Source: Treponema sp.
GTDB lineage: Bacteria > Spirochaetota > Spirochaetia > Treponematales > Treponemataceae
NCBI GenBank assembly: GCA_012799545.1
Contig: JAAZLA010000059.1
Location: 1 to 37,789, forward strand
Reading direction: 5' to 3'
DNA length: 37,789 nucleotides
Positions 1-37,789 of this stretch are shown here, one piece after another. Each line of letters opens with the position of its first letter. Within the stretch, counting starts at the first letter, position 1. Made by a program: the position numbers and the translations under genes. The notes beneath the pieces are model-generated. The model made no database searches. It saw only the letters and a program-made list of their open reading frames with translations, and was not told where the DNA came from.

Positions 1-966
1 AACAATAATTATGCCCTTGTTGGTTTAGGTGATTGCGAGAGAAAACAAAATAAATTCAAAGAAGCTGTTTCCTACTATTCTCAGTGCCTCATCTCCCATC
101 CGGGAAATAATTATGCGCTTTTTGGACTCGCCGATAGTTATAAAGCTCTCAATAAATACAATAAAGCGATAGAAATTTGGGAACAATACTTGTTACACGA
201 CAATAGAAATATTACAGTTCTCACAAGAATAGCAGATGCCTACCGAAAAATACGTGATTTTAGAAAATCAAAAGAACTTTATTTAAGCGTTCTCGATATG
301 GAAGAAAAAAATGCCTATGCTCTCATCGGATTAGGTCATCTTCATTATGATTTTAAAGAATATAGAGATGCTCTTTATTATTGGACCAAAATATTGGAAC
401 AAAGCGAAGAACTCGTCGACATTCGCATATTGACATCTATAGGGAACTGCCACAGAAAGCTAAAAACCTTCGATAAAGGCATAGATTTTTTCAAAAAAGC
501 TCTTGAAATAGATCAAAACAATTTTTATGCTCTTTTTGGCTTAGCTGATTGTTATAGAGGAATGAATCAACAGCATAAATCCATTGTGTATTGGAATAAA
601 ATTTTAGAAATAGATCCAAACAATAAGGTTATTTTAACTCGTGCTGGAGATGCCTATCGCAACACTGGAGATTATGCGAGAGCAACAGAATACTATAACA
701 AGGCCTTAAATATCGAATTTGATGTTTTTGCTGTTCTTGGCTTGAGCTTAATCAGCAAGGGTGAAGGTCGCTATGAAGAAGCAATTGAAAGCCTCACTCG
801 CCTCCTGCAAGCAGATATGAAAAATTATCGACTCTACATAGATCTTGCAGACTGCTATATTAAACTCAACCAAAAAAACAAAGCGATTGAAATCTTACAA
901 AGTTTTTATAAAACAGGAATGCGAAGCCAAGCTATAAAAGAAATGCTTGACAGATTGCAGTCATAA
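1..966 (+). CDS. TPR-repeat protein, 5' end cut by window edge
   Basis: Frame 1 is open from base 1 (NNNYALVGLGDCERKQNKFKEAVSYYSQCL...) and runs into listed ORF 190..966, whose first codon is an internal TTG. A 34-aa TPR signature of the type N-x-YAL-x-GL-[GA]-D-[CS]-Y recurs at least four times. Stop at 964-966. Confidence 0.85.
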   Translation, partial: NNNYALVGLGDCERKQNKFKEAVSYYSQCLISHPGNNYALFGLADSYKALNKYNKAIEIWEQYLLHDNRNITVLTRIADAYRKIRDFRKSKELYLSVLDMEEKNAYALIGLGHLHYDFKEYRDALYYWTKILEQSEELVDIRILTSIGNCHRKLKTFDKGIDFFKKALEIDQNNFYALFGLADCYRGMNQQHKSIVYWNKILEIDPNNKVILTRAGDAYRNTGDYARATEYYNKALNIEFDVFAVLGLSLISKGEGRYEEAIESLTRLLQADMKNYRLYIDLADCYIKLNQKNKAIEILQSFYKTGMRSQAIKEMLDRLQS

Positions 967-981
967 AAAACACTCAGTATA

Positions 982-2004
982 ATGACAAAAAAAGCAATTT
1001 TAGGTCTAGAAGCTGCAGAAATTTCTGCACTTTTACCGGATGAAAAGCCTTTTCGCTCTAGACAAATTTATACATGGCTTTCTCAGGGTGTTCTTGATTT
1101 TTCCCAGATGACAAATATTCCCATTGATTTACGTGAAAAACTTGAAGCGCTTTTTTTTATTACAAGGTCCACAGTCCAACAAGAATTAAAAGACCCAGAC
1201 GGTACAATAAAATTGCAAATTGAGCTCTTTGATGGACATTGCATTGAAACAGTTTTGCTCATAGATGCAGATAAACGAAAAACAGCCTGTGTCTCTTGTC
1301 AAGTTGGTTGCGCTATGAAATGCGCTTTTTGCAAAACAGGAACACTTGGCTTTAAGCGAAATTTGGAAAGCTATGAAATAATAGAGCAATTTTTTTTCCT
1401 CGAAAAAATATGCGGGCGCTTAGATAATATTGTTTTTATGGGTATGGGCGAGCCTATGAAAAATCTTAGTGCGATTCGAAAAACAATTACGTTTTTAACC
1501 GAGCCAAAGGGCAGAAACCTTTCTCCGCGCAGAATAACCTTGTCAACTTCCGGGCTTGTTGATGGGATTTATGACCTTGCTGACAATGGACCAGATATTC
1601 GCCTTGCTATTTCATTAACAACTGCAAACCCAAAAACACGAGAAGCTATCATGCCTATAGCGAAAACAAACACGCTTGACGCACTCAAAGAAGCAACTCG
1701 CTATTTTATTGAAAAACGAAAGAAAAGAGTGAGTTTAGAAGTCGCTCTGATGAAAGATATAAACACAGGCTCCGAAGAGATAGCCCTACTTATCGATTTT
1801 GCGAAAAATCTTGATGTGCATATCAATCTAATTCCTTGGAACCCGATTGAAGAACTGCCTTTTTCTGAGCCTTCAAACAATGAAGTACAAAGGGTTTTGA
1901 AAACACTACAAAGCGCAGGAATTAATGCTACAATTCGTAAAAAAAGAGGCAGAAAAATAGGTGGTTCCTGTGGACAGCTAGGAAAACTACGTCTTGATAA
2001 ATAA
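982..2004 (+). CDS. rlmN: 23S rRNA/tRNA adenine-C2 methyltransferase RlmN (radical SAM)
   Basis: 340 aa. Radical-SAM motif CAMKCAFC (CxxxCxxC) inside CVSCQVGCAMKCAFCKTG, then GMGEP, then the C-terminal conserved Cys in GGSCGQLG. Length and motif order are typical of RlmN/Cfr family. Confidence 0.9.
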   Translation: MTKKAILGLEAAEISALLPDEKPFRSRQIYTWLSQGVLDFSQMTNIPIDLREKLEALFFITRSTVQQELKDPDGTIKLQIELFDGHCIETVLLIDADKRKTACVSCQVGCAMKCAFCKTGTLGFKRNLESYEIIEQFFFLEKICGRLDNIVFMGMGEPMKNLSAIRKTITFLTEPKGRNLSPRRITLSTSGLVDGIYDLADNGPDIRLAISLTTANPKTREAIMPIAKTNTLDALKEATRYFIEKRKKRVSLEVALMKDINTGSEEIALLIDFAKNLDVHINLIPWNPIEELPFSEPSNNEVQRVLKTLQSAGINATIRKKRGRKIGGSCGQLGKLRLDK

Positions 2005-2021
2005 AACAAAATGTGTATAAT
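1994..2021 (+). promoter_or_regulatory. sigma70-like promoter candidate (TTGATA-N16-TATAAT) for the HMA-like gene
   Basis: TTGATA at 1994-1999, a 16-nt spacer, TATAAT at 2016-2021. It overlaps the rlmN stop. AGAGG RBS at 2031-2035 and ATG at 2044. Confidence 0.4.
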
Positions 2022-2043
2022 TAAACACTAAGAGGTCGTGATT

Positions 2044-2253
2044 ATGGAAAAAAAGATATATGTTGCCGGAATGACTGGAGACGAATGTGAGGCAAAAGTA
2101 AATACTGCGGTAAGTGCTATTTCTGGTGTACAATCTTGCGTTTCTAACGCTATGAAAGCACAGATTTTAGTAAACTTTGATGAAAGTGTAGCTGGAATCG
2201 AAGAAGCTATAACCACAGCCATTGCTGGATGTGGTTACGATGTATTAAACTAA
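2044..2253 (+). CDS. Heavy-metal-associated (HMA/CopZ-like) fold protein with degenerate metal motif
   Basis: About 69 aa with the beta-alpha-beta-beta-alpha-beta HMA pattern: KIYVAGMTGDECEAKVNTAVSAISGV ... ILVNFDES ... IEEAITTAIAGCGYDV. The ATG at 2044 has an AGAGG RBS 8 nt upstream, so it is preferred over the listed GTG at 2038. Confidence 0.6.
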   Translation: MEKKIYVAGMTGDECEAKVNTAVSAISGVQSCVSNAMKAQILVNFDESVAGIEEAITTAIAGCGYDVLN

Positions 2254-2260
2254 ATTCTTT

Positions 2261-2776
2261 TTATACGTTCTTACAGCTCGTCAAGCCACCCTCTTGTAAA
2301 AGTTTTTTATAAAACTCTTCCAAATTGAATGTATAACTTTTCGATAAGCTACCAGAAATCAACTTTATTTTTGATGTTCCATCTTCAGAAAGTAAAACAA
2401 GACAGTCTGTGTCTTTTTCAGAAAATGTTTTAAACATATCTTCTATTGTTTTTTTATCGAGATCGACCACTACAATGTTTTCATTTTTTAAGATTTTTTT
2501 AAACTCACTACCGATTGTAGAAACGACGATAGTAAGAATTCCTGCGGCTTTTAAAGCCTTTGCAGCGGATTCTTGGTTTTCCCCAATCCCAAAATTGTCT
2601 CTTGAAACAATCACTTTTTTACCAGGCACATCTCTTTTAGGCTCAAAACCAGTTAAGTCTAAATTATCGAATATTTTTACTTCTTTTTCTGTTTTTCCCT
2701 CTGGTATAGAAAAGATTTCCTCAGTAGTAATATTTGTCTTGTCCAAAAATAAGGTACTACCACCACATTGTTTCAT
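2261..2776 (-). CDS. LeuD-like (aconitase swivel-domain, isopropylmalate-isomerase small-subunit family) protein
   Basis: NFGIGENQESAAKALKAAGILTIVVSTIGSEFKKILKNEN aligns by eye to the LeuD signature NFGCGSSREHA..AL...G...VIA.SF..IF..N. About 171 aa, the size of type-2 LeuD. The ATG at 2776 has a GAGG RBS 7 nt upstream; the listed 2824 start adds an implausible leader. Confidence 0.55.
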   Translation of the reverse strand: MKQCGGSTLFLDKTNITTEEIFSIPEGKTEKEVKIFDNLDLTGFEPKRDVPGKKVIVSRDNFGIGENQESAAKALKAAGILTIVVSTIGSEFKKILKNENIVVVDLDKKTIEDMFKTFSEKDTDCLVLLSEDGTSKIKLISGSLSKSYTFNLEEFYKKLLQEGGLTSCKNV

Positions 2777-2852
2777 ATAAGAACCTCGCTTTATAGTTTT
2801 TTTTAAGTATATCACACTATACATCTTATAACTAGATAGAAAAAAGGAAATA

Positions 2853-3677
2853 TTATCCTAAAACATAGACATCGTCTTCTTTGAGCACAAGCCCTTCACT
2901 ACATAATTTTTCTGCAGCATCGTATAAAAGCTGGTATTCAATCTTATGTTTTTCTTGTAATTGCCTTAAATCAAGACTTTCGGCTGCCTCTTGTGTAAGC
3001 TCTTTTAGGATAATTCCGCGAACTTCACGAAAAGAGCCCTTAAAGGGAGCTTGTTTTGTGTGATGTGCACTTTTTCTACTGGGGTTTTTTATTTTTTTCT
3101 TTAGAGTAGCGCCATAGTCCATTAAGGCATAGTACCAGATTTTTGGATTTTCTTTGTAGAGGGTTGTTTCAATTAAGGGAAAAAGTTCACTATCTTTTAC
3201 TAAGGATTTTTCCTTAAAAAAATAAAAAATATAGACAGATCGTATATTTGTTTCAATAAAAACTTCGGGACTTTTTTTTGAAAAACAAAGAACCGCACGG
3301 GCGGTATAGGGACCAATTCCAGGAAGCTTTTCTAGTTCCGCAGCAGAATGCGGAAAAATTCCATTCTTTTCAAAGTGAATAATGCGAGCTGTTTCCCATA
3401 AAAACTTTGCTCTTCGATTATAGCCTAAACCTGACCAAGCGATTAAAACATCCGCAAGAGGGGCTTGGGCGAGGTTTTCCAATCGAGGGAATTTTTCCAG
3501 CCATTCGAGATACTTTGGGAGCACCCTGGAAACTTGGGTTTGTTGCAACATAAACTCTGAAACTAAGATTTCATAGGGGTCAAAGCTTTCTCTCCAAGGC
3601 ATCGATCGATTATGTTCATAGTAATGCTCCAATATACTCGTTTGAAAAGCTTTTATTTCATCTGGGGAAAGAGTCAT
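2853..3677 (-). CDS. HhH-GPD base-excision glycosylase, MutY-like N-terminus, no Fe-S cluster loop
   Basis: LVSEFMLQQTQVSRVLPKY matches the MutY catalytic-Glu motif. LPGIGPYTARAVL is the helix-hairpin-helix. WYYALMDYGA matches the MutY/Nth ALMDLGA region. 274 aa, with no Cys-x6-Cys-x2-Cys-x5-Cys motif. Confidence 0.7.
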   Translation of the reverse strand: MTLSPDEIKAFQTSILEHYYEHNRSMPWRESFDPYEILVSEFMLQQTQVSRVLPKYLEWLEKFPRLENLAQAPLADVLIAWSGLGYNRRAKFLWETARIIHFEKNGIFPHSAAELEKLPGIGPYTARAVLCFSKKSPEVFIETNIRSVYIFYFFKEKSLVKDSELFPLIETTLYKENPKIWYYALMDYGATLKKKIKNPSRKSAHHTKQAPFKGSFREVRGIILKELTQEAAESLDLRQLQEKHKIEYQLLYDAAEKLCSEGLVLKEDDVYVLG

Positions 3678-3680
3678 AGC

Positions 3681-4259
3681 TTAGTTTTTTGAATTTTTTA
3701 TCGGTGTACAATCGATAAGAGAGCGTTTTTCTAGTTCATTTAAAATTTCTAAAAGAATTTCTTCTGGACTTTTTTTGCTTACGTCGATTATTAAGTCAGC
3801 AAAGGAAAAATCGTCATTATCGATAGAATATAAGCGCTTGTAGCGTTCTCTGTCTTCTGAATCACGCATTCGAGTAAAATCTATAATGTCTTGAAGAGAG
3901 CCACCTTCGCGTTCTTGGATACGTTTTGCCCGTACTTCTTCATCAGCTACGAGATAGACTTTGAGATCTGCACTCGACAGCATCCAAATAGCTAAACGCG
4001 AACCTAAGACACAGGATTCTTTTTTTGCAAGCTCAACCTGCCTTCTATCAACTAGTAAATCATAGCTATCATCTGTTTTTGCATTCTCGATGATTTGATT
4101 TAAACTCAAACCGTTTTCTTCAGAAAGCGAGCGAAAAGTATAATTTATAAGCCGTATATGCAAGGTTTTCGCCAGCAAGCCACTGATTGTTGTATTTCCA
4201 CAACCGCTTTTACCTGAGATTGCAACACGTAATTCTTGTCCTGTCTTAATGCAATACAT
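3681..4259 (-). CDS. cmk: Cytidylate kinase family-2 (short, archaeal-type) P-loop kinase
   Basis: P-loop AISGKSGCGNTT near the N-terminus and 192 aa. The later layout (GSRLAIWML ... VYLVADEEVRAKRI ... RDSEDRERYKRLY) is typical of short cytidylate kinases. The stop lies 3 nt before the next gene's ATG. Confidence 0.6.
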   Translation of the reverse strand: MYCIKTGQELRVAISGKSGCGNTTISGLLAKTLHIRLINYTFRSLSEENGLSLNQIIENAKTDDSYDLLVDRRQVELAKKESCVLGSRLAIWMLSSADLKVYLVADEEVRAKRIQEREGGSLQDIIDFTRMRDSEDRERYKRLYSIDNDDFSFADLIIDVSKKSPEEILLEILNELEKRSLIDCTPIKNSKN

Positions 4260-4296
4260 ACTGTGATACTACCATATATAAAAAGATATTTCTAGA

Positions 4297-7200
4297 TTAC
4301 AATAAGGTTTCAAGTTTTTCCCGTATAAATGCAGATTTTTCTTTTAGACCGATTTTTCCTGTTGCAAGTTGTAGAATATTTGCCTTGTTTGGATCGAGCT
4401 TAATTCTTCCCGATGAGGTTTGAATTAAATAAAGTACTTTTTGAACATCGATTTTTGCTATCTTTGCAAATTCAATATATAAAACCCCCATTCTTTCTTT
4501 TAACGAAGCAATTGAAAGTTTTTTGCAGATAATACGTATTTCTGCTATAGCAAGCAAACTAAATACTTCATCAGGGATAGGACCAAAACGGTCTTCGAGT
4601 TCCATATAAAAGCCTTCTATTTCTTCTTGACTGCCTATAGAAGCAATTTTTTTATACAATTCCATCTTTGTAACGGGATTTTCTATATAGGTCTCTGGTA
4701 TAAAACCGCTATAATCAAGCTCCAAAAGAACGTCTCCACTTTCTTCATAGTTTTCGTCCATAAGTTTGTTGACCGCTTCTTCTAAAAGCCGCACATACAA
4801 GTCAAAGCCAACCGAATACACATCACCCGATTGATCCTTTCCAAGCAAATTACCTGCTCCGCGAATTTCCATGTCCTTCATCGCAATTTTAAAACCCGAG
4901 CCTAGTTCCGTAAAATCCGAGATAACTTGCAAGCGTTTCATAGCTATTTCAGACAAAGACTTTCCTTCAGGATACAATAAATACGCATAGGCCTTTCGAT
5001 CGCTTCGGCCTACCCGTCCACGTAATTGATACAACTGGGAAACGCCATACATATCTGCTCTGTCTATAATAATCGTATTTACATTCGGTATATCTATGCC
5101 ATTTTCGATTATTGTCGTGGCTAAAAGCACATGAAAACCACCCATTTTAAAACGTCTAAAAATATCTTCCAGCTCTTTGGGAGACATTTGTCCATGTGCA
5201 TAATCGATCATCATCTCTGGCAGAATTTTTTCTAACTTATACTTTACCTCTTCTAAGCTTTCAACACGATTGTGCAAATAAAAAACCTGCCCCCCACGCT
5301 CAACTTCTTGGCGAATCGCCTGAGCAACACGTTCGTCACTATAGGGATCGATAATCGTTTCGATTGCCTGCCTATTTTGCGGAGCTGTTTCTAAAAGACT
5401 CATGTCGCGAATTTTTAGCAAACTCATGTGAAGTGTTCGCGGTATGGGAGTTGCCGTCATAGCAAGAGAGTCGATATTTGCCTTCATTTCCTTGAGTCTT
5501 TCTTTATCCTTTACCCCAAAACGTTGCTCTTCATCGATTATCATTAAACCAAGATCTTTAAAAACAATATCTTTTTGAATTATTCGATGAGTACCAATAA
5601 GAATATCTATTTCACCCAAGGCTAATCTCTCTATAATCTTTTTTTGCTCAGCCTTTGTAACAAAGCGAGACATATGGGCTATTTTCACGGGAAATTTTTC
5701 AAATCGCTCCAGAAGCGTTTCATAGTGTTGCTCAGCGAGTATTGTTGTCGGCGCCAAAAAAGCAACTTGTTTTCCTCCCATAACCGCTTTAAAAGAAGCA
5801 CGCATAGCCATTTCGGTTTTTCCATAACCTACATCGCCACAAACAAGCCTGTCCATGGGCGTCGCTTTTTCCATATCCTCTTTTATTTCTTTTGCAACTT
5901 TTATTTGGTCATCTGTTTCAACATAGGGAAAGGCTGCTTCAAAAGCAAGTTGCCACTCACCATCTTTTGGAAACGGAAACCCGCGAGAAGCTTGACGCTT
6001 CGAGTACAGACCAATTAAATGCTCAGCGATATCTTCTACAGATTTTTTCACCCGGTTTTTACGGTTTTCCCAACTTTTTGAACCAAGCGTATCGAGATTT
6101 GGTTTATTTCCCTCATTTCCTATGTAACGCTGTACAAGATTCACCTGCTCTATGGGTATAAAAAGCACTTCTTCACCAGCATATAAGAGGCGTATATAAT
6201 CTCTTTCATTTCCCAAGGATTTTATACGCTCAATGCCTTCAAACAAGCCAATGCCATAATTTACATGCACAACATAGTCTCCGGGATTTAGCTCAACAAA
6301 GCTTTCTATGACTTGCGATTTTACATGCTTTATAGAACGAGCTCTTTGTTTTCTTCTTCCAAATATTTCGCTTTCTTTTAAAACCAGAACTTTTATATCG
6401 GGCATAGAAAAGCCAGATGAAATCGGCTCAGGAATAATATACAGCTCGTCAGAAAAATCTTTTAGCAATTCATTTATGCGAAGGGCTTGATTTTCACTTT
6501 CCGCAAAAATAAAAATCTGCCAGTCATCGGCTAAGAGAGATTCTAAACTTTCCTTTAGATAATTAATATTTCCAAAAAAACTTTTAGATGGCTCAGAAAT
6601 AATTTGGATTTTTTCTTTTTCAAATAAAGATGGACCTTGTAAGCTTCGAAAGAGAATCTTTTTATGAAAAGAATGGAAGATATCTTCAAAAGGAAGTTTT
6701 AGTACAGATGGCGGGAGAGGAGGAAGTTTTCCTTCAGCGTTGAAGTATTGTAAGGCTCTTTTATACAAGCCCGAAAATTCATTTTCTATCCCCTCCAAGG
6801 CATTTAGCATTCTGTCATAATCAAGATAAAAAACAGTCGCATCTGGCGAAAAATAATCTAAAACGCTTGTTTTTTCATCAAAAACCAAGGGATAGAAAAA
6901 TTCTTCTCCCTCAACTTCTCCACGCTCAGAAAGCGCCTGAATAAACGCATCTATTTTTTCAGCAATATTTTTTTGTAAAAGTTTTTTTTCTCCTTCTTCT
7001 TTATATACATCTAAAATAAAGGCAGATTTATTTTTTTCAAAATAGTCTGAAAGTTTTGCAATTTTTTTCTCATCCCACAAAACTTCTTTCATCGGATAGA
7101 GCAAAAGCGCATCTAAATCAGCAATTGTTGCCTGGGATTCAACATCAAAAGATTTTATTTTTGTAATAGTATCGAAATCAAAGACAATCCTATGCGCATA

Positions 7201-7926
7201 GTCTTCTTGTGGCATAAAAATATCGAGCACTTCTCCGCGAATCGCAATTTCGCCCTTTACACTTACCCGAGGAACTCGAGTGTAGCCAGAACGTATAAAA
7301 TGCTCAGCAATATTCAAGGGGTCTATTTTTTGCTCAAGCTGCAGATCAAGACAAAGCGATAAAATAGAATCTTTTGGAGGAACAGGAATAAGCAAGCTTC
7401 GCTGCGGAATAATAAATATCCGTGTCTGTATTTTACTGATATCTGCAAGATTTTTTTGCGAAGGATCAGCAATTTTTGCAAGAACGCCTATTCTTTGCCC
7501 AAAAACAATAGAACCTGGTGCAACAGGGCGATACGGCACTGTCCCCCACCAGGGCATAATATAGACGGCAGGACTTAATTCCTTTTTGCTATCATTAAAG
7601 ATCGTTTTTATATCATAATAGAGGTCTTGTGCTTCATTTTCTGTTGCGACAATCAAAGCTATATCACGGATTCCAGAAGAAAGCATCTCATCCGCTTTTG
7701 TGTAACGACCGAGCTGACTGTATTTTATTGATTGCAGAAGATTTTCTAAATTTTTCTTTGCATAGGCTGATACAAAAAAACTCGGTAGAGAGCCTTGCAA
7801 GCCTTCAATTTCGCAGGGAAATGCGTTAGACTCTAGAGGTAGAGAAAAAAGCGAAAGAGCCTCTTGAAAGCTTTTTGATTTAGATAATACAGCATTTATT
7901 GTACTTGTTTGTAAGGTATTCATCAT
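4297..7926 (-). CDS. mfd: Transcription-repair coupling factor Mfd
   Basis: 1209 aa. SF2 helicase motifs GDVGYGKTEMAMRA (Walker A), IIDEEQRFG (DEEQ box), MTATPIPRTL and QLRGRVGRS. The CarD-like segment GDYVVHVNYGIGLFEG precedes them. Domain order is diagnostic of Mfd. Confidence 0.95.
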   Translation of the reverse strand: MMNTLQTSTINAVLSKSKSFQEALSLFSLPLESNAFPCEIEGLQGSLPSFFVSAYAKKNLENLLQSIKYSQLGRYTKADEMLSSGIRDIALIVATENEAQDLYYDIKTIFNDSKKELSPAVYIMPWWGTVPYRPVAPGSIVFGQRIGVLAKIADPSQKNLADISKIQTRIFIIPQRSLLIPVPPKDSILSLCLDLQLEQKIDPLNIAEHFIRSGYTRVPRVSVKGEIAIRGEVLDIFMPQEDYAHRIVFDFDTITKIKSFDVESQATIADLDALLLYPMKEVLWDEKKIAKLSDYFEKNKSAFILDVYKEEGEKKLLQKNIAEKIDAFIQALSERGEVEGEEFFYPLVFDEKTSVLDYFSPDATVFYLDYDRMLNALEGIENEFSGLYKRALQYFNAEGKLPPLPPSVLKLPFEDIFHSFHKKILFRSLQGPSLFEKEKIQIISEPSKSFFGNINYLKESLESLLADDWQIFIFAESENQALRINELLKDFSDELYIIPEPISSGFSMPDIKVLVLKESEIFGRRKQRARSIKHVKSQVIESFVELNPGDYVVHVNYGIGLFEGIERIKSLGNERDYIRLLYAGEEVLFIPIEQVNLVQRYIGNEGNKPNLDTLGSKSWENRKNRVKKSVEDIAEHLIGLYSKRQASRGFPFPKDGEWQLAFEAAFPYVETDDQIKVAKEIKEDMEKATPMDRLVCGDVGYGKTEMAMRASFKAVMGGKQVAFLAPTTILAEQHYETLLERFEKFPVKIAHMSRFVTKAEQKKIIERLALGEIDILIGTHRIIQKDIVFKDLGLMIIDEEQRFGVKDKERLKEMKANIDSLAMTATPIPRTLHMSLLKIRDMSLLETAPQNRQAIETIIDPYSDERVAQAIRQEVERGGQVFYLHNRVESLEEVKYKLEKILPEMMIDYAHGQMSPKELEDIFRRFKMGGFHVLLATTIIENGIDIPNVNTIIIDRADMYGVSQLYQLRGRVGRSDRKAYAYLLYPEGKSLSEIAMKRLQVISDFTELGSGFKIAMKDMEIRGAGNLLGKDQSGDVYSVGFDLYVRLLEEAVNKLMDENYEESGDVLLELDYSGFIPETYIENPVTKMELYKKIASIGSQEEIEGFYMELEDRFGPIPDEVFSLLAIAEIRIICKKLSIASLKERMGVLYIEFAKIAKIDVQKVLYLIQTSSGRIKLDPNKANILQLATGKIGLKEKSAFIREKLETLL

Positions 7927-7960
7927 AATTGTCCGATACTAAGGTTATGGAGAACCGATT

Positions 7961-8920
7961 GTGAAACGATTTCTATTTTTTAGTATAACTTTTTTATTAC
8001 TTTTTGCACAGAGCATAGGGGCAAATGATTTTTCGAAGGCCGAAATTTCTATATCCTTTTATAAAAAGTCTGTATATTATACCGGAAATGCGGTAGATAA
8101 TCCAATCAATATATATATTACTATTGAAAATAAAGGACCTGAAACACTTCGATTTAAACTTGCCGATGACCGAGCTTTTAGCCTCGATTTTAACGCACGT
8201 ACAGTAAAAAACGAGCCACTCAAGCAAACTGAAGATATTATACGAAAAAGAACAACGAATCAAACTGTTTATTTTCGAGAAATTGCCATTGAAAGTGGCG
8301 AAGCCTACTCTTTTGTTGAAAACCTTAAAGACTATGTAGAAATAGAGAGCCCCTCAGTGTACTATATCGACCTCGTTTTTTTTCCAGAACTGTATAAAAC
8401 AAAAACAATAAGCTTACATTCCAATCGACTGAGCTTAGACGTAAAACCGCTTCCTCAAGCTTCTGCTTCCTCGAGTCTCGCAACAGCCATCGTCAGCGCA
8501 GAAGTTTTAAAACGTCAAGCTATTTCTCCAGACAAGGTAGTCGAACAAACAATAATTGCACGTCAAAAAGGACTTTGGGATCAATTTTTCTTGTACATCG
8601 ATATCGAAGCCTTTGTCACAAAAGATAAGCAACGCAAGGTAAAATATACCTCATTATCGGACATAGAGCGAATAAAAATGCTCGAAAACTATAAACTTGA
8701 TTTAATGCAAGAACGCATTGATAATATTATCGTTGCTATACCCGAACGCTTTGCCATAGAAAAAACAATGTACTCACAATCTGAAGGGAGCGTTTCGGTA
8801 ATTCAGTGGTTTAACTACAATACCTTTAAAGAAAAAAAACGTTACACCTACTATGTGCGGCAAAGAGACAGTATTTGGTCTATTTATGATTATACAGTGG
8901 AGAATTTGGGAACAGAATGA
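7961..8920 (+). CDS. Secreted protein of unknown function
   Basis: GTG start with a GGAG RBS 8 nt upstream. Signal peptide MKRFLFFSITFLLLFAQSIGA. The N-terminal half is beta-rich, followed by a Ser/Ala linker (QASASSSLATA) and a C-terminal domain of about 130 aa. No family recognised. Confidence 0.6.
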   Translation: MKRFLFFSITFLLLFAQSIGANDFSKAEISISFYKKSVYYTGNAVDNPINIYITIENKGPETLRFKLADDRAFSLDFNARTVKNEPLKQTEDIIRKRTTNQTVYFREIAIESGEAYSFVENLKDYVEIESPSVYYIDLVFFPELYKTKTISLHSNRLSLDVKPLPQASASSSLATAIVSAEVLKRQAISPDKVVEQTIIARQKGLWDQFFLYIDIEAFVTKDKQRKVKYTSLSDIERIKMLENYKLDLMQERIDNIIVAIPERFAIEKTMYSQSEGSVSVIQWFNYNTFKEKKRYTYYVRQRDSIWSIYDYTVENLGTE

Positions 8921-9480
8921 TAGCCGTCATTATCGCAGAATCAGAAGATTATATAAAAGAGCTTTCTCAAAAACTAGACGACGAAGGACTTAAAATTATT
9001 CGATATACATGGCTATTAAAAGCGCTTGATAACCTCGAAGAAATAAACCCACAAAGAATATACGTAAATGCCCTTGACTATCCTCGACACTGGAAAACAC
9101 TCGTTCAGTACACGAGGGGGAATTTTATAGAAAAAAAACCCGAATTTTTTTTGTATCAGATAGATAATTTTGATGAAGAAGAAAGAGAAAAAGCTAAATG
9201 CCTTGATGTAAAACTTATTGCAGATGTTAAAAGTCTAAGAAAAATAGAACAAAGTCTGGTGATGATAAATCCTCATACCAAAAAACTTATTTTAGGTACC
9301 GTTTCCTTATTAAAAAACAAGAGCATTGTTTTTAATTGTGAGCAAAACGAAAGTGTTCTCTGCCTTAAGCCCTCTGATCTTATTCAGAAGGCTGTACTCA
9401 AAAAAAACAAAGCTATATCTGAACCAGTGTTAAAAATAAGCTCAATTTCTCAAAAAACACTTCATTTGGAAATGCTATAA
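8917..9480 (+). CDS. Cytoplasmic protein of unknown function (receiver-like N-terminus, possible degenerate PilZ-like C-terminus)
   Basis: ATGA start/stop overlap with the upstream gene. The N-terminus MIAVIIAESEDYIKELSQKLDDEGLKII...RIYVNALDYP follows the beta-alpha pattern of CheY-like receivers, but the DD acidic pair is replaced. The C-terminus has RKIEQ-x21-NKSIVF where PilZ has RxxxR...D/NxSxxG. Confidence 0.5.
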   Translation: MIAVIIAESEDYIKELSQKLDDEGLKIIRYTWLLKALDNLEEINPQRIYVNALDYPRHWKTLVQYTRGNFIEKKPEFFLYQIDNFDEEEREKAKCLDVKLIADVKSLRKIEQSLVMINPHTKKLILGTVSLLKNKSIVFNCEQNESVLCLKPSDLIQKAVLKKNKAISEPVLKISSISQKTLHLEML

Positions 9481-9773
9481 TGAGTAAAAAACCAAGCTTT
9501 TTTTGTGAAAGATGTGGCACTAAGGTCGCGCAAAATGAAAAAGCTTGTCCCCATTGCGGCCGTTATTTTGCTTCCGTAAAATGCCCTTCCTGCAATTTTA
9601 CAGGAGAGAGCAAAGATTTTACTCAAGGCTGTCCTCGTTGTGGATATGCCTTACCAAAAGAAACCTACAGTAAGCAAAACACAAAAGGCAAAAACACAAT
9701 TAACGACAGTCTACCTTTCTGGGTATATTTAGTTGCTCTTTTATTATTAGTTCTTGTTCTGTATTTGCTATAA
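9480..9773 (+). CDS. Double zinc-ribbon protein with C-terminal transmembrane anchor
   Basis: Four Cys pairs: CERCG, CPHCG, CPSCN, CPRCG. C-terminal hydrophobic helix LPFWVYLVALLLLVLVLYLL. TAATG overlap with the upstream gene. Confidence 0.65.
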   Translation: MSKKPSFFCERCGTKVAQNEKACPHCGRYFASVKCPSCNFTGESKDFTQGCPRCGYALPKETYSKQNTKGKNTINDSLPFWVYLVALLLLVLVLYLL

Positions 9774-9775
9774 AA

Positions 9776-10939
9776 TTAGTCAAGATACATTTTTTCTACG
9801 CGTTTCCCTATCCCACACAATAATTCATACGAAATAGTCTTGCATAGTTTTGCAAGGTCATCCGCGGTATTACCACCATTTGGTCCAAAGAAAACAACTT
9901 CATCTCCTGCACTACAAGAATGATTTTTTCCCAAGTCAAGCATCAACTGATCCATGCAAATTCTACCTACAATAGGATAAAACGTCTCGTTTATTTTTAC
10001 ATCTAATCCAGGAGAGAGACATCTTCGTATCCCATCTTCATAGCCCATGGGAACAAGACCTATAAAGGTATCTTCAGCCGCAGTCCAGGTGCGCCCATAA
10101 GAAACAGAATCTCCTTTCGAAAGAGGAAAAATTTTTACCAGTTTTGACTTTAACTCCATAACTGGTTTTAAGCAATTATTTTTCTGTTCACAAAAATCTT
10201 TTAATTCAGCACTTGCGTAGTAGCCATATGCAGAGATTCCAGGACGAACCATATCAAAATGGGCATCAGGATGCAAAAAAATAGCGCCAGAATTTGCACA
10301 ATGTCGTAAACCAGGCTCTATGCCTTCTTGCTCTAGTATTTTTATAGAATCTTCAAAAAGCCTAATTTGTTTTTTTGTAAAAGCAATGTCCTCTGGGAGC
10401 AAGGAATCTGAAACAGATAAATGCGTACATACACCTTCTAAACGAAGCATATCCATTTCTTTTATGCATTGAGCAAGGGGAAGAGCATCGCTGACTTTGC
10501 AACCAACTCGCCCCATACCGGTATTTATTTTTAGATGTACCCCTAGTTTTTTGCCTAATGCGTTCGCAGAAGCTGAAAGTGCTTTTACTTGTTCAAAGCT
10601 TTCAACCACGAGAGAAAGATTATGTATGATGAGATTTTTGTATTCTGACTCATCGATAATACTAAGAACCAAAATAGGTATGTGAATGTCATTATGGCGC
10701 AAAAAAACAGCCTCTTCCACAGTCGAAACAGCAAGATAATCAAGACCGAGCTTTACAGCCTCTTTGGCTATTTTCAAGGCACCATGTCCATAGGCATCAG
10801 CTTTTACCGCAAGACAGATTTTTTTACCAAGAGCTTGTTTTTGTATCTCCAGTATATTGTCGCGAAAGTTTTGTAAGTAAATCGTTGCAATTTTGTTATT
10901 CATTCTATTTATCATATACCGATGCACTAAGTCTTTCAA
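9776..10939 (-). CDS. alr: Alanine racemase
   Basis: PLP-lysine motif AVKADAYGHG, then the typical downstream layout (HLKINTGMGRVG, SYGRTW, GRICMDQLMLD). The listed start at 10939 is TTG. ATGs at 10915 or 10903 (MNNKIATIYL...) are equally plausible, so the 5' end is uncertain by up to 36 nt. Confidence 0.9.
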   Translation of the reverse strand: MKDLVHRYMINRMNNKIATIYLQNFRDNILEIQKQALGKKICLAVKADAYGHGALKIAKEAVKLGLDYLAVSTVEEAVFLRHNDIHIPILVLSIIDESEYKNLIIHNLSLVVESFEQVKALSASANALGKKLGVHLKINTGMGRVGCKVSDALPLAQCIKEMDMLRLEGVCTHLSVSDSLLPEDIAFTKKQIRLFEDSIKILEQEGIEPGLRHCANSGAIFLHPDAHFDMVRPGISAYGYYASAELKDFCEQKNNCLKPVMELKSKLVKIFPLSKGDSVSYGRTWTAAEDTFIGLVPMGYEDGIRRCLSPGLDVKINETFYPIVGRICMDQLMLDLGKNHSCSAGDEVVFFGPNGGNTADDLAKLCKTISYELLCGIGKRVEKMYLD

Positions 10940-10958
10940 TATCTTTATCTGATAAAAC

Positions 10959-10987
10959 TTGAAAATTTTTAAAATTTGCTATATAAT
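10959..10987 (+). promoter_or_regulatory. sigma70-like promoter candidate (TTGAAA-N17-TATAAT) for the lipoprotein/rex operon
   Basis: TTGAAA at 10959-10964, a 17-nt spacer, TATAAT at 10982-10987. GGAG at 10996-10999 and ATG at 11006. Confidence 0.5.
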
Positions 10988-11005
10988 GAGTAACTGGAGT
11001 TTTTA

Positions 11006-12082
11006 ATGGTTTTTAAAAAATATGTATACATTCTCAATTTTATTTTTACGCTTACGCTTCTTTGCTCATGTATGAGTAGCCCAAAAAATCAATTGCCTCT
11101 ATCCACCGAGAAACAAACTTTTCAAACAAGCAAAGATGAATTAAAACAAGATACAGAAACAAAAGAAAAAATACTAACGGAAAATGATAAAATCCTTTTG
11201 GAATCGACAATAGAACAAGAAACAAAAAACATCGAAAATGAGCAGCTTGTATTGCAAAACTTTATCGATACACTAAGAAATCTTTCTATAAAGACTATAC
11301 AAAGCCCTACTGCTACAATAAAAGGAAAACCTTTTAATAAAGATTTTATATTTCAAATACTCGATAATGAAAACAATCCTGTTATTGACCAATCTATAAC
11401 GCTGCGCTACCCTATTGCAAAAGAGAACGACAGCATTTTTTTTCAAGAGACGATACTTATCTCTGATGCAAAAGGGTTCATTTCATTTTCACCAAAAGAG
11501 ACAGATTTTTCCTGCAATTCATTTCTATATCTATATCCAGTTATAGAAGGTAGTTTACAAAACAATGCGGAAATTGAAAAAATAATACAAAGCGAAGCAT
11601 ATAAAACAGCTTTTCAAATAAAAACCAATTTAATAAATGCGGGCGGCTCTCTCTGTCTTGCTGACTACGATAAAAACAATAGCGTCGTAACGACAAACGG
11701 CTATTCGACTTCCGCTCTTTTAGGCTCTCTTATACGAAATGGTTTTACAGGAGTTGGAAACCTTGAGTTTTATAAAGAAATAGATGCTGGCAATACAGAG
11801 TTTTTATTGCAGCAGGTAAAAAAATTGACAGGAGCAGTTTCTACTTATTTTATCTATGGCACAGTAAAATACGCCCGTCCACCAGAACAAGTCGAAACAA
11901 ACAAATATGAAGTAGAGCTAGAATGTGAAATTTTTTGCGTTCTTTTAAAAACCAATGAAGAAATCTATAAAACCAAAATTACTGTTACTGGTTTTGGCAA
12001 TACTGAAACTGCGGCTTTAAACGACGCACGAAACAATAAAATGAATGCGGTTCTTGCCGAAAAAATTATATACGGGATGTAA
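11006..12082 (+). CDS. Lipoprotein of unknown function
   Basis: Signal peptide plus lipobox-like LTLLCSC (MVFKKYVYILNFIFTLTLLCSCMSS). A polar, Glu/Lys/Thr-rich linker is followed by a globular C-terminal region. No family recognised. Confidence 0.65.
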   Translation: MVFKKYVYILNFIFTLTLLCSCMSSPKNQLPLSTEKQTFQTSKDELKQDTETKEKILTENDKILLESTIEQETKNIENEQLVLQNFIDTLRNLSIKTIQSPTATIKGKPFNKDFIFQILDNENNPVIDQSITLRYPIAKENDSIFFQETILISDAKGFISFSPKETDFSCNSFLYLYPVIEGSLQNNAEIEKIIQSEAYKTAFQIKTNLINAGGSLCLADYDKNNSVVTTNGYSTSALLGSLIRNGFTGVGNLEFYKEIDAGNTEFLLQQVKKLTGAVSTYFIYGTVKYARPPEQVETNKYEVELECEIFCVLLKTNEEIYKTKITVTGFGNTETAALNDARNNKMNAVLAEKIIYGM

Positions 12083-12083
12083 A

Positions 12084-12728
12084 ATGATAAAAATACCAGC
12101 TTCACCTTCTGTACGAAGGCTACCTTCTTATTTGCATATTATTCGCCAAGCTCATATCGATGGCTACGAATATATATCAGGAACCATTATTGCACAAGAA
12201 TTGCAGTTGGAACCGATACAGGTACGCAAGGACCTTGCCATAACAGGCATTGTTGGCAAACCCAAACGCGGCTACCCAGTAGTCGCCCTTATTTCTGCCA
12301 TAGAACACTTTCTCGGCTGGGACAATAAAAACAAGGCTATCATCGTTGGCGCAGGAAACTTGGCAACCGCCCTCACCGGCTATTCTGAATTTGAATTTCA
12401 CGGCTTAGAATTTGTTTGTGCCTTTGATACCGATCCAGAAAAAATCGGAAAAAAAATTCACGGGGTTCCTATTTACTCGATGGCATCAATAAAAACACAG
12501 GTAAAAAAATTAAATGCAGCTATTGCTATTATCACCGTTCCCTCACAATTTGCACAAGAAACCGCCGACATGGTTGTAGAAACAGGTATAAAAGCAATTT
12601 GGAATTTTACAAATGTAAAACTCACACTCCCAAAAGGAGTTGTCTCACAAAGAGAAGATCTTACCTCCGGTTATGCAATGCTCAGCGTTAAAATGATATT
12701 TGATAAGGAAAAACGTGTCTTAGAATGA
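12084..12728 (+). CDS. rex: Redox-sensing transcriptional repressor Rex
   Basis: N-terminal winged-helix signature IPASPSVRRLPSYLHIIR, Rossmann motif IIVGAGNLATAL, and about 214 aa. The ATG at 12084 lies 1 nt after the upstream stop. The listed 12045 start would overlap the lipoprotein gene by 38 nt. Confidence 0.88.
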   Translation: MIKIPASPSVRRLPSYLHIIRQAHIDGYEYISGTIIAQELQLEPIQVRKDLAITGIVGKPKRGYPVVALISAIEHFLGWDNKNKAIIVGAGNLATALTGYSEFEFHGLEFVCAFDTDPEKIGKKIHGVPIYSMASIKTQVKKLNAAIAIITVPSQFAQETADMVVETGIKAIWNFTNVKLTLPKGVVSQREDLTSGYAMLSVKMIFDKEKRVLE

Positions 12729-13690
12729 GACAAAATAATTTAGTTTTTTTAGAAAACAGACTTCGAAAACGATATAAGCACTTAAAAAAATGGGCTCGAA
12801 AAAATAAGATTTTTGCATATCGTCTTTACAACAAAGATATTCCAGAATTTCCCCTTGCAGTCGATCTCTACGAAAACAAAGAAGATGCAAAAACCTATGT
12901 TATCTTGACCTTCTATAAGCAGCCTGCAGATAAGACAGAAGATTTAGAAGCCATGTGGATAAAAGACAGAGTTTCCATTTGTGCAAAAATCTTAGACATA
13001 CCAGAAGAGAATATCTTTGTAAAAATGCGAGAAAGAAAAAAAGCCCTCAGTCAATATGAAAAAATAGCGGAAAAAGAAAAAACAATACTTGTAGAAGAAC
13101 ACGATAATCTGTTTAAAATAAATCTTTCAAACTATATCGACACAGGGCTTTTTTTAGATCATCGAAACTTACGCCTTATAGTAAAAAATGAAGCAAAAGA
13201 TAAAAGCGTCTTAAATCTTTTTTGTTATACTGCATCTTTTTCTGTCCATGCAGCCTCTGCAGGAGCAAGCTTAGTTGATTCGGTAGACTTATCAAATACC
13301 TATTTAGAATGGGCAAAGGAAAATTTTTTACTAAATAAACTTGAAGGAGAAAATTTTTCCTTCATAAAAAGCGATGTCATTCAGTTTTTAAAAAGCTGTA
13401 AAAAAAAATATGACCTTATTATTTTAGATCCGCCAACCTTTTCCAACTCAAAATCTACTACAACGATTCTCGACATAAATCGCGATTATGAAGAACTTAT
13501 AAAGCGAACCTATGCCCTCCTAAATCCCGACGGATGCCTTTACTTTTCTAGCAATAGTAAAAGCCTAAAAGTCGAGCTGGAAAACTTTTCCTTTGCCAAA
13601 GAAATGCAAGAAATTACAAAACAAACTATTTCAGAAGATTTTTTGGGGAAAAGACCGCATCGATCTTGGAAGATAGTCAAAACTCCATAA
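12725..13690 (+). CDS. Class I SAM-dependent methyltransferase, RlmI/RlmK(L)-like (DPPxF type)
   Basis: SAM-binding strand VLNLFCYTASFSV and catalytic motif ILDPPTFSNSK (D-P-P-x-F), as in the rRNA m5C/m2G methyltransferase family. ATGA overlap with the rex stop. Confidence 0.7.
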   Translation: MRQNNLVFLENRLRKRYKHLKKWARKNKIFAYRLYNKDIPEFPLAVDLYENKEDAKTYVILTFYKQPADKTEDLEAMWIKDRVSICAKILDIPEENIFVKMRERKKALSQYEKIAEKEKTILVEEHDNLFKINLSNYIDTGLFLDHRNLRLIVKNEAKDKSVLNLFCYTASFSVHAASAGASLVDSVDLSNTYLEWAKENFLLNKLEGENFSFIKSDVIQFLKSCKKKYDLIILDPPTFSNSKSTTTILDINRDYEELIKRTYALLNPDGCLYFSSNSKSLKVELENFSFAKEMQEITKQTISEDFLGKRPHRSWKIVKTP

Positions 13691-13697
13691 TTTAAAC

Positions 13698-13738
13698 AAA
13701 AAAAAGCTACTGAAGAAATGTGTTTTCAGTAGCTTTTT
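13698..13738. terminator. Bidirectional intrinsic terminator between convergent methyltransferase gene and rpmE
   Basis: Perfect inverted repeat AGCTACTGAA (13705-13714) / TTCAGTAGCT (13725-13734) with a 10-nt loop. It is flanked by an A-run upstream and a T-run downstream, extendable to 14 bp. Confidence 0.8.
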
Positions 13739-13751
13739 AATCATTTTAGGC

Positions 13752-13955
13752 TTATTTTTTAATATTAAAGCGCTTATTAAATCTTTCAATACGACCTGCA
13801 GTATCGACTAATTTTTGCTTGCCGGTAAAAAACGGATGGCAAGCAGAGCAAATTTCCACGTTAATATCTTTAACAGTAGATCGTGTCTCTATAACATTAC
13901 CACAAACACAGCTAATCTTAGTCATTTCGTATTTAGGATGTATACCATCTTTCAT
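13752..13955 (-). CDS. rpmE: 50S ribosomal protein L31 (Zn-binding type A)
   Basis: [10 protein letters not shown]-terminus, Cys pairs CVCG and [10 protein letters not shown], 67 aa. Confidence 0.95.
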
Positions 13956-14007
13956 GTAAAACCTCCATCACAGTACAGTATATTATAATAAAAAAAACTT
14001 ATTTAAT

Positions 14008-15600
14008 CTAGCCCATATCTGAAGTATTCATCGATTTTAAAAACACTTCATTGTTTTTTGATTTTTTCATCTTATCAAGCAATAATTCCATAATTTCAAT
14101 ATCGTCCATAGGGCTTATAACCTTCCGTAAAACCCAAACTTTTTGCAATTCTTCTTCTGTCAGCAACAATTCTTCTTTTCTTGTGCCAGAACGTTTAATA
14201 TTAAAAGCAGGGAAAAGTCGTCGATCGGCAAGTTTTCGGTCTAGGTTTATTTCGTTGTTACCTGTCCCCTTAAATTCTTCGAAAATAACTTCGTCCATGC
14301 GACTACCGGTTTCGATTAAAGCTGTTGAAATAATTGTGAGGCTTCCACCTTCCTCAACATTTCGGGCAGCACCAAAAAAACGCTTGGGCTTGTGCAAGGC
14401 ATTTGAATCAACACCGCCAGACAAAACCTTGCCTGAGGTAGGTGCCGTTTGGTTATAGGCCCGAGCAAGCCTTGTGATAGAATCAAGGAAGATAACTACA
14501 TCCATTTTGTTTTCGACTAGACGTTTTGCCTTCTCCAAAACCATTTCGGCAACTTGTACGTGACGAGTTGCTTGCTCATCAAAGGTTGAAGAAATAACCT
14601 CTGCTTTAATAGAACGCTCCATTTCAGTAACTTCTTCGGGACGCTCGTCTATAAGCAATACAATTAAATATACTTCTGGATGATTTGTAGTAATCGCATT
14701 TGCTATCTTTTGCATTAAAATAGTTTTCCCAGCCTTTGGTGGTGCAACAATTAAGGCTCGCTGCCCCTTTCCAATAGGTGAAAACAAGTTTAAAATTCTT
14801 GTAGCAACTTCATTCGTTGTTGTTTCAAGATTTAGTTTTTCAGTTGGATACAAAGGAGTAAGATTCTCAAAGGGGATGCGCGTCTGCGCTGTTCTCGTAT
14901 CATTCATATTTACGGTTTCAATGCGTAACAAGGCAAAAAACCGCTCACCTTCTTTTGGAGAACGAATCTGACCGTAAATAGTGTCTCCCGTTTTTAGGTT
15001 AAAAAGACGTATTTGACTCGGGGAAATATAAATATCATCAGAGCCTGGTAAATAAGAGTTTTGCGGGGAACGTAAAAAACCATATCCATCAGGTAAAATT
15101 TCTAAAGCACCGGAAGAGAAAATAATACCACCTTTTTCTGTATGTGCCTTTAAAATAACAAAGATAAGTTCTTGTTTTTTCATAGGTGCTAAATCATCTC
15201 TTGCAAGTCCATAGTCAGCAGCAAGATTTCTGAGTTCGTGCATTCCCATTCGAGATAAATCATTTATGCTTAGTCGGGGTTTTGAATCACGATTTAGTAA
15301 ATCATCTTCTGTATGCAAGTCGACTTCTTTCTGTTGCTTTTTTTCTAGATCATTTTGTTTTTTGGGCTTTGGCCTGACAACAACTTTTTCTTTCGCAGCT
15401 CCTTTCGCTTGCCCCTTTGTTGTTTTGCTGTTTACTTTCACCTTTGTTGCCTTAGGTTTTGTTTCTTCTGTTGTTCCGTCAGATATTTTTTCCTGAGCTT
15501 TATCTTCATCTATTAAATCTAAATGAATTTGTTCATCACTGCCAGATTCAATGTGTTCTTCTGACGTGTCAATAAAACGACGGCCTTTTGTAATTGCCAT
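14008..15600 (-). CDS. rho: Transcription termination factor Rho with about 110-aa N-terminal extension
   Basis: Rho_N-like [26 protein letters not shown]-binding CSD region (GYGFLR), Walker A APPKAGKT, and C-terminal [10 protein letters not shown]-type [10 protein letters not shown]. The ATG at 15600 has a GGAG 6 nt upstream and is preferred to the listed 15612. Confidence 0.93.
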
Positions 15601-15662
15601 TCTTTTCTCCATGTAAGTGGGTGATTTATTTATATGAATTATACTATTTGATAAGTGTAAAG

Positions 15663-15694
15663 AAAAAAGTAATATACAAGATACTACTTGTATA
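15663..15694 (-). terminator. Weak intrinsic terminator candidate after the bactofilin gene
   Basis: 8-bp AT-rich stem TATACAAG (15673-15680) / CTTGTATA (15687-15694). On the minus strand it is followed by ATTAC then a T6 run (plus-strand A-run 15663-15668). Only 2 GC pairs. Confidence 0.3.
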
Positions 15695-15722
15695 AAGAGT
15701 ATACTCTCTAAAAAAAATTAGG

Positions 15723-16139
15723 TCAAGTATTTTGTATTAAGGTGAGAGATTCTTTATATTGTGCTGGACTTAAAGCAAAAAGATTCGCATCAGATTGTTT
15801 GTCAATCATTGTAACTCTTCCTTGGAACTCAACCTTATCTTCTATGCGAATTTTCCCAGTATTCACATTTCCAATTACTTTACATCCCTGCTTCATTTCA
15901 ATTTTTTCAGGAGCATAGAGGTTCCCAGTAACTTGACCTAAAACAACAATAGATTGTGCATAAATGGTATCTACAGAACAAGTTGCATTTTTCTCTATTT
16001 CTAGATCTCCTGAAGATTCTATAGAGCCCTCAAAAGTTCCGGTAATTATAAGGGAATCTTTAAATTGTAAGACTCCCGAAAAATGAGTTTCAGGACCCAA
16101 AACAGTAAGTGCTTTTGAGTTTTGTTGTTGTTTTGCCAT
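15723..16139 (-). CDS. Bactofilin (polymer-forming cytoskeletal protein)
   Basis: 138 aa. The beta-helical repeat pattern typical of the bactofilin/DUF583 domain is visible (ITGTFEGSIESSGDLEIEKNATCSVDTIYAQSIVVLGQVTGNLYAPEKIEMKQGCKVIGNVNTGKIRIE). The start shares a TAATG overlap with the lnt stop. Confidence 0.8.
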   Translation of the reverse strand: MAKQQQNSKALTVLGPETHFSGVLQFKDSLIITGTFEGSIESSGDLEIEKNATCSVDTIYAQSIVVLGQVTGNLYAPEKIEMKQGCKVIGNVNTGKIRIEDKVEFQGRVTMIDKQSDANLFALSPAQYKESLTLIQNT

Positions 16140-17848
16140 TATTCTTTTTCCTTTTTAAATCCTAAGCTAATATTAATTATATAAAGACTAAGAGCGAGTA
16201 TAACAAAAATATAGCCCATGTAATCGCCCCATTTATTATATAAGCTTGGCTTTACAGTATCAATAATCGGTATAGAGCCAATTAAATAGGTTTCAACAAA
16301 GGGTTCCGCCATTGCCATTATCCTGCCATTCGGGTCAATAAAACAAGTTTGACCGGAAGCCGTTGAACGAACTTGTGGTACCCTGTTTTCAAGAGACCTA
16401 AAAACAGCCATAGAAAGATGTTGGTATTGGCAAGCGAGGCTTTTTGACCACGCGTCATTAGAAATATTTACAAAGGCTTGCGCACCATTTTTTACAAAAT
16501 CCCTTCCGATATAGCCGAAGGTATCTTCAAAACAAATCGGCGTACCAAAACCAAGTCCGTCAATGCGCAAGATGTTTTTCTCTAAACCAGGTTCCCACAT
16601 GTGAGTATCGCCATTTAACAAGGCTTGGTAGAGCTTTGGGAAGAGCTTTTCAAAAGGAAAATGCTCAGTAAAAGGAACGAGGTGATTTTTTTTATACATT
16701 TCAGGTTTAGGCGGATAGACATTGACCCCTGGATAAAACAAAAGTGCAGCATTGTAGTCCAAAATGCGAAACTCACCGAGCCTGTCATAGCCCTCAACAC
16801 CATAATCATTCCCTAAAAGTATGGGAGCGGGAAGACTATCTATAAAATCTAAGAGAATTTTAACTTGCTCATAACTTTCAGGATATAAGCGTTTTGCATA
16901 ATGCCATTCAATGCGCGGAATAAAAGCAGTTTCCGGCCAAACAATTAAATCTGCCTCTAAACCTTGTTTTTCAAGGTCTGCTAAGGCTTCATTTGTCAAT
17001 CGAATCAATGTATGCAAATTATATTTATATGTTTCGTGGTCCCCTATCCATGGATCGACATTTGATTGTATCAATACAATCGTTTTTTGAGGATAGTCAT
17101 CATAATTTTTTTGTACAACAAAGCCGTATACAAGAACGAGGAAAAAGATACAAAGCCATGCTATTAAAGGTTTGAAAAATACGTCTATACTTTCCCGAAA
17201 AACTCTCGGCGAAAAAAAAGCTCGATTACTTTTATCCCTTTGCATAAGTTTATCTTTGTATACTTGATACACACTAAATGACAGAGACGAAACAAATAAA
17301 ATCAAGGCTGAGAGTCCCCAAACGCCTACAATATCTGTTATTTGTATAATGGGGGGAAGACTCCATTGAGTATATGCCGCAAGGCCATAATGAAAACCAG
17401 CAAAACCAAGTGTTTTTATAAACTCATAAGCAGATAAGATAAGCCATTGCATATAAAGTAGTTTTTTAGTAAAAACTACGCTTGTCAGTTTTTGCCTTTC
17501 TAAAATAATCCGAGCGCTTACAAGAATCGGAAACAATAAGGCGTATTGAAAACCGTATAAAAAAGAAATAACCAAGATGCCCATGGGGTGAAATGTTGCC
17601 AGCCAATAGGTAAAAATACAATAGGCAATCACGCCATACAAAAAACCATAGAAAAAGCTTTCTTTTAAACGTAGACGAGAAATCAAAATAAGCAGTGGCA
17701 AATACATAAAATAAGCTAAAAAGAAAAAGCCTTTTTGCCCTATACTATTTGGATGAGAAAGTGAAAAAAGAAGTGCTGAAGAAAGCAATAATGCAAAGTG
17801 TATAAAAAATCGCTGTAAACCCAACATGGTCTTTGTTTTATTTTGCAT
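16139..17848 (-). CDS. lnt: Apolipoprotein N-acyltransferase
   Basis: Polytopic N-terminal membrane domain plus a CN-hydrolase domain with the E-K-C triad contexts LIVWPETAF, YKKNHLVPFTE and GTPICFEDTF. The ATG at 17848 overlaps the upstream stop (TAATG); the listed 17875 start would overlap the HU gene by 28 nt. Confidence 0.9.
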   Translation of the reverse strand: MQNKTKTMLGLQRFFIHFALLLSSALLFSLSHPNSIGQKGFFFLAYFMYLPLLILISRLRLKESFFYGFLYGVIAYCIFTYWLATFHPMGILVISFLYGFQYALLFPILVSARIILERQKLTSVVFTKKLLYMQWLILSAYEFIKTLGFAGFHYGLAAYTQWSLPPIIQITDIVGVWGLSALILFVSSLSFSVYQVYKDKLMQRDKSNRAFFSPRVFRESIDVFFKPLIAWLCIFFLVLVYGFVVQKNYDDYPQKTIVLIQSNVDPWIGDHETYKYNLHTLIRLTNEALADLEKQGLEADLIVWPETAFIPRIEWHYAKRLYPESYEQVKILLDFIDSLPAPILLGNDYGVEGYDRLGEFRILDYNAALLFYPGVNVYPPKPEMYKKNHLVPFTEHFPFEKLFPKLYQALLNGDTHMWEPGLEKNILRIDGLGFGTPICFEDTFGYIGRDFVKNGAQAFVNISNDAWSKSLACQYQHLSMAVFRSLENRVPQVRSTASGQTCFIDPNGRIMAMAEPFVETYLIGSIPIIDTVKPSLYNKWGDYMGYIFVILALSLYIINISLGFKKEKE

Positions 17849-18159
17849 TAATTTTTTGGTGTTGGTATTGCCCATAATGAATTTTTTAAGTCTCGTCCTG
17901 AGCGAAAAGCGGCAACATAATGAGGTGCTACACTCACTTGCTCCCCTGTTTTAGGATTTCTAGCCGCTGCTTTTCCTTTCCGAAGTCGCAATTCAAATGT
18001 TCCAAACCCACGAAGTTCGATAGTCTTAGATTGAACCAAAGATTCTTTTACTTGCTCTAAGAATGACTCAACAATATCTTGTATGATTTTTTTTTCGTAG
18101 TTTGTATCTTCATAGATTGCTTCTACTAGATCATATTTGGTAACTTTTTTAGATTGCAT
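17848..18159 (-). CDS. HU/IHF-family DNA-binding protein
   Basis: ELRGFGTFELRLRKGKAAARNPKTGEQVSVAPHYVAAFRSG is the HU/IHF beta-arm signature (RNPxTGE). The ATG at 18159 has a GAGG 5 nt upstream; the listed GTG at 18165 is 2 codons longer. Confidence 0.88.
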   Translation of the reverse strand: MQSKKVTKYDLVEAIYEDTNYEKKIIQDIVESFLEQVKESLVQSKTIELRGFGTFELRLRKGKAAARNPKTGEQVSVAPHYVAAFRSGRDLKNSLWAIPTPKN

Positions 18160-18190
18160 TATCACCTCAGAATAGGATCGATACAGAGAA

Positions 18191-18219
18191 AATTATAAAG
18201 GGCAAAGCCCTTTATAATT
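18191..18219 (-). terminator. Intrinsic terminator/attenuator after rpsT
   Basis: 13-bp perfect stem AATTATAAAGGGC (18191-18203) / GCCCTTTATAATT (18207-18219) with loop AAA. On the minus strand it runs into TTTTCTC. It starts 5 nt after the rpsT stop and ends 32 nt before the HU start. Confidence 0.7.
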
Positions 18220-18223
18220 TACA

Positions 18224-18508
18224 TTATTTCGCGCTTGCAGTCTCAAAAGAAGCATTATACAGCTTCATCATTCTTGATTTTTTGCGTGAAACAGCGTTTG
18301 GTTTTATAACACCTTTTTTGCCAGCCTTATCGAGCTCGCTTAAAAGTATACCAAGTTTTTCTGAAGCAAGAGCTTGATCTTTTACATGAACAGCTTCAAC
18401 AAATTTTCTTGCGCTTGTTCTAGTGGCACTTTTTACTGCCTTATTTCGTAATCTTCGATCTTCACTTTGCTTATGTCTTTTTTTTGCAGATGCATTTTTA
18501 ACCGCCAA
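18224..18508 (-). CDS. rpsT: 30S ribosomal protein S20
   Basis: N-terminus AVKNASAKKRHKQSEDRRLRNKAVKS matches the S20 signature (SAKKR...R...N). 94 aa, very basic, TTG start. Confidence 0.9.
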   Translation of the reverse strand: MAVKNASAKKRHKQSEDRRLRNKAVKSATRTSARKFVEAVHVKDQALASEKLGILLSELDKAGKKGVIKPNAVSRKKSRMMKLYNASFETASAK

Positions 18509-18538
18509 AGGAGAACCCCCATTAAAAAACTATTCGAT

Positions 18539-18567
18539 ATTTTACCAAAGCCACCCGTATTAGTCAA
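18539..18567 (-). promoter_or_regulatory. sigma70-like promoter candidate for rpsT (TTGACT-N17-TAAAAT)
   Basis: On the minus strand, TTGACT is the complement of 18562-18567 and TAAAAT the complement of 18539-18544, with a 17-nt spacer. It lies about 30 nt upstream of the rpsT start. Confidence 0.55.
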
Positions 18568-18585
18568 GTAGCGTAAAAAAGCTTA

Positions 18586-18614
18586 TTGACATAAAAATTG
18601 CATAGTAGTATAGT
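18586..18614 (+). promoter_or_regulatory. Near-consensus sigma70 promoter (TTGACA-N17-TATAGT) for the unlisted small ORF
   Basis: TTGACA at 18586-18591, a 17-nt spacer, TATAGT at 18609-18614. It sits back-to-back with the rpsT promoter. Confidence 0.6.
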
Positions 18615-18644
18615 ATTGTTACAAACCATTCAGGGAGGCGTAAA

Positions 18645-18815
18645 ATGGCTGATGCCAGTAAAAACTCAAGAAAAAGTGTTGCTACACAAAAATTTATGTG
18701 CTCTTGCGGTGGTGAAGTTTCAATGAAAACATTATTTGATGTTGGCAAGATTAAAAACATTGCCGAATGCCAAAAATGCAAACGCGTTGAACGCCGCCCA
18801 AAGGACTTTAATTAA
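18645..18815 (+). CDS. Small (56 aa) basic zinc-ribbon-like protein, absent from the ORF track (below length cut-off)
   Basis: My translation is MADASKNSRKSVATQKFMCSCGGEVSMKTLFDVGKIKNIAECQKCKRVERRPKDFN. GGGAGG RBS at 18633-18638, 6 nt before the ATG. CxC-x20-CxxC cysteine pattern. Own promoter and a downstream terminator. Confidence 0.6.
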   Translation: MADASKNSRKSVATQKFMCSCGGEVSMKTLFDVGKIKNIAECQKCKRVERRPKDFN

Positions 18816-18865
18816 AGGTTGTCTCAAAAACTCTTTTGAGCTACCGAAGATACTTTTTTATTATC

Positions 18866-18913
18866 AAAAAAACCAAGAAATTGTAGGAGTCATCTGAAAT
18901 CTTGGTTTTTTTT
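18866..18913. terminator. Bidirectional intrinsic terminator between the small ORF and dinG
   Basis: AAAAAAACCAAGA (18866-18878) is the perfect reverse complement of TCTTGGTTTTTTT (18900-18912). The loop is 21 nt. The core GC-containing stem is CCAAGA/TCTTGG, with A- and T-runs on either side. Confidence 0.6.
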
Positions 18914-21035
18914 ATTTTAAAAAGCTTTTAATTTCAAAAACAAGATCTTCCATCGGACAAAACAATTGTCTTGTCTCTGGCAAACTGGTCAAAAATAATC
19001 TACCGTAGGATTTAGCCAAAAGACGGCGATCAAGAACAGTTATTATCCCCCGATCTGTATTTCGCCTCATAAGACGCCCAAAACCTTGCCTGAAGGCTAT
19101 AATCGCTCCAGGAAGACTCAACTCGGCGAAGGAACTTCTCCCCTGCTTTTCGATAGCTTCACTGCGTGCAGCAAAGACAGGTTCATTTGGTACAGCAAAA
19201 GGCAACTTTACGATTATAACATGAGAAAGTGAATCGCCTGGCACATCAACTCCCTCCCAAAAAGAAGTGGTTGCAAGCAAAATCGAATCTTTTTTTTCCT
19301 TAAATTGCTTTAGTAAATTAAATCTATCTGCTTCACCCTGCACCAAAAGTGGATAGGTCAATAGATGACTATTATCACGCAAATAGCTCGCTGTGCTTCG
19401 CAAAGACTCAAAAGACGTAAAGAGAACTAGCGCGCGTCCCTCAGATGCTTGCAATAGCTTTAGCACGTTTTTTTCCACACTTGCTTGAAAAAGAGGTGAA
19501 TCAGGAAGCGGCATATCGGTAGGTATAGCCAAGACCGCATTTTCTCGATAATTAAAATTTGACGGAAAGGCGGCACAAATAAGTCGCTCTTTTGAAAGAT
19601 ATTGTCCACCATTTCTCTGAAGCCAAAAAGAAAAACCTGAGCTTGTTTGTAAGGTAGCGGAAGTGCAAATGACCGTTTCGAATTGTGAAAAGACACCTGT
19701 GTTCATCGTTTTAGCTATCGATAAGGGTGTTTTATGTATAATCGGATAGCTTTGGCCATCTTCCTTGCTAAACAATTCATTCTTATTTTGCGCAAAACTG
19801 AGGCGTCTTTTTTCCATCCAAAACACATAGTCTTCTTGTTGATCCCAATCCAAAAAAGATTCACAAACCTCAGCGATGTACTCAAGCCGTTTGTAAATTT
19901 GCTTTCCTTCCCAAACCGCTGGCAAACTCTTATCCTCTTCATCAATACCTTGGATTAAAGCTCGAAATGAGGTAAAAAAAGAATGAAAGGCTCGATGCAA
20001 ATTTGCAACAGCTTCTAAAAAAGACCTTAGGCGAAATGCTGTTCCTGCCGTAAAGCGAAAGGCATAGTCTTTTTCCATGAGCTCTAGCGCTTCAGTTTCA
20101 AAATGCGTCAGTGCAGTTTTTATATCTTGCATCTTAACTAAACATTCTTGAAGATATTCAGGGCTATTTGATAACACATCTAATGAAAACAAAAGACCCG
20201 TATGGGCATTTTTCCTGCTTCGTGCAAGAAGAGAAAGCTGTTTCAACACAGTGAAGCGATTTAAACTCGAAGAAAAAAAGCTCGTTGCAGCATCTTCAAT
20301 GCCATGTGCTTCGTCAAAGATAAGACTCGTATACGCGGGTAAAACACCGTTTTCATCAAAGGGTAGCCCATTTAAGCGTGTTTCGATATCAGCAAATAAA
20401 AGATGGTGATTTACTACAAGAATCTGTGACTCATTTGCCTCTTTTCGCAATTTCATAACAAAACATGATTCATAAAAAGGACATTTTATACCTAAACAAG
20501 CATCGCTTTCAGACTGCACTCTTTGCCAAAGTCCCTCGCGAAGCATAAAGGGTATATGAGACTTATCGCCCGTTTTTGTTTCATTTGCCCAATCAACGAG
20601 TACATCGATTTCTTCAATTTCTTCAGAAAACAAGTCTTTTTCTTGCAATAGATCATGGAGCCTTCTTTTGCAAAGATAGTTTTGTCTGCCCTTTAGTAAA
20701 AGCGCTTTTACAGAGAGCCCCATAAGTTTTTGAGCTTGCGGTATATCTTTTTCAAATAATTGCTGTTGTAAATTAATAGTCCCGGTAGAAATAACAACAC
20801 GTTCATCATTTTTTTTAACCCAGGCTAATGCAGGTAAAAGATAGGCAAAAGATTTTCCCACCCCAGTTCCTGCTTCTAAAACGGCAACTTGCTTGTTATT
20901 AAAAGCACTAGTAACCTTTTCCAAGAGAGCAATTTGTGAATCTCTTTGTTCAAAGTAGTCAAATTGCGAATCAAGGCTACCACCTGTTTTTAAAAAGTGA
21001 GAAAGATAATCTGCATCTATATATCTTGTATCCAT
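18912..21035 (-). CDS. dinG: DinG/XPD-family ATP-dependent DNA helicase (Fe-S type)
   Basis: Walker A EAGTGVGKSFAYLLPA, DEAH box IFDEAHGIED, and a four-Cys Fe-S region (YLCKRR ... DACLGIKCPFYESCF). C-terminal motifs TSATL, SFWEGVDVPG and QGFGRLMRR. The ATG at 21035 is used because the listed TTG at 21077 lies inside the tRNA terminator hairpin. Confidence 0.88.
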   Translation of the reverse strand: MDTRYIDADYLSHFLKTGGSLDSQFDYFEQRDSQIALLEKVTSAFNNKQVAVLEAGTGVGKSFAYLLPALAWVKKNDERVVISTGTINLQQQLFEKDIPQAQKLMGLSVKALLLKGRQNYLCKRRLHDLLQEKDLFSEEIEEIDVLVDWANETKTGDKSHIPFMLREGLWQRVQSESDACLGIKCPFYESCFVMKLRKEANESQILVVNHHLLFADIETRLNGLPFDENGVLPAYTSLIFDEAHGIEDAATSFFSSSLNRFTVLKQLSLLARSRKNAHTGLLFSLDVLSNSPEYLQECLVKMQDIKTALTHFETEALELMEKDYAFRFTAGTAFRLRSFLEAVANLHRAFHSFFTSFRALIQGIDEEDKSLPAVWEGKQIYKRLEYIAEVCESFLDWDQQEDYVFWMEKRRLSFAQNKNELFSKEDGQSYPIIHKTPLSIAKTMNTGVFSQFETVICTSATLQTSSGFSFWLQRNGGQYLSKERLICAAFPSNFNYRENAVLAIPTDMPLPDSPLFQASVEKNVLKLLQASEGRALVLFTSFESLRSTASYLRDNSHLLTYPLLVQGEADRFNLLKQFKEKKDSILLATTSFWEGVDVPGDSLSHVIIVKLPFAVPNEPVFAARSEAIEKQGRSSFAELSLPGAIIAFRQGFGRLMRRNTDRGIITVLDRRLLAKSYGRLFLTSLPETRQLFCPMEDLVFEIKSFLK

Positions 21036-21046
21036 ATCAAAATGGT

Positions 21047-21086
21047 AAAAAAAAACTGATTGTATATCTCGATACAATCAGTTTTT
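21047..21086 (-). terminator. Strong intrinsic terminator immediately 3' of tRNA-Glu
   Basis: Perfect inverted repeat (plus-strand 21051-21065 AAAAACTGATTGTAT / 21072-21086 ATACAATCAGTTTTT) with a 6-nt loop. On the minus strand the 10-bp core stem is followed by nine T (plus-strand A-run 21047-21055). Confidence 0.8.
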
Positions 21087-21087
21087 A

Positions 21088-21159
21088 CATCTCCTAGGGG
21101 AATTGAACCCCTGTTGTCGGGATGAAAACCCGATGTCCTAACCACTAGACGAAGGAGAC
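21088..21159 (-). tRNA. tRNA-Glu (anticodon UUC), CCA not encoded
   Basis: The minus strand reads GTCTCCTTCGTCTAGTGGTTAGGACATCGGGTTTTCATCCCGACAACAGGGGTTCAATTCCCCTAGGAGATG (72 nt). It folds as a cloverleaf: 7-bp acceptor, D-arm GTCT/GGAC, anticodon stem TCGGG/CCCGA with loop TTTTCAT, T-arm AGGGG-TTCAATT-CCCCT. It closely parallels E. coli tRNA-Glu. Confidence 0.92.
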
Positions 21160-21177
21160 TTGTGCTTTACGCTTGCT

Positions 21178-21206
21178 ACTATAGCAAATAAAAAAAAAAG
21201 AGTCAA
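21178..21206 (-). promoter_or_regulatory. sigma70-like promoter candidate for tRNA-Glu (TTGACT-N17-TATAGT)
   Basis: On the minus strand, TTGACT is the complement of 21201-21206 and TATAGT the complement of 21178-21183. The 17-nt spacer is T-rich. The -10 ends about 18 nt upstream of tRNA position 1. Confidence 0.55.
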
Positions 21207-21253
21207 TACTAAAATCTAACTCTTACAAAGAATTAGCGCTTTTATGCAAACTC

Positions 21254-22564
21254 TTAATTCATCCCGATTCCCAGCTTTGAAATTAAGGTTTCTTTCAAAG
21301 CCTGTGTCTCACTGTCATCAAGCCCCAATTTTCTTGCCTTATCTAAGTCGTTCATGCTCCTTGTATAATCTTTTAAATGATAATACGAAAGCGCACGTCT
21401 AAAAAAAACAAAGGCTTGAAATTCATTTATCTCCAAGGATTTATCATAATAGTCTATAGCTTTTCTATGATCTTCTAAGACACTATAGACAATACCTACA
21501 TAATAAAAGGATCTAAAATTTGACGCATCAAAACGCACGCTTTCCATAAAGTCGTCAAGCGCATTTTGATACTTATTTTGAGAAAAGTATGCCATACCAC
21601 GATGTTTGTACATAACTGATAAAACAAGCTCGTGTAAAGCAGGTTTACTTTCGATAATAAGCGTGTAAATTTCTATAGCCCTATCTAAATAGCCCTGATT
21701 ATGAGAGTGGATAGCTTCCAAAATCATATCATCGATAGTTCCCTGCACATAGGGCGAAGCTGATTCTAAAGACACTTTTGCCTCAGGAGCTTCAGGCAAA
21801 AGAAAATTTTTGGAAATAGAGTCTGCTTGTTCAAAAAAGGAATCTCGACGATTAAGCAGTTCGTTATTTAATTTATTTTGGTAGTCCCGAATTTCTTGAA
21901 AAATAATATCTGCGAGGCTAAGGCTTGCATTCATAGAAGCGAGTTTTCTACGAAGAGGTAAATCAAAGGGAGAAAACTCGGATTTATATACAAGCTCATG
22001 TTCGACTTCAGCCCAAGCATCTTGCAAGATTGTCCGAATTTGTATTTCACAAACTAAATTTTTTGGCAATTCTATTTTATCGGATCGAAACTCTTCGGGA
22101 ATATGTATGAGAATGTGAATAGACTCATAGCCGAATTCGCGAAAGGTTCGCTCTGTCCCCTTTTTTTCAATTTCTATAATAGAAAATTCGTTTGTAATTT
22201 GCTTTTCGACTTTTTGCAAGTCTTCTAAAAAAGGACAAATAATTCGTATGCCGATTAAATCGCTCAAAGCAGGTAGTTTTTCATCTTTTAAAGCATAGGG
22301 TTTAATGCGCATCAATTTTTTATAATAGCTGGTAAAACCCTTTACACGTGTTTTATACGTGGGTTTTGAGGGTAGATTAATTGTTTTTTTCAATTTATGT
22401 TCAATACTAAATAAAATTGCAGTTAAAATAGGCATGAATACATCATATGATTCTTTTAATGCAACCTTATCTGGAAAAAATGAATTTTCAACGTCACTCA
22501 TAATAATACTATAGCATGAAAAAATCACAATGGCAATAAAAAAAGACCCAAACAATGTCAGCAT
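21254..22564 (-). CDS. RelA/SpoT-domain (small alarmone synthetase-like) protein fused to C-terminal TPR repeats
   Basis: Synthetase motifs RVKGFTSYYKKL, SDLIGIRIICPF, GYESIHILIH and EIQIRTILQDAWAEVEHELVYK. The C-terminal 150 aa or so carry TPR-like repeats (AIEIYTLII..., YKHRGMAYFSQNKYQNALDDF, AIDYYDKSLEIN..., FFRRALSYYHLKDYTRSMNDL). The start is uncertain. 22564 gives a hydrophobic N-terminal helix; the ATG at 22501 (MSDVEN) would remove it. Confidence 0.8.
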   Translation of the reverse strand: MLTLFGSFFIAIVIFSCYSIIMSDVENSFFPDKVALKESYDVFMPILTAILFSIEHKLKKTINLPSKPTYKTRVKGFTSYYKKLMRIKPYALKDEKLPALSDLIGIRIICPFLEDLQKVEKQITNEFSIIEIEKKGTERTFREFGYESIHILIHIPEEFRSDKIELPKNLVCEIQIRTILQDAWAEVEHELVYKSEFSPFDLPLRRKLASMNASLSLADIIFQEIRDYQNKLNNELLNRRDSFFEQADSISKNFLLPEAPEAKVSLESASPYVQGTIDDMILEAIHSHNQGYLDRAIEIYTLIIESKPALHELVLSVMYKHRGMAYFSQNKYQNALDDFMESVRFDASNFRSFYYVGIVYSVLEDHRKAIDYYDKSLEINEFQAFVFFRRALSYYHLKDYTRSMNDLDKARKLGLDDSETQALKETLISKLGIGMN

Positions 22565-22601
22565 TGTCTAGGTCTTTATCTATAATATAGTGATAAAAAG
22601 A

Positions 22602-23645
22602 TTATTGTTCTACTTCAAATGATGAGGTAAAAGCTTCTTCTTGTGCCATCTTATCTTTTTCCATAAAGCGAAGCACTTGCTTTTCACCAAAGCGTGACAT
22701 TTCAAAGTTTTGCTTGTCTTTTTCCTTTTTAGTGATAATGCCCCAAAGATCTTCGTCAGCAATGTCTCTTTCAGTTGTTAAAACAGCTTTATCATAGATC
22801 ACTTTAACATCTTTGAAGTAACCGATAAAGTCACCTCCGTCATGCATTGCATCTCGAGTGATTTCAAAACCAGCGAATTTAACAAAAGGTAAACCTCTTG
22901 GATAAATTGGTACAACTCGAATTTCTCTTTGTCGTACTTCAGTTACATAATGAGGATTATTCCAGCGCAATTCTCGCCAGCCATCAAATCCAAGATAACC
23001 CATAAAATAACGTCGTTCTACGTTGTCATTATCTTTAAGAAGTACATAGACACCATGAGGAAAGTTCATACCCATAGTTGTTAGTGCTAATGATTTAATT
23101 GTTCCAACGTTTTTAACAACACCGTAGCCTTCTTCAAATCTTGTTTTACCACTGGCTTTTTCTTCGTCAGTCTGTGGTTGTACATCGCCATTGTCATCTA
23201 CCGTAGCCATTGGTTCGTAGGCAGGTATATCAAATGGTGGTCTTATTTTTGCTTGAGAATTTACCGAGGTTGTTGGGAATAAAATCCGAACACCCATAAC
23301 ATTTTGACCAGCAAAAGGAACTTTCGCTTCCTCTCTTACTGGTGCAGCAACCACTGTTGATGTAGCGATACTTGTTACATTTCGAGCAGAAGAATTCAAC
23401 GATACTTCCCAGTTAGGTAAACTGAGTGAAGTTCTCATAAGAGCCTTCTGTTCATCTGTAAATGTAGCGCCAGCAGCAACACCAAAATCCATTACACTTC
23501 GCCTGTTTTGTGTAGGATTTCCATTCTCGTCAGCAATAATATCTGCATCATAAAGAGTAAAATCAACGATCACAGCTTCTTCAGCGACAAGAAACATCCC
23601 TACGAGCAAAAATGCCATTACAACTAAAATGAAATTTTTTTTCAT
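22602..23645 (-). CDS. flaA: Flagellar filament outer-layer (sheath) protein FlaA
   Basis: Signal peptide MKKNFILVVMAFLLVGMFLVA. The segments DEQKALMRTSLSLPNWEVSLNSSARN, FEEGYGVVKNVG, YFMGYLGFDGWRELRWNNP and GYFKDVKVIYDKAVL match my recollection of treponemal FlaA. About 347 aa. AAGGAG RBS. Confidence 0.85.
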   Translation of the reverse strand: MKKNFILVVMAFLLVGMFLVAEEAVIVDFTLYDADIIADENGNPTQNRRSVMDFGVAAGATFTDEQKALMRTSLSLPNWEVSLNSSARNVTSIATSTVVAAPVREEAKVPFAGQNVMGVRILFPTTSVNSQAKIRPPFDIPAYEPMATVDDNGDVQPQTDEEKASGKTRFEEGYGVVKNVGTIKSLALTTMGMNFPHGVYVLLKDNDNVERRYFMGYLGFDGWRELRWNNPHYVTEVRQREIRVVPIYPRGLPFVKFAGFEITRDAMHDGGDFIGYFKDVKVIYDKAVLTTERDIADEDLWGIITKKEKDKQNFEMSRFGEKQVLRFMEKDKMAQEEAFTSSFEVEQ

Positions 23646-23688
23646 TCAAAGCTCCTTTTATACACGTTATGTAGCCCTGTACATATTA

Positions 23689-23716
23689 AGTATACGCATG
23701 AAAAACGTTTTGTCAA
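23689..23716 (-). promoter_or_regulatory. sigma70-like promoter candidate for flaA (TTGACA-N16-TATACT) with upstream A-tract
   Basis: On the minus strand, TTGACA is the complement of 23711-23716 and TATACT the complement of 23689-23694, with a 16-nt spacer. An A8 tract lies just upstream of the -35 (complement of 23720-23727). Confidence 0.55.
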
Positions 23717-23725
23717 TTCTTTTTT

Positions 23726-24187
23726 TTAAAAACCTTCATTTTCATAAATACTGCTACCATCAATGTATATCTGTATTATATCTATTTTCCTCACATTTCG
23801 AAAAATATTTTTTCTAAATAATGCAGCACCTTCTTTATTTGTTGATGCTTCATCGAGTATATTCAATGCTTCAGAAGAAAGATTCACATATAAGGTTTTC
23901 CCAACAAGAGCTGTGCTTAAACTCCTCGTATTGCGTGGAAACAAAGGGAGGGATCTATCGGCCATAGGACCAAGCAAAAGCTCATCAATAAGTAAGTTTA
24001 GTCTATCCCCTTTTTTTACCTTTGGTAGATATCGTGATTCTACTTGTAATACACCCGTATCTCTATGTTGAAAATAAAAAACAAAACGTGCTTTTTTATT
24101 GAATATAAAAAAAAGACTAAGTGAAATAATGCACAAGCTAGCAAGAATAATGAGGGCTACTATTTTTTTTTTCTCTATATGTATCAC
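23726..24187 (-). CDS. Membrane-anchored GerMN-like (germane) domain protein
   Basis: N-terminal TM helix IVALIILASLCIISLSLFFIF. The pattern LLIDELLLGP...LFPRNT...ALVGKTLYVNLSSE resembles the GerM N-terminal domain signature. The GTG start follows directly after the amidase TAA. Confidence 0.5.
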   Translation of the reverse strand: MIHIEKKKIVALIILASLCIISLSLFFIFNKKARFVFYFQHRDTGVLQVESRYLPKVKKGDRLNLLIDELLLGPMADRSLPLFPRNTRSLSTALVGKTLYVNLSSEALNILDEASTNKEGAALFRKNIFRNVRKIDIIQIYIDGSSIYENEGF

Positions 24188-25225
24188 TTATTGACCACCT
24201 GTAAAACCTCGTGATTGTTCAAAATGCGTAATAAATGCACTGATTCCAGTATATATTGCTTGGGCAGCTTTACGCAAGTAGTTTTTATCTGCCAAGAGTG
24301 TCGCTTCTTCTTTATTGGTAACAAAGCCTAATTCAACCAAAACACTTGGCATATGGGCATGTTTGACAACAAACCATTCTTCCTCTTTTATACCTCGCTT
24401 TGGAGAAAGACTTCCAATTTCAGCGTCGAGAGAATCAAGAATAAATTTTGCTATCAAAATGCTCTCTGTAGTATACTCTTCTTCGAGCATAGAGTTAAGT
24501 ATGGGAAGCAAATCCTTATCAACTTCTGTTTCTGTAAGTATTGAACGACGATAACCGGGGCTTAAATACCACACTTCAAAACCTTTTGCCTTGGTGTCGA
24601 ATGCCGCATTTGCATGAATAGATATGTAGATTATCGCTTCATTTTCTGCCAAATTGATATTGTTTGCTTTTTCAACGCGCTCTTCGAGTGTTAAATATAC
24701 ATCCGTAGATCGTGTTAAAAGCACTTGTTTATCGGGATAGCGATTTTTCAATAATAAAAAAAGCTCAAGCGAGGTTGCCAATGCGACGTCTTTTTCTTGT
24801 ACTGTCGTTTTTTTACCACCAATAAGATGCGTTCCAATGGCTCCTGGGTCCTTACCTCCGTGCCCTGGATCGATGAGTATTGCGCCTACTTTGAAAAAAT
24901 CGAGTTCAGCTTCGCTTTGAAAAAGCTCGATTGCAAGTGAAATCACGTCTTTTGATACAAAGACTTGGTTATCCTTTCGAATAGGAGGCTCGATTATATG
25001 AAATTCTCTAAAATCAAGTAATGCGATGCTACTGTCTATGCTAATACTTAGGTGGTGTCCGTTTTTTTGTATAATCGCATGTGCAGCAAGTGGATCCCAA
25101 TACAAAAAAGCACCGAGTTTTGTCACCTCATCTTGTAAATTGACATAGTCTGCGGGAACTTTTGCAAAAAGGCAAAAAAAGGAGCTCAGAATAAAAAAGA
25201 TTATGATACTGTGTATTTTTTTCAT
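24188..25225 (-). CDS. N-acetylmuramoyl-L-alanine amidase (Amidase_3 family) with N-terminal stalk/targeting domain
   Basis: Zn-ligand contexts IDPGHGGKDPGA, ISIHANA and VELGFVTN. Signal peptide MKKIHSIIIFFILSSFFCLFA from the ATG at 25225. The listed 25240 start is a TTG overlapping the upstream stop. Confidence 0.85.
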   Translation of the reverse strand: MKKIHSIIIFFILSSFFCLFAKVPADYVNLQDEVTKLGAFLYWDPLAAHAIIQKNGHHLSISIDSSIALLDFREFHIIEPPIRKDNQVFVSKDVISLAIELFQSEAELDFFKVGAILIDPGHGGKDPGAIGTHLIGGKKTTVQEKDVALATSLELFLLLKNRYPDKQVLLTRSTDVYLTLEERVEKANNINLAENEAIIYISIHANAAFDTKAKGFEVWYLSPGYRRSILTETEVDKDLLPILNSMLEEEYTTESILIAKFILDSLDAEIGSLSPKRGIKEEEWFVVKHAHMPSVLVELGFVTNKEEATLLADKNYLRKAAQAIYTGISAFITHFEQSRGFTGGQ

Positions 25226-25236
25226 TTCTGTCGATT

Positions 25237-26877
25237 TCAACCGCTACTTCCTTTTTTTTGCAGTATATACAATAAACCTTGTGAACCGCCGCGCAAGAAT
25301 GCCTGCCAAAAATCATAGGCGGGAATCGTGTAGTTTTCTAATCTTATGTTATTTTTAATAAAAAAAGCAAGATCATCTAAGCTTTTTTCTATTGTTTTAT
25401 AATTCCAATCAAAAACGGAGCGATTTTGAAAAAGCGGTGGTAGAAAATCTTCTGCTTCTTCAGCTGTCTTAGATTCTATTGCATTGATAAAAGAAAGAAC
25501 AGAGATCGGTTTTTCATTTTTCTGTTTTTCCAAGAAGGCTGCAGCCTCATCTCCTAGAGCTGCAAAGGCTGAGGGAGGAAACTTTGTAAGAAAATCTTCT
25601 CTTAAAAAAGCTTCTGTCTCAGCATTATTTTCTTCAAGCTCAAGAAAAAGACACGCAACAGCGTTTTCAGCTGCCTCAATCGCATCTTTTCGTGTTTTTG
25701 CTTGCGTTAAGACATTGCCCGCTTTTTCGACATTATTTGTCGGAAAAACAAGTTCGTCATGTACTTTTGCGCGAGGAAAAACAGCTTTTACATTTTCTAT
25801 GCCTTGGGCTTCTTCCATGCCATGAATTGCCTTTAATCTTCCAGGAATAGAAATCCAAGCTCGCTCAGCACTGTGCAATCGAGGTAAAAGTTGTTTTTCC
25901 ATCGTTTGAAGTGGTATTTTTTCACCTAAGGCAAGTTGGATAGCTAGTTTAGTCAGCGATATTCCAGAGGCATAGGGATAGGTCCAGCCTGACATATAGC
26001 CGCCTGAAAGCCGTGCAGCAATTTCGCCTATTTTACAACCTTCTTTGGTGTATTTTATATCGCCCTTGGCTGCTCCATGGCTTAAACCCAATGCTTTTAC
26101 GCCTTTTTTAAAGACTGAGATTATTTCCTCTTGTTTTTCTCGGCTCAAGGCTGTTGGCATAGTATGCCCCATCTCAACAAAATACGGTGGATAAAAAATA
26201 TGTCGGTCCGCAAAGCCGGTAATGTATACTTCGCCCTCATACACAAGCGCATCGATAGAAAACTCATCGCCTTCCATGTATTCTTCAAGAATTGCACGCT
26301 TTGACTTAGAGTATAACAAGGCTTGCTCGACTGCGGTATATAATGCTTCTTTGTTTTGCACGAGGCGACAGCCACGAGAACCCATATTGTCGACGGGTTT
26401 TACCACAAGGGGATAGGCTATGGGAAGGGAGGCCTGTATCTGAGAGAAGTTTTGGCTAAAATCTCTTTCATGTACTTCTAAAAAGGCAGGCGACGGGACG
26501 AGGGCTTTTTGAAAGCAGCTTCTCATGCGTATTTTATCGCTTGCGTTTCGGGCCGACTCTGGACTATGTCCTGGGAGAGCGCAAGCTTCGGCAATTTTTG
26601 CAACAGCAAAAGAAAAATCTGTCGCCGCGGTAAAAACTGCATCTAAACCACCTCTTTGTTTTTGCTCCAAGGCAAAATCTACGAGTGCATCGCTATCCTT
26701 TAAGTCAATCGACACAAAGACATCGGCAAGATGAGCTGCAGGAGCGCGTGGGTTGCCATCGCTTAGGATAACACGCAACCCCAGCTCTCGCGCCGCTTCT
26801 ATCGCAGGTATTTGCATAAAACCTGCACCAAGTATGAAAATAGTTTTTTTTGTTTTAGTATCTGCTTGCATTCCCAT
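25237..26877 (-). CDS. ATP-grasp carboxylate-amine ligase (L-amino-acid-ligase-like) with about 140-aa C-terminal extension
   Basis: N-terminal Rossmann-like KKTIFILGAGFMQIPAIEAAREL. ATP-grasp core YPLVVKPVDNMGSRGCRLV ... ILEEYMEGDEFSIDAL ... GEIAARLSGG. The ATG at 26877 (MGMQAD) lies 22 nt after the upstream stop; the listed 26979 start overlaps the upstream gene by 80 nt. Confidence 0.75.
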   Translation of the reverse strand: MGMQADTKTKKTIFILGAGFMQIPAIEAARELGLRVILSDGNPRAPAAHLADVFVSIDLKDSDALVDFALEQKQRGGLDAVFTAATDFSFAVAKIAEACALPGHSPESARNASDKIRMRSCFQKALVPSPAFLEVHERDFSQNFSQIQASLPIAYPLVVKPVDNMGSRGCRLVQNKEALYTAVEQALLYSKSKRAILEEYMEGDEFSIDALVYEGEVYITGFADRHIFYPPYFVEMGHTMPTALSREKQEEIISVFKKGVKALGLSHGAAKGDIKYTKEGCKIGEIAARLSGGYMSGWTYPYASGISLTKLAIQLALGEKIPLQTMEKQLLPRLHSAERAWISIPGRLKAIHGMEEAQGIENVKAVFPRAKVHDELVFPTNNVEKAGNVLTQAKTRKDAIEAAENAVACLFLELEENNAETEAFLREDFLTKFPPSAFAALGDEAAAFLEKQKNEKPISVLSFINAIESKTAEEAEDFLPPLFQNRSVFDWNYKTIEKSLDDLAFFIKNNIRLENYTIPAYDFWQAFLRGGSQGLLYILQKKGSSG

Positions 26878-26899
26878 AATTTTGAAGTATCCACATACA

Positions 26900-29575
26900 C
26901 TATAAAATATTACGCTTTTTGATACAATAGACCTCAAAGGTATCTGATAAAACAAGTTTATTTGCAATGCATACAGCAAGCCATTTCAAAACACCACCTC
27001 TTCTATACCAAGTAGCTAAAAAACCGAGAAATCTATGCGATTTTATACGTTCGAGGTGGCTTTCTTCTATTTTTATTTTTTGTACTTTAAATCCATAGGC
27101 TTGGAGGATTTTTTTTGCAGCTTTTTTATGCCAAATACTAAAATGATCCAAGGGAGATTGTTCAAAAAAATCTTTTTTAGATAGTTTCATGGAAATACCG
27201 CGGCCATTTGGTGTAGAAAAAGCAAAAACTCCACCAATCACTAAGAGGGCATTTACTTTTTTTAGCACAGCATCGAGGTTTTCAAAATGCTCGATGACAA
27301 ACCACATCGTAAGGCAGCCAAATTGTGATGGAAAAAGGCTTTCGGCCTCTATCTTCGAGGAGAAAAATTGAGGAAAGGGCGCAGAAATAGCCGGAAATCC
27401 CAGTTTTTCCTTGACATAGGCAACAGCTTTCTTGGAAATATCGCTACCAAAAGGTGAAAAACCAGCATCTTGGGCGGCAGATAAAAAAGGACCGTAGGCA
27501 CAACCTATATCGAGAATGCTTTTTTGAGGCGGCTTGAGCTCTTGTATTTCTTTTAAGCGTGCAAGTCCTCTTGCTTTTATATGTGAAAAATCTTCTAGAT
27601 AGGTTTTGCCATATTGTTTTTTATAATCATCAAAAAAATACGCTTCATTGTACTGAGTTTTATCTTTTGAAAGCCATGAAGGATAATAGAGCGAACAGGA
27701 TGCACATTTTCGAATTGTTTTACTTGGACATCGTTCAAGAACTTTATCTGCTCTTTTTTTTCTCAGTTTTTTTTCTACTGGAGATAGTTTTCTTTGAAAA
27801 TCTTCTTGACAAAGAGGACAAGAAAGAGTCCTTCCTTCTAGAAAATCTAAAAGAAAGACTGAAAGTGTCGATTTTTCTTGATTTAAAAGTGTAAAATCCA
27901 TTTCTAAAAGTGGCTGAAAAACAGCTGAAAGGTTTTTCTCCCCTAGACCATCGACTTTTTTTCCAAAAACTATTTTTTGAATGATTTTTTCAAAGCTGCT
28001 TTGGTTTAGCTTGTTTTTGGGAATATTGTAAAATCCATATTTTTTTGCCAGTTTTTCATGGATTTTGCTCGTTCCCAGTAAAATAAGCTCAGAGCCCGAC
28101 GCAAGGGCTTCAAAAGCGGTCAGCCCATAATGCGTTATAACAATATCATAATTGCATAATCGCTCTTTTAAGCTCGGTATGGGATTTTCTGGCAAAAGAA
28201 GCTCGATTTCAGAAGGAAGTTGCAGCGCCTTCACAGCCTTTTCTAAAAGATTTTTTGCCTTTAGAGCAAGTCGCCCTGGGTCTTCACCACCGAGGCTAAT
28301 TAAAAAGCGAATTGTTTTTTCTTGTTTTTCTGCATCGGTTTTATTATCACCCTGTGTATTCTCCGTCTTTTTTTGTATCTTCTCAGTTTTTTTTTGACAA
28401 GAGCGAAAATCTAAGAGTCGAATATCCATAAGGTTATTTTTTTTATTTTTAAGTGAAGGAATCGTATCGAGGACGTAGCTTACCGCTCTTAGATTTTTTT
28501 CTGATGCAGCTTCATCAAGGGCGAGGACTGGTGCGCGTTTTGCCAAGGCTTCTATTTCCTTTTTTTCTGTTCGAAAGGCATCGAGCACAATGAGGCCGGG
28601 TGCAAAGCTGTCAATTGATTCTAAGATTTGGTCTTTAAAAATACGCCCTTCACTCAATGCTATTTCTAAGAGTTTTTTTACTTCAGTGGAAGCATGGGGG
28701 GGTACAAAAAAGCTTGCGTCGAGTTCTTCTGCCACCATAAGTGCGCGGCGAAAATGTCCTGTGCCAAAGCCTTTTTTTACCTGCGCTATGTACAAAAGAG
28801 GCTTTCGAAATGCTTCTGAGTTTAAAACATCGAGAATTTCTCTTGCAGAAAAGACTTTTTTTTCGCAAGGAGAAGAAGCGAGGAATTTTTTCCCTGTTTC
28901 AAGGCGTTTTTTTTCTAGATGACGATAGAGCTTCAAAGCCCTTCGATAATCTTCTGCGGTGTCGATGGTAGTGCGCAATGTAGGAGCATAAAAAGAAGGC
29001 GGTGCATCGATAAAATGACATGAAAAATACGTTTTATGATTGTACAAGGCAGGTCCTACATGCTCGCATTCATAGGCATCGCAGCCTCTTTTCCAAGCCT
29101 TCAAAAGAGAAGTTGCTTTTAAAAGCTCTACTCCAGAGCCATGAGGCATTCCCGTAAAGGTAAGATAATCGCAGGCGATGCCCTGAGAGAGAATAGCATC
29201 CTTTTTTGCAAGGAGTTCAGGTATCGCTTCATAAAACAAAAAAGGATTGTCACCAGTTGCGCGGACTATGTAGAGATTTTCAAGGCTTTTTTCTGCCTCT
29301 TTTTCTATATGCTTTTCTATATATTCCTCTATCAAAAGACAAAAACGTTCCAAGACATTATCTGCGCTACCAGAAAAAATTTCATAGCCATGATTTTTTG
29401 CGATGGGTAAAAAAGCCTCATAGGAATAAGCATCTGTTGCCAAAAAATGAGCATCCGCTGGTATTTCTTTTAAGGCCAAAAGTGTATGAGCGATACTTGG
29501 CAGATTTCCGATGGACAAGAGAGCCTTGTGTGGGAGACGGCTAGATTGCAGACGCGCTTGCACAATAATAATCAT
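26900..29575 (-). CDS. Three-module fusion: SpsF/PseF-type cytidylyltransferase + PseG-like GT-B module + Zn-ribbon/class I SAM methyltransferase
   Basis: N-terminus MIIIVQARLQSSRLPHKAL is the acylneuraminate/SpsF cytidylyltransferase signature. The middle segment LLYIAQVKKGFGTGHFRRALMVAEEL plus ITHYGLTAFEALASGSELILL resembles PseG/MurG-type GT-B. The C-terminus has CPLCQ...CASCS followed by SAM motif I ILDIGCAYGPFL and a later LVIGGVFAFSTP. The ATG at 29575 shares one base with the upstream TGA (TGATG); the listed 29590 is TTG. Confidence 0.7.
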   Translation of the reverse strand: MIIIVQARLQSSRLPHKALLSIGNLPSIAHTLLALKEIPADAHFLATDAYSYEAFLPIAKNHGYEIFSGSADNVLERFCLLIEEYIEKHIEKEAEKSLENLYIVRATGDNPFLFYEAIPELLAKKDAILSQGIACDYLTFTGMPHGSGVELLKATSLLKAWKRGCDAYECEHVGPALYNHKTYFSCHFIDAPPSFYAPTLRTTIDTAEDYRRALKLYRHLEKKRLETGKKFLASSPCEKKVFSAREILDVLNSEAFRKPLLYIAQVKKGFGTGHFRRALMVAEELDASFFVPPHASTEVKKLLEIALSEGRIFKDQILESIDSFAPGLIVLDAFRTEKKEIEALAKRAPVLALDEAASEKNLRAVSYVLDTIPSLKNKKNNLMDIRLLDFRSCQKKTEKIQKKTENTQGDNKTDAEKQEKTIRFLISLGGEDPGRLALKAKNLLEKAVKALQLPSEIELLLPENPIPSLKERLCNYDIVITHYGLTAFEALASGSELILLGTSKIHEKLAKKYGFYNIPKNKLNQSSFEKIIQKIVFGKKVDGLGEKNLSAVFQPLLEMDFTLLNQEKSTLSVFLLDFLEGRTLSCPLCQEDFQRKLSPVEKKLRKKRADKVLERCPSKTIRKCASCSLYYPSWLSKDKTQYNEAYFFDDYKKQYGKTYLEDFSHIKARGLARLKEIQELKPPQKSILDIGCAYGPFLSAAQDAGFSPFGSDISKKAVAYVKEKLGFPAISAPFPQFFSSKIEAESLFPSQFGCLTMWFVIEHFENLDAVLKKVNALLVIGGVFAFSTPNGRGISMKLSKKDFFEQSPLDHFSIWHKKAAKKILQAYGFKVQKIKIEESHLERIKSHRFLGFLATWYRRGGVLKWLAVCIANKLVLSDTFEVYCIKKRNIL

Positions 29576-30588
29576 CAATAGCTTTTCCAAAAAGCGAGGA
29601 TGGCGTTAAAATCAAGCTTGTATTTATCCGAATGACTCTCAACCCATTTTTTTGCCTCTCTAAATGCTGGAATTGCCTTGAAAAAATGCCCTGAATGAAT
29701 GGCATAGGGTAAAAAAGCTTTTTTTGGGTAGGATATTTTTCCCTTATCGCAGCGGGGAATAATATTTTTCAAATAAAACCGATAATAGGAGTCATCGATG
29801 CTCATATCCTCAGTCGCTCTTTCACCTTCATAGCTGAGACGAAAGGCAGGAGACATAAAGAGTGCATAGCCCCAAAGCCATGAACGTAAACCAAATTCGA
29901 CATTTTGCCAGTAGGGAGAAGAGAGTTCGCTGTCAAAACCGCCCATTTCAAAAAAATGTTTTTTATTGTAAATCCCCATAAAATCATAGGGATAAAGACT
30001 GATAGAATGTTCATACAAGAGTTTTGATAATGTAACAGTAAAATACGCGTCATCAATGCTTGGACTTGCTTTTACTGGTAAAACTTGAGAACTTGCAGAA
30101 TACAGCGAAGGCAAAAGACAAAGGGGTTTTCGCGGTATTTCTATCTTACATTCAGTATTGTCGCTTGTTGTAAAATCGTCCAAGGGTTTTTCAAAAAGCG
30201 ATAGCTTTGATAAGACAAAGTCGCTTAAAATATTTTCACGAATTTTTATATCGTCCCAAACAACAAAGACTGTCTCACCTTCAGTTTCCTTCATGCCAAT
30301 ATTTATCATCTGCCCGATATTTATTTCTTCTTGGGGAATAATAAAGCGCACGCAGGGAAAACGCCTTGAAAGCTCATCGAGGGCATAGTTTTTAGAAAAT
30401 TTTTCGACGCTTACAATCGATTGGAAGCCGCTTTTCATCAAGGCATCGAGAATTTGTGGCTTAAAGTGGGAGCCAGATCGAGAAAGCAATAAAACAGAAA
30501 TGGGTTTTGAGGCATAAGGATTTTTTTCACTTCCGCCTATTATTGTTCGTGCTATCTCTGTATTAAAAATTATAGGTGTAGTACTCAT
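29575..30588 (-). CDS. GT-A (family-2-like) glycosyltransferase-like protein
   Basis: ISVLLLSRSG (compare VSVIIPTYN), INIGMKETEGETVFVVWDD (compare N.G...A.GE.I.FLDDD) and MGGFDSELSSPYWQNVEFGLRSWLWGY (compare GGFDE.F...ED.DL..R). The ATG at 30588 overlaps the upstream gene by 26 nt; the listed GTG at 30600 is an alternative. Confidence 0.55.
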   Translation of the reverse strand: MSTTPIIFNTEIARTIIGGSEKNPYASKPISVLLLSRSGSHFKPQILDALMKSGFQSIVSVEKFSKNYALDELSRRFPCVRFIIPQEEINIGQMINIGMKETEGETVFVVWDDIKIRENILSDFVLSKLSLFEKPLDDFTTSDNTECKIEIPRKPLCLLPSLYSASSQVLPVKASPSIDDAYFTVTLSKLLYEHSISLYPYDFMGIYNKKHFFEMGGFDSELSSPYWQNVEFGLRSWLWGYALFMSPAFRLSYEGERATEDMSIDDSYYRFYLKNIIPRCDKGKISYPKKAFLPYAIHSGHFFKAIPAFREAKKWVESHSDKYKLDFNAILAFWKSY

Positions 30589-32215
30589 CACATTTCTCAC
30601 ATATTTTTTGAAGCCTGTTTTCTAAATGTCGACCGTATGCTTCTTTTTTCTTTTGCCATATTGTTTCTATATTGTCGCTAAAAATATTTCCTAAAATATA
30701 CTCTGTTTTTTCATAAGGTACAACAGAATGACAAAGCGGAACAGAACCGTCCAAAAAAATATGCATGTCGCGGCGAAGATGCCAGCAAGGATTTCGCTCA
30801 AGTGGGGCTAAATCGAGGACAGATTTTTCATCAAGGTAGCCTGAAAAACTATTATATTTTTGAATAATCGTTTTATCGGTTTTCTCCCGCCAGTATCGAA
30901 TAAAGGCTTCCAATTCTGCTTCATTTTCTTGTATACGTAAAAATTGCACATATGTAGAATGTGGAAAAGCTTTTTCTAAAAGCATATAGTTTTTTTCTGC
31001 CTGCTCAAGGCTAAAACCTGTACCATGGAGTTTTTCGTATAAGTCAGGACTTCGGGCATCCAAACCAAGTATCCAATACACTGCCTGATATGCAGTTTGT
31101 CTTTGCGGAGATTTTTCTATGATTTGACTTATCGACTGAATAAAATCTTCAGAAATGGAATAAGATGTTGTTTCGATTAAAAGAGAAAGGGAAGGATGTT
31201 TTAAAGTTTCTTCTATAAAAAATAAAAGTTCTGGATGATGCAAGGCTTCTCCCCAAAGCGAAAGTGAAATAAGGGCATCTTCGGAAAAAGAGAGAATTGC
31301 GTCAAGAATCGCTGTAAAATCTTCTTTTTTCATAAACTGGGCAGAATTGTCATAAAATGCTTCTTGAGGATTTTTTCTAAAACGCCCGAAATGTGCCGTG
31401 GGATAGGGACAAAAAAGACAGGTTCCCGCACATGAACTTGCTATTTGTATAGAATAATAGGCTGGAAGGCTGTGAAGGACAGAAATATCGGTAGAAAGCG
31501 AAAGAATTTTTTCAAAACCAATCTCCGAGACAGAAATTTCTGTTTCTCGAAAGCCTGAATCAATGAGGCGCTTCCAAAGAGATTTTGTTGAAAAAAGATT
31601 GCGTTTTGAATCCACAGAAAATGTGAGGCGCCATGGTCGCATATCTGTATCGCTGATATATGTTTCTATTTCAAAGGCATTGATATCTTTTTTGATAAGA
31701 GAAAATAAAAGATCTCGGCTGATATTTTCTGCTTTTTGATCTCGCTCCACTGTTTCTGCTTCTTTTAATTGCTCTAAACCCAAAAGAAGAGAAACCGCAT
31801 CGATATCTATAATCTCAGGAGCTAAACCAAGGGGAAAGGCCTCGCCAAAGCAATACGAACTTAAAGAATCTTCGTGTAAATCTATGAGCGACTTTGAAAT
31901 ATCTTTTTGCAAAAAGGGAGAATCTGCCCAAGCATAGATAATTGTTTTTGCATTTTTTTCGTCTGCACAGGTAAAAAAAGATTCGAGTAGTTTTTTTTCT
32001 GTCCATTTTTCTTTGTATACAAAGGAGGTGTTTTCAGTTTTTTCTAAAAAAGAAAAAGAAGATTCTGGTCTATCGCTGAGAATGCAAATAGCTTCCACAG
32101 CATCGAGATTTTTTGCCCATTCATAACTTAATACAATGGCAGATTTTTCATTAAAAACTTTTTCAAAGGCTCCTTCGTGCAAGCCTATTGCAGATAAAAT
32201 ACAGATACGTTTCAT
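30563..32215 (-). CDS. Radical-SAM protein with SPASM/twitch-like C-terminus and degenerate nucleotidyltransferase-like N-domain (resembles the family I recall being named spiro-SPASM protein)
   Basis: CAGTCLFC (CxxxCxxC) at mid-protein. The C-terminus has C-x12-G-x4-C (CWHLRRDMHIFLDGSVPLC), then CEKC. The N-terminal 150 aa or so (MKRICILSAIGL...IIYAWADSPFL...GLAPEIID) follows an NTP-transferase fold pattern. The ATG at 32215 is preferred over the listed TTG at 32248. Confidence 0.7.
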   Translation of the reverse strand: MKRICILSAIGLHEGAFEKVFNEKSAIVLSYEWAKNLDAVEAICILSDRPESSFSFLEKTENTSFVYKEKWTEKKLLESFFTCADEKNAKTIIYAWADSPFLQKDISKSLIDLHEDSLSSYCFGEAFPLGLAPEIIDIDAVSLLLGLEQLKEAETVERDQKAENISRDLLFSLIKKDINAFEIETYISDTDMRPWRLTFSVDSKRNLFSTKSLWKRLIDSGFRETEISVSEIGFEKILSLSTDISVLHSLPAYYSIQIASSCAGTCLFCPYPTAHFGRFRKNPQEAFYDNSAQFMKKEDFTAILDAILSFSEDALISLSLWGEALHHPELLFFIEETLKHPSLSLLIETTSYSISEDFIQSISQIIEKSPQRQTAYQAVYWILGLDARSPDLYEKLHGTGFSLEQAEKNYMLLEKAFPHSTYVQFLRIQENEAELEAFIRYWREKTDKTIIQKYNSFSGYLDEKSVLDLAPLERNPCWHLRRDMHIFLDGSVPLCHSVVPYEKTEYILGNIFSDNIETIWQKKKEAYGRHLENRLQKICEKCDEYYTYNF

Positions 32216-32240
32216 ACTTCTTTTATCGGCAGAATTTCGC

Positions 32241-32269
32241 TTGCACAACAGAGCCCTTCAGTGTAAACT
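32241..32269 (+). promoter_or_regulatory. sigma70-like promoter candidate for xseA (TTGCAC-N17-TAAACT)
   Basis: TTGCAC at 32241-32246, a 17-nt spacer, TAAACT at 32264-32269. The first ATG (32278) is only 8 nt past the -10, so either the mRNA is near-leaderless or the ATG at 32299 is used. Confidence 0.3.
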
Positions 32270-32277
32270 AAAAAAAG

Positions 32278-33531
32278 ATGAACCAAGAAAGTCTTAGTAT
32301 GAATGCAGTTTCCCTCAACAAAAAAGAAAATGCCTACACGGTATCTGAGCTAACAAGCTATATAAAAGAACTTTTGGAAGCGAGTTTTTTTCAAATAGTC
32401 GTAGAAGGCGAAATTTCAAACTACAAGCCTTCCAGTACCGGTCATGTTTATTTTACTCTAAAAGACGAAAAAGCTGCTATTTCTGCAGTTATTTTTAAAG
32501 GGAAAATGCGCAACATTGCCTTTTCACCAAAAGACGGAAACAAGGTGCGCTTAAAGGGCTCGCTTTCTGTTTACGCCCTTCGAGGAAACTATCAAATCAT
32601 CGTTGACTCAATGGAAGAACTTGGCTCTGGCAATATTCTTGAAATGCTCGAAATGCGCAAACAAAAGCTCGCCAAAGAGGGTTTGTTTGACGAAGATCGA
32701 AAAAAACCAATTCCCTTTTTCCCAAAACGCATAGGCATTGTAACAAGCCCTACTGGAGCTGCCTTACAAGATATTTTGCAAATTTTACAAAGACGAAATC
32801 CCAAAATCTCCGTCGTCATACTCCCCTGCCCTGTGCAAGGAAGCGAGGCTGCCGCAGAGATAGCAAAAAAAATCACAATCGCAAATACTCATACGCTTTG
32901 CGACGTACTCATCGTGGGGCGTGGTGGCGGCTCCCTCGAAGATCTTCTTCCTTTTTCTGAAGAAATAGTTGTACGTGCCATAGCTGCCTCAGAAATTCCT
33001 GTAATATCTGCTGTGGGGCATGAAATAGACTGGGCTTTAAGCGATTTTGCAGCGGACAAAAGAGCGCCGACACCCTCAGCGGCAGCCGAGCTTGCAAGTC
33101 CCCCTTTGGAAGACATTCTAGAACTTCTCGAGAAGTTTAAGGAAAACTTTGAACGAAGCATGAGCTATAAGCTCGACTATGCAAAAGCTCTTATGAGGTC
33201 ATTTACAGCAGAGGGCTTAGAAATGCAGTTTAGGACGATTGAACAGCCCTTATTGCAGCGATTTGACGACGCAAAAGAAGACTTGCTCCTTGCGATGCAG
33301 TATCACGTACAAGAAAAAAAACAAGCCCTGAACATGATACAAACGCAATTACAAGCCCTTAACCCACTTTCTGTTTTAGAGCGCGGTTTTGCAATTGTGC
33401 GATTTAAAGAAAATAAAAAAACAATTCTCGATGCCCAAGACCTAAAACTGGGCGATGAAGTAGAAATCCTACCTTTTAAAGGTTTAGCGGAAGCGAAAAT
33501 AAGTCAGATACAAAAGCGGGAGGTCAGATAA
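32278..33531 (+). CDS. xseA: Exodeoxyribonuclease VII large subunit
   Basis: N-terminal OB-fold signature YTVSELTSYIKELLE...VVEGEISNYKPSSTGHVYFTLKD. Catalytic-domain motifs IGIVTSPTGAALQDIL, VGRGGGSLEDL, SAVGHEIDW...DFAAD.RAPTPSAAAE. 417 aa. Confidence 0.93.
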   Translation: MNQESLSMNAVSLNKKENAYTVSELTSYIKELLEASFFQIVVEGEISNYKPSSTGHVYFTLKDEKAAISAVIFKGKMRNIAFSPKDGNKVRLKGSLSVYALRGNYQIIVDSMEELGSGNILEMLEMRKQKLAKEGLFDEDRKKPIPFFPKRIGIVTSPTGAALQDILQILQRRNPKISVVILPCPVQGSEAAAEIAKKITIANTHTLCDVLIVGRGGGSLEDLLPFSEEIVVRAIAASEIPVISAVGHEIDWALSDFAADKRAPTPSAAAELASPPLEDILELLEKFKENFERSMSYKLDYAKALMRSFTAEGLEMQFRTIEQPLLQRFDDAKEDLLLAMQYHVQEKKQALNMIQTQLQALNPLSVLERGFAIVRFKENKKTILDAQDLKLGDEVEILPFKGLAEAKISQIQKREVR

Positions 33532-33764
33532 TGGCTCAATTTGAAAAACAACTTGAACGGCTCGAAGAAATAAGCGCATCTATAAAAAAATCGGATATTA
33601 GCATGGAAGAAGCCCTCAAGTTTTTTGAAGAAGGTATTCAACTTGCAAAAAAAATGGAAAAAGATTTAGAAAAAATTGAAACAAAGATACAAGTGCTTAT
33701 GAATTCACCTGTTAGGGTCGAGGACAAACCTGAACTCGATTTATTTAGTCTTTCAGCCAATTAA
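33531..33764 (+). CDS. xseB: Exodeoxyribonuclease VII small subunit
   Basis: 77 aa. FEKQLERLEEISASIKKSDISMEEALKFFEEGIQLAKK matches the XseB helical-hairpin signature. GGAGG RBS and TAATG overlap with xseA. Confidence 0.9.
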   Translation: MAQFEKQLERLEEISASIKKSDISMEEALKFFEEGIQLAKKMEKDLEKIETKIQVLMNSPVRVEDKPELDLFSLSAN

Positions 33765-33776
33765 CAAAGATAGAAA

Positions 33777-35669
33777 ATGGCAATTTTCAGCGCCCAAAGA
33801 GGCATAGAAAAAAAAATACAAAAACTCAAGCCTGAGCTTGCACGAAAAATAGCTGCAGGGGAAGTTATAGACAGACCCCATGCAGTTGTTCGCGAGCTCC
33901 TCGATAACGCAATTGACTCAGGTGCAAACAATATTCGGCTTGAAATTTTTTCAGGTGGCATAGAAAAAATAATCGTAAAAGATAATGGAATCGGGCTTTC
34001 AAAAGAAAATTTAGCTCTCTGCGCCCAGCCCCATGCGACAAGTAAGATTGGCTCCGAACTAGACTTGCTCAAAATTCAAAGCATGGGCTTTCGCGGAGAG
34101 GCACTCTCATCAATTGCTGCAGTAAGCCGTTTAAAAATCCAATCCAAACAAAGGCAGGCAAAAGAAAATCACGCGTGGTGCTTAGAAAGTGAAGTGGGCT
34201 TAGAAGATAGAATTGAACCCTGCCTTATTCACGAAGGAAGCATTGTCGAAGCGCAAGGCCTTTTTGCAAATTTCCCTGCGAGGCGTCAATTCCTGAAACG
34301 CCCAGCAACAGAGGCAGCACTTTGCCGACAGGTTTTTATAGAAAAAAGCCTCCCCTTTATCGATATACATTTTAGTTTTTTTAGCGATGGAGAAAAAAAA
34401 CTCGACTTTCCCGAGGCACAAAGCTACAAAGAACGCTTTGCAAGCGCTCTTGGCTTAGAAAAAAGCCTTGCACTTTTGCATGAATTAGAAGGACAGGATA
34501 CAGCCGAACTGCCAGAATGGCGCTTTAAAATCGTCATAGGGGACCCAAGCCTTGCTCGAACAGATAGAAAGCAAATACATATTTTTACAAATAATCGAAA
34601 AATTGACGAATACAGCTTTGTGCAAGCAATAGAATATGGTTGCCAAGGCTATTTCCCCAATGGGCTCAAACCCATTGCAGCGCTTTTTTTAGAAATTTCT
34701 CCTGCCCTTGTTGATTTCAATATTCACCCTGCAAAAAAAGAAGCGCGCTTTAAAGATTCAACTGCGATACATCGTGCGATTCACACCAGCATCAACCGTT
34801 TTTTTCGCTCTTTTTCTTTTAAAGCAATCCAAGAAGATAGCCTAGAAAGAGAAGAAACCAAACATCAATATGAATTTTCAAATGATTTTTCTATACCGAC
34901 AAGGGACCAACATTTTTCAAAGCCTGCCTACAGGGGAAAAGAAAGCCATTTTTCTCCCTCTTTTCTAGGTCCGAGACCTAGCAAAGATTTTGAAGGGGAA
35001 AATCGAAGCAGCTATGCTCAGGCTTCTCAGCCTATAAAAAGAAGCCACATAGATAGCTCTTTTCAAAACGAGCAGGAATTTAACAGGAGCGCCACAAAGA
35101 AGAATGGTCTTGAGGAAAAAGCAGCGGCTTCTTTTCGTTATTTTGGCAGCTATGCATCCCTTTTTCTAATTGCCGAGAAAAATGAAAAACTCTATATCAT
35201 CGATCAACATGCAGCCCACGAGCGTATTTTATTTAACCAGTTTATGCAAAAAAAAGCACAAAGGCAAAGCCTGCTCATTCCACAGCTTTTTACGACAAAG
35301 GACAAAAACGAAGACTCCTATCTTGAATCAATACAAGACGAATTACAGGAGCAAGGTTTTCAGATAGAGAAAGTCGCCGAGGGAAAATGGGAGATTCGAG
35401 AAATTCATGAACTCTGGGAAGGAGACTTGGAAGGGCTCTTTAGCGAAATCTTGGAAAATAAAACAGAGCCACGCGATCTTTTGCGAAAAATCGCAGAAAA
35501 TTACGCCTGCAAAAAAGCAATAAAGGACGGAAGCTATCTCGACGATGCAAGCGCTATTGCCCTCATCACAGAAAGTTTTGCCTTAGATGATCCACATTGC
35601 CCCCATGGGCGCCCTATATGGACCATCATCAGCAAAGAAGAGCTTTTTTCACGCGTTAAACGTAGCTAA
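33777..35669 (+). CDS. mutL: DNA mismatch repair protein MutL (endonuclease-type)
   Basis: GHKL ATPase N-terminus IAAGEVIDRPHAVVRELLDNAIDSGA, DNGIGL, GFRGEAL. The C-terminal endonuclease motif DQHAAHERILF and CPHGRP are present. Confidence 0.95.
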   Translation: MAIFSAQRGIEKKIQKLKPELARKIAAGEVIDRPHAVVRELLDNAIDSGANNIRLEIFSGGIEKIIVKDNGIGLSKENLALCAQPHATSKIGSELDLLKIQSMGFRGEALSSIAAVSRLKIQSKQRQAKENHAWCLESEVGLEDRIEPCLIHEGSIVEAQGLFANFPARRQFLKRPATEAALCRQVFIEKSLPFIDIHFSFFSDGEKKLDFPEAQSYKERFASALGLEKSLALLHELEGQDTAELPEWRFKIVIGDPSLARTDRKQIHIFTNNRKIDEYSFVQAIEYGCQGYFPNGLKPIAALFLEISPALVDFNIHPAKKEARFKDSTAIHRAIHTSINRFFRSFSFKAIQEDSLEREETKHQYEFSNDFSIPTRDQHFSKPAYRGKESHFSPSFLGPRPSKDFEGENRSSYAQASQPIKRSHIDSSFQNEQEFNRSATKKNGLEEKAAASFRYFGSYASLFLIAEKNEKLYIIDQHAAHERILFNQFMQKKAQRQSLLIPQLFTTKDKNEDSYLESIQDELQEQGFQIEKVAEGKWEIREIHELWEGDLEGLFSEILENKTEPRDLLRKIAENYACKKAIKDGSYLDDASAIALITESFALDDPHCPHGRPIWTIISKEELFSRVKRS

Positions 35670-35715
35670 ATACGAGCAAAAACCATGTAAAAAAACTCTG
35701 ACATAAATCTACTAG

Positions 35716-37695
35716 CTATCGTATGCTTGCAAGCAAGGCAGAAACCTCATCTTTTTTATAACTTGCATTTTTTGACTGCAAGGTAAGCAAAAAACCTTCT
35801 GCTGCAGATGCATCTTTTAAAGCAATACATACCTTTGCAATCTCAATATAGGCATCCCAGTTTTGATTATCTTTTTGTAAAATTTCCAAAAACAAAGCTT
35901 TTGCATTTTCAAAATCTTCTGCACTCGCAAAGGCCCTTGCAAGATTCATCTTTACCATAGCATTTTCGGGCTCCAGTTTTACCGCCTTTTGAAAATTTTG
36001 AATTGCCTCTGCATAGTCTTTTTTTGCCAAGTAGGCACTTGCAAGATTGTTTACCGCTTCAAAACTTTTGGGATCCGTTTGAGTCGCTGTTTTTAGACAT
36101 AAAAGAGCAGACTCTATATCACCCGATTCTAGGAAAATCTTACCCAAATTGATATTTGCTCGGCTATGTTTCGGGTCAATTTTGAGCGTTTTAGAATAAT
36201 AGACCAAGGCGGTATCTACATCGCCTTTTGCTTCAGATATAAGTCCAAAATTATACTGAAAACTTGCATTTCCGGTCTGTGCATCAGCGGCAAAGCCCGC
36301 AAATTTTCCTGCATCGTCATATTTTGCTTGATTATATAAAACAGTCGATAAATTATACGAAGTTACCGCATCATTTGCATTAAAAGAAAGAGCCTTTCTA
36401 AAAGAAGTCTCAGCTTCGGCGTTTTTTCCCATTTGTGCATACAAGGAACCGAGTTCCCTCAAGGCGCTCACATTGGAAGAGTCTATCTCCAAGACTTTTT
36501 TATACGAAGTTTCTGCCCCTCGTGTGTCATTTTTAAGAGCGAGAAGCCGTGCAATCTCCAAATGCGCCCTATCATAATTTGGGCTAATTGTAACCGCTCT
36601 GCGATAGGCTTGTAAGGCTTCTTCACTTCGCCCCAAGGTTTTATAAGTTGTTGCTAAGTTAAAAAAACCTTGTTCAAAAGAAGGCTGCAGTTTCGTACTA
36701 GTTTCAAATGAAGAACGCGCCTCACTATATTGTCGAAGGGAGTACTGTACCTTGCCTAAGTCATAAAAATAAAGATAATTCGATGGCTCTTTTTGCACAG
36801 CCAATGTCAGCGCTTCTAGGGCCTTATCAAATTGTTTTGCGTCAGAAAACATTTTCCCCAAAAGATAGTGGGCAAGCGCATCATTTTTGTCAAAGCGAAG
36901 TGCTTTTTCGGCAAACTTTTGAGACTCCTTTTGTAGAGCATCCTTTTTTTTCACATCCATTTGTGTCAAAGATGAATCGTATAAGACATTGGCAATCTCT
37001 GAAAACTTTTTTGCATTAAAGGCATCTTGATTTTTGGGCAAGAGCGATTCCACACGGTTAAAATGGACAAGCCCCTCATCCGTTTTCCCACTTCCTATTT
37101 TTGCCTTCCCAAGAGCTATTTCATCATTTACTTTTTCTATTTGTGCTTGTAGTTCTTTACTCTCTTTTGCAAGGGCCTCTTCATAGGCTTTTTGTTTTTG
37201 CGCTTCAAGCTCTTGTTGCTCCTTTCGTTTTCTTTCCTCAGCCAATTCTTCAGCTTGCATTTTTGCAAGGTCTTCTTGGCGCTTGGTAACAGATTCTTGC
37301 TGAGCCTGCTGTTGGCGTAAGGCTTCTTCCATCTTGCTTATTGCCCGCTCTAGTTCACTCGTATCCAAATCAATACTTTGCGCATAGCGAGGAAAGTCTT
37401 CCAAAGATGCACCTAATTTGAGCTGCACTATTTCATCGATAAATAAAAGTGCTTCCTCATCATGTGGATTTTTTATCAACAAATTGTCGAGTAAATTCAT
37501 CGCCCGCTCATACTCGCCCTTTTCAACATATTTTTTCACAAGGACAAGCGTATTTTCTCGCTCTTTTTCCCTTTCATTTACGAGCGCTTGTTTTTGCACC
37601 TGAGAACAACGCACAGGGATAAAAATAGCAAGAGCGAGGACAATTAGCGCCAAAAAGCCTAAAACGACCCTTCTATCAATCAAGTTCAAACTCAT
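35716..37695 (-). CDS. Membrane-anchored coiled-coil + TPR-repeat protein
   Basis: N-terminal TM helix VVLGFLALIVLALAIFIPV. A Glu/Lys/Gln-rich coiled-coil segment follows (QQQAQQESVTKRQEDLAKMQAEELAEERKRKEQQELEAQKQKAYEEALAKE). After that come at least eight TPR units. The ATG at 37695 has a GGAG 7 nt upstream; the listed GTG at 37728 is an alternative. Confidence 0.8.
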   Translation of the reverse strand: MSLNLIDRRVVLGFLALIVLALAIFIPVRCSQVQKQALVNEREKERENTLVLVKKYVEKGEYERAMNLLDNLLIKNPHDEEALLFIDEIVQLKLGASLEDFPRYAQSIDLDTSELERAISKMEEALRQQQAQQESVTKRQEDLAKMQAEELAEERKRKEQQELEAQKQKAYEEALAKESKELQAQIEKVNDEIALGKAKIGSGKTDEGLVHFNRVESLLPKNQDAFNAKKFSEIANVLYDSSLTQMDVKKKDALQKESQKFAEKALRFDKNDALAHYLLGKMFSDAKQFDKALEALTLAVQKEPSNYLYFYDLGKVQYSLRQYSEARSSFETSTKLQPSFEQGFFNLATTYKTLGRSEEALQAYRRAVTISPNYDRAHLEIARLLALKNDTRGAETSYKKVLEIDSSNVSALRELGSLYAQMGKNAEAETSFRKALSFNANDAVTSYNLSTVLYNQAKYDDAGKFAGFAADAQTGNASFQYNFGLISEAKGDVDTALVYYSKTLKIDPKHSRANINLGKIFLESGDIESALLCLKTATQTDPKSFEAVNNLASAYLAKKDYAEAIQNFQKAVKLEPENAMVKMNLARAFASAEDFENAKALFLEILQKDNQNWDAYIEIAKVCIALKDASAAEGFLLTLQSKNASYKKDEVSALLASIR

Positions 37696-37789
37696 AATCG
37701 TACTCCATAACTCCTTCTGTTCCTGCACGAAGATTTGCAGATTCAGTATTTTGTAAAGATGCAGCTATCTCTTCCATTAGTTTTTGACG
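37676..37789 (-). CDS. 3' end of an unidentified gene continuing beyond the window
   Basis: The minus-strand frame is open from the window edge: RQKLMEEIAASLQNTESANLRAGTEGVMEYDYEFELD, then TGA at 37676-37678. It overlaps the downstream TPR gene's ATG by 20 nt. Only 37 codons are visible, so coding status is weakly supported. Confidence 0.3.
   Translation of the reverse strand, partial: RQKLMEEIAASLQNTESANLRAGTEGVMEYDYEFELD

Follow-up and report, generated by a model that had tools for sequence, protein, structure and literature searches.

Six genes on the minus strand of a Treponema sp. contig (GenBank JAAZLA010000059.1) run head to tail toward flaA, which encodes the flagellar sheath protein, and their predicted products combine sugar activation, methylation, amino-acid ligation and peptidoglycan hydrolysis. 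This raises the question whether such a mixture can belong to a single pathway, as an earlier note on this DNA had proposed. The window, i.e. the whole stretch of 37,789 nt that was analyzed, otherwise contains housekeeping genes. An ORF check reproduced the six reading frames, here called g1 to g6, as well as the proposed junctions: overlaps of 26 nt between g1 and g2 and of one base between g2 and g3 (TGATG), gaps of 22 nt (g3/g4) and 11 nt (g4/g5), and no gap at all between g5 and g6, where the GTG directly follows the TAA. Every one of the domain calls for the six products held up in Pfam/NCBIfam, Foldseek, profile and HHalign searches, and tight junctions and conserved order support an operon-like unit. 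This unit had been thought to end directly upstream of flaA. The block indeed adjoins flaA (22602..23645, minus strand; Pfam FlaA, 265 bits) at a distance of 80 nt, but flaA is itself the last gene. An intrinsic-terminator-like hairpin with a 16-bp stem followed by a T-run lies 3' of flaA (22542..22577, minus strand), and such sites occur after flaA in 36 of 47 loci and in the g6-flaA gap in four of the 47. Since the terminator-like sites are found 3' of flaA and not of g6, flaA closes the unit, while having a strong internal promoter of its own. This sigma70-type promoter, TTGACA-16-TATACT (11 of 12 positions matching), was located at 23689..23716 on the minus strand as predicted, and the pattern TTGACAAA...TATA(A/C)T recurs upstream of flaA in at least 35 of 50 loci. 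The best explanation is a single transcription unit that runs from g1 through flaA and has a second strong promoter immediately in front of flaA. Within it there are probably two modules, namely four uncharacterized cytoplasmic enzymes (g1-g4) that would make an activated, decorated sugar and transfer it, and apart from these a pair that splits the cell wall (g5-g6). We assign a probability of roughly 45% to this explanation as a whole, one unit holding a sugar-tailoring and a cell-separation module. The single-pathway reading is supported for g1-g4 as a decorated-sugar unit and is not supported for the amidase and the GerMN protein as steps of it.

The proposed sugar chemistry involves g3, a fusion of three domains on the minus strand. 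Its first domain (aa 1-244, 28844..29575) is an SpsF-type cytidylyltransferase (CTP_transf_3, 96 bits; 6oew, E 4e-9) with an intact QARxxSxRLPxK signature that is kept in at least 93% of the orthologues. The second (aa ~255-520, 28016..28813) was recognized by motifs (GxGTGHxRRC, GGEDP, THYGxTAFEA) and profiles as a PseG-like GT-B domain, matching C. jejuni PseG (3hbm) with E 6e-5. All 30 of 30 orthologues match the PseG model TIGR03590 (best E 2e-12), yet all remain under its cutoff, the domain in the window reaching about 18-22 bits against an equivalog cutoff of 153.55. The third domain (27056..27820) joins a four-cysteine ribbon (C586, C589, C624 and C627, 95-100% conserved) to a SAM-dependent methyltransferase (Methyltransf_23, 70 bits), which weakly resembles TcaB9 and KijD1, both NDP-sugar C-methyltransferases. 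Suitable systems for comparison are the PseF-PseG fusion of H. pylori (HP0326, NeuA/FlmD) and the sps operon of B. subtilis. The block resembles the late Pse/Leg pathway (PseF/SpsF plus PseG/SpsG) in that g3 fuses CTP_transf_3 to a PseG-like GT-B domain with a GxGHxxR motif and in that the genes adjoin a flagellar filament gene. It differs in the low PseG score, in the missing match of g3 to the PseF model in the NCBIfam search, in the additional fused Zn-ribbon methyltransferase and in its partners, a spiro-SPASM protein, a family-less GT-A enzyme and an ATP-grasp ligase, none of which is known to belong to a described Pse or Leg cluster. Moreover, as claimed before, no PseB/C/H/I or NeuB-type gene is present in the window. 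The low PseG score, the missing PseF match and the absence of PseB/C/H/I count against the nonulosonic reading favored below.

The GT-A enzyme, g2 (29575..30588, minus strand), matched no family in Pfam or NCBIfam, and its assignment comes from an AF2 model (pLDDT 88.6) with a GT-A fold, for which Foldseek returned polypeptide GalNAc-transferases (E 1e-10, TMq up to 0.62). A GGFD...D..R core is invariant among orthologues. The DxD position is variable and the g2 of the window departs from two near-invariant residues, and both observations count against the favored reading. The ligase g4 (25237..26877, minus strand; Pfam ATP-grasp_4 and LAL_C2; 3vot, E 1e-23) shows the strongest conservation of any protein in the block, with 114 positions conserved to at least 93%. 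It resembles L-amino-acid ligases (BL00235, BacD) and the ATP-grasp ligases that build peptidoglycan branches. Unlike BL00235 and BacD it carries an orthologue-specific C-terminal extension of 120 aa and, in one lineage, forms a fusion with g3; in addition, some of its relatives in Spirochaetota are joined to an alpha-hydroxy-acid dehydrogenase that depends on FMN (FMN_dh). The FMN_dh fusions are taken in favor of the reading preferred below, against which it counts that these fused relatives sit outside the operon.

The domain homologies support the proposed chemistry, a nucleotide-activated, methylated and amide- or amino-acid-decorated sugar. In a spirochete-specific cytoplasmic module, g3 would serve as cytidylyltransferase, as PseG-like hydrolase or transferase of nucleotide sugars and as methyltransferase, g4 would act as a carboxylate-amine ligase that joins an acid or amino-acid group via an amide bond, and g2, a diverged GT-A transferase, would be coupled to g1 at the level of translation. 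The non-catalytic cytidylyltransferase-like domain of g1 probably holds a CMP- or CDP-linked substrate, and its BtrN-type radical-SAM domain may provide an optional tailoring step that was lost in many lineages. Our best guess, as yet unproven, is that g1-g4 tailor and transfer a nonulosonic (pseudaminic/legionaminic-type) sugar, whose core enzymes would be encoded elsewhere, possibly onto flagellin. The candidate acceptor would thus be a cytoplasmic protein such as flagellin prior to export, and the absence of a membrane step in g1-g4 would fit this. Spirochete flagellins carry nonulosonic acids, and the flagellin glycan of T. denticola is a nonulosonic acid bearing a 2-methoxy-4,5,6-trihydroxyhexanoyl group (PMC13439194). 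This group is an amide-linked, O-methylated hydroxy acid, of a type that a methyltransferase together with an ATP-grasp ligase could produce. Among spirochetes, the flagellin glycan has to our knowledge been solved in T. denticola alone, and that this very species lacks g1-g4 at the locus speaks against the favored reading. No characterized pathway matches the composition of the block, in agreement with the earlier note; literature searches found no paper on 'spiro-SPASM' and none characterizing g1-g4.

An alternative that we consider unlikely is that g1-g4 serve the cell wall or envelope and not a protein glycan. The ATP-grasp enzyme might, for example, add the glycine branch to the L-ornithine of a peptidoglycan precursor. 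A wall-linked glycan would then be made by the GT-A enzyme together with the PseG-like domain, which is related to MurG, and the link to the amidase would be functional. Enterococci attach peptidoglycan branch residues with ATP-grasp D-aspartate ligases, and the peptidoglycan of Treponema and Borrelia contains Orn-Gly. The strong conservation of g4, its relationship to the Ddl and L-amino-acid-ligase families and an operon shared with Amidase_3 and GerMN genes in nearly all loci point in the same direction, as does Borrelia bb0665, which PMC11863449 places together with an amidase in a 'cell division' operon. However, g1-g4 encode neither a membrane-associated step nor a flippase or polyprenyl-phosphate transferase, the fusion partner of g4 is the cytidylyltransferase/PseG-like/methyltransferase protein and not a Mur enzyme, T. 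denticola keeps the amidase pair without g4 at this locus, and our literature search found no paper linking an ATP-grasp enzyme to spirochete peptidoglycan.

The remaining two genes of the block encode an exported N-acetylmuramoyl-L-alanine amidase, g5 (24188..25225, minus strand; Amidase_3, 161 bits), which is AmiC/AmiB/CwlD-like and has an N-terminal Cu_amine_oxidN1-like domain, and a GerMN protein, g6 (23726..24187, minus strand; Germane, 32 bits), which is tethered to the membrane by an N-terminal hydrophobic anchor. The g6 gene adjoins the amidase gene in all loci, T. denticola included. Products g1-g4 are soluble without transmembrane segments, while signal or anchor sequences are present in g5, g6 and FlaA; the former are accordingly predicted to be cytoplasmic and the latter periplasmic. 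That all six nevertheless form one pathway, with amidase and GerMN protein opening peptidoglycan for sugar insertion, for example, is suggested by the tight packing around g5 and by collinearity in about 50 genomes. We regard this as improbable, since the products lie in different compartments, only amidase, GerMN and flaA are left of the block at the T. denticola locus, and g1-g2-g3 have been relocated as a group without the amidase and GerMN genes in three loci (L039, L058, L063). In T. denticola, pgk and a glyoxalase-like gene precede the amidase in place of g4 and g3, and co-RT-PCR on TDE1713-1716/flaA shows amidase, GerMN and flaA to be co-transcribed (PMC9481697). An amidase and a small downstream gene directly upstream of flaA are likewise seen in Borrelia burgdorferi bb0665-bb0667 (Yang and Li, 2009, as cited in PMC11863449), where BB_0666 is named Ami and the operon is said to promote cell division, which likewise speaks against the single pathway. 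The pair g5-g6 would thus be a periplasmic cell-separation amidase with its GerMN partner, tied to flaA through ancient gene order and not through chemistry shared with g1-g4.

Similarly improbable is an inherited juxtaposition, in which unrelated housekeeping genes were kept together by conserved regional order and operon compaction. Synteny was analyzed across related genomes: about 50-75 distant Treponematales genomes, as well as Salinispira (Spirochaetales), show a collinear block, with the same order in nearly every long-enough locus (80 genomes) at only 32-41% protein identity. This arrangement is far beyond chance and represents a deeply conserved spirochete operon. Housekeeping genes fill the rest of the window, and in many loci the block is bordered by xseA, mutL, relA/spoT-TPR and a DinG-like helicase in unchanged order; because these neighbors are likewise syntenic, gene order alone supports a common function only weakly. 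Against juxtaposition speaks the dual-coding overlap of g1 and g2 (30563..30588, minus strand), which in 75 of 76 loci has a length of exactly 26 nt. The g2 start codon sits within the conserved g1 C-terminal motif CDEYYTYNF, and the g1 C-terminus and M1 of g2 are near-invariant among orthologues. Further arguments against it are the domain fusions inside g3, a paralogy between the N-domain of g1 and the cytidylyltransferase domain of g3, and a natural g3+g4 fusion in one lineage (three independent samples). By this fusion and the joint relocation of g1-g3, g1-g4 behave as a single unit.

The first gene, g1 (30563..32215, minus strand), matches the spirochete-only spiro-SPASM model TIGR04321, suggested in the earlier note, with 495 bits (cutoff 250), and Pfam SPASM with 39 bits. 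In its AF2 model (pLDDT 89), a degenerate N-domain resembling cytidylyltransferases (aa 1-235) is followed by a radical-SAM core and by a SPASM/twitch-like C-terminus with four cysteines; Foldseek matches were 6oew, BtrN, CteB and anSME. The N-domain has a cytidylyltransferase fold (6oew, TM 0.71-0.73) and is a paralogue of the g3 domain (HHalign probability 96.6%) that lacks the nucleotide-binding signature. Although the SPASM match and the likeness to the sactipeptide synthase CteB and anSME would suit a peptide-modifying maturase (RiPP-type), with the other enzymes decorating a ribosomal peptide, this is very improbable, as the best sequence-level PDB match is BtrN (E 1.7e-10), which acts on an aminocyclitol, just four conserved C-terminal cysteines remain, the N-domain is no peptide-recognition element, one third of the orthologues lack the SAM-cluster cysteines, and gaps of at most 22 nt within g1-g6 leave no space for a precursor-peptide gene. 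BtrN, DesII and BlsE are twitch/SPASM radical-SAM enzymes that oxidize, deaminate or decarboxylate sugars or nucleoside-sugars, and g1 gives fold matches to all three and has one auxiliary-cluster-type set of four cysteines; its N-terminal domain, its spirochete-only family and the loss of SAM-cluster cysteines set it apart. Radical-SAM chemistry had been ascribed to the block, and the g1 of the window does contain the CxxxCxxC motif (C262, C266, C269; 31409..31432, minus strand), but this is not universal: the triad is absent from 26 of 81 orthologues, while the remaining protein and the operon stay intact, and its presence or absence changed at least four times on the marker tree.

Six minus-strand genes, here g1 to g6, were found at the coordinates claimed by the earlier note, and re-reading the sequence returned its junction distances exactly. 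g1 (30563..32215) overlaps g2 (29575..30588) by 26 nt, g2 is joined to g3 (26900..29575) by a TGATG with a 1-nt overlap, g4 (25237..26877) follows after a 22-nt gap and g5 (24188..25225) after an 11-nt gap, and the GTG of g6 (23726..24187) comes immediately after the TAA of g5. The shorter ATG starts chosen before are backed by orthologue alignments. With the TTG starts of the longest ORFs (window 25237-26979 and 26900-29590) g4 would overlap g3 by 80 nt, and the same choice would lengthen g3, g2, g1 and g5 by 3-34 codons. An 80-nt gap separates g6 from the flagellar sheath gene flaA (22602..23645, minus strand) and contains an AAGGAG ribosome-binding site as well as the flaA promoter predicted earlier (23689..23716; TTGACA-16-TATACT, 11/12 match). 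This gap measures at least 61 nt in all loci, TTGACAAA...TATA(A/C)T is usual there, and terminator-like hairpins lie 3' of flaA in 36 of 47 loci versus in the g6-flaA gap in 4 of 47. On the other side, only 62 nt (window 32216-32277) lie between g1 and the divergent xseA. A sigma70-like site (at least 9/12) upstream of g1 was seen in only 5 of 67 loci, and no promoter was evident for g1-g6; the conserved, strong flaA promoter contrasts with this weak sigma70 signal 5' of g1.

The earlier note had named synteny as a check on its reading, and the block order indeed recurs in related genomes. A scan of species-representative genomes revealed at least 497 loci with relatives of g1, a spiro-SPASM protein, and gene order was compared in the best 80 of these, whose proteins are only 32-41% identical. 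Essentially every locus of this set that was long enough reads xseA(-) / g1 g2 g3 g4 g5 g6 flaA relA/spoT. In 75/76 loci g1 and g2 overlap by exactly 26 nt, with the start codon of g2 inside the invariant C-terminal motif CDEYYTYNF of g1; elsewhere within g1-g6 the junctions have median gaps of -7 to +12 nt. T. socranskii and T. brennaborense are among the species that carry the operon. The order from g1 to flaA was also found in Salinispira pacifica (order Spirochaetales) and two other distant genomes, where g3 is present as two genes and cheA, not relA/spoT, follows flaA; at the homologous locus L087, cheW-cheX-cheY continue after flaA-cheA. The arrangement is therefore older than the Treponematales-Spirochaetales split. 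The matches listed came only from these two groups, with no homologue from Borrelia, Leptospira, Brachyspira or T. pallidum among them. At two loci a phage-type integrase lies directly after g1 (L020 6043-7098, L034 5459-6514) and no g2-g6 follow within 10 kb, which suggests disruption of the operon by a mobile element.

All six products had been read as one pathway, and this is not borne out: g1-g4 are one unit, and g5-g6 are a separate module, separable by compartment and by locus. By sequence prediction, the products of g1-g4 are all soluble and those of g5 and g6 exported or membrane-anchored. g3 and g4 form a single 1352-aa protein in one lineage (three independent samples), and g1-g2-g3 have moved together away from g4-g6/flaA in three termite-gut lineages. 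Together with the dual-coding g1/g2 overlap and the paralogous domains of g1 and g3 described below, this solubility, fusion and joint relocation make g1-g4 one unit. The neighbours of relocated g1-g3 or g1-g2 units were unrelated housekeeping genes and a phage integrase only.

As proposed earlier, g5 is an Amidase_3 protein (161.4 bits, Pfam), exported and AmiC/CwlD-like, with H122, E144 and H204, which we take to be the zinc ligands, conserved in at least 93%. g6 carries the expected GerMN domain (Germane, 32.4 bits against a 23-bit cutoff) and is membrane-anchored. A T. denticola contig (ODVE01000336.1; locus L091), recovered via a published primer and encoding a FlaA identical to T. denticola entries, has pgk and a gene for a 125-aa glyoxalase-like protein preceding amidase-GerMN-flaA. 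These two genes (L091 6951-8677), TDE1715 (phosphoglycerate kinase) and TDE1716 (glyoxalase-like), are co-transcribed upstream of the amidase and hold the place of g1-g4 in most other lineages. An assignment of TDE1713-1716 to g6-g3 was rejected on the basis of primer mapping and this contig. The Borrelia flaA is bb0668. PMC11863449 describes Borrelia bb0665-bb0667 as an operon for cell division, and BB_0666 is given as Ami. Export signals or anchors, together with the T. denticola and Borrelia loci, thus set g5-g6 apart. Co-RT-PCR in T. denticola has revealed co-transcription of amidase, GerMN and flaA (Kurniyati et al., 2022; PMC9481697); since the T. denticola locus lacks g1-g4, this co-transcription does not cover them. 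A tempting over-reading is thereby corrected, the amidase pair being a separate cell-division module.

g1 matches the NCBIfam spiro-SPASM subfamily TIGR04321 over its full length (495.5 bits, curated cutoff 250 bits; residues 6-550 aligned to positions 4-510 of the 510-position model), so that the TIGRFAM model named in the earlier note does exist. A literature search returned no paper mentioning this family, which is catalogued in NCBIfam and, unstudied as it is, gains here a defined set of genomic partners. The predicted structure is confident (pLDDT 89) and consists of two halves. The N-terminal half, previously described as NTP-transferase-like, has a cytidylyltransferase fold with the SpsF-like Leptospira protein 6oew as best PDB match, followed by IspD, TarI, KdsB and NeuA. 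It is a paralogue of the cytidylyltransferase domain of g3 (HHalign probability 96.6%, E 7e-10). This alignment begins past the nucleotide-binding signature QARxxSxRLPxK, and since g1 lacks the signature, we infer that its N-terminal domain is a binding rather than a catalytic domain. The C-terminal half has a radical-SAM/SPASM fold matching CteB, BtrN, anSME, BlsE and DesII; the only solved relative by sequence profile is BtrN (E 1.7e-10), a radical-SAM dehydrogenase with an aminocyclitol substrate. C262/C266/C269 (CxxxCxxC) and the fold matches to BtrN, CteB and anSME place g1 in the radical SAM superfamily, the Pfam scores being 24.2 for Radical_SAM (cutoff 29.5) and 39.3 for SPASM (cutoff 21.5). 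Of the seven-cysteine pattern of a full SPASM domain (CX9-15GX4C...CX2CX5CX3C...C, two auxiliary 4Fe-4S clusters), g1 has only C477, C495, C539 and C542, all of them conserved. Four cysteines suffice for one auxiliary cluster, and the SPASM/twitch-like C-terminus is therefore twitch-like. A role of g1 as RiPP maturase was rejected, since gaps of at most 22 nt within g1-g6 leave no room for a precursor-peptide gene.

The CxxxCxxC motif is wholly absent from 26 (about one third) of 81 spiro-SPASM proteins compared, which comprise 80 orthologues (L001-L080) and the window's own; the latter keeps the triad (31409-31432, g1 codons 262-269). Proteins without these cysteines still have the WGE motif, E348, D386, Y393, Q424, R427 and the auxiliary-cluster cysteines, and their operons keep g2-g4 intact. 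A tree based on g2, g3a, g3c and g4 gives the cysteine-bearing form as ancestral and demands a minimum of four independent state changes; the majority of Cys-less forms fall into one large clade including T. porcinum and T. socranskii. Since the rest of g1 and the operon persist, radical-SAM chemistry is dispensable for whatever holds g1 under selection. Co-variation of triad loss with the g2 DxD or other partner residues revealed nothing convincing (Fisher p 0.08). Repeated loss of a radical-SAM site under continued selection makes this family instructive for how an enzyme can become a non-catalytic partner.

g3 is a fusion of a cytidylyltransferase, a PseG-like GT-B domain and a four-Cys ribbon/SAM-dependent methyltransferase. 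The first domain had been called SpsF/PseF-type; the SpsF part held, with an intact signature, a CTP_transf_3 score of 95.9 bits (Pfam) and 6oew as closest structure, while PseF/NeuA equivalog models gave no match at E <= 0.01, only CTP_transf_3 and weak KdsB hits being returned. For the middle domain TIGR03590 was the top family in 30/30 orthologues tested (best E 2e-12), the window's g3 scoring 17.8-22.2 bits, far under the 153.55-bit equivalog cutoff. A single-sequence PDB search gave no match; the profile matches C. jejuni PseG (3hbm, E 6e-5) through the GxGHxxR loop, which is present in g3. By these profiles the PseG-like module noticed earlier is a PseG homologue, not an equivalog. The Zn-ribbon methyltransferase was likewise recovered. 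Over its SAM domain g3 is weakly similar to the NDP-sugar C-methyltransferases TcaB9/KijD1 (E 2e-5), which consist of Zn, SAM and C-terminal sugar-binding domains; none of the C-methyltransferase Pfam domains was matched.

g4, better conserved than any other product of the block, is indeed an L-amino-acid-ligase-type ATP-grasp protein (ATP-grasp_4 66.2 bits, cutoff 27; LAL_C2 51.4, cutoff 29.4; 3vot, E 1e-23). Relatives from Spirochaetota MAGs that are 42-46% identical (P0330, P0331, P0333, P0357, P0364, P0370) carry a C-terminal FMN-dependent alpha-hydroxy-acid dehydrogenase and lie outside the operon, in an unrelated neighbourhood (locus L081 10001-12262). The idea that the C-terminal extension of g4 is a relic of this FMN_dh domain was rejected, as there is no similarity.

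g2 has no Pfam or NCBIfam match, and its 103 detectable homologues are nearly all annotated 'hypothetical'. Its GT-A-like nature was upheld by the predicted model (pLDDT 88.6), a GT-A glycosyltransferase fold, and not by Pfam Glycos_transf_2. Foldseek ranks polypeptide O-GalNAc transferases highest among PDB structures (E 1e-10, TMq 0.5-0.62), and the g2 profile found no significant PDB match by sequence. A GT2-like GGFD...D..R core is invariant in orthologues, and the DxD position is Asp in only about half of them. In the window's g2, residue 231 is Glu (Asp in 72/73 orthologues) and residue 241 is Tyr (Glu in 69/73); as both lie in the conserved GT2-like core, the enzyme of this species may be altered or weakened.

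Operon architecture, module boundaries, folds and motif conservation are observed, and we infer that g1-g4 modify a nucleotide-linked sugar; their specific product and target are predicted and unproven. Nucleotide-sugar tailoring clusters are the known kind to which they are likened. The pairing of SpsF-like and PseG-like domains points to late steps of a pseudaminic/legionaminic-type pathway, which g1-g4 would carry out with core enzymes encoded elsewhere. In agreement with the earlier note, a Pfam scan of the other window ORFs of at least 150 aa returned no PseB/C/H/I (or LegB/C/H/I) and no complete Pse/Leg pathway. Spirochetes rely on glycosylated periplasmic flagella for motility. Nonulosonate synthases are present in both T. 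pallidum and T. denticola (PseI, TDE0960), and T. denticola flagellin is glycosylated with a nonulosonic acid to which a 2-methoxy-4,5,6-trihydroxyhexanoyl group is attached (PMC13439194). By our own reasoning this group amounts to an amide-linked 3-deoxyhexonate with a 2-O-methyl substituent, and making it would need a methyltransferase and a carboxylate-amine ligase. The literature found identifies neither the enzymes for this decoration nor the attaching transferase; g1-g4, conserved and uncharacterised, are four candidates whose chemistry fits, beside a filament gene. The absence of a membrane step in g1-g4 speaks for an acceptor in the cytoplasm, such as flagellin prior to its export, with the GT-A protein g2 as candidate transferase.

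We give a probability of roughly one in five to the following reading as a whole, in which g1-g4 are a previously unrecognised protein-glycan tailoring and transfer system, widespread in Treponematales and also present in Spirochaetales. The ATP-grasp g4 would join an acid or amino acid to a nonulosonic sugar at its amine, replacing the acetyl-CoA-dependent step, and the methyltransferase fused in g3 would O-methylate the added group. The family-less g2 would represent a nonulosonate transferase class of its own, new to science, with flagellin or another cytoplasmic protein as acceptor, and would act in complex with g1, whose cytidylyltransferase-like domain would present the CMP-sugar. Weak points of the more general inference, late steps of a nonulosonic-acid pathway, are that the T. 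denticola flaA locus, the part of its genome covered, lacks g1-g4, that linkage to flaA belongs to the amidase pair, and that FMN_dh-fused g4 relatives occur outside the operon. The main rival to that inference, less probable, is a peptidoglycan or envelope role of g1-g4, for example as an Orn-Gly branch ligase. A locus-tag literature search on T. pallidum TP0243-0248 and Borrelia BB0662-0667 returned almost nothing. The composition of the block, for which the earlier note knew of no characterised pathway, had no match in the literature searched: each domain is of a known superfamily, but neither their combination nor the spiro-SPASM architecture nor the family-less GT-A is described there.

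Exact matches of its proteins assign the window to an uncultured lineage of Treponemataceae that is frequent in anaerobic digesters. The other genes of the window are housekeeping genes (RlmN, Mfd, alanine racemase, Rex, Rho, Lnt, a DinG-like helicase, RelA/SpoT-TPR, XseA, MutL). Directly downstream of flaA, window 21254-22564 (minus strand) encodes a RelA/SpoT small-alarmone-synthetase domain fused to TPR repeats, and this gene is syntenic in 37/80 loci. Between xseA and mutL lies xseB (window ~33531-33777, plus strand), encoding the 77-aa exonuclease VII small subunit, which is called in identical contigs (L095).
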